Translations under genes and position numbers: made by a program | The notes under the pieces: model-generated | Told to the model about the DNA's origin: nothing | What the model saw: only the letters and a program-made list of their open reading frames with translations | The model's database searches: none | Shown here: positions 1 to 3,540 of the stretch, one piece after another | Layout: every line of letters starts with the position of its first letter | Position numbering within the stretch: the stretch's first letter is position 1 | Assembly: GCF_003334255.1 (NCBI RefSeq) | Contig: NZ_QOWU01000119.1 | Reading direction: 5' to 3' (one strand) | Source of the DNA: Escherichia coli | GTDB lineage: Bacteria; Pseudomonadota; Gammaproteobacteria; Enterobacterales; Enterobacteriaceae | Length of the DNA: 3,540 nt

Positions 1-243
1 CATAAACCGGTGCAGTACTATCCCGGGAAACATCCGTGCGAAAAACCGGCAGAAATGCTGCAGCAGATAATCAGCGCGAGCAGTCGTCCGGGTGACCTGG
101 TTGCAGATTTCTTCATGGGGTCAGGTTCGACAGTCAAAGCAGCGATAGCGCTGGGACGTCGTGCAACTGGCGTTGAGCTGGAGACTGAGCGTTTTGAGCA
201 GACGGTCAGGGAAGTTCAGAATTTAGTCAGTCAGAACGGATGA
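1..243 (+). CDS. DNA methyltransferase (N6-adenine/N4-cytosine type), C-terminal fragment; 5' end lies upstream of the window
   Basis: Frame 1 is open from base 1 to the TGA at 241-243. The translation ...HPCEKPAEMLQQIISASSRPGDLVADFFMGSGSTVKAA... carries the HPxxKP motif followed by the FxGxG AdoMet-binding motif (D-x-F-M-G-S-G-S-T) typical of this methylase family. The ORF-track start at 10 is an internal GTG, not the true start. Confidence 0.8.
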   Translation, partial: HKPVQYYPGKHPCEKPAEMLQQIISASSRPGDLVADFFMGSGSTVKAAIALGRRATGVELETERFEQTVREVQNLVSQNG

Positions 244-245
244 TA

Positions 246-274
246 TTGCAGAATTAGTTACGTACCGTTATTAT
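246..274 (+). promoter_or_regulatory. Candidate sigma70 promoter for the tRNA pair
   Basis: TTGCAG at 246-251 (3/6 to TTGACA), 17-bp spacer, TATTAT at 269-274 (5/6 to TATAAT). The predicted start (about 281) is just upstream of the first tRNA at 284. Pattern match only. Confidence 0.3.
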
Positions 275-283
275 CCTATGCCC

Positions 284-359
284 GGCCCTTTAGCTCAGTG
301 GTGAGAGCGAGCGACTCATAATCGCCAGGTCGCTGGTTCAAATCCAGCAAGGGCCACCA
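284..359 (+). tRNA. ileZ: tRNA with anticodon CAU, tRNA-Ile2 (lysidine, AUA-decoding) type; 76 nt with encoded CCA
   Basis: Manual cloverleaf: acceptor GGCCCTT (284-290) pairs with AAGGGCC (349-355), discriminator A356, CCA 357-359. D-arm GCTC/GAGC; anticodon loop CTCATAA with CAT at 317-319; T-loop TTCAAAT. The sequence is close to E. coli ileX as I remember it. The symbol ileZ is by analogy with Stx-phage tRNAs and is tentative; from the anticodon alone an elongator tRNA-Met cannot be excluded. Confidence 0.8.
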
Positions 360-368
360 TATCACATA

Positions 369-445
369 CCGCCATTAGCTCATCGGGATAGAGCGCCAGC
401 CTTCGAAGCTGGCTGCGCGGGGTTCGAGTCCTCGATGGCGGTCCA
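369..445 (+). tRNA. tRNA-Arg, anticodon UCG; 77 nt with encoded CCA
   Basis: Manual cloverleaf: acceptor CCGCCAT (369-375) pairs with ATGGCGG (435-441), discriminator T442, CCA 443-445. U8 present; D-arm GCTC/GAGC with ATCGGGATA loop; anticodon stem CCAGC/GCTGG; loop CTTCGAA with TCG at 403-405; 5-nt variable loop; T-stem CGGGG/CCTCG (one G-U); T-loop TTCGAGT. Confidence 0.75.
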
Positions 446-501
446 TTATCTGCATTATGCGTTGTTGGTTCTGATGAGTGAATCATTGTCTTTTGAGCAA
501 C

Positions 502-523
502 AGGCTATCATATAAGATAGCCT
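502..523. repeat. Perfect 8-bp inverted repeat (hairpin) in the tRNA-to-ORF spacer
   Basis: AGGCTATC (502-509), 6-nt loop atataa, GATAGCCT (516-523). It is not followed by a T-run, so it is not a canonical terminator; it could be an RNA processing structure or a protein-binding site. Confidence 0.5.
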
Positions 524-723
524 CAGACTTCCTTGTTTATTCTCGCCGGATGCTTCGTAGATATTTGCAGGCATCTGTATGCAGGGGTATTATTGCGGCA
601 TATATCATCCGGAAAAATAAAAACTACATGCTGATCCGGAGATGATAGTTACAAGTCCTCCCGGATCCCGCATATTTACTATATTTTATAGATAATTGTT
701 CTTGTTAATATGGAGATGGATAA

Positions 724-1152
724 ATGTATTGCCGTGCTGTACCAGTTCTTGTTTTGATATTAGCCAGTCTGACAACTGGCTGCACAAAAGATGTATCGAC
801 AAATAATTATGATGCTTCTCTGTATCACTCAGATAAATTAATAAAGTCGCAAAATTTGAGCTCATCGGAACGTACCCCTGATGCCAGTGAAGAAATCAGG
901 CAGTATGCCATTCAGGTCAGGAAAGCCATAGAAGAACAGTTAAAGGATGCGAGTAAGTATTCAGGAAAAGAGTGTTCACTGAGAATGTATATGGCCCCGA
1001 ATGGTCTTCTGCTACAGGTTAAAAGAGAAAGCGGTGATCCCGATTTATGTCGTGAAGCGATGAATGCAGTAAAGAATGCTGATATACCATCACCACCGTC
1101 TTCAGGAGTATATAAAGCATTTAGAAATGGCGTGCTGGATTTTAAACTCTGA
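724..1152 (+). CDS. Predicted lipoprotein with a TolA C-terminal (domain III)-like domain; prophage cargo gene
   Basis: ATG 724 to TGA 1150-1152, 142 codons; GGAG at 712-715 is a plausible Shine-Dalgarno. N-terminus MYCRAVPVLVLILASLTTGC has a hydrophobic core and a lipobox-like TTGC with Cys20 and Thr at +2. A Ser/Thr/Asn/Asp-rich linker follows. The C-terminal 85 residues or so (YAIQVRKAIEEQLKDASKYSGKECSLRMYMAPNGLLLQVKRESGDPDLCREAMNAVKNADIPSPPSSGVYKAFRNGVLDFKL) align by eye with remembered E. coli TolA-III (...YAGQIKSAIESKFYDASSYAGKTCTLRIKLAPDGMLLDIKPEGGDPALCQAALAAAKLAKIPKPPSQAVYEVFKNAPLDFKP), including both Cys (codons 973-975 and 1048-1050), the GDP-x-LC motif and the terminal LDFK. GC is about 30-42% here versus more than 50% in the flanking genes. 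Confidence 0.8.
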   Translation: MYCRAVPVLVLILASLTTGCTKDVSTNNYDASLYHSDKLIKSQNLSSSERTPDASEEIRQYAIQVRKAIEEQLKDASKYSGKECSLRMYMAPNGLLLQVKRESGDPDLCREAMNAVKNADIPSPPSSGVYKAFRNGVLDFKL

Positions 1153-1155
1153 CAG

Positions 1156-1175
1156 GGGGAGAAGATTTTCTCCTG
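1156..1175 (+). terminator. Weak stem-loop immediately after the 724-1152 stop codon
   Basis: GGGGAGAA (1156-1163), loop GATT, TTCTCCT (1168-1174). The downstream tract tcctgatgattttgg is only moderately T-rich, so this is a possible weak intrinsic terminator or mRNA-stabilising hairpin. Confidence 0.3.
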
Positions 1176-1328
1176 TCCTGATGATTTTGGGGCGCTGGAA
1201 AGATATTGTGCTGTGAAGTGTTAAATTCCTCACAATTCAGTAAGTTGACAGTTGCCTGTCAGACTGGGCATTTGTTAAAAAAATTTCGCATGGTGAATCC
1301 CCCTGAGCGGAGGGGCGACTGGTGACGG

Positions 1329-1334
1329 TATAAT
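1329..1334 (+). promoter_or_regulatory. Consensus -10 hexamer TATAAT without a convincing -35
   Basis: TATAAT at 1329-1334. No good TTGACA-like hexamer lies 16-18 bp upstream (AGCGGA at 17 bp). The consensus TTGACA at 1245-1250 is too far away to pair with it and has no good -10 of its own. Confidence 0.25.
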
Positions 1335-1340
1335 CTCTGA

Positions 1341-1462
1341 TTATCAAAACGAGAATGACGCGGGTTTAGTGGCACCGGGCTGAACTCACCGGGAGGCACC
1401 CGGCACCATGTTCATGGTGATACAGAAATGCGGCTTCAGCCCCTCTCCGGAGGGGCTTTCTT
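1341..1462 (+). ncRNA. Hypothetical small structured RNA of about 120 nt, running from the candidate -10 to the intrinsic terminator
   Basis: There is no credible ORF in this interval. Consecutive hairpins: CCGGG-aggca-CCCGG (1389-1403), perfect palindrome CACCATG-tt-CATGGTG (1404-1419), and the terminator hairpin at 1438-1457 followed by a T-rich tract. Purely structural inference. Confidence 0.25.
1438..1462 (+). terminator. Rho-independent terminator, + strand
   Basis: AGCCCCTC (1438-1445), loop TCCG, GAGGGGCT (1450-1457): an 8-bp GC-rich stem followed by TTCTTAT. Confidence 0.6.
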
Positions 1463-1468
1463 ATGGAC

Positions 1469-1496
1469 AAAAAAGCCCGCGCTGGGAGACGCGGGC
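1469..1496 (-). terminator. Rho-independent terminator, - strand, back to back with the + strand terminator
   Basis: On the + strand: A6 (1469-1474), then GCCCGCG (1475-1481), 8-nt loop, CGCGGGC (1490-1496). Read on the - strand this is a 7-bp GC stem followed by TTTTTT. Confidence 0.5.
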
Positions 1497-1680
1497 GGCA
1501 AGGAATAAACAATAAAACGTGAAGTAATATTTCAGCTGGCGAATAATACCCCATAGTAATCACTCTGCGCAACTGCGCGGCCTTTTTCGTATTGCGGGCT
1601 GTAGTCTCCCTTCTGCCATTGTCCTGTAACTTCCGGACTTCAGCTCGCTCCTTATCTGACTCACAACATTATCCCGACCG

Positions 1681-1686
1681 GGAGGA
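1681..1686 (+). promoter_or_regulatory. Shine-Dalgarno sequence for the esterase gene
   Basis: GGAGGA at 1681-1686, 3 nt upstream of ATG 1690. Confidence 0.6.
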
Positions 1687-1689
1687 TTC

Positions 1690-3540
1690 ATGACATTTAA
1701 ACACTACGATGTGGTCAGGGCGGCGTCGCCGTCAGACCTTGCGGAGCGACTGACACAAAAACTGAAGGAGGGGTGGCAGCCATTTGGCAGCCCTGTGGCC
1801 ATCACGCCTTATACCCTGATGCAGGCCATTGCGGCGGAAGGTGATGTCACCACACCGGTGGTGGTGCAACCGTCGGGTGATGGTGGCGCTGTTATCAGCA
1901 CCACCAGCGAACCGGAATATTACTTTGTCATTGCGCTGGCCGGGCAGTCCAACTCGATGTCTTTTGGCGAGGGGCTGCCGCTGCCGGAGACATATGACCG
2001 TCCGGACCCGCGTATTAAACAGCTGGCGCGTCGCAGTACGGTGACGCCGGGTGGTGCCGCCTGTAAATATAACGACATCATTCCGGCAGACCACTGTCTG
2101 CATGATGTGCAGGATATGAGTAACCTGAATCATCCTCATGCAGACCTGAGTAAGGGACAGTACGGTTGTGTGGGGCATGCTCTGCATGTTGCCAAAAAGC
2201 TGCTGCCGTTTATGCCTGCGAATGCGGGTATCCTTCTTGTTCCATGTGGCCGTGGCGATTCGGGATTTACTGCGGGGGCCGAGGGGGCGTTTAACGAAGC
2301 GTCGGGAGCGACCGCAGGCTCGTCCCTGTGGGGGGCGGATAAACCGCTGTATCATGACCTGGTCAGCAGAACCCGTGCGGCCCTGAAGAAAAATCCGAAG
2401 AACGTGCTGTTATCAGTGATCTGGATGCAGGGAGAAAAAGATGTCAGTTCGGGGAGACATGCAGAACACAATGCGCTTTTCCTTGCCATGGTAAATCAGT
2501 TCCGTACGGAACTGGCAGATGTGGCAGAGCAGTGTACTGGCGGGACAACGGCCAGCGTCCCGTGGATTTGCGGTGATACCACGTACTACTGGAAGGAAAG
2601 GTATGCAGCGCCGTATGAGGCGGTTTACGGTGGGTATAAAGGCAAAGCTGCGCAGAATATTCACTTTGTGCCGTTGATGACGGATGAGCATGGTGTGAAT
2701 GTGCCGACAAACGAGCCGTCAGAAGATCCGGACATTATCCCGGCGGGATACTATGGCGCTGCGTCACGCACTGCCAGTAACTGGACGTCAGCCGATCGTA
2801 AAACGCACTTCAGTTCATGGGCGCGAAGAGGCCTTGTTTCAGACCGCCTGGCAGGTGCCATTTTGCAGTACGCCGGGCGGACATTATCGTTCCTTACCGG
2901 GCAGAGCGCACCGCAGTCGGGTGGTACAACTCCCGGTGATGATGTCAGTCCGGGGGTACCGGGTGTTGAGAAACCGCAGGATGGCGGTGTTGCTGGTACT
3001 GGTCATGATGAGGCCGTGAGCAGTACCAGGACGGTGGCTGAATATGATGCGAACAGTGGAAATGGTGTATGGACAGAGCAGCAGTGGGGGGCTGCCGGTG
3101 GCAAAGGCACTGTGACTGATGACGGTGGACGGAAAGCGCTACGACTGGAAAAACAGCCCGGTAAACTGACGTCCTGGAAAATGTTCCGTACTGTTGCAGT
3201 GGAGGAGGCAAAAAATCTTCTCAGCAAGGGGGGTGAAATTGCCGTACGGTTCAAAATTCCGGATGGAAGCGAACTGGTGAACGGACAGTTTGTCTTTGGT
3301 CTCTACTGGCCGGTGTCGCAGTGGGCGTCAGGCGCGGCAGCAAACAGTATGCTGGCATCATTCTTCCTTCAGACGGATGCATCAAATCTGAATCTTATGC
3401 ACCACAAGGGCACGTCGAATGCACAACTGGGTACATTTGGTGCGTTTGACCATAACTGGCATACGGTTGTTTTCCGCTTTGCGGGAAATAACAGCGAAAG
3501 AGTCGTTCCGGTGATTGATGGTACAGAGCAGACGGCGTTT
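1690..3540 (+). CDS. nanS-p: Prophage-type sialate (9-O-acetyl-N-acetylneuraminate) O-acetylesterase, NanS-p family; 5' partial, continues past the window end
   Basis: ATG at 1690 with a strong SD. I translated all 617 codons to the window end with no stop. The N-terminus MTFKHYDVVRAASPSDLAERLTQKLKEGWQPFG... matches the DUF1737-type N-terminal domain. It is followed by the SGNH/SASA esterase block YYFVIALAGQSNSMSFGEGLPLPETYDRPDPRIKQLAR with the catalytic GQSN serine motif, as in E. coli NanS (YjhS) and the Stx-phage paralogues. A Gly/Pro/Thr-rich linker (about 2890-3010) and a further C-terminal domain follow. Confidence 0.9.
   Translation, partial: MTFKHYDVVRAASPSDLAERLTQKLKEGWQPFGSPVAITPYTLMQAIAAEGDVTTPVVVQPSGDGGAVISTTSEPEYYFVIALAGQSNSMSFGEGLPLPETYDRPDPRIKQLARRSTVTPGGAACKYNDIIPADHCLHDVQDMSNLNHPHADLSKGQYGCVGHALHVAKKLLPFMPANAGILLVPCGRGDSGFTAGAEGAFNEASGATAGSSLWGADKPLYHDLVSRTRAALKKNPKNVLLSVIWMQGEKDVSSGRHAEHNALFLAMVNQFRTELADVAEQCTGGTTASVPWICGDTTYYWKERYAAPYEAVYGGYKGKAAQNIHFVPLMTDEHGVNVPTNEPSEDPDIIPAGYYGAASRTASNWTSADRKTHFSSWARRGLVSDRLAGAILQYAGRTLSFLTGQSAPQSGGTTPGDDVSPGVPGVEKPQDGGVAGTGHDEAVSSTRTVAEYDANSGNGVWTEQQWGAAGGKGTVTDDGGRKALRLEKQPGKLTSWKMFRTVAVEEAKNLLSKGGEIAVRFKIPDGSELVNGQFVFGLYWPVSQWASGAAANSMLASFFLQTDASNLNLMHHKGTSNAQLGTFGAFDHNWHTVVFRFAGNNSERVVPVIDGTEQTAF

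Follow-up and report, generated by a model that had tools for sequence, protein, structure and literature searches.

A probably orphan M.EcoGII-type adenine methyltransferase gene in the predicted late operon of an Escherichia coli prophage

M.EcoGII, encoded in a prophage of E. coli O104:H4 C227-11 (GenBank EGT69837.1), methylates adenine whatever the surrounding sequence, modifying as much as 99% of dA in vitro and 86% in vivo, and blocks 12 of 12 six-base and six four-base adenine-sensitive restriction enzymes tested (PMC5778455). Single-stranded DNA is modified nearly as well as duplex DNA, and >32% of rA was methylated in an in vitro transcript (PMC5778455); initial rates were ~90-fold lower on RNA than on DNA (0.12 versus 11.12, respectively; PMC11551740, Table S3). 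The enzyme is silent in the lysogen, and its constitutive expression yields slow-growing, unstable clones (PMC5778455). M.EcoGI is identical to M.EcoGII at 333 of 349 residues (PMC5778455), and both have been termed orphans (PMC6602927). Homologues from O111 STEC (~93%) are predicted to be nonspecific and leave no motif in lysogen methylomes (PMC6602927). In Stx phages, the late promoter pR' is constitutive, its transcript ends at tR' during lysogeny, and the late genes need antitermination by Q (PMC7547250); a paper on the pR' regions of Stx prophages makes no mention of a methylase or of tRNAs (PMC6266700). Here, we describe a methylase gene of this kind whose 3' end opens a stretch of E. 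coli DNA of 3,540 nucleotides (the window), together with its full-length counterparts in complete genomes.

Identity and intactness of the methylase gene

An ORF already open at the window edge runs in frame 1 to a TGA codon (ORF translation; Table 1) and encodes the 80 residues HKPVQYYPGKHPCEKPAEMLQQIISASSRPGDLVADFFMGSGSTVKAAIALGRRATGVELETERFEQTVREVQNLVSQNG. This fragment matches Pfam N6_N4_Mtase (PF01555) at model positions 160 to 220 of 221 (E = 1.5e-21). Its FMGSG loop aligns with the FMGSGT motif of solved β-class methyltransferases, and a C-terminal FxGxG has also been described for M.EcoGII (PMC5778455). Closer to the start of the fragment, GKHPCEKP pairs with DHPTQKP in phmmer alignments to PDB chains 9c3u and 8urk, the counterpart of HPCEKP in solved β-class methyltransferases being HPTQKP. 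An antisense ORF of 39 amino acids (aa) at positions 18 to 137 was without support and was set aside. The window holds 23% of the methylase gene, which starts ~816 bp 5' of it; the part outside includes the catalytic DPPY motif.

Table 1. Features of the methylase gene end and tRNA junction in the window, and of the region upstream in the prophage of strain EC2 (L001)
Feature	Position	Strand	Basis
Methylase 3' end, codons 273 to 352 and TGA stop	window 1-243	+	ORF, Pfam PF01555, full-length homologue
HPCEKP segment, residues 283 to 288	window 31-48	+	phmmer alignment to 9c3u and 8urk
Motif I FxGxG (F-M-G-S-G), residues 310 to 314, S-adenosylmethionine-binding loop	window 112-126	+	translation, alignment
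Spacer, 40 bp, methylase stop to first tRNA	window 244-283	+	four-locus junction alignment, promoter/terminator scan
tRNA, anticodon CAT	window 284-359	+	ARAGORN, Rfam
tRNA-Arg, anticodon TCG (argN in Stx2 phage records)	window 369-445	+	ARAGORN, Rfam
Q-like antiterminator	L001 11789-12610	same as methylase	phrog_127, E = 2e-113
65-aa ORF	L001 12837-13034	same as methylase	annotation
Methylase	L001 13185-14243	late strand	WP_016232051.1

Complete copies of the gene were available in other genomes. Sixteen complete E. coli chromosomes match window positions 1 to 720 at 100% identity, and the closest match to the whole window has 97.7% identity. In strain EC2, the methylase ORF has 1,059 bp (352 codons) and bears the annotation DNA methyltransferase, and the ORF is complete and unflagged in both of the annotated loci that were read among these 16 (L001 and L003). 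The full-length L001 protein covers model positions 1 to 219 of the 221 of PF01555 (E = 4.7e-43). It carries DPPY at residues 35 to 38 and FMGSG at residues 310 to 314, and the motif order of DPPY, recognition domain, and FxGxG is that of the β class, with DPPY read from L001, which is identical to the window over positions 1 to 720. Between the core motifs lies a central region of ~130 residues with weak helix-turn-helix character (a weak HTH_3 match at residues 167 to 195). The initial annotation had called the gene a methyltransferase, a call that a frameshift upstream or a motif order unfit for a DNA methyltransferase would have undone. Membership in the β-class amino-methyltransferases is confirmed by PF01555, the protein is at least 94% identical to M.EcoGII, and neither a frameshift nor a misfit motif order was seen in the identical loci. 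From these loci, we infer that the window's own gene is intact upstream of base 1 as well. In strain G1/2 (L003 18627-21528), the genes for the terminase large subunit and the major capsid protein are frameshifted while the methylase ORF is intact; the gene therefore persists in at least one defective prophage.

Over its full length, the protein is identical to M.EcoGII at 328 of 349 residues, with two 1-residue gaps, and this figure of 94% is approximate because the M.EcoGII sequence (PMC11551740, Table S1) was machine-read from a PDF with visible errors ("NHHIWA," "GRRRAIG," and "TKVPQYY" are suspect readings); the real identity is probably a little higher. Within the recognition-domain region (residues 160 to 237), the two proteins differ at 5 of 78 positions. 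The closest phage match is the methylase of Escherichia phage 1720a-02 (95% identical as protein and 97% at the nucleotide level), which has itself been named as very similar to M.EcoGII (Murray et al. 2018, PMC5778455). A tblastn search of the phage collection with M.EcoGII returned no identical copy, and the top matches, at 93 to 94%, were all from Stx2 phages. We regard the assignment to the M.EcoGII/M.EcoGI family as close to certain.

The gene also appears to stand without a partner nuclease. In a survey of annotated features, no restriction endonuclease was found in 28.7 kb (L001) and 21.5 kb (L003) of E. coli prophage or in the corresponding regions of two Stx2 phages. Nuclease-like genes annotated nearby were limited to RusA, an exonuclease of the early region, and an HNH gene next to those for terminase. 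The earlier suggestion that the methylase is probably an orphan agrees with these annotations and with the published description of the family (PMC6602927).

Late-operon setting of the methylase

The methylase is located in a prophage in both L001 and L003. In L001, the genes for RusA, a Q-like antiterminator, a 65-aa ORF, the methylase, tRNA-Ile, and tRNA-Arg follow one another on one strand, and the same strand continues with a TolA-C-terminal-like lipoprotein, a NanS-p-type SASA esterase, holin, lysozyme, spanin, and then terminase. The methylase is thus the second ORF downstream of a Q-type antiterminator gene, on the late strand. A scan with the sigma-70 consensus gave no promoter on the + strand between Q and the methylase, and pR' was then located by alignment with lambda (NC_001416). 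The sequence 3' of the Q stop contains, in order, TTGATT, 16 nucleotides (nt), TGgTAAATT, TGCCCT, and AACGATGGG, of which the -10 TAAATT and the AACGATGGG element match lambda pR' exactly, in spacing as well as in sequence. In lambda, AACGAT at +1 to +6 of the pR' transcript is, as we understand it, the sigma-dependent pause signal for Q engagement. By this homology, transcription would start near L001 12650, ~535 bp before the methylase start and ~1,350 bp upstream of window base 1. The consensus scan missed this candidate pR', whose match to the sigma-70 consensus is only 8 of 12.

Two hairpin-plus-T-run terminators are predicted between pR' and the methylase (L001 12693-12714 and 13021-13044), and none is predicted on the + strand from the methylase to window position 1438. 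A second copy of TGTGGTAAAT at L001 13046-13055, 3' of the 65-aa ORF, was considered as a second promoter but rejected, since the -10 would read TAAATG, the AACGAT element is missing, and one repeat of a 10-mer in 2.6 kb is no more than chance would give. A weak internal promoter before the methylase is conceivable.

This arrangement suggests late expression of the methylase, in one transcript with the tRNAs and the cargo gene. The presence of two terminators, and the failure to find a consensus promoter between Q and the gene, suggest that the methylase would be silent in the lysogen. Its position as a late gene would explain the lysogen silence published for the family. Co-transcription with the late region had been proposed in the initial annotation, on the ground that the methylase adjoins the cargo slot. 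The anatomy supports the proposal itself, with the gene on the late strand behind Q, pR', and two terminators and no terminator predicted before the tRNAs; the reason, however, lies in the position behind pR' and tR' rather than in closeness to the cargo slot.

Several features of the leader were also recorded. The 65-aa ORF always accompanies the methylase, whether in Stx2 phages or in prophages of E. coli; it belongs to phrog_331 and shows weak winged-helix similarity (TrmB, E = 0.0013; MarR_2, E = 0.017), and its stop codon sits within the stem of a terminator hairpin. The antiterminator beside pR' has 273 aa and is unlike lambda Q in length, despite the lambda-identical -10 and AACGATGGG elements, and it has a weak match to a DnaJ-type zinc finger (TIGR02349, residues 163 to 218, E = 3.3e-05). 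The RNA from pR' to the first terminator is predicted to be ~65 nt long, versus 258 nt reported for Stx phages (PMC7547250).

The tRNA junction and the block shared with Stx2 phages

ARAGORN and Rfam place the first tRNA 40 bp beyond the methylase stop (Table 1), exactly the distance first noted. No promoter or terminator is predicted in this spacer. The tRNA with anticodon CAT is named differently by different sources: ARAGORN calls it Met, and RefSeq has tRNA-Ile for most of the genomes listed but tRNA-Met for H55 and H56. In Stx2 phage records it is ileZ, a lysidine-type reader of AUA. In the methylase, ATA accounts for 5 of 15 Ile codons (14 per 1,000), and in the TolA-like ORF it reaches 28 per 1,000; we presume both values to be above the E. 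coli average. The junction is common in the species, since a 261-bp probe (window 100 to 360) was covered over at least 80% of its length in 1,863 of 5,426 complete E. coli genomes, about a third.

The same arrangement is found in Stx2 phages (1720a-02, KF030445; Stx2a_1447, AP012536; phiP27), which carry the 65-aa ORF, the 352-aa methylase, the spacer, ileZ, and argN. Their spacer has the same length and is identical at 37 of 40 bases. The likeness is confined to one block, which runs at 95 to 96% identity from L001 12693, exactly at the first terminator hairpin, to L001 14466 (window position 466). On either side of it the loci part: the upstream segment with Q and pR' is of a different type in the Stx2 phages than in the L001 prophage, and the downstream cargo differs too, with a third tRNA (argO) and stx2AB next in the Stx2 phages and a TolA-C-terminal-like lipoprotein gene in the cargo position here. 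The tR', 65-aa ORF, methylase, ileZ, and argN block is therefore a fixed mosaic unit of the late-operon leader. The end of the block at window position 466 marks the start of a variable cargo slot, filled by stx2AB in Stx phages and by the TolA-like lipoprotein gene in this prophage.

The remainder of the window contains further features. The 142-aa ORF in place of argO and stx2AB (724 to 1152, + strand) has a lipoprotein-like signal peptide (LTTGC), and over its last 90 residues it resembles the TolA C-terminal domain (TIGR02794, 75.9 bits with a cut-off of 59.45; NF007065, E = 1.7e-29); it is named TolA in RefSeq and falls in phrog_5772, a PHROGs family of unknown function. An Rfam match to the STnc100 small RNA (sRNA) at 1259 to 1468 (+ strand) scores 165.6 bits, well over the gathering score. 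A match to AsxR, the "anti-stx2" sRNA, a short way downstream at L001 15473-15525 (- strand) scores 63 bits, exactly the gathering score; within the window itself, AsxR falls below the Rfam gathering threshold. Terminator-like hairpins on the + strand of L001 are equivalent to approximately window positions 1438 to 1457 and 1549 to 1572. A long ORF starts at ATG 1690 (+ strand) and runs past the window end at 3540. In matching genomes it is a SASA family carbohydrate esterase, which we take to be of the NanS-p type, although three genomes label this position "DUF6645 domain-containing protein." Positions 1690 to 3540 are the part of the window that diverges most from its best database matches (96 to 98% overall versus 100% for positions 1 to 720).

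Proposed role and comparison with known systems

Taken as a whole, we think it likely that the window carries an intact orphan m6A gene of the M.EcoGII type that is silent in the lysogen, is expressed late in dependence on Q, and protects progeny DNA. In the lysogen, transcripts from pR' would end at the terminators and no enzyme would be made. Upon induction, Q-modified RNA polymerase would pass both terminators and produce a single transcript, from the 65-aa ORF and the methylase through the tRNAs to the remaining late genes, and RNase P together with 3' processing of the tRNAs would sever the methylase mRNA from the downstream message. The enzyme, probably a dimer, would then methylate adenines of replicating and packaged phage DNA with little or no sequence preference, shielding progeny genomes from the many m6A-blocked Type I, II, and III restriction systems in the next host. 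Confinement of expression to the terminal lytic phase would spare the growing cell the harm of methylation. In the literature, we found no paper on hypermethylated virion DNA of such phages and none on reduced plating on restricting hosts, or another deletion phenotype, after loss of the methylase.

A different role is suggested by orphan phage methyltransferases with regulatory functions, which do exist (reviewed in PMC12707154). Like Dam or CcrM, the methylase could modify adenine within a specific sequence, be active in the lysogen, and regulate host or prophage genes epigenetically. The helix-turn-helix character of the central domain would suit such a role, as would the five differences from M.EcoGII in the recognition region, given which some shift in specificity relative to M.EcoGII is conceivable. 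However, nonspecific methylation has been shown for M.EcoGII, to which the protein is at least 94% identical, homologues leave no methylation motif in lysogen methylomes (PMC6602927), two terminators stand between the gene and the only recognizable upstream promoter, and clones with constitutive M.EcoGII grow slowly and are unstable (PMC5778455). We therefore consider this regulatory role quite unlikely. Of the two functions first put forward for the gene, anti-restriction or epigenetic, anti-restriction is favoured by the resistance of M.EcoGII-modified DNA to many restriction enzymes (PMC5778455), and the silence of the homologues in lysogens makes a standing epigenetic role there unlikely (PMC5778455, PMC6602927, PMC12707154).

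It is also very unlikely that the window's copy has been inactivated by a truncation or frameshift upstream of base 1 and survives only as a remnant in a decaying cryptic prophage. The window covers only the last 80 codons, and the frameshifted terminase and capsid genes of strain G1/2 indicate decay in a related prophage; nevertheless, the frame and the conserved motifs are open and unchanged within the window, and its first 720 bases are identical in 16 genomes, with the complete 352-codon gene present in both L001 and L003. Finally, the activity of M.EcoGII on single-stranded DNA and on transcripts (PMC5778455), together with the strong conservation of the methylase-tRNA junction down to its spacer length, could point to RNA or single-stranded DNA (the late transcript, the tRNAs, or replication and packaging intermediates) as the main late-phase substrate and to closeness to the tRNAs as a functional link, but the far lower activity on RNA (PMC11551740, Table S3) and the equally good explanation of the conserved junction by inheritance of one mosaic block make this the least credible account. 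There is correspondingly only a very slim chance that a conserved coupling of m6A writer and tRNAs is functional, with the late enzyme modifying RNA or single-stranded nucleic acids as well in the lytic phase; if true, this could alter translation, the stability of RNA, or host-defence recognition.

Returning to late protection of progeny DNA, we note that the methylase belongs to an already known, biochemically characterised family and occupies its usual, widely annotated position. RefSeq and many records of Stx2 phages already list the gene, and a place upstream of ileZ and argN is standard for this prophage group. If the methylase is part of the late operon, a lysogen methylome would therefore not reveal it and would probably show nothing of its activity; DNA from induced cells or virions would be the informative sample.

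The closest described enzyme, M.EcoGII, shares with the present methylase the β-class motif order, the prophage location, and the lack of a partner restriction enzyme. The two differ in length (352 aa here versus 349 aa), in the C-terminal tail (...NLVSQNG here versus ...DLIV), and at ~20 substitutions in all. More distant are the β-class enzymes of solved structure. No solved structure of M.EcoGII or a near relative was found in the copy of the PDB searched, and the top matches cover core segments only: M.RsrI (1eg2), CcrM (6pbd), M.MboIIA (1g60), and DpnA (5hek) share the Rossmann core, the N-terminal DPPY, and the C-terminal FxGxG, and solved β-class relatives align only over approximately residues 8 to 142 and 269 to 347 (E = 1e-14 to 1e-25). 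The central domain of ~130 residues has no counterpart in these four enzymes, all of which are sequence specific. Phage Mu Mom, whose modification we take to be acetamido-adenine, is unrelated to the methylase in both sequence and chemistry. Mom and M.EcoGII have been grouped as systems of broad modification that act only on induction, are silent in the lysogen, and are toxic if artificially expressed (PMC12707154). Non-specific adenine methyltransferases from other temperate phages belong to this functional class too. The likeness to Mom is thus one of strategy, not of family.

Follow-up and report, generated by a model that had tools for sequence, protein, structure and literature searches.

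Why does a prophage that carries no Shiga toxin keep, just upstream of an AT-rich gene, the tRNA genes known from Shiga toxin phages, and do those tRNAs serve that gene? The window (the whole 3,540-nt stretch of Escherichia coli DNA analyzed here) comes from a lambdoid prophage lacking Shiga toxin and covers the interval between its Q antiterminator and its lysis genes. The prophage adjoins ompW in a commensal E. coli, and the slot in which related phages have Shiga toxin holds a gene for a small TolA-like lipoprotein. The original prediction was that the two linked tRNA genes boost the translation of AT-rich cargo, as in the tRNA-plus-stx arrangement. Plunkett et al. (1999) reportedly introduced both the names ileZ, argN, and argO and the rare-codon hypothesis for the tRNAs upstream of stx2 in 933W-type phages. 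The tRNA-plus-stx2 arrangement is described in PMC7366253.

The reading we favor, at a probability of about 65%, is that the tRNAs are part of the phage backbone and that the cargo was acquired separately, its rare codons reflecting mainly a foreign, AT-rich composition. Since the tRNAs would then not be the cargo's own, the match between them and its rare codons is real yet only partial, and it is a match already known in kind. We take the CAU tRNA to be the ileZ of 933W, the first of the Stx2-phage trio, and the Arg-UCG and Arg-UCU tRNAs to be the second and third, argN and argO, respectively. The features on which the argument draws are as follows.

1..243, plus strand: DNA methyltransferase gene, 3' end; backbone, with the frame open from base 1
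284..359, plus strand: tRNA gene of the tRNA-Ile2 type, anticodon CAU (ARAGORN; Rfam tRNA, 72.5 bits)
369..445, plus strand: tRNA-Arg gene, anticodon UCG (ARAGORN; Rfam, 55.1 bits)
459..466, plus strand: first 8 nt of argO (Arg-UCU), GCGTTGTT, the left junction of the cassette; Stx2-phage homology stops at 466
467..1229, plus strand: AT-rich cargo cassette (moron) of ~760 bp, in place of the argO and stx2AB of Stx2 phages
564..593, plus strand: weak promoter-like site, TTTGCA-18-TATTAT (9/12 consensus positions)
724..1152, plus strand: cargo open reading frame (ORF) of 142 amino acids; predicted lipoprotein signal, ~30-residue linker, TolA C-terminal domain (domain III)
883..1146, plus strand: part coding for TolA domain III, residues 54-141 (Pfam, PDB, and alignment)
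1259..1468, plus strand: STnc100-family prophage small RNA (sRNA) gene (Rfam RF02076); backbone, outside the cassette
1690..3540, plus strand: SASA-family sialate O-acetylesterase gene (nanS-p type), 5' part; backbone, by annotation

The backbone is that of a Stx2 phage. Positions 1-466 and 1230-2736 align with Stx2 phages, with the backbone ~95% identical, so that the layout of tRNAs plus cargo is the known Stx-phage layout, and the mirroring of the tRNA-plus-stx arrangement that had been proposed proves to be homology. The gene at 1..243, annotated as a DNA-methyltransferase in NZ_CP060083 and preceded in the full prophage by the Q antiterminator, lies in a region ~95% identical to the methylase region of Stx2 phages. 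The STnc100 element scores 165.6 bits against a gathering score of 47, is full length (model positions 1-206), and ends in a terminator-like hairpin at 1438-1457; in Stx2_95 such an element likewise follows stx2B. Three further ORFs, at 316-486 (minus strand), 686-865 (minus strand), and 478-645 (plus strand), coincide in part with the tRNAs or the cargo, or fall within the leader of the cassette, and were taken as chance.

Both tRNA genes lie where they had been placed, as ARAGORN confirms, and the first is of the tRNA-Ile2 type and not a tRNA-Met. The first tRNA of Stx2_95 has exactly this sequence, the PGAP annotation is tRNA-Ile, and the match to K-12 ileX covers 68 of 76 positions, against 54 of 78 for metT/metU and 49 of 78 for the fMet gene metZ; with ileX so much closer, we dropped the "Met" label that ARAGORN assigns from the anticodon alone. 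Its acceptor stem (GGCCCTT/AAGGGCC) has C4-G69 and C5-G68, as does that of ileX, whereas metT and metU have U4-A69 and A5-U68 instead. E. coli TilS needs precisely the pairs C4-G69 and C5-G68 (PMC1635315). The anticodon loop (CUCAUAA), A73, and the D and T stems are like those of K-12 ileX and ileY. The phage tRNA differs from ileX in having U6-A67 for C6-G67, a compensated change, and A.C for G.U at the 27-43 pair, with further differences at positions 20, 26, 44, and 59. Being of the Ile2 type, this tRNA therefore matches the ATA codons of the cargo ORF; C34 would be converted to lysidine by host TilS, after which the tRNA would accept isoleucine and decode AUA.

The second tRNA fits the cargo less well. 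It has A20 and C35, with U73 as discriminator, and with its UCG anticodon it would be expected to read CGA and CGG, codons without a U34 tRNA dedicated to them in E. coli. The ORF has no CGA or CGG codon, and the caveat in the original prediction that this tRNA does not match the AGA and AGG codons in use there was sound. Among the matches listed, the TCG anticodon is found in 52 of 53 IMG/VR copies of the second tRNA, TCT occurring in one copy and in Stx2_95. The idea that UCG arose here by recent mutation of UCU was ruled out, UCG being common and UCU a rare variant.

A third tRNA is where the arrangement departs from the Stx2 type. The order CAU, Arg-UCG, Arg-UCU is incomplete here, Arg-UCU being represented by 8 nt, and alignment of the following stretch, 467-1229, found no homology to Stx2 phages. 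With a GC content of 0.37-0.44, against 0.50-0.60 in the flanks, that stretch is a compositionally distinct insert amid conserved backbone genes and absent from related phages, i.e., a moron. Among the matches listed for loci with the argN pattern, 27 of 27 stx2 loci have three tRNAs and 22 of 22 tolA-like loci have two, and the distance between cassette and tRNAs is fixed wherever the allele reaches 95% identity. By eye, a longer decayed argO pseudogene at 466-530 seemed plausible; blastn-short backs the first 8 nt only (E = 0.13), and we rejected the longer version. Within the cassette, a promoter scan found sites such as that at 564..593 to be no commoner than in shuffled sequence, and this site is not conserved in the alleles of 70% and 67% identity. 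Hairpins that might serve as cassette terminators (502-529, 1153-1178, and 1245-1278) were unexceptional (z = -1.3 to -1.6). An AT-rich cassette would seem to have been inserted by recombination, with the second tRNA to its left and the STnc100 gene to its right, displacing stx2AB (or an equivalent cargo) along with the Arg-UCU tRNA.

A left junction inside a tRNA gene, 8 nt into argO, suggests another explanation, namely that the tRNA genes are mainly conserved anchors for cassette exchange by recombination, with decoding secondary or vestigial. In the 70% allele the homology breaks off close to that junction (position 461). Behind an identical ileZ core stand at least six cargo families with no relation to one another, as well as various sets of tRNAs, and tRNA genes have been proposed as markers of the captured stx region (PMC7366253). 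We nevertheless regard this explanation as somewhat unlikely. A single junction was mapped within a tRNA gene, the right junction being at the sRNA gene. The tRNAs are intact and near-invariant over many backgrounds, which points to selection on their function, and the codon use of the prophage does create a demand for both. In the whole-prophage codon table, which covers 49 intact coding sequences because most structural genes are frameshifted in the assembly, ATA accounts for 81 of 474 isoleucine codons (17%, versus 5.8% in the host flanks) and AGA plus AGG for 24% of arginine codons (versus 3.5%). There are 114 CGG codons, and CGA is not enriched.

How far, then, does the cargo stand out from that general demand? 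The ORF (GC 0.41, GC3 0.33) encodes its isoleucines with four ATA codons (757-759, 841-843, 928-930, and 1084-1086), one ATT, and one ATC and its arginines with three AGA, two AGG, and three CGT. These are exactly the counts first reported from its 142 codons, as is the lack of in-frame ATA in the esterase gene (0/17 isoleucine codons in the window and 0/18 in the full gene); the methyltransferase gene has ATA at 2/3 in its window part and at 5/15 overall. The ORF, described as directly downstream of the tRNAs, starts 278 nt past the second. Its ATA share of 4/6 is highly unusual against the flanking host genes (5.8% ATA; P = 1.6e-4) and is above that of the rest of the prophage (16.5%; P = 0.008). 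It is nominally elevated against the AT-rich genes of the same prophage (22%; P = 0.024) and the AT-rich K-12 rfb genes (23%; P = 0.029), and it is unremarkable against the third-position composition of the ORF itself (expected share, 41%; P = 0.19).

The other rare codons are less distinctive. The share of AGA plus AGG, 5/8, is not significantly above that of AT-rich genes (P = 0.13-0.15). Pooling ATA, AGA, and AGG gives 9/14 (P about 0.01 against the AT-rich nulls) and makes the ORF the most extreme of the 49 intact prophage genes, but a helix-turn-helix (HTH) gene of the early region, far from the tRNAs, is almost as extreme. The ORF is thus rich in rare codons by host standards, mostly to the degree that its AT content predicts.

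These counts bear on the proposal itself, which is that the tRNAs are kept beside the cargo to boost its translation, a cis-linked match of supply and demand like that proposed for stx. Its attractions are clear enough: the first tRNA is genuinely of the Ile2 type, the ORF is the gene richest in rare codons among the prophage genes surveyed, and stx2A in the same slot has ATA at 15 of 20 isoleucines along with six AGA and two AGG codons. Across the six cargo families found downstream of ileZ, the ATA shares are 0.75, 0.67, 0.47, 0.46, 0.30, and 0, above those of other AT-rich genes (median, ~0.17; Mann-Whitney P = 0.018). This excess hints at some real relationship between cargo and tRNA, and a modest permissive effect is therefore still plausible.

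Specific coupling to this ORF is another matter, and here the evidence runs the other way. The cassette, with AGA or AGG at 5/8 of its arginines, itself deleted the tRNA that reads these codons, and the Arg tRNA left over reads codons that the ORF lacks. The tRNA-Ile2 core is found, identical, in at least 33 distinct contexts with no room for a cargo (defined as no more than 600 nt between ileZ and the esterase or holin gene). Conversely, the 67% cargo allele occurs in at least 28 tRNA-less phage contexts with its codons identical to those of copies beside tRNAs, and the presence of tRNAs tracks the type of Q module exactly (7/7 versus 0/28 among the loci listed). Every allele retains the ATA at Ile121, even the one that occurs mainly in phages lacking tRNAs. 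The alleles next to ileZ use ATA at 4/6 and 2/5, versus 3/12 for the mostly tRNA-less allele, a direction that fits the original prediction without being significant (P = 0.15). Finally, the ORF holds a mere 4 of the 81 ATA codons of the prophage (5%), and its ATA share stays within its own composition. We consequently think it quite unlikely that the tRNAs are kept for this gene: of the boost originally proposed, a weaker, slot-wide form remains plausible, and the specific coupling of tRNAs to this ORF is not supported. That phage tRNAs escape tRNA-targeting defenses is known in general, and the Arg tRNA combines an unusual U73 with an anticodon that E. coli lacks, but it is very improbable that the two are spares against anticodon nucleases or tRNA-cleaving colicins, with codon usage irrelevant, as nothing in the window points that way and the tRNA-Ile2 is so near host ileX, with an identical anticodon loop, that it would not escape a loop-recognizing nuclease.

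We therefore return to tRNAs that belong to the backbone. Both are fixed genes of the backbone in common with Stx2 phages, and their likely role would be to supply the whole phage, whose genes are heavy in ATA, AGA/AGG, and CGG relative to those of the host. They may also render the slot tolerant to incoming AT-rich foreign genes. The cargo would have been neither imported with the tRNAs nor tuned to them, and of its codons only the four ATA could be aided by the linked tRNAs.

The cargo itself deserves attention. Preceded by a ribosome-binding site read from the sequence (GGAG at 712-715), the ORF encodes a protein whose C-terminal part is TolA domain III. Pfam TolA (PF06519) matches residues 52-140 at E = 8.2e-23 (model positions 7-96 of 96), the PDB TolAIII chains 1S62, 1TOL, and 3QDP match residues 54-141 at E of about 1e-25, and K-12 TolA domain III aligns without gaps over ~90 residues at 50% identity, both cysteines being conserved. 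Like the E. coli domain (1S62, 1TOL, and 3QDP/3QDR), it keeps the LL.VK strand and the C-terminal VY..F....LDFK motif. Unlike TolA, it is phage borne and lacks domains I (the membrane anchor) and II (long and helical), in whose place it has a predicted lipoprotein signal and a short linker. For NCBIfam PRK09510 it scores 103 bits, below the cutoff of 213, with only profile positions 297-386 of 387 matching. Given the missing domains, the score below the cutoff, and the phage location, the PGAP name "TolA" is misleading, and we dropped it as a statement of orthology, the protein having neither the TolQR-coupling anchor nor domain II.

The N terminus reads MYCRAVPVLVLILASLTTG followed by C-T, which by eye is a lipobox (LTTGC) with Cys20 as the lipidated residue and Thr at +2. 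The pattern is conserved in four alleles and a tandem paralogue (AAGC, IIGC, and VAGC, each followed by Thr). As the Cys is invariant and +2 is not Asp, the cargo is probably a lipoprotein sorted to the outer membrane. Relatives, in many cases as tandem pairs ahead of the holin gene, are present in 895 of 5,426 complete E. coli genomes, about one in six, and fall in PHROG 5772, "unknown function"; PADLOC gave no match for the cargo or for a downstream "TonB family" ORF. Our literature search found nothing relevant on a phage-encoded TolA-like protein or on ileZ/argN/argO, in PMC7946995 and PMC3210124 likewise.

What might such a protein do? TolB and g3p share a binding face on TolA domain III, whereas colicin A docks on the other (PMC7066135, PMC7391070, and PMC3365938), and one of the three TolA lysines that contact colicin A is changed in the cargo (K368 to Tyr). 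The prediction is that the cargo leaves the cytoplasm, acquires a lipid at Cys20, and ends up on the inner face of the outer membrane, where it would present a free copy of domain III unconnected to the TolQR motor. Such a copy might be expected to act as a decoy for the TolB N terminus, group A colicins, and filamentous-phage g3p, and the cargo is probably a Tol-system decoy. We tentatively propose a new kind of phage accessory protein, an outer-membrane-tethered mimic of TolA domain III that, by capturing the TolB N terminus, the translocation domains of group A colicins, or g3p close to the outer membrane, might shield the lysogen against colicins and Ff phages or loosen Tol-Pal at lysis, while thinking the proposal somewhat more apt to fail than to hold.

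A narrower alternative is that the TolA-like lipoprotein acts late, as an aid to lysis, by weakening Tol-Pal, giving faster lysis or more vesicles, and not a decoy that protects the lysogen. Its gene belongs to the late operon, with Q before it and the holin gene after it, the 67% allele has a tandem pair of TolA-like lipoprotein genes directly before the holin gene, and the consensus scan against shuffles found no convincing promoter of its own. Loss of Tol-Pal function, moreover, destabilizes the outer membrane and causes hypervesiculation (PMC7391070). This role seems unlikely, however, in view of the AT-rich island form of the gene, which is typical of genes expressed in lysogens, and of the spanins, which in these phages already handle the outer membrane.

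The broader meaning of the locus lies in its fixed tRNAs and changing cargoes, which argue against calling every adjacent rare-codon gene "served"; the arrival of one cargo even cost the Arg-UCU tRNA. The weak slot-wide ATA excess suggests that with these tRNAs the site may readily tolerate the landing of foreign genes, Shiga toxin included, an idea that bears on how the toxin gene is acquired. The cargo is the more useful lead. This putative phage lipoprotein, common yet unstudied, replicates the portion of TolA exploited by colicins and filamentous phages, and it could reveal a route of mimicry by which prophages alter how sensitive gut E. coli is to colicins or phages, or how stable its envelope is.

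Among known systems, the closest is that of the 933W-type Stx2 phages, with which the window shares a backbone at ~95% identity, in the order methylase, tRNA(CAU), tRNA-Arg(UCG), a cargo, STnc100, and nanS-p esterase. The first tRNA is identical, and the cargo is AT rich and ATA rich in both. The differences are that Arg-UCU is here cut to 8 nt, that a TolA-domain lipoprotein stands in for stx2AB, and that the ATA excess of stx2A is far better supported than that of the cargo ORF.

Phage tRNAs in general are said to compensate for differences in codon usage between phage and host (Bailly-Bechet et al., 2007). Our prophage resembles such phages in being heavy in ATA, AGA/AGG, and CGG while carrying tRNAs for ATA and CGA/CGG. 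It is unlike them in having no tRNA for AGA/AGG, nearly a quarter of its arginine codons, and in showing no enrichment of CGA, one of the codons its Arg tRNA would read.

For the cargo, the nearest parallels are small phage outer-membrane lipoproteins that alter the host envelope, such as Llp of T5 and Cor of phi80 and N15, which block FhuA, and Bor of lambda. T5 Llp is also dealt with in a preprint (bioRxiv 10.64898/2026.03.26.714494). Like these proteins, the cargo is a short, putative lipoprotein encoded by an accessory gene of a phage, whether temperate or lytic, and predicted to act on the envelope. It has no sequence relationship to them, and whereas they bind an outer-membrane receptor, the cargo reproduces a periplasmic domain of the host and would work through mimicry or titration.

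The window matches E. coli chromosomes, such as that of strain G1/2 (NZ_CP060083), at 100% identity over its 3540 bases, and in the matching chromosomes it lies within a lambdoid prophage adjoining ompW. The gene order is as follows.

Upstream of the window: Q antiterminator and a small ORF
1-243: DNA methyltransferase, 3' end
284-359: tRNA(CAU) (ARAGORN)
369-445: tRNA-Arg(UCG) (ARAGORN)
724-1152: cargo ORF, 142 codons
1259-1468: STnc100-family sRNA (Rfam, 165.6 bits)
From 1690: SASA/nanS-p esterase
Downstream of the window: holin and lysozyme

Stx2 phages have the same backbone with stx2AB in place of the ORF at 724-1152, which bears out the predicted likeness to the tRNA-plus-stx layout. The sRNA, a full-length family match with a terminator-like hairpin at its end, is a backbone element because it is also present after stx2B in the Stx2 phage Stx2_95. 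It occurs in two copies in one locus (L024), and a 2026 preprint connects STnc100 with PasD and also points to a link with esterase genes. Frameshifts are annotated in most head and tail genes of the G1/2 prophage (L120, NZ_CP060083 2923000-2946000), reflecting either decay or assembly errors, and an autotransporter/S6 peptidase cargo sits at the tail-fibre end.

The first tRNA is of the tRNA-Ile2 type, as predicted, and not a tRNA-Met. Positional identity is 68/76 to K-12 ileX, against 54/78 to metT/metU and 49/78 to the initiator tRNA. The acceptor stem contains the two pairs needed by E. coli TilS, C4-G69 and C5-G68 (PMC1635315), and the PGAP annotation is likewise tRNA-Ile. The ARAGORN label "Met" derives from the anticodon CAT alone and is opposed by the ileX likeness and these two pairs. 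This tRNA has the same sequence as the first one in an Stx2 phage, and its pair 27-43 (window 310-326) is an A.C mismatch where ileX has G.U. At one stx2 locus (L081), ARAGORN reads the same position as Thr-CGT, implying an altered anticodon. In the second tRNA (argN), A20 and C35 are present as Arg elements, the anticodon is UCG, and the discriminator is U73 (window 442), an uncommon base at that site in E. coli tRNA-Arg. Of the IMG/VR copies of this gene, 52/53 have UCG, which is its normal state. This tRNA is expected to decode CGA/CGG and so, as anticipated, finds no match in the ORF (CGA 0, CGG 0). One base change turns UCG into UCU in Stx2_95 (L002 2869-2945) and in an IMG/VR contig (L082), so that these phages have two UCU tRNAs and no UCG tRNA; at another locus (L159), ARAGORN did not type the tRNA at the argN position.

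All codon counts of the original prediction were reproduced: the ORF (GC3 = 0.33) uses ATA for 4/6 isoleucines and has 3 AGA, 2 AGG, and 3 CGT codons, while the esterase has no ATA among 17 isoleucines within the window or 18 in the complete gene. The excess of the ORF's ATA share over chance depends on the choice of null.

Nulls for the ORF's ATA share (4/6): expected share, P
Flanking host genes: 5.8%, P = 1.6e-4
Remaining prophage: 16.5%, P = 0.008
AT-rich genes of the same prophage: 22%, P = 0.024
AT-rich K-12 rfb genes, without a linked tRNA: 23%, P = 0.029
The ORF's own third-position composition: 41%, P = 0.19

The rare codons had been expected to exceed the level of AT-rich genes; ATA nominally does (P = 0.024-0.029), but AGA+AGG, at 5/8 arginines, is not unusual against such genes (P = 0.13-0.15). 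Pooling ATA, AGA, and AGG (9/14) ranks the ORF first among 49 intact prophage genes, with an early-region HTH gene almost matching it. Overall, the ORF's rare-codon richness is real, and AT content accounts for most of it.

The tRNAs go with the backbone, not the cargo. An identical tRNA-Ile2 core was found in at least 137 distinct downstream contexts, at least 33 of which have no cargo (last tRNA to esterase or holin, ≤600 nt); in others, different tRNA sets come next. A 67%-identity cargo allele, found on 37 viral contigs after an STnc100-like element and ahead of the holin, has tRNAs beside it at 7/7 loci carrying one Q type and 0/28 carrying another, its codons being the same. Rare codons are also used prophage-wide, ATA making up 17% of Ile codons (5.8% in flanking host genes) and AGA/AGG 24% of Arg codons (3.5%), and the ORF holds only 4/81 of the prophage's ATA codons. 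It is these cargo-less contexts, the Q-type dependence, and the prophage-wide usage that assign the tRNAs to the backbone. At several loci (L133, L140, L141, L162, L173, L184, L191, L206, L234, L238), the tRNAs after the core are Lys-UUU, Thr-UGU, and Gly-UCC, with a holin gene immediately next, so tRNA-Ile2 is common to different tRNA arrays and backbones.

Two stretches are homologous to Stx2 phages, 1-466 and 1230-2736. The first of them stops 8 nt into the gene for the third tRNA of those phages, Arg-UCU (argO; 459-466 here), and divergence runs from there on through an AT-rich cassette at 467-1229 (GC 0.37-0.44). Among loci collected through the second tRNA, there are three tRNAs in 27/27 with stx2 and two in 22/22 with the TolA-like gene. 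On the evidence of these counts and the homology break at 466, the cassette displaced stx2AB, or equivalent cargo, together with the only AGA/AGG-reading tRNA. A tRNA set tuned to its cargo would predict the reverse of losing Arg-UCU alongside an AGA/AGG-using cargo. Just within the cassette, 3' of the tRNAs, lies a perfect 8-bp hairpin (502-529, AGGCTATC-ATATAA-GATAGCCT) that might terminate the tRNA transcript; statistically, it is not exceptional (z = -1.5).

The proposal that the tRNAs boost translation of the cargo thus stands only in part: a tRNA predicted to read ATA does lie upstream of an ATA-rich ORF, and ATA is in excess across the slot, but the AGA/AGG-reading tRNA is displaced and the tRNAs track the backbone. 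Six cargo families were identified 3' of tRNA-Ile2 among the matches listed.

Slot cargo families: ATA/Ile
stx2A: 15/20
TolA-like lipoprotein: 4/6
IraM-like anti-adapter: 6/13
YdeO/GadX-like regulator: 8/17
Unknown 108-aa ORF: 3/10
TerB/DjlA-like protein: 0/14

Their ATA share is higher than that of 18 AT-rich baseline genes (one-sided Mann-Whitney P = 0.018), and TolA-like alleles have 4/6 and 2/5 beside the tRNA-Ile2 gene (ileZ) versus 3/12 in the mostly tRNA-less allele (P = 0.15), both comparisons being small, post hoc, and made ignoring kinship. There is still room for a modest permissive role of the backbone tRNA-Ile2, by which foreign ATA-rich genes would be better tolerated in this slot. 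The regulator, of the AraC type, lies about 1400 nt past the tRNAs in L013 and in some prophages follows the TolA-like gene; the anti-adapter is on the minus strand (L216), and the TerB/DjlA-like protein has 195 aa (L153).

The most interesting element of the window is the cargo itself, an uncharacterised TolA-mimic lipoprotein. Residues 52-140 are a Pfam TolA C-terminal domain (E = 8e-23; about 1e-25 against solved TolA domain III structures), aligning without gaps at 50% identity to K-12 TolA residues ~331-421 with both cysteines kept. The N-terminus carries a lipoprotein signal (…LASLTTG|C, Thr at +2) that is conserved in all cargo alleles and a tandem paralogue. PGAP's "TolA" overstates the identity, as domains I and II are missing; PHROG 5772, which holds the family, is listed as "unknown function," and the cargo had no PADLOC match. 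Relatives occur in 895/5426 complete E. coli genomes and in one isolated phage, mEp460. The 67% allele (L029 4001-4429 and 4580-4975; also L025-L062 and L124) comprises two tandem TolA-domain lipoproteins directly before the holin, the second also in PHROG 5772 and only 24-30% identical to the first and to TolA. On TolA domain III, the TolB N-terminus and phage g3p share one binding face, and colicin A uses the other (PMC7066135, PMC7391070, PMC3365938). The simplest reading of a free copy, predicted to be held at the outer membrane, is therefore a decoy that would either shield the lysogen from Ff phages and group A colicins or slacken the Tol-Pal link as the cell lyses. Past the lysis genes of the same prophage (L001 16262-16588), a 108-aa protein, "TonB family protein" in PGAP and "Rz-like spanin" in PHROGs, is possibly a second phage-borne copy of an energy-transducer C-terminal domain.

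The 933W genome paper reportedly already proposed this permissive hypothesis for stx. It is common for tRNA sets to lie between q and stx (PMC7366253), and the tRNA-cargo layout described here is a further instance of what was already known.

Follow-up and report, generated by a model that had tools for sequence, protein, structure and literature searches.

Stx2 phages of Escherichia coli carry a small cluster of tRNA genes, ileZ-argN-argO, which is said to have been first described when Plunkett et al. published the 933W genome in J Bacteriol in 1999. The gene names used here are those of the GenBank annotations AP012535.1 and AP012537.1; in a full-text literature search the names ileZ and argN were absent from the relevant papers, and no data on the expression, aminoacylation or decoding of argN were found in the searchable literature. 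In VT2-Sakai the gene order is Q, tRNA-Ile, tRNA-Arg, tRNA-Arg, stx2A, stx2B and esterase, and in AP012537.1 it is DNA methylase, ileZ, argN, argO, stx2A and stx2B. A DNA methylase is also found upstream of ileZ-argN-argO in the Stx2a phage WGPS2. The explanation of these tRNAs through rare codons dates back to the first Stx2 phage genomes. In E. coli, CGA is read only through inosine wobble of tRNA-Arg(ICG), the form in which the ACG anticodon of argQ, argV, argY and argZ is read, and CGG is read by the scarce tRNA-Arg(CCG).

The window analyzed here is a stretch of 3,540 nucleotides of E. coli DNA (assembly GCF_003334255.1, contig NZ_QOWU01000119.1), the features of which are collected in Table 1. 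Judged by its gene order, the window is a segment of the late region of a lambdoid prophage, arranged as in Stx2 phages (Q/methylase/ileZ/argN/(argO)/cargo/esterase).

Table 1. Features of the window (positions count from its first nucleotide).
Feature	Position	Strand	Basis
Prophage DNA methyltransferase, 3′ end	1..243	+	ORF 10-243, stop codon 241-243; runs off the left edge
Putative sigma-70 promoter of the tRNA pair	246..274	+	Conservation in 10 loci
ileZ-type tRNA-Ile2, anticodon CAU, encoded CCA	284..359	+	ARAGORN; Rfam tRNA, 72.5 bits
argN, tRNA-Arg(UCG), subject of this analysis	369..445	+	ARAGORN; Rfam RF00005; near-identity to phage argN
argN-argO spacer (446-458) and decayed 5′ half of argO (459 to about 505)	446..505	+	Alignments
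142-aa ORF with TolA C-terminal-like domain, cargo	724..1152	+	ORF list; TIGR02794; phrog_5772; synteny
STnc100-family RNA element	1259..1468	+	RF02076, 165.6 bits, E 1.3e-38
SASA-family carbohydrate esterase (yjhS/nanS-p type), N-terminal 617 codons	1690..3540	+	phrog_143, E 1.5e-289; runs off the right edge

In a comparison with the whole window, twenty complete E. coli genomes matched 80% or more of it, with a best identity of 97.7%. In the 97.7% identical prophage of E. coli G1/2, PGAP annotates a DNA-methyltransferase at the matching place, and the genes follow each other as RusA, antitermination protein, a small ORF, DNA methyltransferase, tRNA-Ile, tRNA-Arg and 'TolA', and then as SASA-family esterase, DUF1378, DUF826, holin, lysozyme, lysis protein and terminase. 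The first tRNA of the pair is labeled 'Met (cat)' by ARAGORN, tRNA-Ile by PGAP and ileZ in AP012537.1; it is the ileZ-type tRNA-Ile2, a reader of AUA after lysidine modification. The product of the TolA-like ORF has a hydrophobic N-terminus ending in Cys and matches NCBIfam TIGR02794 over residues 47-141 (75.9 bits) and phrog_5772 (E 1.4e-57). The STnc100-family element is closed by a terminator-like hairpin (1438-1457); VT2-Sakai has this element too, in the interval from stx2B to the esterase gene (207.7 bits). The esterase itself is a 'SASA family carbohydrate esterase' for PGAP, and the Stx2 phage records call it yjhS, a 9-O-acetyl-N-acetylneuraminic acid deacetylase.

An earlier note, made from the sequence alone, had read the second tRNA gene as a tRNA-Arg with a UCG anticodon, a C1-G72 acceptor end and a clean cloverleaf, and ARAGORN, the Rfam tRNA family and a direct reading of the letters agree with this assignment. 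ARAGORN, run on the window, called a 77-nt tRNA-Arg with anticodon tcg on the plus strand at 369-445. RF00005 matched over its full length (model positions 1-71 of 71) at 369-442 with 55.1 bits (E 2.2e-10; gathering score 29), a lower score than the 72.5 bits of the neighboring tRNA. In the model alignment the anticodon loop is CUUCGAA, which places U34-C35-G36 at positions 403-405 of the window. The strands of the acceptor stem read CCGCCAU and AUGGCGG, giving C1-G72; the U73 discriminator and an encoded CCA (443-445) follow, and the variable loop has 5 nt. The minimum-free-energy fold of the 77 nt is the cloverleaf. Since the fold energy does not differ significantly from that of shuffled sequences (z-score -1.11), it was left out of the evidence, and the cloverleaf is supported instead by the covariance model and by 11 distinct natural variants (see below). 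ARAGORN and Infernal give the same anticodon, a score above pseudogene level and an anticodon loop that is not offset. The presence of a real, intact class I arginine tRNA gene with a UCG anticodon is thus confirmed.

The same note had judged the tRNA likely to be supplied by a phage and had pointed to argN and argO of Stx phages for comparison. Both suggestions proved apt: the neighbors are those of a lambdoid prophage late region, and the 77 nt are 100% identical to a tRNA-Arg of Escherichia phage vB_EcoP_phi345 and of the Stx2a phage Stx2_14040. Identity is 98.7% to argN of AP012535.1 / NC_049923.1, 96.1% to argN of AP012537.1, and again 98.7% to the copy in VT2-Sakai and many other Stx2a phages, the sole difference from VT2-Sakai being at position 20a in the D loop (U in the window, C in VT2-Sakai). 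Compared with argN of the 933W / VT2-Sakai type, the window gene therefore has the same anticodon and 98.7-100% identity over all 77 nt. The Stx2 phage cassettes and the window also share the ileZ partner at a distance of 9 nt, the promoter-like block, an upstream methylase or Q, and the downstream esterase.

Matches to argN were found in 262 phage records, 12 of them at 99% identity or more and 214 at 95-99%; with few exceptions they belong to Stx-converting Escherichia phages or to related ones, and several name the gene argN. Among complete E. coli genomes, 2185 of 5426 (about 40%) contain a match at E <= 1e-5, in a median of two places per matching genome and a maximum of eight; taking the best place per record, 174 are at 99% identity or more and 780 at 95-99%. 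By these phage matches and genome counts, the gene at 369-445 is the argN of the ileZ-argN-argO cassette, which is already known, named and very common. Going by the same records, the carriers of the cassette are lambdoid E. coli prophages, which include the Stx-converting ones and others besides. A scan for the 3′ half of the scaffold in one genome per species gave three hits and no wider family; two hits have degenerate anticodon arms, and the third comes from a metagenome-assembled contig in which the trio is intact. A scan of IMG/VR for the anticodon arm with the anticodon left free gave no exact match, the pattern probably being too strict. The distribution suggests that the C1-G72/U73 scaffold is essentially restricted to enterobacterial prophages.

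We compared the window tRNA with the arginine tRNAs of the host. The annotation of E. coli K-12 (NC_000913) lists argQ, argZ, argY and argV with ACG, argX with CCG, argU with UCU and argW with CCU, and no UCG arginine tRNA among its arginine tRNA genes; the statement of the earlier note that UCG lies outside the K-12 isoacceptors holds, as does its remark that the molecule begins with C in place of the usual G. All K-12 arginine tRNAs have G1-C72 together with A73 or G73, whereas the window tRNA has C1-G72 and U73. Overall identity to the host arginine tRNAs is 58-73%, with argU nearest at 73%. Common to both are the 77-nt class I form, the D-loop layout with A20, C35, the 5-nt variable loop and the encoded CCA.

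These features bear on charging. For E. coli ArgRS, A20 and C35 are major determinants and position 36 (U or G) is a determinant as well; a purine (A or G) at position 73 is a minor identity element. The D loop of the window tRNA, AUCGGGAUA, matches AGCUGGAUA of argQ and argX column for column, which assigns A20, and this A is invariant in the alignment. C35 and G36 are both present, in keeping with the C35 and G36 or U36 expected of a tRNA-Arg. Position 73 departs from the expected purine, with U73 in the window tRNA and in every relative of the scaffold. As U73 takes the place of A73 or G73, charging of argN by ArgRS may be less efficient.

The variation among natural copies was examined in a small sample of related sequences, 11 distinct members of the scaffold that are 77.6-100% identical to the query by BLAST. 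Cloverleaf pairing is kept in 97% of the cells of this alignment, as against 29-53% in controls with the 3′ partner slid, and the pairs 7-66, 27-43, 30-40 and 52-62 (standard numbering) are changed on both sides. This is supportive of a cloverleaf that is kept through compensatory changes, as judged from a small sample of related sequences. The UCG anticodon is retained in all eight sampled variants that are 89.6-100% identical to the window argN, and in the sampled phage and prophage copies with intact trios ARAGORN always reads argN as UCG and argO as UCU. Possible decay is indicated in two variants, 118UI and B1172, by two mismatched stem pairs together with G58 in the T loop.

Upstream of the tRNA pair, we identified a promoter-like block that starts just past the methylase stop codon and consists of TTGCAG (246-251) as the putative -35 element, a 17-nt spacer and TATTAT (269-274) as the putative -10 element, ending 9 nt 5′ of the first tRNA. 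In 10 loci TTGCA and TATTAT are invariant, and similarity among these loci starts right at the block, with contexts further upstream of two unrelated kinds, methylase or Q. A consensus promoter scan made no call at 246-274, as the block fits only 8 of 12 consensus positions. The conservation suggests that the block is a putative promoter of its own that travels with the tRNA cassette, in which case expression in the lysogen would be possible. A terminator-like site lies just after Q in a related prophage (locus L001, 6693-6708), with an equivalent in VT2-Sakai. As the cassette is located downstream of both Q and this site, Q-antiterminated late transcription would be expected on induction. Transcription would thus start at the conserved promoter directly upstream, with Q-dependent late read-through on induction, and ileZ and argN, which are 9 nt apart, would be transcribed together as a dicistronic precursor and then processed.

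Downstream of argN, the 13-nt spacer (446-458) is identical to that of VT2-Sakai. Alignment to VT2-Sakai and to the metagenome-assembled contig with the intact trio revealed a relic of argO, a tRNA-Arg(UCU), that lacks the T arm and the 3′ acceptor strand. An intact argO is missing from the window, which bears on the completeness of the cassette and not on the identity of argN. A third intact tRNA between 446 and 730 was rejected, with no ARAGORN call and no Rfam match even at E <= 10. In VT2-Sakai a terminator-like hairpin follows argO (locus L002, 4180-4199); it has no counterpart in the window, where no terminator-like site was called between argN and the TolA-like ORF. The slot that holds stx2AB in Stx2 phages contains no stx in the window prophage and is taken by the TolA-like ORF instead.

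Codon use was counted in annotated genes, namely the intact genes of the related prophage (L001), the genes of VT2-Sakai and 42 core genes of K-12. The share of CGA plus CGG among arginine codons is 23.4% for the related prophage and 27.0% for VT2-Sakai, compared with 11.4% for the K-12 sample (Fisher p 1e-6 and 2e-16, respectively); the reported range of the excess in prophage genes over the K-12 core sample is 2.4-2.9 times. This enrichment is modest, and much weaker than that of AGA and AGG (26.0% and 24.0% of arginine codons in the related prophage and VT2-Sakai, 3.5% in the K-12 sample). AUA accounts for 20%, 18% and 4% of isoleucine codons in the same three sets. The codon sets of the three cassette tRNAs are thus three host-rare sets that these phages over-use. 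In the three genes of the window, CGA/CGG account for 6 of 38 arginine codons, which is not a significant enrichment, and AGA/AGG for 13 of 38.

Given the over-use of CGA and CGG in prophage genes, rare-codon supplementation is the most likely predicted function of argN. In the proposed mechanism, argN would be charged by the host ArgRS and would read CGA by direct pairing and CGG by wobble, aiding the translation of prophage genes rich in host-rare codons; the corresponding targets of ileZ and argO would be AUA and AGA/AGG, respectively. A change in CGA/CGG decoding in the lysogen through argN, as proposed in the earlier note, is a reasonable prediction that agrees with the excess of CGA and CGG in prophage genes and with the promoter-like block ahead of the tRNAs. 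The decay of argO in the window, despite the stronger over-use of AGA and AGG, suggests, along with the modest CGA/CGG enrichment and the lack of it in the window genes, that selection for codon supplementation from the cassette is weak or redundant, and redundancy would follow from the several copies that many genomes carry.

The C1(U1)-G72/U73 scaffold was also observed with other anticodons, UCU in E. coli Nissle 1917 and M15, and UUU, annotated as tRNA-Lys, in SMS-3-5. These sister tRNAs have the acceptor end C1(U1)-G72/U73/CCA and the T arm in common with the window tRNA; identity is 87-90% between UCU and UUU members and 79-86% between these and the UCG copy of the window, and the UUU member of SMS-3-5 is only 61% identical to lysT of the host. 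In M15 and SMS-3-5 they take the place that argN has after ileZ, and the promoter block is the same. Next in the sister cassettes come Thr(UGU) and Gly(UCC), where the window type has argO; the sister anticodons, UCU and UUU, address other codon sets and, for UUU, also another predicted amino acid. In the few sequences compared, this looks like a shifting of anticodons within a prophage tRNA chassis, including a switch of identity from Arg to Lys.

Several other accounts of argN have to be weighed against codon supplementation. It is unlikely, in our view, that the intact gene is a nearly neutral passenger of little fitness value, which rides the recombining module from Q to the lysis genes and decays in some lineages. 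The decayed argO next to it, the mismatched stems and G58 of 118UI and B1172, and the degenerate copies of Edwardsiella hoshinae and Salmonella diarizonae, whose anticodon arms are broken, are consistent with such a passenger, as are the many frameshifted genes (possibly sequencing errors) of the prophage with the closest full-length relatives of the window. Such a passenger is difficult to reconcile with the UCG kept in eight of eight sampled variants, the stems maintained by compensatory changes, the invariant cores of the promoter hexamers, and the fit between the codon sets of the cassette and the codon bias of the prophage. Rather improbable, too, is a role in counter-defense, in which argN would be a nuclease-insensitive tRNA-Arg that sustains translation when tRNases deplete the cellular tRNA-Arg, colicin D and the OLD- and PARIS-type systems being examples of such agents. 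It has been hypothesized that phage tRNAs are nuclease-insensitive substitutes (PMC10264068), and a phage tRNA-Thr(UGU) rescues E. coli from the toxicity of P2-OLD (PMC12445682). The unusual scaffold (C1-G72, U73 and an anticodon arm of its own) and the identity of only 58-73% to any host tRNA-Arg would suit this role. In addition, AriB and P2-OLD target Lys(UUU) and Thr(UGU), and precisely these isoacceptors are found in the sister cassettes that share the promoter block, which makes counter-defense attractive for those cassettes. However, the tRNAs cleaved by P2-OLD are marked by paired CNG motifs at 28-30 and 40-42 and by A37 (PMC12445682), and argN has CAG at 28-30, CUG at 40-42 and A37. 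Resistance to P2-OLD is therefore not predicted and was rejected. Moreover, UCG cannot cover the abundant CGU and CGC codons unless U34 reads all four, so that rescue would be weak if tRNA-Arg(ICG) were depleted, and no evidence ties argN to any nuclease.

A broader version of the same idea is also given little credence: a mobile C1-G72/U73 chassis with its own promoter would have been repeatedly fitted with new anticodons (UCG, UCU and, with a change from arginine to lysine identity, UUU), yielding cassettes (Ile-Arg-Arg, Ile-Lys-Thr-Gly and Ile-Arg-Thr-Gly) tuned to the tRNA-targeting defenses of local E. coli and not to codon use, with argN as a replacement tRNA-Arg. Concerning the amino acid itself, it is very doubtful that argN is charged with another amino acid, or with none, and causes recoding or stalling at CGA/CGG. 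C1-G72 is a hallmark of E. coli tRNA-Pro, and among the compared tRNAs outside the prophage scaffold it was found in proM (tRNA-Pro) only; U73, too, is unlike the A73 or G73 of the host arginine tRNAs. ProRS, however, depends on G35/G36 and A73, and argN has C35 and U73 in place of the G35 and A73 that this enzyme needs. The presence of A20, C35 and G36, and the conservation of argN in hundreds of phages whose genes use CGA/CGG for arginine, also argue for an arginine acceptor. Finally, in tRNA-dependent lysogeny, known in mycobacteriophages (PMC10865867), a phage tRNA makes up for a host tRNA gene that integration has destroyed. For argN this has next to no probability and was rejected: the E. 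coli chromosome offers no UCG arginine tRNA gene that could be lost in this way, the related lambdoid prophage adjoins the remnant of ompW (a truncated gene) and not a tRNA-Arg gene, and argN is located in the late region, distant from the attachment site. Overall, the best explanation, which we consider probable, is that of a prophage argN that is transcribed with ileZ, charged with arginine and supplements CGA/CGG decoding for the genes of the prophage.

Hundreds of records of phages and of E. coli already annotate the gene, which is minor as a discovery; the finding is an ordinary one, of a catalogued prophage gene in a prophage that is free of toxin genes. ileZ-argN is a landmark of the lambdoid prophage cargo slot that houses stx, and the window shows the toxin-free version of this slot. 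The points at stake are the charging by ArgRS of a tRNA-Arg with C1-G72 and a pyrimidine at position 73, and whether the tRNA changes rare-arginine decoding or protects against tRNases in lysogens. The tRNAs of virulent coliphages of the T4 and T5 type offer the other comparison, being likewise phage-borne, directed at codons poorly served by the host, and explained by the same two competing hypotheses, rare-codon supplementation and the replacement of host tRNAs depleted by nucleases (PMC10264068, PMC12445682). Unlike the T4/T5-type tRNAs, argN belongs to a temperate lambdoid prophage, whose late operon holds no more than two or three tRNAs beside the cargo.

The tRNA scaffold of argN, with C1 (or U1) paired to G72 and followed by U73, is found in other E. 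coli prophages with different anticodons (see table). The tRNAs on this scaffold in Nissle 1917, M15 and SMS-3-5 are 87–90% identical to each other and 79–86% identical to the UCG copy of the window, while the UUU copy of SMS-3-5 shares only 61% identity with the host lysT. The alignments point to an apparent shift of anticodon and identity inside one prophage tRNA chassis, with UCG, UCU and UUU members.

Edwardsiella hoshinae and Salmonella enterica subsp. diarizonae each hold a copy of the scaffold with intact acceptor and T arms, but these copies are degenerate: ARAGORN gives two-base "anticodons" for both, the anticodon loop of the former has 6 nt, and the gene length of the latter is only 74 nt. 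They are probably pseudogenes within prophage remnants. The argN variants of strains 118UI and B1172 carry mismatches in the acceptor stem (A6/A67, standard numbering) and the T stem (A52/C62), as well as G58 in the T loop, and these copies may be inactive.

Upstream of ileZ, a promoter-like block has hexamer cores that are invariant across 10 loci, although the sequences that precede it fall into two unrelated types. Judged from these alignments, this block seems to be where the mobile, conserved segment exchanged among prophages starts, so that the tRNA cassette would carry its own putative promoter. The CAT-anticodon tRNA that follows, named differently by the annotation sources, is a lysidine-dependent AUA reader and not a tRNA-Met; AUA accounts for 18–23% of the Ile codons in the prophage genes versus 4% in the K-12 sample. 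The same promoter-like block precedes the four-tRNA cassettes of other lambdoid prophages, those in SMS-3-5 and M15. As P2-OLD and AriB of PARIS deplete the isoacceptors Thr(UGU) and Lys(UUU) (PMC12445682), these cassettes may be counter-defence sets.

Features in the window and in related loci
Feature	Location	Strand	Remarks
Promoter-like block, TTGCAG-17 nt-TATTAT	window 246-274		hexamer cores conserved
ileZ, CAT anticodon	window 284-359		ARAGORN tRNA-Met (CAT); PGAP tRNA-Ile; GenBank records ileZ
argO relic, tRNA-Arg(UCU)	window 446-505		spacer identity to VT2-Sakai; decayed 5' half
ORF with TolA C-terminal-like domain, 142 aa	window 724-1152		TIGR02794, 75.9 bits; phrog_5772
STnc100 sRNA-family element	window 1259-1468		strong match, 165.6 bits; 3' end a terminator-like hairpin
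Terminator-like site, convergent	window 1496-1475	-	
Scaffold with UCU	L003 3001-3077		Nissle 1917
Scaffold with UCU	L005 3000-3076		M15
Scaffold with UUU	L004 3001-3077		SMS-3-5; annotated tRNA-Lys
Degenerate scaffold copy	L006 1096-1172	-	E. hoshinae
Degenerate scaffold copy	L007 220-293	+	S. enterica subsp. diarizonae
argN variant	L017 1501-1577		118UI; UCG kept
argN variant	L018 1501-1577		B1172; UCG kept
Ile(CAU)-Lys(UUU)-Thr(UGU)-Gly(UCC) cassette	L004 2924-3233		SMS-3-5
Ile(CAU)-Arg(UCU)-Thr(UGU)-Gly(UCC) cassette	L005 2923-3232		M15

The TolA-like ORF belongs to a family of unknown function (phrog_5772), and occurs in M15 as well (L005 4271-4699), downstream of a different tRNA cassette. 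Its N-terminus is hydrophobic and ends in LTTGC, a possible lipoprotein signal by its sequence. We speculate that a free TolA domain III might hinder Tol-dependent entry of colicins or phages.

The 13-nt argN-argO spacer shows no differences between the window and VT2-Sakai, and is followed in the window by only the 5' half of argO. This reader of AGA/AGG has decayed even though no other rare codons are over-used as strongly in the adjacent genes. Compared to Stx2 phages, the window has lost the terminator downstream of argO, along with the gene's T arm and 3' acceptor strand, and the TolA-like ORF holds the exact cargo slot of stx2AB. VT2-Sakai also carries an STnc100 element (L002 5573-5778), between stx2B and the esterase gene, where, as in the related E. 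coli prophage L001, the stretch just downstream of the element matches the anti-sRNA AsxR in antisense orientation.

Follow-up and report, generated by a model that had tools for sequence, protein, structure and literature searches.

The window analyzed here is a stretch of 3,540 nt of Escherichia coli DNA (NCBI RefSeq assembly GCF_003334255.1, contig NZ_QOWU01000119.1). It carries the end of a phage methyltransferase gene, phage tRNA genes, a small cargo gene in an AT-rich segment (467-1229, the cassette), an sRNA gene, and the start of a sialate esterase gene, as follows:

10-243, plus strand: 3' end of a phage DNA methyltransferase gene, an ORF (GC 0.535) annotated as DNA-methyltransferase in a matching prophage (L001); conserved left flank, outside the cassette.
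284-359, plus strand: phage tRNA with CAU anticodon, ileZ-type (Met according to ARAGORN, tRNA-Ile in RefSeq); left flank.
369-445, plus strand: phage tRNA-Arg (UCG), argN-type (ARAGORN, RefSeq, and Rfam); left flank.
459-466, plus strand: first 8 nt (GCGTTGTT) of argO, the third phage tRNA (tRNA-Arg UCU), from blastn breakpoints and side-by-side comparison with Stx2_95 and UTI89.
467-723, plus strand: AT-rich non-coding 5' part of the cassette (GC 0.38 over 446-723).
502-523, plus strand: hairpin from the inverted-repeat scan, with a perfect 8-bp stem (AGGCTATC/GATAGCCT), a 6-nt loop, and no adjacent T-run.
724-1152, plus strand: cargo gene (ORF; RefSeq CDS WP_000271631.1) for a 142-aa predicted lipoprotein with TolA domain III, preceded by a GGAG Shine-Dalgarno sequence at 712-715.
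724-783, plus strand: predicted signal peptide, aa 1-19 (MYCRAVPVLVLILASLTTG), and lipobox Cys20 (781-783), with Thr and not Asp at +2.
784-882, plus strand: Ser/Asp/Thr/Asn-rich linker of 33 residues, aa 21-53, predicted to be disordered (AlphaFold pLDDT <50 for residues 1-51).
883-1149, plus strand: TolA domain III, aa 54-142, from alignment to E. coli TolA 333-420, AlphaFold, and Foldseek.
1151-1177, plus strand: imperfect hairpin from the inverted-repeat scan, immediately past the cargo stop codon, with no canonical T-run but TTTT 8 nt downstream.
1227-1230, no strand: right homology breakpoint of the cassette from blastn, with four sequences alignable from CTCACAATTCAG.
1259-1468, plus strand: STnc100 prophage sRNA gene (Rfam RF02076); conserved right flank, not cargo.
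1690-3540, plus strand: 5' part of a nanS-p-type SASA carbohydrate (sialate O-acetyl) esterase gene (GC 0.554); right flank.

A first-pass annotation had described an AT-rich island between the tRNA pair and the esterase gene, and the composition of the window bears this out. GC is 0.405 (40.5%) across 467-1229 and 0.543 (54.3%) in the rest of the window (binomial z = -7.7), and 0.403 over 450-1250, the limits first proposed. A sliding-window profile gives a clear drop relative to the flanks, which rules out the absence of a deviation: 100-nt windows have GC of 0.34-0.45 across 451-1300 and 0.49-0.67 over the methylase fragment, the tRNAs, and the esterase gene, and with 300-nt windows the maximum inside 467-1229 is 0.443 and the minimum within 1230-3540 is 0.493. 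The methylase fragment and the esterase gene are GC-rich at third codon positions, as had been stated (GC3 of 0.54 and 0.56, versus 0.33 for the ORF at 724-1152, whose overall GC is 0.408). Low GC persists as far as about 1300, since the cassette is followed by the conserved STnc100, whose 5' end is A-rich; this tail, from 1230 to about 1300, is flank and not cargo.

What had been called a GC-rich spacer is, by its match to Rfam RF02076 over the full-length model (165.6 bits against a gathering score of 47, E 1.3e-38), the STnc100 sRNA gene. The first-pass annotation left the cargo gene unnamed and did not recognize this sRNA. The terminator scan places a terminator-like hairpin in STnc100 at 1438-1457. 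Sialate esterase genes with STnc100/PasD upstream have been described (bioRxiv 10.64898/2026.05.13.724894), and the esterase itself goes by two annotations: SASA family carbohydrate esterase in L001, and yjhS (9-O-acetyl-N-acetylneuraminic acid deacetylase) in Stx2_95.

Blastn and side-by-side comparison with related prophages place the homology breakpoints at 466/467, 8 nt into argO, and at 1227-1230, about 30 nt upstream of STnc100, so the limits of 450-1250 were a good estimate that can now be replaced by the actual breakpoints. Against the Stx2a phage Stx2_95, homology covers 1-466 and resumes from 1230 onward, with 467-1229 replacing the rest of argO together with stx2AB, and UTI89 has the same flanks without protein-coding cargo. 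The right junction is common, within 4 nt, to the stx2 cargo of Stx2_95, the filler of UTI89, and PhiR5_1, and about 280 genomes align to the query solely over window positions 1226-1300. The cassette is found in 123 of 5426 complete E. coli genomes, with a divergent allele in about 770 more; at a coverage of at least 80%, 1779 genomes have the left flank and 799 the right one, compared with 123 for the cassette. The nanS-p alleles paired with the cassette are 55-100% identical to that of the window. The divergent allele occupies another point of the late region, in mEp460-type phages, and in every phage context examined the cargo gene sits between Q and the lysis cassette. The slot itself is a hot spot of mosaicism, where methylase fragments occur in duplicate and STnc100 in tandem.

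We use the term moron in the Juhala/Hendrix sense, as in PMC3594210. The segment is extra DNA, absent from Stx2_95 and UTI89 at the same position and far rarer than its flanks, and its GC and GC3 are unlike those of its surroundings. We conclude that 467-1229 is a separately acquired cargo cassette of the moron type, and that the prophage carrying it in its late region is lambdoid and Stx-phage-like. The earlier view of an independently acquired module, variable cargo and not ancestral core, is upheld by breakpoints common to different occupants and by what the slot holds elsewhere.

The window ORF list has no stx gene between the tRNAs and nanS-p, so the prophage does not class as an Stx-converting phage on this stretch. 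Among 67 related loci, no stx gene lies within 5 kb of any cassette copy, which led us to reject a linkage of the cassette with stx, and tblastn with Stx2A and Stx2B against the same loci matched only the Stx2_95 reference locus.

The boundaries of the module had also been said to coincide with hairpins. Both hairpins exist, but they stop short of the junctions, by 36 nt on the left and about 50 nt on the right, and are therefore ruled out as module boundaries. The first (502-523) has a dG of -13 kcal/mol and z = -3.3, and 0/200 shuffles were as good. The second (1151-1177), with a centroid of -14.7 kcal/mol and z = -1.1, is unexceptional against shuffles and receives no call from the terminator scan; it is possibly a weak terminator or a stabilizer of the mRNA 3' end. 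Positions 484-499 match the argO anticodon arm at 13/16 positions in near-register, a borderline similarity (shuffle p ~0.05), and ARAGORN and Rfam find no tRNA in this stretch and no third tRNA in the window. A decayed trace of the argO anticodon arm may survive in 467-502, although this is only suggestive; if it does, the foreign DNA would begin at about 503, at the first hairpin.

The promoter scan returned 3 promoter-like sites, with 3.0 expected by chance, and one of these, at 564-593 in the leader, has 9/12 matches. A canonical terminator of the cargo gene's own was not found by the terminator scan. For a promoter or terminator belonging to the cassette, the scans thus did no better than chance. 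Upstream of the ATG, only the last ~50-70 nt are conserved with allele group B. The cargo gene would be transcribed from the Q-antiterminated late transcript, like stx2, and an additional promoter of its own is possible in the AT-rich leader. The protein may be made only after prophage induction, in which case a role at the lysis stage would fit better than protection of the lysogen.

The cargo gene, an alternative occupant of the Shiga-toxin slot with junctions that are now exact, encodes an uncharacterized, small predicted lipoprotein that copies the tip domain of the host envelope protein TolA. It matches the Pfam TolA C-terminal domain PF06519 over residues 52-140 (8.2e-23) and PHROG 5772, of unknown function (1e-57), while NCBIfam TolA models match it only over their last ~95 positions (297-386 of 387 and 266-361 of 362). 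PADLOC gave no family match for the cargo protein or for its tandem paralog. The N-terminus has a 12-residue hydrophobic core followed by L-T-T-G-C20 with Thr at +2, that is, a lipobox Cys and no Asp at +2, as in bacterial lipoproteins. The G-C of the lipobox is nearly invariant across cargo alleles, and a lipobox is present in at least 45/71 short relatives across Enterobacterales, with Asp at +2 in none of those. We infer that the protein is lipidated and, given Thr and not Asp at +2, sorted to the outer membrane.

Beyond the linker, the domain aligns without gaps to E. coli TolA 333-420, with 51% amino acid identity to K-12 TolA and E ~1e-25 to PDB 1S62/3QDP/1TOL, and the solved E. coli structures that it matches include the complexes with g3p and colicin A. 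AlphaFold gives pLDDT >90 on this domain, and Foldseek superposes the predicted domain on 3QDR_A with a TM of 0.91 and an rmsd of 1.5 Å. Both disulfide cysteines are kept, the domain ends where host TolA ends, and strand beta3 is identical to that of host TolA at 4/5 positions. PMC7391070 and PMC4339652 give this strand of TolA as the binding site for TolB, g3p N1, and colicin N. TolA domain III is complete in the cargo protein and is under purifying selection, with dN/dS of 0.25-0.29 on the domain and 0.36-0.53 on the linker at a synonymous divergence between alleles of 0.44-0.48.

RefSeq names the product 'cell envelope integrity protein TolA', which is likely an annotation error. The fold is that of host TolA-III (residues ~302-421; PDB 1S62, 3QDP/3QDR, 1TOL, 2X9A; TM 0.9, rmsd 1.3-1.5 Å), but the cargo protein has 142 aa against the 421 aa of TolA, lacks the inner-membrane domain I with its SHLS motif for TolQ-TolR coupling, and has the short disordered linker where TolA has the long Ala/Lys/Glu-rich helical domain II that spans the periplasm. 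The N-terminus of TolA is a transmembrane anchor, whereas that of the cargo protein is a predicted cleavable lipoprotein signal, MYCRAVPVLVLILASLTTG followed by the Cys. Host tolA is found elsewhere, in the ybgC-tolQRA-tolB-pal-cpoB operon, and not between phage tRNAs and nanS-p. With a GC3 in this comparison of 0.34 versus 0.47 for E. coli tolA, and 56% nucleotide identity that falls to 36% (saturated) at third positions, the gene is not a recent copy of E. coli tolA, and recent capture from that gene is ruled out. Among full-length TolA representatives, none comes nearer than about 50%.

The same lipoprotein-TolA-III architecture occurs in dozens of 50%-identity clusters across Enterobacterales. 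Distant relatives adjoin a cdiBA contact-dependent inhibition locus in Klebsiella michiganensis, lie in an IS/TIR/resolvase-rich element in K. pneumoniae, and sit beside dinI at icd in Kosakonia. Prophages of the type described here also code for a TonB C-terminal domain with a lipoprotein anchor, which in L001 is a neighbor of the cargo gene (19262-19588). The literature searched offered no work on TolA-III lipoproteins, whether phage-borne or stand-alone, or on the function of this cargo gene; a 'TolA' gene is mentioned in passing for a Cronobacter prophage (PMC2833190). One expression lead (PMC11125564) was discarded: EDL933_2012, 32-fold up with ciprofloxacin, is according to the supplement a tail fiber protein and not a homolog.

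Our preferred reading, for which we judge the case to be evenly balanced, is that the cargo protein is an outer-membrane-tethered decoy for the ligands of TolA-III, namely group A colicins, Ff g3p, and TolB. Held by its lipid in the inner leaflet of the outer membrane, it would hang its TolA-III head in the outer periplasm. Group A colicins, with their translocation domains, and g3p N1 would first arrive there, and TolB-Pal has its home there. The domain, at 51% identity, is assumed to bind the same ligands, but it could not energize import because it is uncoupled from TolQR and the proton motive force. It would compete for ligands with host TolA, of which a cell has only ~400-800 copies. The lysogen would thereby become tolerant to Tol-dependent colicins and Ff-type phages, a lysogenic conversion or exclusion with an outcome like that of Cor and Llp. 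Free TolA-III exported to the periplasm is said to have made E. coli colicin-tolerant and leaky in the work of Levengood-Freyermuth et al. in 1993. Titration of TolB by the cargo protein could be costly to the host. TolB binds TolA-III weakly (Kd ~40-200 uM; PMC7391070), and invaders could therefore be caught at a moderate dose that leaves Tol-Pal working. A tentative extension, in which we place less confidence, is that temperate phages and other mobile elements of Enterobacterales carry widespread outer-membrane-tethered mimics of the ligand-binding heads of both host envelope energy transducers, TolA-III and the TonB C-terminal domain, as decoys that catch colicins and phages at the outer membrane. 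Immunity or exclusion by such a mimic would differ from the blocking of a receptor, and the TolA-III version would fill the Shiga toxin slot of sister phages.

The main rival, which we consider unlikely, is that the protein helps late in lysis or vesiculation. The Q-antiterminated late transcript, which also serves holin, endolysin, and spanins, would be its only source, and its TolA-III head would titrate the TolB N-terminus, shut off Tol-Pal, and loosen the outer membrane, thereby speeding lysis or raising the release of vesicles and progeny. The constant position between Q and the lysis cassette agrees with this, as do the lack of a convincing promoter in the scan, the nature of TolA-III as the TolB-binding module, the hypervesiculation that results from tol-pal defects, and the leakiness that periplasmic TolA-III reportedly caused in the 1993 study. 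However, most lambdoid phages with the same flanks do without the cassette, the weak affinity for TolB would require a large dose, and the layout is that of a self-contained moron, with a leader of 257 nt and a hairpin past the stop codon. Relatives also occur in non-lytic settings (the CDI locus, the plasmid/IS-type element, and apparently chromosomal sites). This placement outside phage lysis regions (cdiBA, the IS/TIR element, icd), the TonB-CTD lipoprotein in the same prophage type, and the precedent of Cor, which acts against FhuA-dependent phages and colicin M, favor a protective role over a lytic one.

It is less probable still that the protein is a factor for envelope or virulence conversion, a Bor-like outer-membrane lipoprotein in which the TolA-III fold is a mere scaffold, and that it benefits the lysogen by altering surface properties, serum or bile resistance, or Pal/TolB dynamics. 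The predicted architecture, the location in the virulence-cargo slot of Stx-type phages, and the precedent of Bor as a phage outer-membrane lipoprotein with host benefit (from the reference list of PMC3594210) are consistent with such a factor. Against it, the ligand-binding strand beta3 and the disulfide are kept as in host TolA, and of the parts of the protein the TolA-III domain is under the strongest selection, which points to binding in the manner of TolA as what counts.

We find it very improbable that the gene is a functionless passenger, carried along in a recombination hot spot as a decaying 3' piece captured from a tolA-like gene. Frameshifted or truncated copies do occur in databases, which indicates that the cargo gene is dispensable, the RefSeq name suggests a gene fragment, and the slot is mosaic. 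However, the full 142-aa frame is kept in 18/19 distinct coding sequences (67 loci), the low dN/dS holds across alleles that are well diverged at synonymous sites, a signal peptide and lipobox have been gained and then conserved, and the architecture recurs in the many clusters described above. That there is no separate module at all, the low GC being intergenic or codon-usage noise in an ancestral phage core, can be dismissed almost entirely: phage late regions are patchy in composition and the 5' end of STnc100 is also A-rich, but the z of -7.7, the 123 genomes with the cassette against 799-1779 with the flanks, and above all the sharp breakpoints common to three different slot occupants already refute it.

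The Shiga-toxin slot is a general cargo site, and knowing one alternative occupant helps to interpret stx-negative relatives of Stx phages. In more than 800 complete E. coli genomes, and in many from Klebsiella, Serratia, Kosakonia, and Enterobacter, RefSeq gives the name 'TolA' to a lipoprotein of 130-150 aa that is unable to work as TolA. If the decoy reading is true, a prophage gene in about 1/6 of E. coli genomes would alter how sensitive the cell is to filamentous phages and Tol-dependent colicins, with possible effects on outer membrane integrity and vesiculation as well. It would then bear on competition in the gut, on colicin- or phage-based therapeutics, and on phage display, and it would be a clean natural example of host-domain mimicry serving exclusion.

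The nearest artificial parallels are the periplasmic constructs of Levengood-Freyermuth in 1993 (TolA-III) and of Howard et al. in 2001 (TonB C-terminal domain), which reportedly acted as dominant-negative competitors and led to colicin and phage tolerance and leakiness. Those constructs were soluble and artificially overexpressed, whereas the cargo protein is a natural, phage-borne, stand-alone domain with a predicted lipid anchor. Among natural cassettes, the closest counterpart is stxAB, which occupies the same slot, downstream of Q, the methylase, and ileZ-argN and upstream of STnc100, nanS-p, and the lysis genes. It is also AT-rich relative to its flanks (0.444) and has the same right junction within 4 nt. 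In Stx phages, stx is rich in rare codons that the phage tRNAs read, and the cargo gene is likewise rich in such codons. The two cassettes differ in that the stx cassette retains argO, while the TolA-III cassette replaces all but its first 8 nt, and in that the former carries a toxin and the latter an unrelated cargo that is no toxin.

In outcome the cargo protein would resemble Cor (phi80, N15, HK022, mEp167) and Llp (T5), which are likewise small phage-encoded outer-membrane lipoproteins, used for superinfection exclusion. Both shield the lysogen or infected cell by shutting an import route that phages and colicins have in common; Cor blocks FhuA and so protects against colicin M as well as FhuA-dependent phages (PMC3594210). 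The cargo protein showed no homology to either, as Pfam and PHROG scans of the cargo protein gave only TolA/TonB-type families and the PHROG of unknown function. Cor and Llp inactivate an outer-membrane receptor, whereas the cargo protein, if its function is as we propose, would mimic the periplasmic domain of an energy transducer and compete for the ligands of that domain. In its organization the cassette is like the classical morons HK97 gp15 and lambda bor, which are also extra DNA with deviant GC and a single gene with a flanking hairpin, and a likely benefit to the lysogen is a further point in common (PMC3594210).

The ORF between the phage tRNA genes and the sialate esterase gene encodes an exported, probably lipid-anchored, stand-alone TolA domain III (TolA-III), which is under purifying selection and is carried on a mobile cassette. 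The window belongs to a lambdoid prophage resembling Stx phages and covers part of its late region, with the following genes:

10-243, DNA methyltransferase gene, 3' end
284-359, phage tRNA, anticodon CAU, ileZ-type
369-445, phage tRNA-Arg (UCG)
724-1152, ORF of 142 codons
from 1690, SASA/nanS-p-type sialate esterase gene, 5' part

The top genomic match to the window, a prophage of E. coli G1/2 (locus L001), has the order Q antiterminator, small ORF, methylase, two tRNAs, a gene annotated 'tolA', esterase, holin, endolysin, spanin, and terminase. The CAU-anticodon tRNA at 284-359 is Met according to ARAGORN and tRNA-Ile in RefSeq for an identical gene (the lysidine-type ileZ of Stx phages). 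What the first-pass annotation called a GC-rich spacer turned out to be a full-length gene for the prophage sRNA STnc100 at 1259-1468 (Rfam RF02076, 165.6 bits, E 1e-38). The STnc100 family and its relative PasD are found upstream of phage sialate esterase genes (preprint, bioRxiv 10.64898/2026.05.13.724894), and in related loci nanS-p is preceded by 2-4 STnc100-like copies in tandem.

That annotation had also proposed an AT-rich island between flanking genes that are GC-rich at third positions, and sliding-window GC agrees: 100-nt windows have a GC of 0.34-0.45 over 451-1300, versus 0.49-0.67 in the coding flanks. The GC of 467-1229 is 0.405, versus 0.543 for the remaining window (z = -7.7), and in 300-nt stretches the right flank is never below 0.493 and the inside of the island never above 0.443. 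GC3 is 0.33 in the ORF, versus 0.54 and 0.56 in the flanking genes.

Compared with the Stx2a phage Stx2_95, homology covers 1-466 (95%) and begins again at 1230. In side-by-side sequences the left breakpoint follows GCGTTGTT, the opening 8 nt of a third phage tRNA (argO, tRNA-Arg UCU), and the right one is at CTCACAATTCAG (1227-1230), so the cassette takes the place of the remaining argO and stx2AB. Alignability of Stx2_95, the cargo-less slot of UTI89, and phage PhiR5_1 starts at this right breakpoint, all within 4 nt. Both hairpins that had been proposed as the boundaries were found, at 502-523 (a perfect 8-bp stem, folding better than 200/200 shuffles, z = -3.3) and at 1151-1177 (energetically unremarkable against shuffles, z = -1.1), but they lie 36 nt and ~50 nt inside the junctions at 466/467 and 1227-1230. 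Window 484-499, which ends where the first hairpin begins, matches the argO anticodon arm in near-register at 13/16 positions, a weak match (shuffle p about 0.05); it is suggestive only, and a decayed tRNA half reaching this hairpin may persist in 459-502. In the ORF, 4/6 Ile codons are ATA and 5/8 Arg codons are AGA/AGG, rare codons that the phage tRNAs decode; ileZ lies just upstream, but argO (AGA/AGG) is the one the cassette has displaced.

The cassette is variable cargo, not core, as had been proposed: it is complete in 123/5426 closed E. coli genomes, versus 1779 with the left flank and 799 with the right flank at >=80% coverage. About 770 more genomes have a diverged allele, with 81% nucleotide identity over the TolA-III part only. 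Alignment to related prophages showed that the same slot holds argO and stx2AB in Stx2_95 and no coding cargo in UTI89; the stx2 cargo is likewise AT-rich (GC 0.444), while the UTI89 filler (0.518) is not. No stx was present within 5 kb of any cassette copy. As a compositional island the cassette fits the textbook picture of a moron (defined in PMC3594210), and it adds to the alternative cargoes that can fill the stx slot.

Allele groups of the cargo gene, defined from 61 IMG/VR viral loci and annotated loci
Group A: the window's protein type; between argN and STnc100
Group A': type A with a recombinant 3' end; same slot as A
Group B: 70% amino acid identity to the window's protein; same slot as A
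Group C (mEp460 type): 67% amino acid identity to the window's protein; downstream of an STnc100-like element, directly before holin

In group C a 25% identical lipoprotein-TolA-III paralog always comes next, immediately after the first copy and ahead of holin (L033 5586-5972; L005 6533-6907; L003 6580-6975); this tandem paralog has a VAGC lipobox and both cysteines. Allele A' (L024-L027 5001-5426) matches the window's gene exactly up to and past codon 53, its last ~40 codons are group B/C-like, and its 3' junction differs (window 1147-1212); this mid-gene switch points to recombination inside the gene. The nanS-p alleles accompanying group A are only 55-100% identical to that of the window. 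In many loci, among them L015 (5897-7700), L013-L023, and L067, four elements separate the cassette and STnc100 from nanS-p: a duplicate of a methylase fragment (window 88-203), a YdeO/GadX-like AraC regulator of 241 aa, an ORF of 92 aa, and several STnc100-like repeats. They form another moron, stacked onto this region.

At the N-terminus of the protein (WP_000271631.1) is a lipoprotein signal (MYCRAVPVLVLILASLTTG/C20, Thr at +2), and a linker of 33 residues rich in Ser, Asp, Thr, and Asn comes after it; the lipobox is retained in all alleles. Its only Pfam domain is the TolA C-terminal domain (residues 52-140, 8e-23), NCBIfam TolA models match only over their last ~95 positions, and PHROGs assigns it to phrog_5772, function unknown. 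Over residues 54-141 the protein gives a gap-free alignment with E. coli TolA 333-420, ending at the same point and keeping both cysteines, and the domain matches PDB 1S62, 3QDP, 2X9A, and 1TOL with E about 1e-25. AlphaFold pLDDT is >90 for residues 52-142 and <50 for residues 1-51, and Foldseek recovers E. coli TolA-III (TM 0.9, rmsd 1.3-1.5 A). Between alleles, dN/dS is 0.25-0.29 in the domain and 0.36-0.59 in the N-terminal part (dS 0.44-0.94). The gene shares 56% of its nucleotides with K-12 tolA, and identity at third positions is down to saturation (36%), so the capture is old.

The RefSeq name 'cell envelope integrity protein TolA' claims too much: the protein lacks domains I and II, on which TolA's definition as an energy transducer rests. 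PGAP gives this name to the family's 130-150-aa lipoproteins, WP_000271631.1 for example; TIGR02794 exceeds its cut-off (75.9 vs 59.45 bits) though only the last ~95/362 model positions match, a systematic over-annotation.

A HMMER search run exhaustively over 1.8 billion cluster representatives returned 303 relatives. Of these, the best 150 include 71 with lengths of 100-170 aa; a lipobox is present in at least 45 of the 71 and an ordinary signal peptide in a few. Named relatives, all called 'TolA', are from Klebsiella, Serratia, Kosakonia, Enterobacter, and Scandinavium, and their contexts are often mobile or competition-related, not lytic. In K. michiganensis (L078/L079 6520-7441), two short TolA-III lipoprotein genes in tandem lie immediately upstream of cdiB-cdiA (contact-dependent inhibition). 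In K. pneumoniae (L073-L075 6406-7435; a cluster of at least 291 sequences), such a gene directly follows a thioredoxin-like gene, in surroundings rich in IS66, with a TIR-domain gene and a resolvase, so this region is probably a plasmid or island. The Kosakonia relative adjoins dinI, next to icd, and a metagenome relative is at an apparently ordinary chromosomal site. The G1/2 prophage, of the window's type, also encodes, ~7 kb downstream of the cassette and after the lysis genes (L001 19262-19588), a 108-aa lipoprotein (MKRNLPLIILLSSLVMGC/TQ...) with a TonB C-terminal domain (TIGR01352, 1e-14). It is built like the TolA-III lipoprotein, so for both outer-membrane energy transducers a single prophage bears a tethered copy of the head.

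Literature searches turned up no study of the cargo protein, only a remark in passing on a Cronobacter prophage 'TolA' (PMC2833190). We give about even chances to a decoy role, in which the phage protein, tethered beneath the outer membrane and with no coupling to TolQR, would reach incoming colicin translocation domains or the g3p of Ff phages ahead of host TolA and trap them unproductively, protecting the lysogen. Cells in which free TolA-III is exported to the periplasm are reportedly colicin-tolerant and leaky (Levengood-Freyermuth, 1993). Each cell has only 400-800 copies of host TolA. TolA-III is a hub whose strand beta3 binds the TolB N-terminus, Ff g3p-N1, and colicin N, with colicin A at beta2 (PMC7391070; PMC4339652); in the cargo domain beta3 is 4/5 identical to host TolA. 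A less likely reading is that the protein is made only late and titrates TolB, loosening the outer membrane for lysis or vesiculation, a reading favoured by where the gene sits in the late operon and by the cassette having no convincing promoter; against this, relatives exist outside phages and TolB binds TolA-III weakly (Kd 40-200 uM, PMC7391070). A Bor-like envelope or virulence role seems improbable, and a functionless passenger, contradicted by both dN/dS and the breadth of the family, more improbable still. If the decoy role is true, the protein would be a new variant of the phage exclusion lipoproteins, acting by mimicry of a host domain instead of by receptor blocking.

Follow-up and report, generated by a model that had tools for sequence, protein, structure and literature searches.

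TolA and TonB both energise the outer membrane, and both are hijacked for the import of colicins and phages. Cor (lambdoid phages, phi80 and N15) and Llp (T5) are small phage lipoproteins that lie in the inner leaflet of the outer membrane, bind the receptor FhuA and block entry from inside. [quoted passage not shown] The pair formed by TolA-III and g3p-N1 serves to block import in the superinfection exclusion exerted by g3p (pIII) of filamentous phages, where periplasmic g3p-N1 sequesters TolA and confers resistance to colicin A and phage (PMC10424213). Within TolA-III, ColN has been placed at the site of TolB and g3p-N1 on beta3; the domain binds ColN and g3p with a KD of ∼1 µM, as against 40 µM for TolB, and the beta3 substitutions D418P and K420P give a delta-Tol phenotype (PMC4339652).

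Here we compare with these systems a gene found in a window of 3,540 nucleotides (the whole stretch of Escherichia coli DNA that was analysed). Its product has the fold, disulfide, GDPxLC motif and beta3 strand of E. coli TolA-III (residues ∼333-421; PDB 1S62, 3QDP, 1TOL and 2X9A). Unlike TolA, it is without domains I and II and hence uncoupled from TolQ-TolR and the proton motive force, and it is predicted to be lipid-anchored at the outer membrane, whereas TolA is held at the inner membrane. The engineered TolA-III is likewise periplasmic and detached from the rest of TolA, but it was artificial, soluble and overproduced, whereas the prophage protein is natural, diverged, borne by a mobile element and, by prediction, lipid-anchored. 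In g3p exclusion a ligand saturates the host receptor; the prophage protein would be the mirror image, an extra receptor domain. Any analogy with Cor and Llp is functional only, there being no relationship in sequence or fold: the prophage protein imitates a host periplasmic hub domain, and its only significant matches to known families were to TolA and TonB C-terminal domains and PHROG 5772, with no homology to Cor or Llp among them.

Prophage cargo at the position of stx

The gene order in this lambdoid prophage is Q, methylase, tRNAs, cargo, STnc100 sRNA, nanS-p and holin. The features of the window are as follows.

1..243, + strand: 3' end of a phage DNA methyltransferase gene, downstream of antiterminator Q
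284-359, + strand: tRNA with a CAU anticodon (Met according to ARAGORN, Ile according to PGAP)
369-445, + strand: tRNA-Arg(UCG), the second of two phage tRNAs in the flank 284..445
506..1195, no strand assigned: cargo (moron-like) module of ∼690 bp, GC 0.37-0.44 against 0.5-0.6 in the flanks; boundaries approximate
687..696, + strand: -10-like element TATAGATAAT, kept in three otherwise differing upstream regions, with no good -35
712..715, + strand: Shine-Dalgarno GGAG, 8 nt ahead of the ATG, read from the sequence
724..1152, + strand: lipoprotein-TolA-III ORF, complete, with an ATG start and 142 aa plus stop
724..783, + strand: lipoprotein signal peptide, residues 1-20, lipobox L-T-T-G-C; Cys20 codon at 781-783, Thr at +2 and Lys at +3
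784..879, + strand: linker, residues 21-52 (32 residues), predicted disordered (AF2 pLDDT 41-56)
880..1149, + strand: TolA domain III, residues 53-142, with the C84/C109 disulfide pair, GDPDLC and the C-terminal beta3 strand FRNGVLDFK
1151..1177, + strand: terminator-like GC-rich hairpin of 12 bp that overlaps the stop codon, with a weak T-run behind it (dG -21.5 kcal/mol, z -2.07)
1259..1468, + strand: prophage sRNA STnc100 (RF02076), 165.6 bits against a gathering score of 47
1690..3540, + strand: 5' part of a nanS-p-type SASA carbohydrate esterase gene that extends past the window end

The gene is horizontally acquired, moron-like cargo of a lambdoid prophage and occupies the slot used by stx. 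In phage vB_EcoP_phi296 the same slot is empty, the module at 506..1195 being missing from otherwise collinear surroundings, and the hairpin at 1151..1177 marks the 3' end of the module. An earlier note, made from the letters of the window, had recognised prophage cargo between the tRNAs and nanS-p at the position of stx, and this context was confirmed. The position is not a constant one for the family, the commonest variant being found in Rac-like prophages, immediately before the holin. A promoter scan returned sites no more numerous than expected by chance; a promoter belonging to the lipoprotein-TolA-III gene itself is possible.

A predicted outer-membrane lipoprotein bearing TolA domain III

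The 142-codon frame that had been read at 724-1152 stands exactly, and its DNA is 100% identical to the gene of WP_000271631.1 from E. coli G1/2. Its N-terminus, MYCR-AVPVLVLILAS-LTTG-C, is recognised by a PROSITE PS51257-type lipobox rule coded for this analysis, and the signal peptide, MYCRAVPVLVLILASLTTG|C, has a single basic residue and a hydrophobic core ahead of L-T-T-G-C. The same rule recognises 46 of the 56 aligned family sequences, a set that includes the host TolA-III fragment without its N-terminus; Cys20 is near-invariant among relatives, and none of the 46 rule-positive sequences has Asp at +2. These data bear out the lipoprotein signal peptide, Cys20 and Thr at +2 described earlier, and the 142-aa protein is predicted to be an outer-membrane lipoprotein, a localisation that we infer from the +2 rule. 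The linker that follows was rightly recognised and is predicted by AF2 to be disordered, but it is not the low-complexity segment that had been proposed; it has no counterpart in TolA, and its SSSERT motif is kept among close relatives.

The assignment of the remainder to TolA domain III, originally an alignment by eye, was upheld by profile, sequence and structure comparisons. Pfam PF06519 (TolA C-terminal domain) matches residues 52-140 with an E value of 8.2e-23, covering model positions 7-96 of 96. A phmmer search of the PDB gave E 1.6e-25 to E. coli TolA-III (1S62, 3QDP and 1TOL) at ∼52% identity, with residues 54-141 aligned without gaps to TolA 333-420. In this alignment C84 and C109 match TolA C363 and C388, GDPDLC matches GDPALC and the terminal LDFK is identical, so that both disulfide cysteines, the GDP-x-LC motif and the C-terminus are preserved as the earlier note had them. 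The AF2 model has a pLDDT above 95 over residues 53-142, and its top Foldseek matches were all TolA-III (2x9a_B: TM 0.94, rmsd 0.6 Å over 87 residues).

The beta3 strand, FxNxxLDFK, is kept from host TolA across the whole mini-lipoprotein family, and TolA residues F412, D418, F419 and K420 are all retained in the prophage protein. The position of TolA K368 is held by Tyr in the prophage protein and by His or Asn in variants. In TolA, Lys368 pairs with Tyr58 of ColA, and no other aromatic residue of ColA has been shown to be needed for the complex to form; at least this colicin site is not maintained. Because K368 is not conserved, protection against colicin A specifically is doubtful.

The prophage protein is not TolA

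The earlier note could not judge whether the gene had been annotated before. It has, as 'tolA: cell envelope integrity protein TolA' by PGAP and as 'TolA protein' by RAST, while PHROG 5772, which it matches, is listed as 'unknown function'. The PGAP name arises because the TIGR02794 score of 75.9 bits exceeds the cut-off of 59.45, and this name and score are what speak for the protein being TolA as the databases say, a spare or alternative Tol-Pal component. The NF007065 score is 103 bits, however, below its cut-off of 213, and the two TolA profiles are matched only over their last ∼90-95 positions (266-361 of 362 and 297-386 of 387). TolA domain I, the transmembrane anchor, is absent and a lipoprotein signal peptide stands in its place; the helical Ala/Lys/Glu-rich domain II is also absent, the gap between Cys20 and the C-terminal domain consisting of 32 residues that AF2 predicts to be disordered. 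Moreover, the gene lies outside the tol-pal cluster, among the late genes of a lambdoid prophage. Lacking domains I and II, the prophage protein cannot be energised by TolQ-TolR and therefore cannot act as TolA. Full TolA identity is refuted by the missing domains, the lipoprotein N-terminus and the prophage location; we regard a spare Tol-Pal component as vanishingly improbable, and the annotation as TolA is wrong or misleading for this lipoprotein.

Some copies are flagged by PGAP as 'incomplete, missing N-terminus' and some database members contain frameshifts, which could indicate that the gene is a functionless, decaying piece of host tolA captured by phage; a pseudogene fragment of a longer gene had also been considered in the earlier note. 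Several results argue against decay. Each of the flagged copies proves to be an uninterrupted ORF of 142 aa that includes a lipobox, relatives are ∼140 aa and each has its own lipobox, and the domain is under purifying selection (dN/dS 0.25-0.28). Identity to host TolA-III is so low that the domain is not a recent capture. Among 5426 complete E. coli genomes, 897 have a homologue, and in 894 of them the match spans 80% of the gene or more. A decaying fragment is thus very improbable.

Related genes on prophages, plasmids and chromosomes

A second, tandem paralogue is frequent in the positive E. coli genomes; Rac-like prophages and phage mEp460 contain such tandem paralogues, which have diverged from each other. 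A search of IMG/VR with a closer alignment gave 61 contigs, all of them close relatives. The same prophage also carries a gene for a lipoprotein with a TonB C-terminal domain (CTD), a type of gene found in 1616 of the 5426 genomes.

Genes of both kinds recur on plasmids. On ∼370-400 ColRNAI bacteriocin plasmids, lipoprotein-TolA-III and TonB-CTD genes form an overlapping operon that is divergent from the bacteriocin, immunity and lysis genes; here the TolA-III lipoprotein is translationally coupled to a secreted TonB-CTD. F-type (IncF) conjugative plasmids carry a TolA-III lipoprotein copy that adjoins hha. The ColRNAI (e.g. NZ_CP043360.1) and IncF proteins share the lipobox, short linker and TolA-III with the prophage protein and are also annotated merely as 'tolA', but they are plasmid-borne rather than carried by a phage, are ∼34-37% identical to it and end in LDFRP or LDFRL. 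We found no characterisation of the plasmid operon or of the IncF copy. Proteins K and L of CloDF13, which occupy the same plasmid slot as the operon, are not homologous to its products.

A candidate decoy for Tol-dependent invaders

The explanation that we favour, at about even chances, is that the prophage protein is tethered to the outer membrane as a decoy, on which Tol-dependent colicins and phage proteins are intercepted. The flexible ∼32-residue linker would hold the disulfide-bonded TolA-III out into the periplasm, close under the outer membrane. There the conserved beta3/alpha1 groove would capture the ligands of host TolA-III, that is, the translocation domains of group A colicins and the g3p-type pilot proteins of filamentous phages; other Tol-dependent invaders might be captured too. 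The invaders would be caught where they emerge from the outer membrane, and import would be dead-ended because the decoy transduces no force. With affinities of ∼1 µM for ColN and g3p against ∼40 µM for TolB, a modest amount of decoy could block invaders with little disturbance of Tol-Pal. The TonB-CTD partner, encoded in the same prophage and in the bacteriocin-plasmid operon, would have the same role against Ton-dependent colicins and phages. Expression would probably be late, by Q-dependent read-through as for stx and nanS-p, and possibly also low-level in lysogens from a weak promoter of the gene's own. The comparative evidence (conservation of beta3, the prophage lipoprotein-TonB-CTD and the plasmid operon) makes the decoy or titration idea of the earlier note more plausible, and the F-type plasmid copies and the tandem paralogues also speak for a decoy.

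Points against a decoy are the loss of the colicin A contact at K368, that late-only expression would protect lysogens poorly and that the evidence for the gene having its own promoter is weak. PADLOC has no defence model that matches the protein. Our full-text literature search found no functional study of a prophage TolA-III lipoprotein; a Cronobacter genome paper speculated about a prophage 'TolA' (PMC2833190). A ciprofloxacin-induced CP-933O gene of EHEC has been tied to 'TolA', but the table of the same paper gives it as a tail fibre protein and it was set aside.

The position beside lysis cassettes, which counts against a decoy, fits a release function as well. On such a reading, TolA-III made late and tethered would bind the TolB N-terminus in competition with host TolA; TolB-Pal would persist and Pal would not be deposited on the cell wall, giving a leaky or hypervesiculating outer membrane and, as a result, faster release of phage or bacteriocin, or vesicle decoys. 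In every phage context inspected the gene belongs to the late region that depends on Q and lies shortly before the holin and endolysin genes, stx and nanS-p of this slot are induced together with lysis, and the Col-plasmid copy adjoins a bacteriocin/lysis-protein operon. The TolB-binding beta3 strand is kept, and tol mutants leak and hypervesiculate (PMC7391070). In addition, when the N-terminal peptide of TolB was fused to the protein, AF2 placed TolB residues 24-28 as a docked beta-strand; this is weak support, from a fusion without a control, but it suggests uptake of the TolB N-terminus, so that interference with Tol-Pal may also occur. The affinity of TolA for TolB is low, however (40-200 µM), and antagonism of Tol-Pal would need high levels of the protein. 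Nor does it account for the TonB-CTD proteins found alongside, because the envelope is not destabilised when TonB is lost. The Col-plasmid operon is divergent from the bacteriocin, immunity and lysis operon that it adjoins, the single IncF copy and the single chromosomal copy that were inspected have no lysis genes beside them, and these phages already possess spanins to act on the outer membrane. An aid to release is unlikely, but it is the main competitor of the decoy explanation.

Some family members are chromosomal and not linked to phage, a hint of a housekeeping role that also counts against a decoy, and members are named from Kosakonia and Serratia genomes. The protein might accordingly modulate the envelope physiology of the lysogen, as neither decoy nor lysis aid, for example by tuning Pal mobilisation, CpoB/PBP1B coupling or vesiculation and thereby altering its stress tolerance, its colonisation or its virulence; in other Enterobacterales the chromosomal mini-TolA-III lipoproteins would have a comparable native regulatory role. 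The diversity of chromosomal members outside phage contexts, the size of the family (at least 46 of 72 short representatives are lipoproteins) and the standing of TolA-III as a known interaction hub agree with such a role. However, the strong link to prophages and to bacteriocin and conjugative plasmids, together with the TonB-CTD pairing, points to conflict functions, and envelope modulation is distinctly improbable.

The decoy explanation could extend beyond this prophage. We put forward tentatively, at rather less than even chances, that import-blocking defence genes are widespread and unrecognised on lambdoid prophages and on Col-type and F-type plasmids of Enterobacteriaceae, encoding un-energised TolA-III and TonB-CTD decoys, periplasmic or tethered to the outer membrane, that bring the import of Tol- and Ton-dependent colicins and phages to a dead end. 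The gene described here would be the prophage TolA-III member of this group.

Implications

In thousands of database records a lipoprotein of 142 aa bears the wrong name 'cell envelope integrity protein TolA', or intact copies are marked as pseudogenes; a name along the lines of "TolA C-terminal domain lipoprotein" would be better. The prophage protein would serve as a natural probe of Tol-Pal and as a dominant-negative tool for the study of force transduction. If the protein is indeed a decoy, about one-sixth of complete E. coli genomes would hold a broad protection, independent of the receptor, from group A colicins and Tol-dependent phages. The same would be true of hundreds of clinical Klebsiella plasmids, with the TonB-CTD proteins as the equivalent on the Ton side. 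Such protection would bear on bacteriocin and phage therapeutics, on competition in the gut and on the persistence of prophages and Col plasmids.

A predicted lipoprotein built on TolA domain III

Features of the open reading frame (ORF)
712-715, +: GGAG ahead of the ORF, read from the sequence
724-1152, +: lipoprotein-TolA-III ORF, ATG start, 142 codons
1151-1177: 12-bp hairpin overlapping the stop codon (dG -21.5, z -2.07)

Residues 52-141 of the encoded protein are clearly TolA domain III. The Pfam profile PF06519 matched with an E value of 8.2e-23 and phmmer against PDB sequences gave 1.6e-25 for E. coli TolA-III (1S62, 3QDP, 2X9A, 1TOL), query residues 54-141 aligning with TolA 333-420 with zero gaps. 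Both cysteines (C84 and C109, corresponding to TolA C363 and C388), the GDP-x-LC motif (GDPDLC, GDPALC in TolA) and the terminal LDFK lie where the earlier note had placed them. An AlphaFold2 model computed from 56 family sequences had pLDDT > 95 for residues 53-142 and ∼40-56 across residues 1-52, which comprise the signal peptide and linker. The top Foldseek matches of this model were TolA-III structures only (2x9a_B: target-normalised TM 0.94, rmsd 0.6 Å over 87 residues), with TonB C-terminal domains distant and below them, so that profile search and predicted structure both bear out the alignment to the TolA C-terminal domain that had first been made by eye.

The N-terminus, MYCRAVPVLVLILASLTTG followed by Cys at position 20, has one basic residue and a hydrophobic core, and its lipobox satisfies a PROSITE PS51257-type rule coded for this analysis. 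Cys20 is nearly invariant among relatives, which together with the rule match supports the previously proposed lipoprotein-type signal peptide with Thr at +2 as a prediction. Asp at +2 is the signal for inner-membrane retention and occurred in 0 of 46 rule-positive relatives; with Thr in this position, the established +2 rule suggests that the phage protein would be sorted to the outer membrane by Lol. In the linker (window 784-879, alignment of relatives), close relatives keep the pattern VSTN..D...Y....Q..SSSERT.D.S, and this conservation is more than expected of a pure spacer.

PGAP names the gene 'tolA: cell envelope integrity protein TolA', RAST names the copy in phage mEp460_ev081 'TolA protein', and PHROGs assigns it to phrog_5772, a group of unknown function. 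PGAP's choice is explained by the C-terminal domain, which by itself exceeds the TIGR02794 cut-off (75.9 bits against 59.45, covering only profile positions 266-361 of 362); against the stricter NF007065 model the protein falls short (103 bits against a cut-off of 213). Identity as TolA was rejected: the protein has neither the membrane anchor of TolA nor its long helical domain II, and its gene lies away from the tol-pal genes. We class it as a predicted lipoprotein carrying the TolA C-terminal domain. In a Rac-like prophage (L003) PGAP marks a tolA pseudogene, 'incomplete' and 'missing N-terminus', at L003:7115-7375. The ORF behind that call, L003:6947-7375, is intact and encodes a 142-aa lipoprotein, the flag being an artefact of comparison with full-length TolA. 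Relatives measure ∼140 aa and all have a start codon and a lipobox of their own, so the possibility considered in the earlier note, a piece of some longer gene, does not hold. Three variants, ∼67-73% identical in amino acids to the protein of the window, gave pairwise dN/dS values of 0.25-0.28 in the domain and higher ones in the linker. An IS66 insertion truncates the TolA-III copy in one of two inspected Rac-like genomes. We regard a pseudogene or a true TolA, taken jointly, as very improbable.

Cargo in the stx slot of a lambdoid prophage

The window represents late-region sequence of a lambdoid prophage. E. coli G1/2 is the closest complete genome, at 97.7% identity across the window and 100% across the ORF; there antiterminator Q comes first, then a small hypothetical gene, DNA methyltransferase, two tRNAs and the TolA-III gene, and after it the SASA/nanS-p esterase, holin, lysozyme, an Rz-type lysis protein and the terminase and head genes.

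Neighbouring features in the window
1-243: DNA methyltransferase, 3' end
284-359, +: CAU-anticodon tRNA (Met by ARAGORN; Ile by PGAP in related genomes)
369-445: tRNA-Arg
459-505, +: decayed third phage tRNA (tRNA-Arg TCT of vB_EcoP_phi296), from junction alignment
1259-1468, +: prophage sRNA STnc100 (RF02076), Rfam full-length, 165.6 bits (gathering score 47)
1438-1457, +: terminator-like hairpin, at or just past the STnc100 3' end
1496-1475, -: terminator-like hairpin just beyond the STnc100 3' end, outside the match
1690 onward: SASA/nanS-p esterase

The CAU-anticodon tRNA is presumably a lysidine-modified Ile2 tRNA, like ileZ of Stx phages. STnc100, positioned between the TolA-III gene and nanS-p, has been linked in a 2026 preprint to PasD, a group of sRNAs in Stx-type phages. 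In Stx2a phages Q is followed by (methylase), stx, nanS-p and S, and mitomycin C induces their nanS-p by 1-2.4 logs (PMC10462455). By this published order the TolA-III gene occupies the stx slot, in agreement with the suggestion that its position mirrors that of stxAB. The stx-less Traversvirus vB_EcoP_phi296 presents the slot empty, with the STnc100-like sequence and NanS coming no more than ∼75 bp downstream of its three tRNAs. The tRNA remnant at 459-505, for which ARAGORN made no call, and the homology to vB_EcoP_phi296 that picks up again at ∼1196 in the junction alignment delimit a cargo module of ∼506-1195, with a GC content of 0.37-0.44 against 0.5-0.6 in the flanks. The 3' half of the third tRNA has apparently been replaced by the module. 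A promoter consensus scan did no better than chance; a -10-like TATAGATAAT (687-696), kept in three upstream regions that otherwise diverge, is a weak indication that the gene may have its own promoter.

Spread of the family and its candidate TonB counterpart

A homologue occurs in 897 of 5426 complete E. coli genomes and in 61 IMG/VR viral contigs. The commonest class by identity band (764 genomes, ∼80% nucleotide identity) lies in a Rac-like prophage immediately 5' of the holin in 2/2 genomes inspected, and the phage mEp460 copy is likewise directly upstream of the holin. A constant place between tRNAs and nanS-p, raised in the earlier note, therefore does not hold, the commonest class sitting outside that slot. 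At 3/3 loci (two Rac-like, mEp460) the first copy is followed by a tandem second lipoprotein-TolA-III paralogue of 131 aa, ∼25% identical, in the same PHROG 5772 and matching PDB TolA-III with E 5e-9.

Second paralogue, just upstream of the holin
L003:7526-7921: Rac-like prophage
L002:6580-6975: phage mEp460_ev081

An exhaustive HMMER search gave 303 matches at the 50%-cluster level; among the best 150 of these, 72 are short (100-190 aa), at least 46 of them with a lipobox. All of those with a name, which come from Serratia, Kosakonia and further Enterobacteriaceae, bear a generic label, either TolA or 'colicin import membrane protein'. The chromosome is home to at least one member, a 135-aa lipoprotein-TolA-III at L010:7001-7408 on a 93.6-kb metagenome contig, among genes for a CLC channel, an osmoprotectant ABC transporter and nitrate reductase with no phage genes nearby, so the family is not confined to mobile elements.

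The prophage bearing the window's allele (L001, in E. coli G1/2) also encodes, just after the lysis genes at L001:19711-20037, a 108-aa lipoprotein (MKRNLPLIILLSSLVMG followed by Cys), nearly all the remainder of which is a TonB C-terminal domain (TonB-CTD; PDB E 4e-16). Homologues occur in 1616 of 5426 complete E. coli genomes. The PHROG 1267 label of this family, 'Rz-like spanin', looks doubtful, and like a positional guess; the protein could be a Ton-pathway counterpart of the TolA-III lipoprotein.

TolA-III mini-proteins are also encoded by 729-752 PLSDB plasmids, mostly from Klebsiella. Both ColRNAI bacteriocin plasmids inspected (10-12 kb; L077, K. pneumoniae NZ_CP043360.1, and L078) encode a TolA-III lipoprotein that begins with MRLIPFILLALCSPLLLTA followed by C and ends in LDFRP; its gene overlaps by 4 bp that of a TonB-CTD protein bearing a signal peptide, and the pair is divergent from genes for a colicin-like tRNase bacteriocin, immunity and lysis.

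Plasmid operon
L077:3101-3834, -: lipoprotein-TolA-III (123 aa) and signal-peptide TonB-CTD (121 aa)

We counted 398 plasmids with the TonB-like partner, 363 of them mobilizable and most of them Klebsiella plasmids of 10-12 kb; the partner adjoins tolA or a TolA-C-terminal-domain gene in 11/11 plasmids among the matches listed. In CloDF13 (L079:3813-4728) the corresponding slot is taken up by protein K and protein L, which are unrelated, with no tblastn match between that slot and the Klebsiella operon. The slot would thus seem to be a place where bacteriocin plasmids of this kind carry variable cargo. A 144-aa lipoprotein-TolA-III adjoins hha (L075:5836-6270) on the K. pneumoniae IncFIA/IncFII conjugative plasmid pOXA926_130002, which has an F-type mating-pair system, and on another plasmid a TolA-III match has psiA (plasmid SOS inhibition protein A) as its neighbour.

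Ligand-binding surfaces and a candidate decoy

Using the ungapped alignment (TolA residue = query residue + 279), we compared the ligand-binding surfaces. The g3p-N1 domain adds a strand at β3 (F412-K420) of TolA-III, ColN reportedly binds there at the site used by TolB, and the β3 mutations D418P and K420P give a delta-Tol phenotype (PMC4339652; PMC7391070). This strand reads FRNGVLDFK in the phage protein and FKNAPLDFK in TolA, with F412, D418, F419 and K420 all identical; the motif FxNxxLDF(K/R) is common to most mini-lipoproteins of the family, and Y340 and A347 of helix α1 are nearly invariant too. Judged by its residues, the colicin A site on β2 is less well conserved. K368 makes a cation-pi contact with ColA Tyr58, the only aromatic residue of ColA for which a requirement in complex formation was shown (PMC3365938). 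Tyr takes the place of K368 in the phage protein, and variants have His or Asn; Gln replaces D377 and Arg replaces P380, with L375, L376, K379 and K396 retained. In a single-chain fusion model of TolB(22-36), a Gly/Ser linker and the domain, run with no control chain, TolB 24-28 (RIVID) was predicted as a β-strand with moderate confidence and the Gly/Ser linker as disordered, an agreement with strand augmentation to which we give little weight.

The gene is conserved, selected and horizontally inserted, and its product, in which a disordered linker joins a signal peptide with lipobox to an intact TolA-III bearing the canonical groove, is incapable of being energised by TolQR. We infer an envelope-protection lipoprotein of phages and plasmids that would act by imitating a hub domain of the host. 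It would sit at the outer membrane as an un-energised decoy, stationed where incoming ligands exit that membrane, a reading to which we give about an even chance. ColN and g3p bind TolA-III with an affinity of ∼1 µM against ∼40 µM for TolB (PMC4339652), so a decoy could out-compete host TolA for invaders, and levels sufficient against them would barely touch TolA-TolB.

The main rival, which we consider unlikely, is that the protein titrates the TolB N-terminus and so deliberately weakens Tol-Pal to aid release; in its favour, the gene is in the late operon beside lysis cassettes and plasmid copies adjoin the bacteriocin lysis gene. Decoy and release functions are compatible and not mutually exclusive. 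Some other envelope-modulating role seems quite improbable. The strongest argument for import-blocking is the repeated, independent pairing with TonB-CTD, in the prophage and in the bacteriocin-plasmid operon: to our knowledge, TolA and TonB share only the energising of outer-membrane processes and hijack by colicins and phages, and the envelope is not weakened by loss of TonB function. We count as further support the divergence of the Col-plasmid operon from the bacteriocin, immunity and lysis operon, and the copies on plasmids with F-type mating-pair systems, whose pili are receptors for Ff-type phages; the tandem diverged paralogues point the same way. Overproduced periplasmic TolA-III reportedly caused colicin tolerance together with leakiness (a 1993 report). 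Filamentous phage provides the reverse arrangement (PMC10424213): with its g3p-N1 in the periplasm TolA is sequestered, and resistance to colicin A and to phage results. There the ligand ties up host TolA, whereas the phage protein here is an extra TolA-III.

The domain, gene and prophage location are already in public databases, and the sequence itself is not new. In the searchable literature, which covers few subscription journals, we found no account of a lipoprotein with TolA-III and without domains I and II, nothing on such a protein as stx-slot cargo or on the parallel TonB-CTD genes or plasmid operon, and no function described for it; architecture, cargo status, TonB-CTD parallels, operon and any function thus appear undescribed so far. 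We leave a small probability for functions outside those discussed here. A widespread TolA-III lipoprotein bears on colicin and phage biology and on annotation quality, and is easily testable.

Follow-up and report, generated by a model that had tools for sequence, protein, structure and literature searches.

The plus strand of positions 1288-1465 in the window (the whole stretch of Escherichia coli DNA analyzed here, 3,540 nt, from contig NZ_QOWU01000119.1) is very probably a prophage small RNA (sRNA) gene of the STnc100 family, possibly with a longer isoform starting from ~1234. The Rfam STnc100 covariance model (RF02076) matches 1259-1468 (+) with a score of 165.6 bits (E 1.3e-38), against a gathering score of 47 bits, and the match is full length (model positions 1-206 of 206). 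The helices of the family are kept, with compensatory changes, except that helices P2 and P5 are invariant and therefore uninformative. The prophage setting is also that of STnc100, from a moron site to esterase/lysis genes with a convergent minus-strand sRNA. The element is thus an ordinary member of a known family, not a new one. Weak minus-strand Rfam matches to OmrA-B (21.8 bits) and anti-hemB (19.2 bits) were dismissed, as they lie far under their thresholds.

The original prediction for this DNA was a structured, Hfq-associated sRNA gene with its own terminator in a prophage late region, and family membership and the published homologs support it. The unit proposed, 1329-1462, consists of real elements but is too short: since RF02076 matches 1259-1468, it represents the 3' two-thirds of a catalogued sRNA family, and the closing helix needs 1288-1295. 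The features of the element are as follows.

1288-1465 (+), core STnc100-type sRNA, short form of ~175 nt, based on the RF02076 match, the aligned start of the 172-nt PasD2 and published short forms of ~177-187 nt
1288-1295 (+), closing helix P1, 5' strand GCAUGGUG, pairing with 1404-1411
1299-1314 (+), hairpin P2, CCCCC UGAGC GGAGGGG, invariant
1315-1361 (+), helix P3 (1315-1317 paired with 1359-1361) around the hypervariable arm 1318-1358, where a TATAAT is located
1362-1387 (+), hairpin P4, with compensatory changes at two pairs
1389-1403 (+), hairpin P5, CCGGG AGGCA CCCGG (ACCGGGAGGCACCCGGCACC / CCGGGAGGCACCCGG), almost invariant
1404-1411 (+), closing helix P1, 3' strand, supported by covariation
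1412-1437 (+), variable single-stranded linker, for this copy a probable seed and Hfq contact region
1438-1465 (+), intrinsic terminator, stem 1438-1445 with 1450-1457, tail UUCUUAUG

Prophage setting and relatives

The window corresponds to the "moron" site in the late region of a lambdoid prophage, with the following surroundings.

10-243, DNA adenine methyltransferase gene, 3' end
284-359 (+), tRNA gene 1, tRNA-Met(CAT) according to ARAGORN; the equivalent gene in RefSeq is tRNA-Ile (ileZ)
369-445 (+), tRNA gene 2, tRNA-Arg(TCG)
724-1152 (+), moron ORF, 142 aa, N-terminus lipoprotein-like, matching the TolA C-terminal domain
between the moron ORF and the esterase gene, intergenic region of 537 nt
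from 1690 (+), SASA/NanS-p-type (sialate) esterase gene, ATG at 1690, followed by lysis genes
1466-1661, perhaps to ~1740 (-), convergent partner sRNA, with terminator-like and promoter-like sites
1496-1475 plus a U run to 1468 (-), partner sRNA terminator, GCCCGCG UCUCCCAG CGCGGGC followed by UUUUUU, strong

The same arrangement is present at 97.7% identity in ~20 complete E. coli genomes. Strains G1/2 and SCU-104 are among the carriers of this prophage, and SCU-104 is 100% identical over 1229-1700. The gene order in one of these is RusA, antiterminator Q, hypothetical, methylase, tRNA-Ile, tRNA-Arg, "TolA", the gap, and then esterase, DUF1378, DUF826, holin, lysozyme, and lysis protein. The window tRNA-Ile2(CAT) and tRNA-Arg(UCG) are the equivalents of Stx-phage ileZ and argN; argO (tRNA-Arg UCU), the third of the usual tRNA trio, is absent in the window and present in Sakai Sp4 and Sp5. 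The C-terminal 90 residues of the moron ORF match the TolA C-terminal domain (NF007065, E 1.7e-29; TIGR02794, 75.9 bits), and PGAP names the product TolA. Such a phage-borne decoy of TolA domain III could hinder colicin or filamentous-phage entry.

Tree et al. (2014; PMC4104026) described this layout in Sakai, where at least eight prophages carry, downstream of PR', a convergent pair of Hfq-bound sRNAs flanked by a moron gene and a conserved phage ORF. The dyad upstream of the esterase gene is also found in Sakai Sp5 and Sp4. In Sp5, the STnc100 copy (207.7 bits) lies directly downstream of stx2B, with AsxR immediately after it on the opposite strand. Matches to a 501-nt query occur in 1152 of the 5426 complete E. 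coli genomes; the number of places per genome has a median of 2 and a maximum of 7. STnc100 ranks with the most abundant of the annotated sRNA families, and experiments have detected several members; EDL933 carries 11 Rfam STnc100 copies, one of them confirmed by northern blot. Some viral contigs carry two STnc100-type copies on the same strand, 275 or ~470-484 nt apart (L008 at 9250 and 9525; L009 at 12707 and 13191; L013, L044, L066, L021, L005, and others). These pairs are tandem duplications with different arm and linker cassettes.

EcOnc27/sRNA103 and EcOnc04/05/06/13 belong to the same family as the window RNA, and PasD is a sub-threshold relative. EcOnc27/sRNA103, from Stx2 phage Sp5 of O157:H7 Sakai (also EDL933/86-24), lies at the corresponding site, with stx2B as the moron on one side and the esterase gene on the other. 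It is Hfq-bound, converges with a minus-strand sRNA and is 85% identical over window 1230-1410; its northern probe matches the Sp5 STnc100 copy. It differs in linker and terminator (Sp5: CAGUAUACAGAGAUUAGGCAUAUACCAA...), so its targets are likely to differ from those of the window RNA. Its partner is AsxR, whereas the window partner is EcOnc08/21-like. EcOnc05 of Sakai Sp4 has ~90% identity over window 1380-1700, with the same terminator, minus-strand partner and esterase leader, but its 5' half (arm and P4) and its linker are of another type. Sp4 shares the layout of tRNA, dyad, and esterase gene; unlike the window, it lacks a moron ORF in the interval from the tRNAs to the dyad and carries the third tRNA, argO.

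PasD1 and PasD2 of EPEC E2348/69 are located at the same position, upstream of esterase or holin genes, and PasD has recently been described as sharing ancestry with STnc100. They share the 5' GCAUGGUGAAUCC, a P2-like hairpin, and a P5-like element, and their RNA start aligns to G1288. PasD2 scores 41.4 bits against the STnc100 model, under the gathering score, and PasD differs in its linker, its seed UGUGAG and its terminator. The window RNA is not itself a PasD: the core alone aligns, and UGUGAG does not occur in 1288-1465.

The original prediction named AsxR and AgvB as sRNAs of such regions. They are indeed neighbors at such loci: the anti-sRNAs AsxR, AgvB, and EcOnc03 are Hfq-bound and come from the same lambdoid intergenic dyads. 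However, they are 51-60 nt long, lie on the opposite strand, differ in sequence, and serve as FnrS and GcvB sponges. The conserved 3' part of AsxR and AgvB has been given as AGUAUCUCAUGC(U/A)(A/G)UUGCCCGAACCCA(U/C)UCGGGC. The AgvB and AsxR Rfam models (RF02702 and RF02703) had no match at E<=1 on either window strand, whereas AsxR of Sakai Sp5 scored 88.1 bits in a like search.

The window partner is ~90% identical to EcOnc08/EcOnc21 of Sakai Sp4 (~271 nt) and to the EPEC E2348C_1409-1408 IGR sRNA (182 nt), for which the seed CUUGCG has been proposed. Its 5' end is uncertain: ~1537, 1650-1661, or further upstream. The scan called a promoter-like site, ATGTCA-17-GATAAT, at 1696-1668 (-); it overlaps the esterase start codon, so a long form would run antisense to the 5' UTR of the esterase gene. 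An AsxR-type promoter, TTGCGC-N18-TATTAT (-10 at 1548-1543, -), could give a short partner form of ~70 nt. Between the dyad and the esterase gene there is a second terminator-like hairpin at 1565-1590 (+), CTGCGCAACTGCGCGG followed by CCTTTTTCGT, which is conserved in Sp4 and Sp5. The minus-strand complement of this hairpin supplies the TTGCGC -35-like hexamer of the AsxR-type promoter. The 9-mer ACCGGGAGG occurs both at 1388-1396 (P5 hairpin) and at 1677-1685 (esterase ribosome-binding region); this repeat is a lead only, because ~24 such 9-mer pairs are expected by chance in 3.5 kb.

StxS and the lambda 6S RNA, the PR' leader RNAs, are likewise short terminated late-region transcripts, read through by Q-modified polymerase. 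They start at PR' directly after Q and end at tR'. At locus L127, 97.7% identical to the window, the Q gene ends at 3610 and the element is found ~2.7 kb further on, near 6290-6465, with a hypothetical gene, the methylase, two tRNAs and a TolA-like gene in between. The element is therefore not a PR'-proximal leader, and the suggestion that it could equally be a terminated leader of the late operon is unsupported as stated.

Conserved helices and variable cassettes

The structure was taken from comparative evidence rather than from single-sequence folds. For homolog set 1, 120 viral contigs were fetched with a core 26-mer, 67 unique versions were aligned, and pairs were counted for a six-helix structure; the 26-mer spans P5 and the 3' strand of P1 and thereby fixes those columns. 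Homolog set 2 (175 unique sequences) was retrieved by the 5' motif alone and is free of this bias. In set 1, 98.3% of cells were paired, against 37-51% in slid controls. Compensatory changes occurred at six pairs, in 61 cells against 19 in shuffles, and 0 of 500 shuffles reached 61.

Closing helix P1 covaries in set 2. Pair 1290-1409 is A-U in 90 sequences, G-C in 69, and G-U in 12 (paired in 172/175), and pair 1289-1410 is C-G in 86, U-A in 40, and U-G in 18 (n = 175). Because this covarying helix joins 1288-1295 to 1404-1411, the RNA starts at or before ~1288, at least 50 nt upstream of the proposed start near 1341. A covariance analysis across homologous prophage regions, as proposed with the original prediction, thus finds conserved helices with compensatory changes, but the conserved unit extends 5' beyond the proposed start.

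The two hairpins noted earlier between the TATAAT and the terminator are present at 1362-1387 (P4) and 1389-1403 (P5). In P4, 7 sequences have C-G in place of U-A, and 14 have G-C in place of A-U; the most divergent homolog group has a different stem here, which is self-complementary nonetheless. Helix P3 switches from G-C (49) to A-U (18) at pair 1317-1359. In hairpin P2, every pair is kept with essentially no variation; since the sequence is invariant, its pairing is neither supported nor opposed, although the sequence itself is strongly constrained. The P5 15-mer is identical in 165 of the 175 unique homologs, a set retrieved independently of the P5 motif, so P5, like P2, is constrained in sequence beyond pairing alone. 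The sequence invariance of P2 and P5 hints at a function beyond that of a passive scaffold.

The G+C-rich terminator hairpin with a T-rich tail is likewise present as described. The 1438-1457 hairpin has 8 pairs, 6 of them G-C, is followed by TTCTTATG, and was called terminator-like by the scan, which found 5 terminator-like sites in 1100-1750 against 0.8 expected. Its stem shows compensatory changes at three pairs across homologs. The interrupted U tail of the window terminator (UUCUUAU) falls short of what is ideal for Hfq.

Single-sequence MFE folds gave modest z-scores, from -1.3 to -2.2. They favor a long-range pairing between P2 and the terminator, because CGGAGGGGC is common to hairpin P2 (1308-1316) and the terminator (1449-1457). 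This pairing is probably incidental, as it cannot form in variants with other terminators. Positions 1403-1418, CACCAU GUUC AUGGUG, form a perfect local hairpin that rivals closing helix P1 for the CACCAUG strand; it is found in the window-type linker only, not family-wide.

Two segments of the element are modular. For typing, the linker was extracted as 1411-1437, of which 1411 itself pairs in helix P1. The arm (1318-1358) occurs as at least 10 sequence types and the linker as at least 11, in 20 combinations that assort independently. The window arm type occurs with four linker types, and the window linker type with four arm types. The window element is a mosaic, with a Sp5-like 5' half (85%) and a Sp4-like 3' half (90%), and its arm and linker cassettes make it one among many STnc100 variants.

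Promoter candidates and the 5' end

The following plus-strand features bear on the 5' end.

1219-1227 (+), promoter candidate P1 (upstream), putative extended -10-like TGTTAAATT
1229-1240 (+), conserved leader block CTCACAATTCAG, in the long form only
1252-1284 (+), promoter candidate P2 (family-wide), TTGCCT at 1252-1257, 18 nt, TG at 1273-1274, A-rich -10-like tract TAAAAAAAT at 1276-1284

Promoter candidate P2 would put +1 at ~1288-1291 and give an RNA of ~175 nt. This agrees with PasD2, for which the published 5' end at position 741157 of NC_011601 falls on the G of GCAUGGUGAAUCC, the base aligned to window G1288. The -35 TTG is kept in 70 of 72 unique homologs and the -10 TGnTA in most. 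In the most divergent homolog group, a cleaner TTGAC(C/T)-N18-TGTTAATCT or TAGATT stands at the same distance from the core. The -10 in the window (TAAAAA/AAAAAT) is weak, and the consensus promoter scan called no plus-strand promoter at 1252-1284.

Promoter candidate P1 would start a long form of ~230 nt near 1233-1235, judging from the sequence, a size in keeping with the EcOnc04/05/27 bands of ~222-247 nt on northern blots. The site reads TGTTAAAT, TTTTAAAT, or TGCTATGTT in most homologs of the E. coli type. The -10-like element lies 1 nt before CTCACAATTCAG in the window and 1-2 nt before it in most variants, and the leader block shows high column conservation in a 73-sequence alignment. 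The RNA form of the block, CCUCACAAUUCAG (1229-1240), contains CUCACA, a motif that is enriched in PasD RIL-seq targets and complementary to PasD UGUGAG; this could be chance. The Rfam model starts ~30 nt upstream of the likely 5' end, taking in the tract of promoter candidate P2, and ~25 nt downstream of the possible long-form start.

Published RNAs at this position (EcOnc27/sRNA103, EcOnc04/05/06/13, and PasD1/2) span 172-247 nt; all are Hfq-bound, and every one of them converges with an sRNA on the minus strand. Northern sizes are ~177 nt for EcOnc06, ~187 nt for EcOnc13, ~222 nt for EcOnc04 and EcOnc05, and ~235/247 nt for EcOnc27, whose 247-nt form is destabilized without Hfq. PasD1 (173 nt) and PasD2 (172 nt) of EPEC, from the same genomic place, have RIL-seq partners. 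By homology with EcOnc04/05/06/13/27, PasD1/2, and STnc100_4, the window copy would produce a discrete, Hfq-associated RNA of ~170-250 nt. The 5' end in use may be ~1288 or ~1234, and processing from an upstream transcript is also possible. As a full account of the gene, namely a 3'-UTR-derived RNA without its own promoter that is cut from the moron or late transcript, we regard processing as unlikely. It is compatible with the two EcOnc27 bands (235 and 247 nt), with the bracketing of PasD2 with its upstream gene in the published Table S6, and with homology to other prophages that begins just ~60-70 nt upstream of the core. However, TTGnCT-N18-TGnTA is found at a fixed distance from the core across clades with unrelated upstream genes, and RpoD binding has been reported at the STnc100 promoters of Salmonella LT2.

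Proposed action and alternative gene models

In the proposed mechanism, the conserved multi-helix 5' domain (closing helix P1, invariant P2 and P5, covarying P3 and P4, and the hypervariable arm) would carry a 3' part, the linker and the terminator with its U tail, that binds Hfq as in the characterized relatives. By the same analogy, the variable linker would serve as the seed for base-pairing in trans with mRNAs of host and prophage, and the set of targets would change with the linker cassette carried on the common scaffold. Positions 1412-1437 and the terminator are taken as the Hfq-binding, target-pairing end because of the CRAC peaks of the homologs and the chimeras and seed position of PasD. 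In homologs, Hfq CRAC peaks extend over the 3'-terminal ~80-110 nt (~80 nt in EcOnc27); northern sizes and Hfq-dependent stability have been published as well. In PasD1, the RIL-seq chimeras fall within the final ~50 nt, and the proposed PasD seed UGUGAG lies directly 5' of the terminator, although the MEME E-values for this motif are non-significant. Overexpression of sRNA103 raised fimZ and espA transcripts, the latter apparently indirectly.

The terminator (1438-1465, +) stands back to back with that of the minus-strand sRNA (1496-1468, -), and the two would form a two-way stop between the moron gene and the esterase/lysis genes. Only Q-modified polymerase from PR' should pass it, and a role of the terminator as a barrier to polymerase not modified by Q is plausible. 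The element could even be mainly a cis element that insulates the esterase/lysis genes from transcription of the tRNA/moron region in the lysogen, the RNA being a by-product without trans targets. We consider this improbable. The position between moron and lysis cassette, with a back-to-back convergent terminator, is kept in at least eight Sakai prophages, the reason for the dyad arrangement is called unclear in the literature, and no direct target or mechanism has been established there for any STnc100 member. On the other hand, the homologs are abundant, Hfq-bound and partly Hfq-dependent for stability, they form many RIL-seq chimeras with mRNAs, and a plain terminator would not require a conserved ~120-nt 5' domain with covarying helices.

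The near-invariant core (P5 ACCGGGAGGCACCCGGCACC and P2) might also be a sequence-specific module rather than a passive scaffold, with the dyad controlling esterase/lysis expression or the fate of the late transcript; we think this quite unlikely. The P5/P2 core could then bind the ribosome or a protein, or could pair with a long minus-strand RNA carrying CCUCCCGGU opposite the esterase ribosome-binding site (1677-1685). If this were true, the swappable linker would be a second, independent function.

On the shorter gene model of the original prediction, the TATAAT at 1329-1334 would drive an sRNA of ~105-130 nt that begins near 1341 and runs to the terminator. The perfect -10 hexamer does exist, stretch 1341-1465 (125 nt) folds well alone (z = -2.61), and the Hfq CRAC peaks of homologs lie mainly over this 3' portion. 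The model is nevertheless very unlikely. The TATAAT is at chance frequency (1.32 occurrences expected, 1 observed; at least one copy in 150 of 200 shuffles), and it is without a -35 or a TG extension. It lies in the hypervariable arm and its -35 position falls within invariant hairpin P2 (1299-1314). It is kept in 13 of 72 unique homologs, the rest having TATGAT or unrelated sequence. The RNA would lack the 5' strand of helix P1 and invariant hairpin P2, and the published homologs, by northern blot or RNA-seq, are ~172-247 nt. The TATAAT was thus ruled out as a promoter, and a transcript starting near 1341 does not withstand its author's own test, a discrete RNA of about 100-130 nt with that 5' end.

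That the region holds no plausible coding frame was borne out, and a small-protein gene or dual-function RNA translated from AUG1408 is hardly credible: an SD-like GGGAGG lies 11 nt before AUG1408 within the most conserved stretch, and ribosome footprints are on record for some of the STnc100 copies in EDL933, with ribosomal coverage values of up to 3.2, but the ORF runs for 2 to >51 codons of unrelated sequence across homologs, and the SD-like bases are partly within the P5 stem.

The reading as an STnc100-family sRNA gene gives this prophage locus a corrected gene model, with a 5' end at ~1288 or ~1234 instead of 1341, and adds covariation support for closing helix P1. SNPs in EcOnc27, the Stx2-phage copy, have recently been reported as predictors of haemolytic uraemic syndrome. 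With an invariant core whose arm and linker cassettes assort independently, the search for targets of the window RNA is best directed at 1412-1437.

Follow-up and report, generated by a model that had tools for sequence, protein, structure and literature searches.

The stretch of Escherichia coli DNA analysed here (3540 nt, hereafter the window) contains the 3′ end of a DNA adenine methyltransferase gene, two tRNA genes with CAT and TCG anticodons, an open reading frame (ORF) for a lipoprotein, a small RNA (sRNA) and a gene for an esterase of the SASA/NanS-p type. Both an identical copy of the sRNA and the closest relative of the whole window (97.7% identity) reside in the late regions of lambdoid prophages, where the gene order is Q antiterminator, tRNAs, sRNA, esterase, holin, lysozyme and terminase. 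The first of the tRNAs (284-445 region) is assigned as Met (CAT) by ARAGORN, and its homologue is annotated in RefSeq as a tRNA-Ile, of the lysidine-modified ileZ type, as found in the tRNA clusters of Stx phages. The lipoprotein ORF (724-1152, + strand, 142 aa) carries the lipobox LTTGC, and its residues 53-142 match TolA domain III (NF007065, E = 1.7e-29; phrog_5772); its relatives are annotated as tolA in RefSeq. This TolA-like gene occupies the slot of stx in Stx phages, and stands where E. coli 2018-166 (NZ_CP075632), a strain with the same sRNA allele, has an upstream STnc100 module. As a matter of speculation, the TolA-domain lipoprotein might serve as a decoy that counters colicins or filamentous phages.

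A reading made from the sequence only had singled out a 16-bp palindrome, CACCATG-TT-CATGGTG, as a possible site for a dimeric regulator, lying inside a putative sRNA and about 270 bp upstream of the esterase gene. The description of the element holds. Positions 1404-1419 read CACCATGTTCATGGTG, with two perfect 7-nt arms, CACCATG (1404-1410) and CATGGTG (1413-1419), on either side of a TT spacer. The esterase gene starts with the ATG at 1690, 271 bp past the end of the palindrome, and the palindrome falls within a match to the Rfam STnc100 family at 1259-1468 on the + strand. As a palindrome, it is statistically unremarkable. On the basis of 300 dinucleotide-preserving shuffles, 0.62 perfect 7 + 7 inverted repeats with a spacer of at most 2 nt are expected per window, with a probability of 0.45 of finding at least one, and the actual window has three such loci, at 1404, 2498 and 2736. 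As the motif CATGGTG is also present at 1289, the left arm of the palindrome has two candidate partners.

The RNA that carries the palindrome is a member of STnc100, a family of gammaproteobacterial prophage sRNAs, by score, structure and context. The match to Rfam RF02076 scores 165.6 bits against a gathering score of 47 (E = 1.3e-38) and spans the full model (positions 1-206 of 206). No other Rfam family scores above threshold over the palindrome site; the hits to OmrA-B and anti-hemB (minus strand) are weak and fall below threshold. The Rfam consensus structure pairs the left arm, 1404-1410, with GCAUGGUG at 1288-1295 in a long-range closing helix, P1. The ends of the RNA, this helix and the segment that follows it are assigned as follows.

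1252-1281, + strand: candidate promoter, with −35 TTGCCT at 1252-1257 and extended −10 TGTTAAAAA at 1273-1281.
1288-1464, + strand: predicted sRNA transcript of the STnc100 family, ~176 nt, its 5′ end placed by PasD2 homology and its 3′ end by an intrinsic terminator.
1288-1295, + strand: 5′ strand of P1, GCATGGTG, the probable 5′ end of the transcript, from the PasD2 5′ end and covariation with 1404-1411.
1404-1410, + strand: left arm of the palindrome, CACCATG, the 3′ strand of the closing helix P1 by the Rfam structure line and covariation, with U1411 opposite G1288.
1411-1437, + strand: linker cassette of 27 nt running from the core to the terminator, which contains the spacer and right arm and is the counterpart of the seed-bearing stretch of PasD.
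1413-1419, + strand: right arm of the palindrome, CATGGTG, an allele-specific second copy of the P1 5′ strand within the variable linker.
1438-1464, + strand: intrinsic terminator, AGCCCCTC-TCCG-GAGGGGCT followed by TTCTTAT, from terminator prediction and paired in all folds.

The transcript start was placed by comparison with PasD2, an sRNA whose 5′ end was mapped by RNA-seq and RIL-seq to position 741157 of NC_011601 (PMC8550237 supplement), at the G of GCAUGGUG. This mapped end aligns to the G of GCATGGTG in the window, and hence G1288, the first base of the P1 strand, is the most likely start of the RNA. The RNA would stop at the 1438-1464 terminator, giving a length of ~176 nt as compared with 172 nt for PasD2. 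The spacing of the candidate promoter is compatible with a start at 1288, TTTGTTAAAA is kept in relatives, and PasD2 carries TTGACT-17-TTAAAA at the equivalent position. A scan with a strict sigma-70 consensus called no promoter for the sRNA, so the promoter is put forward only as a candidate, based on the PasD2 5′ end and the conserved upstream bases. We disregarded the outermost helix of the Rfam model (3 bp, 1272-1274), as the transcript probably starts downstream of it.

The left arm of the palindrome closes the conserved core of the RNA through pairing with the RNA 5′ end. In the window all eight positions of P1 pair, seven of them as Watson-Crick pairs and one as the wobble G1288·U1411. 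Relatives were collected from IMG/VR with two successive anchors, a 20-nt one ending just 5′ of the palindrome and one located in the 3′ tail, and 51 non-redundant representatives were aligned with MAFFT. In this set P1 is paired in 92.6% of cells and has changes on both sides at six of its eight pairs; for example, one pair is UA in 37 relatives and CG in 14 with none unpaired, and another is GC in 25 and AU in 22. Taken jointly, five helices give a covariation score of 0.310, compared with 0.145 for shuffles (none of 500 reaching the observed value) and 0.046-0.099 for slid partners. The covarying closing helix GCAUGGUG/CACCAUG expected of an STnc100 member is thus present. The sequence-only reading had also offered that the palindrome might be simply a stem in the RNA. 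The left arm does form one strand of a stem; the partner that is conserved and covaries with it, however, is 1289-1295 and not the right arm.

Enclosed by P1 are further elements of the core.

1299-1314, + strand: hairpin H1, with pairs 1299-1301:1312-1314 and 1302-1303:1309-1310 and A1311 bulged.
1319-1324, + strand: CUGGUG, 5′ strand of a likely pseudoknot helix, complementary to 1373-1378, with the complement co-changing in relatives.
1362-1387, + strand: conserved hairpin whose loop, CACCGG (1373-1378), is the likely pseudoknot partner.
1389-1403, + strand: hairpin CCGGG-AGGCA-CCCGG, directly abutting the P1 3′ strand and highly conserved in the Rfam consensus.

H1 is better represented as 3 + 2 bp with a variable bulge at 1311 than as the 5-bp stem of Rfam; drawn with the bulge it is 100% paired among the 51 relatives and has two covarying pairs. 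The hairpin at 1389-1403 served as a search anchor, so its invariance in the collected relatives is by construction. The pattern of changes among relatives points to a likely pseudoknot in the STnc100 core, 1319-1324/1373-1378, that is absent from the Rfam structure line. At least five contiguous pairs are present in 94% of the 51 representatives, with double changes in all six pairs, and the two strands change together (AUCAGCA/UGCUGAU, CCAGUC/GACUGG, AAAACCAG/CUGGUUUU and UCAGUCAAA/UUUGACUGG).

The right arm is not conserved. It lies within the linker, which in the window reads UUCAUGGUGAUACAGAAAUGCGGCUUC. We considered 120 relatives that have the tail and terminator of the window (same-tail relatives). 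The palindrome is perfect in 40 of these, 22 with the arms CACCATG/CATGGTG and 18 with CATCATG/CATGATG. In the other 80 it is degenerate, 79 having a central C·A mismatch (CACCATG..CATGATG) and one having two mismatches. The spacer of same-tail alleles is also variable (TT, CT, TG, CG or TA). The closest full-length relative, at 97.7% identity, keeps CACCATG but has the linker replaced by CAATGGCACATAGCGCCACTCTC and lacks a right arm; between its sRNA and that of the window, similarity drops across the linker, resumes at the terminator and falls again 3′ of the terminator. Where the window linker begins with the repeat of the P1 5′ strand, the Rfam STnc100 consensus has CAauAuacag. More broadly, the sequences found 3′ of CACCATG comprise dozens of unrelated tails, some of which are tRNA genes. 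Among 5426 complete E. coli genomes, a relative of the sRNA is present in 1129, and the exact 59-nt stretch of hairpin, palindrome and linker in 72.

Pairing between the two arms is at control level in the 51 relatives. An arm-to-arm hairpin is 36.1% paired, compared with 34.5% in shuffles and 18.6-32.8% for slid partners, and has changes on both sides at five of six pairs, compared with 4.2 ± 0.8 in shuffles, of which 188 of 500 reach five. The right arm is probably single-stranded or only transiently folded. As to its origin, the tail CATGGTGA...CCCCTCTCCGGAGGGGC resembles the head of the module, CATGGTGA-ATC-CCCCTGAGCGGAGGGGC, with a score of 26.25 against 10.7 ± 3.2 for shuffled sequences, none of 2000 scoring as high. 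From this resemblance we infer that the right arm may descend from a module head that was partially copied in tandem. Such a copy, with its first hairpin turned into a terminator, would place a repeat of the P1 5′ strand directly after the P1 3′ strand, and a palindrome would then arise automatically.

We consider it probable, at about 0.78, that the palindrome results from how the RNA is built and serves no purpose as a DNA site. The locus would encode a prophage sRNA of ~176 nt in the STnc100/PasD family, whose core is closed by P1 through pairing of GCAUGGUG (1288-1295) with CACCAUGU (1404-1411), the left arm of the palindrome being the 3′ strand of P1. A 27-nt linker that varies among alleles then follows, in the place where PasD relatives carry their target-pairing seed; by analogy, the linker with the right arm may have a seed role here. 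The linker of the window allele repeats the P1 5′ strand (CAUGGUG) at its beginning, which makes the DNA palindromic at this point. Both the STnc100 family and its P1 helix are already known and catalogued, which makes the finding an ordinary one. The palindrome is best read as a strand of a conserved helix in a known STnc100 RNA adjoining an allele-specific repeat of the partner strand.

An alternative that we regard as unlikely, although it survives better than the others, is an allele-specific RNA switch, in which the right arm of the window allele would compete with the RNA 5′ end for the left arm. The RNA would then exchange between a P1-closed form, in which the linker and its seed are exposed, and a form with a local hairpin. 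As a 2-nt loop is sterically impossible, this hairpin would have 6 bp and a 4-nt loop (CACCAU-GUUC-AUGGUG); the 5′ GCAU would pair with AUGC at 1428-1431, and the exchange would tune the accessibility of the seed and of the 5′ end. For 1288-1464, predicted ensemble energies are nearly equal, −67.2 kcal/mol when constrained to P1 and −67.7 when constrained to the hairpin. Unconstrained pair probabilities predicted for the window allele are 0.57-0.69 for the hairpin and 0.28 for P1, so that some of the RNA molecules may adopt the hairpin. The minimum free energy (MFE) structure depends on the chosen 5′ end, which leaves room for such an exchange. Since the single-sequence MFE flips both with the 5′ end and with single-base allele changes, we dropped it as an arbiter between P1 and the hairpin and used folding only for the near-equality of the energies.

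The alleles themselves offer points on both sides. Among same-tail relatives, the left arm CATCATG always occurs with the right arm CATGATG (18 of 18), which restores a perfect palindrome, and the U/G combination was not seen; the association of left-arm U with right-arm A has a Fisher p of 0.04, uncorrected for relatedness. This pairing hints at some selection for contact between the arms. The CAUCAUG/CAUGAUG allele is moreover predicted to favour the hairpin, and G in the right arm is linked to the AAATGC linker variant, which is the source of the alternative partner for the 5′ end. Against these observations, two-thirds of the same-tail alleles are unable to form the hairpin (predicted probability 0.00), and the predicted P1 probability is 0.7-0.97 in most of these variants, with 0.16 in one common variant; in the rest of the family the hairpin is absent. 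P1 also has a co-transcriptional head start, and the arm variants may merely be linked haplotypes. The C-to-U change of the left arm occurs as well in alleles that have other tails and no right arm, being tolerated in P1 as a G·U pair, and competition between the arms is therefore kept as a rival of low probability. Slightly more doubtful still is the specific proposal that, in the minority alleles CACCAUG/CAUGGUG (that of the window) and CAUCAUG/CAUGAUG, the sRNA would be two-state, with the states altering seed availability or decay that depends on the 5′ end.

Much less probable is a DNA operator, at which a dimeric regulator of the phage or host would bind the 7-2-7 inverted repeat and control the sRNA or the downstream late genes; comparison of homologous sequences does not support it. 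The dyad symmetry of the palindrome is perfect, its arms vary less than its spacer among alleles, and related prophages have helix-turn-helix genes. However, inverted repeats as large as this one are expected at random (P = 0.45, as above), and P1 covariation fully accounts for the left arm. Conservation of both half-sites is not seen: the palindrome is degenerate in the 80 of 120 same-tail relatives noted above, and the closest full-length homologue lacks it, as does most of the family. The sequence-only reading had itself held that degeneracy or absence in otherwise conserved homologous regions would speak against an operator, and this is what the relatives display. The palindrome is also a single-copy element that lies ~120 nt inside the transcribed RNA, away from a promoter. 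No additional copy with up to three mismatches occurs in the window. A search elsewhere in the prophage, which the sequence-only reading had proposed, gave no recurrence above chance: an 18-kb late region with an identical sRNA holds no second copy, and its one hit with three mismatches is at chance level.

The operators of phage repressors and Cro are clustered at promoters and have both half-sites conserved. With these the palindrome shares dyad symmetry as its sole common feature, being single, located within a transcript and not conserved in its right half. Its half-sites are centred 9 bp from each other, a little less than is typical for helix-turn-helix dimers.

Least probable of all is a small ORF, in which ATG 1408 (CACC-ATG-TTC-ATG-GTG...) would open a frame of 35 codons (1408-1515, + strand): GGGAGG lies 11 nt 5′ of this ATG, three linker variants, in which the linker measures 27 or 30 nt, preserve the frame between ATG 1408 and the terminator, and some EHEC STnc100 copies carry ribosome footprints with RCV up to 3.2 (PMC5331693), but the frame crosses two terminators, the peptide N-termini are unrelated between linker variants, and the grounds on which we ruled out a coding reading of the ATGs in the palindrome are that the A-run at 1469-1474 ranges from 6 to 9 bases among alleles and so shifts the frame, and that both the ATG and the Shine-Dalgarno-like GGGAGG sit within conserved helices, so that the 35-codon ORF is probably not coding.

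Considered as an STnc100 RNA, the sRNA of the window has the closing helix, hairpins and terminator that are general in the family. Its location is also that of other members, between Q and the tRNAs (and stx, where present) on one side and the SASA/NanS-p esterase, holin and lysozyme genes on the other (PMC12370729, PMC12711010). It differs in that the gene upstream is that of the TolA-domain lipoprotein and not stx, whereas STnc100 copies in Stx phages lie 75 nt downstream of stx2B (PMC12370729). STnc100 copies overlap the Hfq-bound EcOnc27/sRNA103, an EHEC copy downstream of stx2B (PMC12711010). Strain EDL933 has eleven STnc100 copies, ten of them with appreciable reads, and STnc100_4 was verified by Northern blot (PMC5331693). 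Members of the STnc100/PasD family are expressed and Hfq-bound in both EHEC and EPEC (PMC8550237, PMC5331693, PMC12711010).

The EPEC members PasD1 and PasD2 were detected by Northern blots and RIL-seq (PMC8550237), and a 2026 preprint has proposed that STnc100 shares ancestry with these Hfq-dependent RNAs. PasD1 and PasD2 of EPEC E2348/69, which are homologues of EcOnc13, have the same 5′ head as the window RNA (GCAUGGUGAAUCC plus hairpin) and a closing helix of the P1 type, and PasD2 is directly upstream of an esterase gene. The PasD seed and the positions of RIL-seq chimeras fall in the 3′ part equivalent to the window linker. In contrast, the middle of the PasD core has diverged from the window RNA, and the PasD linker has a UGUGAG seed and a different terminator, both absent in the window. 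The UGUGAG seed was not found in the window linker, and the alignment to PasD2 loses similarity past the head. As both seed and linker differ, the window RNA is not PasD, and identity with PasD was rejected on these grounds.

The region 3′ of the sRNA terminator contains a convergent candidate sRNA on the minus strand (~1468-1520, terminator at 1496-1475). It is identical at 48 of 53 positions to an EPEC RIL-seq candidate, E2348C_1409.E2348C_1408.IGR, over a match that covers the terminator and the CUUGCG seed (here with a 1-nt insertion, CUUGCCG), and in Rfam it gives a weak OmrA-B-like hit of 21.8 bits.

Some prophages carry tandem STnc100 modules, 275-484 bp apart and with different linkers (L001, at ~8540-8720 and 9020-9240; L033, L034, L066 and L153). 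The same core is also found 8-10 nt 5′ of tRNA genes, with up to four cores in an array (L085, 1507-2621; L087, 2082-4341; L086; L117, 9925-10222), and the contigs with such arrays of cores and tRNAs also carry isrK and C4 RNAs. Given its position upstream of tRNA genes, the core acts like a 5′ leader whose 3′ cargo can be exchanged, this cargo being either a tRNA or a linker with its terminator.

With the palindrome assigned to a helix strand of a catalogued family of prophage sRNAs, a candidate operator is removed from this locus, and the finding itself is of little weight. The STnc100/PasD RNAs to which it leads adjoin stx and lysis genes in pathogenic E. coli, and are abundant and Hfq-bound. 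If the two-state reading of the minority alleles were true, swapping linkers would adjust what a single conserved prophage RNA scaffold targets as well as how active it is. More generally, the comparison of relatives suggests a conserved, probably pseudoknotted 5′ scaffold with interchangeable 3′ cargo, which may be a linker with its seed and a terminator, or tRNA genes. This view of scaffold and cargo could guide work on how the STnc100/PasD RNAs act.

Follow-up and report, generated by a model that had tools for sequence, protein, structure and literature searches.

Two GC-rich hairpins that face each other in an Escherichia coli prophage are, with a probability of about 0.88, the Rho-independent terminators of two convergent genes for Hfq-binding small RNAs (sRNAs). 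The genes lie in the moron slot of a lambdoid prophage, with STnc100 on the plus strand and a homologue of EcOnc08/21/42 on the minus strand. Their 3' ends face each other: STnc100 ends at position 1468, and the EcOnc08 homologue at 1469-1474. Positions refer to the window, the whole stretch of 3,540 nucleotides that was analysed. Expression and Hfq binding of both RNAs are expected by analogy with their homologues in strain Sakai. The architecture of convergent pairs was already described in 2014, and the window holds another copy of it.

The plus-strand stem (1438-1457) is formed by the arms AGCCCCTC and GAGGGGCT around a loop of 4 nt, TCCG. It has 8 pairs, including 6 G-C, and is followed on its 3' side by the tail TTCTTATG. 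Its folding energy is -17.3 kcal/mol (z = -3.5 against 200 dinucleotide shuffles). A terminator scan finds here the components of a Rho-independent terminator, which are a GC-rich stem, a loop of 3-8 nt and an adjacent 3' U-tract, the last of these being interrupted (UUCUUAUG).

The minus-strand stem runs from 1496 to 1475, with the arms GCCCGCGU and GCGCGGGC and a 6-nt loop, CUCCCA. Seven of its 8 pairs are G-C and one is U.G, which becomes a C.A mismatch when read on the plus strand. Directly 3' of the stem lies U6 (1474-1469), seen on the plus strand as A6 (1469-1474). This hairpin has a folding energy of -16.9 and z = -3.9 against dinucleotide shuffles, and the scan again finds stem, loop and 3' U-tract. 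Read on the plus strand, the same hairpin gives -15.4 and z -2.1. The two stems are 17 nt apart. A first-pass annotation had described two back-to-back hairpins at these positions with a gap of about 7 nt between the plus-strand tail and the A-run, and the stems, energies and z-scores on both strands agree with it, as does the gap. Terminator-like sites number 6 in the window against 2.5 +/- 2.0 in shuffles, a count that is not significant alone. Because of this, the case for the pair beyond chance rests on comparison.

The plus-strand hairpin is the 3' end of an STnc100 sRNA gene and not the terminator of the cargo ORF. The Rfam family STnc100 (RF02076) matches the plus strand at 1259-1468 with 165.6 bits (E 1.3e-38), against a gathering score of 47 bits. 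The match covers model positions 1-206 of 206, and the hairpin at 1438-1457 is aligned to the terminal helix of the covariance model. The gene (1259..1468, 210 nt, with the 5' end set by the Rfam model alone) belongs to the EcOnc05/EcOnc27 class and is a homologue of EcOnc05 in Sakai prophage Sp4. It consists of a conserved, structured 5' domain that extends to CACCATG (1410), a variable 3' region (1411-1437) and the terminator (1438..1466), whose stem-loop and U-rich tail UUCUUAUGG are identified by the scan, by folding and by the covariance model. Other loci have an identical plus-strand hairpin or compensated variants of it (AGGCUCCU..AGGAGCCU, GGCCUCU..AGGGGCC).

Copies of STnc100 are also described in other strains. 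In EHEC EDL933 there are eleven, which are transcribed, one of them confirmed by Northern blot (PMC5331693), and in STEC strains stx2 is followed 75 nt downstream by a copy (PMC12370729). The family is related to the PasD sRNAs of EPEC, which adjoin a sialate esterase gene (bioRxiv 10.64898/2026.05.13.724894). The window copy resembles the STnc100/PasD group of Zhu, Shabalina and Storz (2026) in being a full-length member beside a sialate esterase gene, as is the case for PasD2 and STnc100. Unlike the EcOnc04-type variants of STnc100, it has a 3' variable region of another type.

Several features of the STnc100 units can be observed across loci. At least six unrelated 3' variants are joined to one common 5' domain among the IMG/VR loci, and one of these variants contains a CA-rich stretch, ACAACAACAAUACA. 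Upstream of STnc100 in the window, the plus strand has a conserved block at 1213-1251 (TGTGAAGTGTTAAATTCCTCACAATTCAGTAAGTTGACA) with an inverted repeat, TGTGA-N13-TCACA, and a perfect TTGACA. The same block is found again where STnc100 units begin in other loci. STnc100 cores also occur in tandem, two to three per viral contig (L008, at 6867-9628, as well as L019, L022, L050 and L071). The distance within a pair is 484 nt, and in L008 three cores fall within 2.8 kb. Since these tandem cores are on single viral contigs, the sRNA module has been duplicated inside single prophages.

The 2014 description concerns the prophages of O157 Sakai, in which Tree et al. reported "convergent sRNAs" between a moron coding sequence downstream of PR' and a conserved ORF (PMC4104026). 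Convergent pairs are found in eight of the Sakai prophages (Sp3, 4, 5, 9, 10, 11, 15 and 17), and in Sp5 EcOnc27 and AsxR are located immediately 3' of stx2B (PMC4104026). The Hfq peaks of Sp4 include EcOnc05 on the plus strand (Sakai 1179806-1179914, Northern ~222 nt), EcOnc08 on the minus strand (1179938-1180010, Northern ~271 nt, 5/5 datasets) and, contiguous with EcOnc08 on the same strand, EcOnc21 (1180016-1180101, Northern ~271 nt; PMC4104026 Table S2). EcOnc42 is the copy that 'bookends' stx1AB (PMC7547250) and belongs to the Stx1-phage Sp15. The target or function of EcOnc08/21/42 is given as unknown in a review (PMC7873438).

Homology with these peaks identifies the minus-strand gene. 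The EcOnc08 sequence of Sp4 (TCGCCAGCTGAAATATTACTTCACGTTTTGTTGTTTATTCCTTGCCGCCCGCGTCTCCCTGCGCGGGCTTTTT) is identical to the minus strand of the window at 71/73 positions (1470-1542), and EcOnc21 at 79/86 (1633-1548). In Sakai, the 3' edge of the EcOnc08 Hfq-CRAC peak is inside the U-run that corresponds to the minus-strand hairpin of the window. From the scan, the folding and this peak end, the stem-loop at 1496-1475 with its U6 (1474-1469) is predicted to be the Rho-independent terminator (1469..1496, minus strand) of an RNA homologous to EcOnc08, which is bound by Hfq in Sakai. The minus-strand segment 1548..1633 is the equivalent of the EcOnc21 peak and would be the upstream part of a ~271-nt RNA antisense to the 5' UTR of the esterase gene.

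A search of the window region with Rfam gives no family match for the minus-strand cassette. The models of AsxR and AgvB have zero matches on 1430-1700, even at E<=10. Matches on the minus strand to OmrA-B (21.8 bits), Leu leader (20.8) and anti-hemB (19.2) were rejected, being below the gathering score and driven by the terminator. The assignment of a plus-strand STnc100 variant with 'ACAACAACAATACAG' as AgvB was likewise ruled out, because Rfam and the published sequences put AgvB and AsxR on the minus strand.

Two genes thus fill what had been called a non-coding spacer, and the first hairpin in it is the 3' end of a 210-nt STnc100 RNA. The statement that no credible minus-strand gene is visible does not hold either, given the EcOnc08 homologue with 71/73 identity. 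The expectation that transcription arrives from both sides is confirmed at homologous loci, which in Sakai have the EcOnc08/EcOnc21 Hfq-CRAC peaks and the ~271-nt Northern signal.

The E. coli prophage to which the window belongs is lambdoid and resembles Stx phages, and the window covers part of its late region. The window begins with the C-terminus of a DNA methyltransferase (ORF at 10-243). Two tRNA genes follow on the plus strand: tRNA-Ile2(cat) at 284-359, which ARAGORN reports as tRNA-Met(cat) and RefSeq, for an identical gene, as tRNA-Ile (ileZ-like, with a lysidine-modified CAT), and tRNA-Arg(tcg) at 369-445. Stx phages typically carry three tRNAs, ileZ, argN and argO. The window has two of this trio, and argO is absent. 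Further along the plus strand are a 142-aa ORF with a lipoprotein-like N-terminus (LTTGC; 724-1152), named 'cell envelope integrity protein TolA' in RefSeq, and a NanS-p/SASA-type esterase gene that starts at 1690. The TolA-like ORF sits in the moron slot that is held by stxAB in Stx phages.

The closest complete genome is that of strain G1/2, whose locus (L001) is 97.7% identical across the whole window. There the order is antiterminator, methylase, two tRNAs, TolA-like ORF, the hairpin pair, SASA esterase, holin and lysozyme, on the plus strand. DUF1378, DUF826 and Rz-type genes are also present downstream, and nearly all genes are on one strand. In this order, with which the ORFs of the window agree, the pair is located downstream of Q/PR' and the moron coding sequence and upstream of the NanS-p-like esterase. 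Several hundred records of Stx-converting phages match the intergenic region of the window.

Compared with Sakai Sp4, the two genes are alike in order, orientation and spacing, they lie between a tRNA/moron region and an esterase-like ORF as do EcOnc05 and EcOnc08-EcOnc21, and the terminator hairpins are the same. Unlike Sp4, the window prophage lacks a toxin, has TolA-like cargo and carries two tRNAs in place of three. The variable region of STnc100 at 1411-1437 (TTCATGGTGATACAGAAATGCGGCTT versus CAATGGCACATAGCGCCACTCTC) sets the window apart from both G1/2 and Sp4. The A-run is A6 where Sp4 has A7, and the minus-strand RNA has one base change in the loop and one in the body.

Evidence that the pair is more than a local coincidence can be provided by other viral loci. 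A search of IMG/VR with an exact 24-nt STnc100 core pattern gave 120 stretches with 119 usable occurrences. The plus-strand terminator is present at 110/119 of these cores, and at 44/119 it is followed 14-20 nt later by a minus-strand terminator. Among the 44 loci, the second hairpin takes 10 distinct sequences from at least four unrelated stem families (GCCCGCGU.., GCCCGA.., UGCCCGAA.., AACCGCUC.., GCCCGCCA..). All 44 have at least 5 U within 8 nt on the minus strand, as this was the search criterion. In the variants that were read directly, a run of A5-A9 stands ahead of the second hairpin on the plus strand and no T-run stands after it.

Within the EcOnc08 class, alleles differ at stem positions 1, 2 and 7 on both sides with the pair kept, and position 8 is U.G, C-G or U-A. 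In the window and in L105, the U.G pairs are valid on the minus strand alone, being C.A mismatches on the plus strand. The compensatory changes come from the more distant alleles. For nine close EcOnc08 variants, RNAalifold gives the terminator helix alone, with 0 double compensatory changes and one-sided changes only. Stem pairs were tabulated by hand because MAFFT shifts the terminator of L008 by one column. Diverged alleles set in differing flanks retain the blocks CUUCACGUUUU and UAUUCCUUGC.

The EcOnc08-type cassette is present in 987/5426 complete E. coli genomes (about 18%). Phage records that carry it number 53, among them Stx1 and Stx2a phages and VT1-Sakai. No feature is annotated under the cassette in 12/12 records among the matches listed.

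Alignment with strain G1/2 shows near-identity on both sides of a single stretch of complete homology loss, at about 1478-1564 of the window and 7478-7552 of L001. The G1/2 cassette is AsxR on the minus strand (RF02703, 63 bits; AgvB 43 bits). Because AsxR replaces this stretch, the minus-strand gene behaves as an exchangeable cassette. The breakpoints lie just past the A-run on the left and at a plus-strand hairpin, CTGCGCAACTGCGCGG, on the right, which suggests recombinational exchange of alleles.

The hairpin at the right boundary is a third terminator-like site on the plus strand (1565..1587; CUGCGC-AACU-GCGCGG, then CCUUUUU), and homology with G1/2 resumes here. It also carries the -35 element of the predicted minus-strand promoter. 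Its sequence is similar to that of the EcOnc04-type STnc100 terminator (GGCTGCGCATGGCGCGGCC+T8, GGCUGCGCAUGGCGCGGCC+U8).

The minus-strand gene of the window is like AsxR (RF02703), AgvB (RF02702) and EcOnc03 in its slot and in its orientation, convergent with STnc100. It is also like them in its upstream -35 and spacing and in encoding a short RNA with a GC hairpin and a U-run that is, judging by the Sakai homologue, bound by Hfq. Unlike AsxR and AgvB, its transcribed part is non-homologous and the conserved 42-nt 3' region (GUAUCUCAUGC..UUGCCCGAACCCAnUCGGGC) is absent. The predicted RNA is 69 nt rather than 51-60 nt long, and it has no known sponge target.

The short form is defined by a putative sigma-70 promoter (1543..1572, minus strand). 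On this strand the window reads TTGCGC (-35, 1572-1567), 18 nt, TATTAT (-10, 1548-1543), 5 nt and an A at 1537. The published sequences of AsxR and AgvB have RACE-mapped 5' ends (PMC4104026), and upstream of these the minus strand reads TTGCGC, 18 nt, TAAAAT, 5 nt and the transcription start site (TSS). This geometry is common to the window, AsxR and AgvB. A start at about 1537 would give an sRNA of ~69 nt (1469..1537, minus strand), made up of AGCUGAAAUAUUACUUCACGUUUUAUUGUUUAUUCCUUGCC, the terminator and U6; AGCUGAAAUAUUACUUCACGUUUUAUUGUUUAUUCC, within 1470-1535, is a stretch of it. On balance, such a short form with its own promoter is the likelier state of affairs, a prediction made from the TTGCGC-18 nt-TATTAT pattern. 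The predicted -35 is weak (3/6), and an automated promoter scan of the window did not list the 1572..1543 site.

The promoter of the EcOnc08 class is kept in the diverged alleles L008 and L105. In L005, L008, L105 and variant v18 it is kept together with CUUCACGUUUU and UAUUCCUUGC, while the right-hand flanks are unrelated and the terminator stems differ. A promoter and body kept amid unrelated flanks is the pattern expected of an autonomous short sRNA gene. The odds are about even that the gene is one allele of a hot-swappable sRNA cassette. Such a cassette would be bounded by the A-run on the left and the conserved plus-strand hairpin on the right and would have a common -35. Recombination would swap bodies of the AsxR/AgvB type and of the EcOnc08 type in and out of it, and every body would bring its own -10, seed and terminator. 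The EcOnc08 type would then be an autonomous Hfq sRNA of ~69 nt, possibly a sponge, that was missed since the Northern probe lies upstream.

Alternately, the minus-strand hairpin may end only a long cis-antisense RNA (~190-270 nt, EcOnc08 plus EcOnc21) whose start would be close to, or within, the 5' end of the esterase gene, with no short sRNA. Its function would be antisense control of the esterase 5' UTR or of the late transcript. This is the less likely reading, though one to be taken seriously. It accounts for the ~271-nt Northern signal and for the contiguity of the EcOnc21 and EcOnc08 peaks, and a promoter-like site is available at 1696..1668. The Northern probe for EcOnc08/21/42 (AATAATATCCGACAGTAATCACTCTGCGCAATAGC) corresponds to window positions 1542-1576. 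Because the short RNA is predicted to begin only downstream of the probe, the blot could not detect the short form, and it neither supports nor excludes it; it shows minus-strand transcription through the promoter region from further upstream. An RNA of ~271 nt would need to start near 1740, within the esterase coding sequence, where no sigma-70-like promoter was found: the only minus-strand sites are 1696..1668 and 1572..1543. The first of these (1668..1696, ATGTCA-17-GATAAT), a weak consensus match, is a candidate origin of a longer RNA with a TSS at about 1661, which would yield ~193 nt and not ~271 nt. The long reading is further opposed by L005, L008, L105 and v18, which keep the -35/-10 and the RNA body with an unrelated right side, so that the conserved element cannot be a promoter inside the esterase gene, and by a promoter geometry equal to that of AsxR and AgvB. 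The two forms, long and short, may occur together. The first-pass annotation had proposed a small or antisense minus-strand transcript originating in 1500-1690. The transcript stands, and its origin does so in part, since the short form starts inside this interval (~1537) and the ~271-nt form outside it (~1740). The site at 1668-1696 overlaps the esterase start codon, and an RNA from there or from further right would be antisense to the esterase ribosome-binding site. In EDL933, a 114-nt minus-strand RNA, ncR1641710, lies ~200 nt past one STnc100 copy (PMC5331693).

The remaining readings dispense with a minus-strand sRNA gene. The second hairpin does fold on the plus strand too (-15.4), and a terminator-like plus-strand hairpin is next to it at 1565-1587. 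It could thus be the 5' stem-loop of an RNA ending there, or an element for the stability or processing of the late transcript, with the A-run incidental. This is very unlikely: every variant read directly has A5-A9 before the hairpin and no T-run after it, the U.G pairs are valid on the minus strand alone, z is -2.1 on the plus strand versus -3.9 on the minus, and the Hfq CRAC reads in Sakai are on the minus strand. A gene-less, two-way insulator between the cargo module and the esterase/lysis module had also been suggested, and two strong facing terminators 17 nt apart in a region where all protein genes are on the plus strand would fit it. It is nevertheless highly improbable. The plus-strand terminator belongs to an sRNA gene, a 97%-identical homologue has an Hfq-bound minus-strand RNA that ends at the hairpin, and AsxR occupies the allelic slot of the nearest relative. 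A true plus-strand insulator would also be counter-productive, as late transcription from PR' must reach the lysis genes. With a minus-strand gene present the insulator is unnecessary, although a passive insulating effect is trivially true. The probability is negligible that the hairpins are chance palindromes or parts of small coding ORFs (1408-1515, plus strand, 35 aa; 1366-1572, minus strand, 68 aa). Both ORFs exist mechanically, and the number of terminator-like sites is not significantly above that in shuffles. Each ORF spans the cassette breakpoint, however, and neither is intact in the closest relative. The architecture turns up again with stems of unrelated sequence, and a covariance model and an Hfq peak cover the region. 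Conserved reading frames with synonymous-biased substitution were not seen across the alleles.

In the preferred reading, that of two convergent sRNA genes, the moron slot would be flanked by the NanS-p-type esterase gene on one side and, on the other, by a cargo ORF that lies downstream of PR'/Q, and the minus-strand gene would hold the place of the anti-sRNAs AsxR and AgvB in sister prophages. In the lysogen, each sRNA would be transcribed from its own promoter towards its partner and would stop at its own hairpin. Each hairpin with its U-tail would halt RNA polymerase a few bases before the partner gene. Stopping there would prevent polymerases from colliding, or antisense transcription from running through the partner.

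Hfq-dependent sRNAs need a 3' stem-loop and poly-U. Because both genes encode sRNAs, the terminators would double as 3' modules for Hfq binding, with each hairpin and its poly-U also serving stability. Generic convergent terminators likewise have two GC hairpins, a common T-run/A-run spacer and polymerases stopped from both sides. Unlike a generic bidirectional terminator, the window has two separate hairpins, both of them belonging to sRNA genes. After induction, Q-modified polymerase from PR' would be expected, from the biology of lambda Q, to read through the plus-strand terminators into the esterase and lysis genes.

In itself the finding is a small addition, as the pairs were published in 2014 and the plus-strand partner is an Rfam family. 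What is modestly new is the cassette-like allelism with AsxR, with defined breakpoints and a common -35, together with the predicted ~69-nt EcOnc08 RNA. The value of the finding is mainly for annotation, the EcOnc08/21/42 class having no Rfam model. AsxR and AgvB reprogram core sRNA networks of EHEC, affecting haem use and amino-acid transport. Since they are its slot-mates, a short EcOnc08 RNA, once defined, could reasonably be proposed as a further regulator encoded by a prophage.

Follow-up and report, generated by a model that had tools for sequence, protein, structure and literature searches.

A weak hairpin upstream of nanS-p in an Escherichia coli lambdoid prophage, probably a decayed junction terminator within a minus-strand sRNA gene

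A convergent pair of small RNA (sRNA) genes, placed between a moron and a conserved open reading frame, was described by Tree et al. 2014 (PMC4104026). In prophage Sp4 of Sakai, the minus strand carries two Hfq-CRAC peaks of that study, EcOnc08 (1179938-1180010) and EcOnc21 (1180016-1180101), and the northern probe for EcOnc08/21/42, AATAATATCCGACAGTAATCACTCTGCGCAATAGC, detects a band of about 271 nt. The 5′ ends of AsxR and AgvB were mapped in the same work as primary by RLM-RACE. In EPEC, the RIL-seq sRNA E2348C_1409.E2348C_1408.IGR (1444797-1444978, minus strand, 182 nt) has targets that share GGCAAGG, complementary to its seed CCUUGCC. The supplement of Pearl Mizrahi et al. 2021 (PMC8550237) places PasD2 of EPEC E2348/69 at NC_011601 741157-741328 on the plus strand and gives the PasD northern probe as CATGCGCAGCCAGAACTCACAAGG.

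Terminators at module boundaries are also familiar from lambdoid phages. As far as the citing text describes them, the factor-independent terminators that flank lambdoid morons (Juhala et al. 2000, cited in PMC4104026), like tR′ downstream of PR′, place a GC-rich hairpin and a U run at a boundary of the late operon, and Q-modified polymerase reads through both; measured against that account of the moron-flanking terminators, the hairpin described below falls short of terminator strength. Late transcription from PR′ is antiterminated by Q and reads through terminators, as is established for lambdoid biology (PMC7547250). Nor should our hairpin be taken for the Q-regulated tR′, whose place is near Q, upstream of the window. 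In the literature searched on terminators and promoters between stx and nanS-p, we found no description of it.

The window, i.e., the whole stretch of 3,540 nt analysed here (E. coli assembly GCF_003334255.1, contig NZ_QOWU01000119.1), covers the late region of a Stx-phage-like, lambdoid prophage in which stx genes are lacking. Its gene order is the end of a DNA methyltransferase gene, tRNA-Ile, tRNA-Arg, a moron ORF, STnc100 and nanS-p; in the nearest E. coli genome (97.7% identical), the Q antiterminator precedes this stretch, and genes for DUF1378, DUF826, holin and lysozyme follow it. The features used in the text, in window coordinates, are the following.

284-359: tRNA-Ile(CAT); labelled Met(CAT) by ARAGORN, the homologue in PGAP being tRNA-Ile (ileZ type, lysidine-modified CAT)
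369-445: tRNA-Arg
724-1152: moron ORF; TolA-like according to the PGAP annotation in the closest genome
1259-1468, plus strand: STnc100-family sRNA (Rfam RF02076, 165.6 bits, E = 1.3e-38)
1438-1457, plus strand: STnc100's own terminator, from the consensus terminator scan
1468-1661, minus strand: Hfq-binding sRNA gene, homologue of Sakai EcOnc08/21/42 and of the EPEC sRNA E2348C_1409.E2348C_1408.IGR; unannotated in the window
1496 to 1475, minus strand: terminator stem of that sRNA, followed by T6 (U6 in the RNA); strong, from the consensus scan
1497-1503, minus strand: seed CCUUGCC, as the reverse complement
1543-1548, minus strand: TATTAT, -10-like, 18 bp from TTGCGC
1565-1580, plus strand: short hairpin CUGCGC-AACU-GCGCGG, 6 bp including one U·G
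1567-1572, minus strand: TTGCGC, -35-like, reverse complement of GCGCAA (5′ arm and first two loop bases)
1583-1587, plus strand: T5 run, separated from the stem by a CC spacer (1581-1582)
1696 to 1668, minus strand: sigma-70-like site ATGTCA-17-GATAAT, a consensus match only; candidate promoter of the long antisense sRNA
1690-3540, plus strand: nanS-p coding sequence (SASA-family sialate O-acetylesterase), ATG at 1690, continuing past the window end

The window STnc100 is a homologue of EcOnc05 and EcOnc27 and is related to PasD; together with the minus-strand sRNA it forms a convergent pair of the Tree et al. 2014 type. The moron ORF and nanS-p are spaced by 537 bp, and this gap of ~540 bp holds two convergent Hfq-dependent sRNA genes, STnc100 on the plus strand and an EcOnc08/21-type gene on the minus strand, which is useful for annotation. 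The moron ORF, whose product of 142 residues is a predicted lipoprotein with an N-terminal, lipobox-like LTTGC, occupies the slot held by stx in Stx phages. The window lacks argO, which in Sp4 is the third tRNA.

The element under study reads GCGC (1567-1570), AACT (1571-1574), GCGC (1575-1578), GGCC (1579-1582) and TTTTT (1583-1587). A preliminary description of this DNA had recognised the same letters, though it set the T run at 1584-1588, one nucleotide too far, and it counted a stem of only 4 bp, whereas C1565-G1580 and U1566·G1579 extend the GCGC core to six pairs (five of them G-C) with a loop of four and the tail CCTTTTTCGT. Its distance of about 100 nt from the esterase start was accurate, as the T run ends 102 nt before the ATG at 1690, and the neighbouring terminators that it took for granted are real (STnc100 at 1438-1457 on the plus strand, and 1496 to 1475 on the minus strand). 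RNA folding, which it proposed as a check, gave no more than chance for the sequence taken singly: the 46-nt local fold has z = 0.07, and 106 of 200 shuffled sequences fold equally well.

The stem of an intrinsic terminator is GC-rich, typically 7 bp or more, with a folding energy of about -10 kcal/mol or better. The window hairpin, with 6 bp and -8.6 kcal/mol, lies below this range, and its U tract does not abut the stem: CC stands between the stem and U5, and the tail score nT is 1.47 versus 4.2-5.4 in the full forms described below. A d'Aubenton-Carafa-type discriminant of hairpin plus tail, calculated with modern ViennaRNA energies and reliable only for the ranking of forms, gives d = -38.3 for the window short form, +32.5 for the long form, +52.1 for PasD1, +55.7 for PasD2, +14 for the window STnc100 terminator and +34 for the window minus-strand terminator. 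A lenient terminator scan of the window returned six sites (2.5 +/- 2.0 in shuffles), and the hairpin is among those that pass. A search of the window against Rfam (E <= 1) gave no family at the hairpin. Minus-strand matches to OmrA-B (21.8 bits) and anti-hemB (19.2 bits) were far under the gathering scores and were treated as chance.

Relatives of the locus were collected in two ways, both independent of the hairpin sequence. Eighty IMG/VR loci were gathered via the NanS-p protein alone, and an anchor of 17 nt, placed 45 nt downstream of the hairpin, added further IMG/VR loci, giving 158 anchored segments including the earlier loci; all of these come from E. coli prophages that are close relatives of one another, on which conservation tests have low power. 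The hairpin is found in most of the 80 loci, 94-130 nt before the nanS-p ATG, and in about 150 of the 158 anchored loci. It recurs at the same position in most of the related prophages, in many of them about 110-125 nt upstream of nanS-p, and is therefore a real, inherited element despite its z of 0.07. The full form consists of GGCUGCGC, a loop and GCGCGGCC, followed directly by U5-U8, with 8-bp stems of -14.0 to -15.3 kcal/mol across forms and an abutting U run. The window hairpin is a truncated version of this 8-10 bp hairpin: where the long form has its two basal G-C pairs, the window has C·C and U·C, which leaves 6 bp and the CC spacer before U5. The sampled loci carry the following forms.

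Long form: AAGGCTGCGC-AACT-GCGCGGCCTT; 8-bp stem of -15.3 kcal/mol, or 10 bp via flanking AA/TT and -17.8 kcal/mol; U run abutting the stem
Short form (window type): loop AACT or AATA; different antisense cassette; about three quarters of the anchored sample
PasD type: GGCTGCGC-ATG/ATT-GCGC(G/A)GCC, then T7-8; sole terminator after an STnc100-like body; no antisense cassette
Type D (L071 and L077): re-registered, with a shifted, weak hairpin
Hairpin absent: several groups whose upstream sequence is unrelated

The long form accompanies AsxR/AgvB-type antisense cassettes, including those of the Stx2 phage Sp5 (hairpin at 1268707-1268731) and of Stx1 phages. In one locus (L143), a canonical terminator, GCCCGC-TTCG-GCGGGC-TTTTCTTTT, replaces the hairpin about 40-75 nt upstream of AACTTCCGGACT, ahead of the conserved nanS-p leader, which suggests that terminators are common at the junction of cassette and nanS-p. 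Tandem STnc100 copies also occur upstream of nanS-p, four in L025 (180-1295) and two in L005 (598-1290).

The function of the intact form is indicated by PasD. The published 3′ end of PasD2, 741328, is the final T of the T8 that follows GGCTGCGC-ATT-GCGCAGCC, and for this reason we regard the intact hairpin as the working terminator of an abundant, northern-validated sRNA; the PasD probe spans the hairpin 5′ arm. The terminators of PasD1 and PasD2 (EPEC; the Sakai homologue is EcOnc13, and the family is related to STnc100) have the stem core CUGCGC / GCGCGG in common with the window element and lie at an equivalent position, 113 nt upstream of the sialate esterase ATG versus 125 nt in the window. 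Both 8-nt arms (16 nt) and the T run are identical between the window element and the PasD1 / type C terminator. The flanks of the PasD type and the window type, on the other hand, align poorly, with 70% mean column identity over five sequences and a 20-column gap in two PasD-type rows. The sharing of stem core and T run at an equivalent position within such flanks is therefore evidence of homology rather than chance. The two elements differ in that the PasD stem counts 8 bp, with 3 nt in the loop and an abutting U8, whereas the window has 6 bp, a 4-nt loop, the CC spacer and U5; furthermore, the PasD hairpin is the only terminator of its sRNA, whereas the window hairpin lies 100 nt past STnc100's own terminator, with the antisense sRNA gene in between. 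A clean insertion of the anti-sRNA cassette between PasD body and terminator was considered and found unsupported, as what lies between conserved core and hairpin is simply unrelated sequence.

Sequence variation at the hairpin was counted in the 45 haplotypes (118 loci) of the window-type cassette.

1536-1572 (-10-like hexamer, spacer, 5′ arm and first two loop bases): 9 of 37 columns variable
1573-1590 (second loop half, 3′ arm, CC spacer, T run and next three bases): 12 of 18 columns variable
1591-1640 (downstream leader): 10 of 50 columns variable

The loop, 3′ arm and spacer of the hairpin are the most polymorphic part of the leader in these haplotypes, and the 5′ arm, the first two loop bases, T5 and ATAATA (1543-1548) are essentially invariant. 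A selected RNA hairpin should constrain both arms equally, and the difference in variability between the arms thus argues against selection for the RNA hairpin. The GCGC/GCGC core and T5 are invariant in all 45 haplotypes and leave room for a weak function on the plus strand. Among 15 distinct variants of the element, 92% of cells pair, and there are five one-sided changes of wobble type, namely G-C to G·U (three times), C-G to U·G (once) and U·G to U-A (in PasD2). Four of the five distinct stem substitutions are G·U-compatible on the plus strand, which mildly favours plus-strand RNA pairing. The 15 variants contain no two-sided compensatory change, and covariation tests gave nothing above shuffles, by which the structure is neither proven nor refuted. 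Changes in long-form loci are wobble-compatible only; in the short-form clade, 11 loci also carry a pair-breaking G-to-A at the stem base (GCGCGA), L153 is short of one C in the CC spacer, and L199 has lost the 3′ arm entirely.

The region of the hairpin lies inside the minus-strand sRNA gene, a point that the preliminary description had missed. Positions 1430-1720 of the window align with Sakai Sp4 and EPEC PP6 at a mean column identity of 97%, and in both homologues the minus strand is transcribed across the hairpin site. With zero shift, the EcOnc08 peak corresponds to window 1470-1542 and the EcOnc21 peak to 1548-1633; the Sakai coordinates of the paper are those of NC_002695.1, which equal NC_002695.2 at Sp4 (1.18 Mb; checked via the EcOnc52 terminator) and are 137 nt lower than in.2 at Sp5 (1.268 Mb), a shift for which the mapping of EcOnc peaks must correct. 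The EPEC sRNA spans window 1468-1649. In Sp4 (NC_002695.2), the plus-strand T run corresponds to about 1180051-1180060, and the minus-strand starts predicted below would fall near 1180005 (short form) and 1180129 (long form). The EcOnc08/21/42 probe equals the plus-strand sequence at 1542-1576 (30 of 35 positions match) and therefore detects a minus-strand RNA that contains the 5′ arm and loop of the hairpin. In addition to this probe site and the column identity, the window shares with EcOnc08/21/42 and the EPEC sRNA the terminator, the seed CCUUGCC and the orientation convergent with STnc100, and the gene is thus of the EcOnc08/21/42 type; the loop is AACT in the window versus AATA in Sp4 and EPEC. 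We note that EcOnc08/21/42 is the gene containing the hairpin, not the hairpin itself.

Candidate 5′ ends of the minus-strand sRNA are 1649, where RNA-seq coverage in EPEC would put it, about 1661, as predicted by the sigma-70-like site, and about 1739, should its length be 271 nt. The sigma-70-like site overlaps the start codon and Shine-Dalgarno sequence of nanS-p, and its predicted start at about 1661 roughly fits the 182-nt EPEC antisense sRNA. The 5′ part of the sRNA is antisense to the nanS-p 5′ UTR, so that cis-antisense control of nanS-p is conceivable. In the minus-strand RNA the U·G pair becomes a C·A mismatch, and the hairpin occurs in neither the MFE nor the centroid fold (z = -0.44). 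AsxR (RF02703) and AgvB (RF02702) have no match in the window at E <= 1. Assignment of the minus-strand sRNA to HnrS (EcOnc10/11/12) was rejected, those loci lying ~5 kb from the AgvB1 (Sp10) and EcOnc03 (Sp9) loci, and a placement of EcOnc42 (Sp15) opposite the start of the nanS-p coding sequence, antisense to ~78 nt of it, was withdrawn, the version shift differing between prophages (0 at Sp4, +137 at Sp5).

Taken together, we consider it somewhat better than an even bet (a probability of about 0.55) that the window element is a decayed copy of the junction terminator, a poor terminator on the plus strand and no regulated attenuator, whose conserved remnants are better explained by use of the minus strand. 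The intact hairpin would mark the junction at which, in lambdoid (Stx-type) prophages, the variable cassette of moron and sRNA genes meets the module of nanS-p and lysis genes; there it would end a plus-strand sRNA of the STnc100/PasD family and, in the lysogen, insulate that module from transcription that arrives from upstream. In the window, STnc100 has its own terminator, the space from there to the old hairpin is taken up by the convergent minus-strand sRNA gene, and the hairpin itself has lost two basal G-C pairs, being left with 6 bp and a 2-nt spacer before U5. Because of the weakened stem and the spacer, at most a small fraction of plus-strand transcripts is predicted to stop here, and the STnc100 terminator upstream would do most of the insulating in the lysogen. 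The 5′ half, the T run and the initial AA of the loop are likely kept for the minus strand, as part of the sRNA gene and as a -35-like hexamer. The window hairpin is an ordinary relic of a known kind, not a new control element, and it shows where the STnc100/PasD module formerly had its 3′ boundary.

Read on the minus strand, GCGCAA is TTGCGC and could serve as the -35 element of a sigma-70 promoter which, with TATTAT and with T5 as an A-tract just upstream of the -35, would drive a short antisense sRNA. From the spacing of TTGCGC-18-TATTAT, we infer a start at about 1537 and a 70-nt RNA ending at 1468. The hairpin DNA of the AsxR, AgvB and EcOnc03 promoters (Tree et al. 2014, PMC4104026; RF02703, RF02702) likewise gives TTGCGC at -35 to -30, an 18-bp spacer and a TAnnAT -10, and this geometry is kept in the window. 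Seven loci have AsxR or AgvB matches that reach or exceed the Rfam gathering score (L001, L003, L005, L028, L042, L045 and L052), and in each of them TTGCGC stands at exactly -35 to -30 from the 5′ end of the model, the end mapped by RACE, followed by an 18-bp spacer and TAAAAT. Across the 45 window-type haplotypes TTGCGC is invariant but for one haplotype and TATTAT is invariant, while the spacer carries several variants; GCGCAA is kept in the type D loci and in the L199 deletion although the 3′ arm is changed or lost; and the PasD-type loci, which have no antisense cassette, have ATGCGC in place of TTGCGC and no -10. The predicted 70-nt RNA folds significantly stably (z = -2.4) and matches the EcOnc08 peak. 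On the other side, just 3 of the 6 positions of TTGCGC agree with TTGACA, the hexamers stand 18 bp apart, and the promoter scan of the window did not report the site; the published RNAs of the cassette (182 nt in EPEC, ~271 nt in Sakai) start upstream of it; and, as compared with AsxR and AgvB, the sRNA body and terminator on the window minus strand are of another family (EcOnc08/21/42), with a body that neither model matches. Such a promoter, which is compatible with the decayed terminator, is a real but still tentative possibility. More speculative, and in our judgement rather doubtful, is a fossil of dual use, in which the loop and 5′ arm of an STnc100/PasD terminator were co-opted as the -35 of AsxR/AgvB/EcOnc03 promoters when the anti-sRNA cassette was acquired, the window terminator having since decayed with its promoter geometry kept. 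If true, the EcOnc08-type sRNA would have an unannotated short isoform of ~70 nt starting at about 1537, and one 20-bp palindrome would act as terminator for one strand and supply the promoter core for the opposite one, recording the assembly order of prophage sRNA modules as a small, clear example of sRNA cassettes built by reusing terminator palindromes as promoter cores.

A functional weak terminator, attenuator or pause site on the plus strand, which would limit read-through from the moron and STnc100 into nanS-p and the lysis genes in the lysogen, is unlikely in our estimate. Its homology to a proven terminator, the invariance of the GCGC core and T5, the passing of the lenient scan, the mostly G·U-compatible substitutions, and a plus strand that folds better than the minus strand (with its C·A mismatch and hairpin-free MFE fold) speak for it; the short stem, the 2-nt gap, only five U residues and d = -38 speak against it, as do the further decay of the stem base in 11 loci, the loss of the 3′ arm in one, and the two stronger hairpins upstream. 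By analogy with the late operons of lambdoid phages, Q-modified transcription would ignore the window hairpin altogether. Still less probable is a structural or Hfq-binding role within the minus-strand sRNA, as an internal stem with an A5/ARN-like tract: the EcOnc21 peak (Sakai 1180016-1180101, minus strand) does cover the site and the northern probe overlaps it, but the hairpin is outside the predicted minus-strand folds, the changes that are G·U-compatible on the plus strand are mismatches on the minus strand, and AAAAAG gives just two ARN triplets. That the hairpin is a chance feature with neither history nor function would agree with z = 0.07 and with the lack of compensatory double changes among the variants, but we find it barely credible in view of arms and T run identical to the PasD1 / type C terminator, at the same distance from nanS-p amid poorly alignable flanks, and of its presence in about 150 of 158 anchored loci.

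The preliminary description had suggested a weak attenuator or pause site; the terminator-like nature of the element was borne out by its homology to the PasD2 terminator with a published 3′ end, and the regulatory role was not. RNAalifold on 12 diverse sequences returned only the 6-bp hairpin and a 4-bp downstream stem, with no alternative (antiterminator) fold. The sequence upstream of the hairpin differs between cassette types while the hairpin stays, and therefore no conserved antiterminator partner is possible. Neither a competing structure, a leader peptide nor a ligand domain was found, and Rfam had no match at the hairpin at E <= 1, which leaves regulated attenuation without support. 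The hairpin matters little for regulation; nothing points to its control of nanS-p or of the lysis genes. Closer to the start codon, the plus strand at 1672-1683 can form a small hairpin, UCCC-GACC-GGGA, which takes in the first bases of the nanS-p Shine-Dalgarno sequence GGGAGGA and is conserved in window-type and Sp5-type leaders.

Follow-up and report, generated by a model that had tools for sequence, protein, structure and literature searches.

A predicted three-domain NanS-p-type sialate O-acetylesterase beside an exchangeable cargo slot in a non-Stx lambdoid prophage of Escherichia coli

Organization of the locus

The window, which is the whole stretch of 3,540 nucleotides that was analysed, opens within a phage DNA (adenine) methyltransferase gene, whose 3′ end (1..243, plus strand) matches the adenine-specific methyltransferases of NCBIfam (E 2e-12). 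The homologue of this gene carries the PGAP label 'DNA-methyltransferase' in a related locus (L001, 97.7% identical to the window) and also precedes the tRNAs in the Stx2a phage Stx2_95; the gene is part of the backbone 5′ of the tRNAs. Two plus-strand tRNA genes follow. The tRNA at 284..359, with anticodon CAT, was called Met by ARAGORN and is annotated in RefSeq as tRNA-Ile (AUA-reading, lysidine type), as in Stx phages, and the tRNA calls give tRNA-Arg with anticodon TCG at 369..445. Next to them on the same strand, at 459..505, are the degraded remains of the third tRNA-Arg (UCU) gene known from Stx phages, of which the 5′ half is represented; they were recognised by alignment with the third tRNA of VT2-Sakai, of Stx2_95 and of the second G1/2 prophage, all of which have it intact.

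The order of genes in L001 is Q, methylase, tRNAs, tolA-III, esterase, DUF1378, DUF826, holin, lysozyme and terminase, and it is matched in Stx phages, where Q, methylase, tRNAs, cargo, esterase, DUF1378, DUF826 and holin succeed one another. The esterase gene belongs to the late interval between Q and the holin of a lambdoid prophage that lacks stx; Q and pR′ lie beyond the window, and L001 points to control of its genes as part of the late operon. Synteny among lambdoid phages places the esterase in the same position as in Stx phages. In the G1/2 prophage most structural genes are annotated as frameshifted; an assembly error is suspected to be the source of these frameshifts, and the prophage may be defective.

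The cargo slot

Local blastn shows the homology to Stx phages breaking off at 466-500 and returning at 1216-1230; against VT2-Sakai and phi24B it ends at 500. These breakpoints, together with the GC content, delimit a cargo (moron) slot at 467..1229, which replaces the third tRNA and stxAB and is AT-rich, with 40.5% GC compared with about 55% in the flanks. Its left junction is located inside the relic of the third tRNA-Arg gene and its right junction at STnc100.

The slot contains a plus-strand gene (724..1152, PGAP label 'tolA') encoding a predicted lipoprotein of 142 amino acids with a signal peptide and a TTGC lipobox. A candidate -35/-10 pair that could give tolA-III its own promoter lies at 564-593. 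The protein corresponds to TolA domain III (Pfam TolA_C PF06519, 8e-23; PDB 1S62/1TOL/2X9A, E about 2e-25), and the E-values of the domain matches exclude chance both for this ORF and for the esterase ORF. No stx ORF is present in the window, and in place of stxA/stxB the slot between the tRNAs and nanS-p holds tolA-III. The preliminary description had placed a TolA-III lipoprotein next to the esterase instead of Shiga toxin, which is what the Pfam match, the lipobox and the search for stx bear out. Titles and abstracts of the literature on TolA with lambdoid phages, prophages or stx yielded no published description of this cargo lipoprotein. Elsewhere the slot contains stx2AB, TerB with DUF3927, tolA-III, or sRNA copies alone, according to a sample of 60 rows of 3473 records. 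The TolA-III lipoprotein is an independent moron, in the place that stxAB takes in Stx phages.

sRNA elements

The right-hand conserved flank of the slot is formed by an sRNA of the STnc100 family (1259..1468, plus strand; Rfam RF02076, 165.6 bits, E 1e-38); all related loci with such an sRNA have it in the same place, 5′ of the esterase. Convergent to it, a candidate sRNA is located on the minus strand at 1468..1556, in the position of AsxR/AgvB in Stx phages, with an intrinsic terminator at 1496-1475 followed by T6. This element is called a candidate only, because its fold barely beats those of shuffled sequences (z -1.8). The conserved 3′ region of AsxR/AgvB (RF02703/RF02702, ~42 nt) has no match in the window even at E<=1, whereas the neighbouring loci score 56-88 bits, and in alignment both the body and the terminator stem of the minus-strand element differ from those of AsxR/AgvB. 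The same allele of the element is present in Stx2_95 and PhiR5_1. Matches to OmrA-B (21.8 bits) and anti-hemB at 1438-1556 were below threshold and were rejected as chance. The sole difference between the window and the G1/2 locus concerns this region: the intergenic sRNA patch between cargo and esterase (1267-1679) has been swapped relative to the G1/2 locus.

The esterase gene and its relatives

The nanS-p-type esterase ORF occupies 1690..3540 on the plus strand. A GGAGG Shine-Dalgarno sequence lies 6-10 nt 5′ of the ATG at 1690, and the reading frame is uninterrupted over 617 codons up to base 3540; the ORF is therefore truncated by the end of the window, and a further 45 codons lie past it. 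Over these 617 residues the protein is 100% identical to RefSeq WP_054518646.1 of E. coli G1/2, which is 662 amino acids long and is carried by G1/2 and ~15 further complete genomes. The identity is 97.9% to the esterase of phage PhiR5_1 (XSB41304.1) and 60-65% overall to the NanS-p proteins of Stx phages. Near-identical esterases (97.9-100% over 617 residues) are associated with a lambda-type head in PhiR5_1 and with an HK97-like head in the G1/2-type prophage, both unrelated to the T=9 head of phi24B; a search of the literature for the source of phages PhiR5/PhiR12 found nothing relevant.

The dN/dS values are 0.11-0.33 per domain over the three domains of the protein, with synonymous sites near saturation in distant comparisons, and the gene is therefore under purifying selection. 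Taken alone, the SASA esterase domain gives 0.11-0.19 and the DUF1737 domain 0.05-0.33. A simple scan found no plus-strand promoter match belonging to the gene itself, and no N-terminal signal peptide was found in the protein. There is no NCBIfam model that names the protein, and PHROGs lists its family as 'unknown function'. The exact protein is already in RefSeq and the NanS-p family is published; judged by its sequence, the esterase is nothing unusual within the prophage NanS-p family and has been catalogued before.

Domain architecture and catalytic residues

The limits of the Pfam domains were read from the full-length protein of 662 amino acids, which is 100% identical to the ORF in the window. 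The DUF1737 domain (Pfam PF08410, E 2e-15) covers residues 3-50 (1696..1839, plus strand, as for all features of the ORF), and it is followed by a NanS-like SGNH (SASA) esterase domain at residues 74-394 (1909..2871), defined by alignment with PDB 3PT5 (E 2e-114); the Pfam SASA match lies at residues 151-276 (E 7e-9). A linker rich in Gly, Pro, Ser and Thr was recognised by its composition at residues 395-447 (2872..3030), with 30% Gly+Pro, compared with 17% in the whole protein, and 12 Ser/Thr. The linker leads to a lectin-like jelly-roll C-terminal domain (DUF6645; 3031..3540), which matches PDB 6YP6, 'NanS-p' (E 4e-48), and Pfam PF20350 (2e-32). In the full-length protein the 6YP6 match spans residues 448-656 and Pfam DUF6645 residues 511-619; the window holds residues 448-617 of this domain, and the remainder was taken from the 100%-identical full-length protein. 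The PDB matches (E 1e-114 and 1e-48) settle the fold and family of the esterase.

The SGNH superfamily blocks I (Ser), II (Gly), III and V (His) are all present. Block I is GQSN (nt 1942-1953, residues 85-88, with Gln86 and Ser87), aligned with GQSN of NanS, and block V is RKTH (nt 2797-2808, residues 370-373, with His373), aligned with RSSH of NanS and, like NanS, containing no Asp. Block III, QGEKD (nt 2428-2442, residue 247), shows NanS-type variation. In block II, RGDSG (nt 2251-2265), the first Gly is retained and the second is replaced by Asp190; this form occurs in this allele lineage only, whereas NanS and every other NanS-p compared have RGGSA/RGGSAF. Gly followed by Asp and then Ser/Thr in block II is common in the SGNH family, for example in E. 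coli TAP. It has previously been shown that the catalytic residues of NanS are Ser19 and His301, with Gln18 in the oxyanion hole (PMC9063846), and Ser87, His373 and Gln86 of the window esterase align with these positions. The features on which the preliminary description had based its assignment, that is, a DUF1737-like N-terminus, a GQSN SGNH catalytic block and a Gly/Pro-rich linker to a C-terminal domain, are therefore all found, and the NanS-p architecture that it proposed holds for the three domains and for the catalytic residues (3PT5, 6YP6, Pfam).

Do the tRNAs, the cargo and the esterase travel together?

The preliminary description had also proposed that tRNA, cargo and esterase form a modular cassette in which the cargo slot is exchangeable. 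The blastn breakpoints confirm that the slot is exchangeable; the notion of a single unit did not survive comparison with other loci. The order of tRNA, cargo and esterase does recur in Stx phages and in the window, as would be expected if the three moved jointly as one mobile cassette, but each element is also found without the others. In phage PhiR5_1 a near-identical esterase lies directly after Q, without tRNAs and without cargo. An esterase allele of ~98% identity occurs beside tRNAs and an empty slot that contains only STnc100 copies (L011, L013). A tolA-III paralog of 81% identity is present in ~770 genomes, and AH25, the single example of these that was opened, has the tRNAs and tolA-III without the esterase. 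The identical TolA-III protein stands in FWSEC0010 beside an esterase allele of 65% identity, which again speaks against a single cassette, and neither a transposase, an integrase nor terminal repeats flank the three-part block. Since tRNAs, cargo and esterase are each inherited independently of the others, they are not one cassette; joint movement as a mobile unit is highly improbable. The pairing of TolA-III with the esterase very probably arose instead by mosaic recombination at the conserved sequences on either side, with the tRNA block as the left flank and STnc100 as the right. A functional coupling between the two proteins was also considered, and it was rejected in view of the independent reassortment of cargo, tRNAs, sRNAs and esterase alleles.

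Proposed function and alternative roles

The ORF at 1690-3540 very probably encodes a three-domain sialate O-acetylesterase of the NanS-p type, located in the late operon of a non-Stx lambdoid prophage and paired with TolA-III independently. Given that the simple scan assigned no separate promoter to the gene and that the protein lacks a signal peptide, we infer with its homologues as a guide that, once the prophage is induced, transcription would start at pR′ and Q-modified polymerase would pass the sRNA terminators into the gene, and that the enzyme would leave the cell at phage lysis. By analogy with the characterised enzymes, it would then act on sialic acids, whether free or bound to mucin, by stripping off 9-O-acetyl (and related) groups, after which sialidases and the Nan pathway could use them. 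By the same analogy, the targeting of the esterase to glycans would fall to the C-terminal domain, and DUF1737 may attach the enzyme to phage heads. It has been shown that nanS-p is induced together with stx by mitomycin C (PMC10462455) and that 933W NanS-p is active as an esterase on Neu5,9Ac2 and mucin O-acetyl sialic acids, as are all NanS-p alleles tested from EDL933 and O104:H4, which support growth on Neu5,9Ac2 (PMC8065619).

The altered block II raises the question of whether the enzyme is an inactive relic, kept by its position in the late operon, in which the change from Gly to Asp disables the oxyanion hole. The confinement of RGDSG, instead of RGGSA/RGGSAF, to this allele lineage would fit such a pseudo-enzyme, but the ORF is intact over 617/662 codons, the first Gly of block II is kept and the allele is present in a plaque-forming phage, PhiR5_1. 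The dN/dS values of the esterase domain and the conserved Ser, Gln and His led us to reject this reading, which has very little probability. It is also unlikely, if less so, that the natural target is a glycan of the bacterial surface, such as O-acetylated O-antigen or a capsule (K1 polysialic acid or another), so that the enzyme would modify or destroy receptors at adsorption or release, with the C-terminal domain setting specificity for the host glycan. The C-terminal domain is the most divergent part between alleles (34-49% identity) and its allele found here is rare (36/5426 genomes), both of which would favour a surface glycan, and a review raises a bacterial glycan as an open possibility (PMC8065619). 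Against this stands the cleavage of Neu5,9Ac2 and mucin O-acetyl groups by every NanS-p tested (PMC8065619), the nearest assayed allele compared being about 71% identical to the window esterase in the catalytic domain.

A more serious competitor, possible yet less probable than the sialate reading, is that the protein is primarily a virion component, in which DUF1737 plugs capsid hexons and the esterase and lectin domains serve the phage on mucus, in adherence or penetration, rather than mainly feeding the lysogen. A cryo-EM and proteomics preprint on phi24B (10.64898/2026.04.10.717836) detected gp84 in virions and describes DUF1737 as binding the capsid as a hexamer, only at the flat face-centred hexons of the T=9 podovirus head. 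In the window esterase DUF1737 is present, conserved as its dN/dS indicates and 66-69% identical to that of phi24B, and a Tyr lies in the loop matching the capsid-anchoring Tyr42 of phi24B (PYT vs GYG). On the other hand, this loop is five residues shorter than in phi24B, one preprint is the source of the capsid-decoration role, and the esterase, with DUF1737 98-100% identical, accompanies two other head modules, lambda Nu1/A/B/C/D/E in PhiR5_1 and the HK97-like module in G1/2, which have no tblastn similarity (E<=1e-3) to the terminase, portal and capsid candidates of phi24B. We suggest only tentatively, and consider it rather doubtful, that the DUF1737-esterase-lectin protein is a virion- or mucus-targeting module independent of head type, or that the lectin domain of this rare allele recognises a different glycan from that of the Stx-phage enzymes. 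If the esterase still decorates lambda or HK97-like capsids, DUF1737 would be a generic binder of HK97-fold hexon pores, and an esterase lineage on unrelated head modules provides a cheap test of how general the proposed capsid-decoration role is.

Comparison with known systems

For the specialist there is little new in the sialate O-acetylesterase itself, as NanS-p esterases, their carriage by non-Stx prophages (PMC10462455, PMC8065619) and the moron site have all been published; what is useful are the base-level boundaries of one cargo replacement. An exchangeable cargo position downstream of pR′ is likewise already in the literature: Tree et al. 2014 (PMC4104026) name this position in lambdoid prophages the 'moron insertion site' and describe a layout in which a moron CDS is followed first by convergent sRNAs and then by a conserved phage ORF. 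The counterpart in the window is tolA-III, then STnc100 on the plus strand with the terminator-bearing minus-strand element, then nanS-p; it differs from the published site in that the minus-strand element is neither AsxR nor AgvB and the moron is a TolA-III lipoprotein.

The closest relatives are the NanS-p proteins of Stx phages (933W L0105/z1466; vb_24B_21, which is gp84 of phi24B). They have in common with the window esterase the three-domain architecture, the position between the moron slot and the holin, and the catalytic motifs GQSN, QGE and RxxH, with identities of 66-96% in DUF1737 and about 71% in the esterase domain. In the C-terminal domain the identity to the crystallised domain of vb_24B_21 (PDB 6YP6) is 48-49%, and of the proposed sugar-binding aromatics, Tyr/Tyr/Tyr/Phe in vb_24B_21 and Phe/Tyr/Phe/Phe here, two of four are changed from Tyr to Phe. 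The linker (aa 395-447) is 22 residues longer than in the Stx-phage proteins, and, unlike them, the window esterase has RGDSG in block II and RKTH in block V, is not linked to stx and belongs to an allele carried by siphovirus-type prophages with other head modules.

Chromosomal NanS (YjhS) is a member of the nan regulon and is exported. Its SGNH type II core (PDB 3PT5) is homologous to that of the window esterase, with the Ser/His dyad and the oxyanion Gln aligned, whereas DUF1737 and the lectin-like C-terminal domain are absent from NanS according to published domain descriptions; the 3PT5 chain aligns solely to residues 74-394.

Identity of the esterase

The ORF that begins at ATG 1690, with GGAGG 6-10 nt upstream, and runs without a stop codon to the window end at 3540 (617 codons) is confirmed by sequence and domain order as a member of the NanS-p family. 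A full-length protein from a locus with an esterase 100% identical across the window's 617 residues was submitted to Pfam, which assigned DUF1737 at 3-50 (2e-15), SASA (7e-9) and DUF6645 at 511-619 (2e-32). The match to residues 74-394 among known structures is E. coli NanS/YjhS (3PT5, E 2e-114), and that to residues 448-656 is the crystallised C-terminal domain 6YP6, deposited as "NanS-p" (E 4e-48); the linker between them (aa 395-447) is 30% Gly+Pro and contains 12 Ser/Thr. GQSN at aa 85-88 (nt 1942-1953) aligns onto GQSN of NanS, QGEKD onto QGEFD, and RKTH, which includes His373, onto RSSH. Catalysis in NanS relies on a Ser19/His301 dyad and the oxyanion hole residue Gln18 (PMC9063846), and these correspond to Ser87, His373 and Gln86 in the window esterase. 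All three domains have dN/dS of 0.05-0.33, indicating purifying selection. The architecture given in the preliminary description (DUF1737, a catalytic GQSN, a Gly/Pro-rich linker and a C-terminal domain) is present; the best matches were not unrelated SGNH hydrolases devoid of DUF1737, nor did the GQSN serine fail to align. The protein is already in RefSeq under the name SASA family carbohydrate esterase.

Gene order and the cargo slot

The entire window matches chromosomal lambdoid prophages of E. coli, with at least 80% of it covered in only 20 of 5426 complete genomes and a top identity of 97.7%. A DNA methyltransferase gene, of which the window has the 3' end (1-243), is followed by a tRNA with anticodon CAT (284-359; Met by ARAGORN, Ile in the RefSeq annotation), tRNA-Arg TCG (369-445) and, at 459-505, what is left of the third tRNA gene that Stx phages carry, tRNA-Arg(UCU): its 5' half, in degraded form. 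The order in E. coli G1/2 is antiterminator Q, a small ORF, methyltransferase, tRNA-Ile, tRNA-Arg, "tolA", SASA esterase, DUF1378, DUF826, holin, lysozyme, Rz and terminase. The Stx2a phage Stx2_95 shares this gene order with the window locus, having the third tRNA and stx2AB in place of tolA-III, and the layouts of VT2-Sakai and phi24B are equivalent to that of Stx2_95. Local blastn homology to Stx phages stops at 466-500 and restarts at 1216-1230, and GC content is 40.5% in 467-1229 against about 55% in the flanks. Because 459-505 derives from the tRNA-Arg(UCU) gene, the left junction of the tolA-III replacement is placed inside that gene.

The cargo ORF (724-1152, 142 codons) encodes TolA domain III by Pfam (8e-23) and by match to 1S62 (E 2e-25), and its product begins with a signal peptide and a TTGC lipobox, as predicted for a lipoprotein. 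With stx absent from the window, the proposed pairing of the esterase with a TolA-III lipoprotein instead of Shiga toxin holds. A TolA-domain-III lipoprotein moron has apparently not been described in the searchable literature; a plausible role for it would be as a periplasmic TolA-III decoy for colicins that depend on Tol or for g3p of filamentous phages. tolA-III is found at 80% query coverage or more in 123 genomes, and an 81%-identical paralog in about 770 others. In AH25, the one paralog example opened, the paralog lies in a DLP12-like late region without an esterase, downstream of STnc100, and a second ORF with a TolA C-terminal domain stands behind it (L004, the AH25 locus, 4933-5907).

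Between the cargo and esterase ORFs are 537 intergenic bases, which contain an STnc100-family sRNA (1259-1468, plus strand; Rfam RF02076, 165.6 bits) and a convergent sRNA-like candidate (1468-1556, minus strand) with a strong intrinsic terminator (1496-1475 plus T6). STnc100 is the conserved element bordering the slot on the right and, wherever nanS-p is present among the related loci fetched, lies directly upstream of it. The minus-strand element has no matching family in Rfam; it occupies the position of AsxR in VT2-Sakai and of AgvB in Stx1_8100, and is a third allele carried also by Stx2_95 and PhiR5_1. In the O113:H21 strain FWSEC0010 the sRNA module appears amplified, with five STnc100 copies between tolA-III and the esterase (L003, its locus, 5815-8766): one right behind tolA-III (5815-6027), then a methyltransferase fragment and an HTH gene, then four in tandem at 7787-8766.

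Compared with the otherwise identical G1/2 locus, the window has 102 differences, all in 1267-1679 except a synonymous one at 1797. The patch 1259-1689 is 100% identical to another prophage of the same genome (at 1.79 Mb), as well as to 10 other genomes. Resident prophages thus appear to have undergone gene conversion in which the sRNA module alone was swapped. In the G1/2 prophage (NZ_CP060083.1, 2920000-2947000) the annotation marks most structural genes as frameshifted, which seems more likely to reflect indel errors of long-read assembly than real decay; that record is therefore no guide to whether the G1/2 prophage is intact.

Independent assortment of tRNAs, cargo and esterase

Across a spread sample of matching genomes the slot held four kinds of content: stx2AB, with or without IraM or IS1; TerB with DUF3927; tolA-III; or only one or two STnc100 copies. 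An empty slot followed by a 98%-identical esterase is found in the second prophage of G1/2 and in strain 2018-166, the isolated phage PhiR5_1 has a 97.9%-identical esterase directly after Q without tRNAs or cargo, and FWSEC0010 has an identical TolA-III protein beside a 65%-identical esterase allele. Because the tRNAs, cargo and esterase assort independently, their pairing here is, judging from the loci compared, the outcome of recombination at conserved flanks in the phage backbone and not a functional or mobile tRNA-cargo-esterase cassette. The modular-cassette proposal is therefore supported in part: the cargo slot is exchangeable and the order is shared with Stx phages, but the elements also occur apart and do not form a single unit. 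What stands restates the published moron-site picture (Tree et al., PMC4104026), and nanS-p in non-Stx prophages has been reported explicitly (PMC10462455; PMC8065619). In a 2026 preprint that surveyed chromosomal PasA sRNA genes, fewer than 3% adjoin stx, and the genes are flanked by sialic-acid esterase and holin-lysozyme genes.

Expression and function

nanS-p is located in the prophage late region. Because a simple scan found no plus-strand promoter match upstream of the esterase gene, and the protein has no signal peptide, we infer that Q-modified polymerase from pR' would read through the STnc100 terminator (1438-1457) into the gene and that the protein would be released at lysis. This transcription model agrees with the induction of nanS-p together with stx by mitomycin-C (PMC10462455). 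By homology to assayed enzymes, the esterase would remove O-acetyl groups from Neu5,9Ac2 and from the sialic acids of mucin, and the lectin-like C-terminal domain probably targets it to glycans.

The main rival, or complement, to this function is that DUF1737 binds the capsid. A cryo-EM preprint on phi24B (10.64898/2026.04.10.717836) assigns it that role and finds the homologue gp84 present and processed on virions. However, esterases with a 98-100% identical DUF1737 accompany other head modules, lambda-type (Nu1/A/B/C/D/E) in PhiR5_1 and HK97-like in G1/2. Neither module has tblastn similarity to phi24B head genes, and the window DUF1737 has an anchoring loop shorter by five residues. The linkage of near-identical alleles to such head modules is in tension with a capsid-specific role for DUF1737.

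Comparison with characterized NanS-p enzymes

The linker-plus-C-terminal segment of the window allele occurs in 36 of 5426 genomes, a collection rich in O157 and O104, and therefore the biochemically tested NanS-p alleles almost certainly exclude it. Block II reads RGDSG (2251-2265, aa 188-192) in the window, both G1/2 prophages, 2018-166 and PhiR5_1, whereas NanS and all other NanS-p compared have RGGSA/RGGSAF. With the first Gly kept and purifying selection acting on the allele, this change is not regarded as inactivating. Overall, the window esterase is 60-65% identical to Stx-phage NanS-p enzymes, with 66-96% in DUF1737, about 71% in the esterase domain and 48-49% in the C-terminal domain, where the proposed sugar-binding aromatics Y510, Y515, Y540 and F611 of vb_24B_21 (the phi24B NanS-p) correspond to F, Y, F and F.
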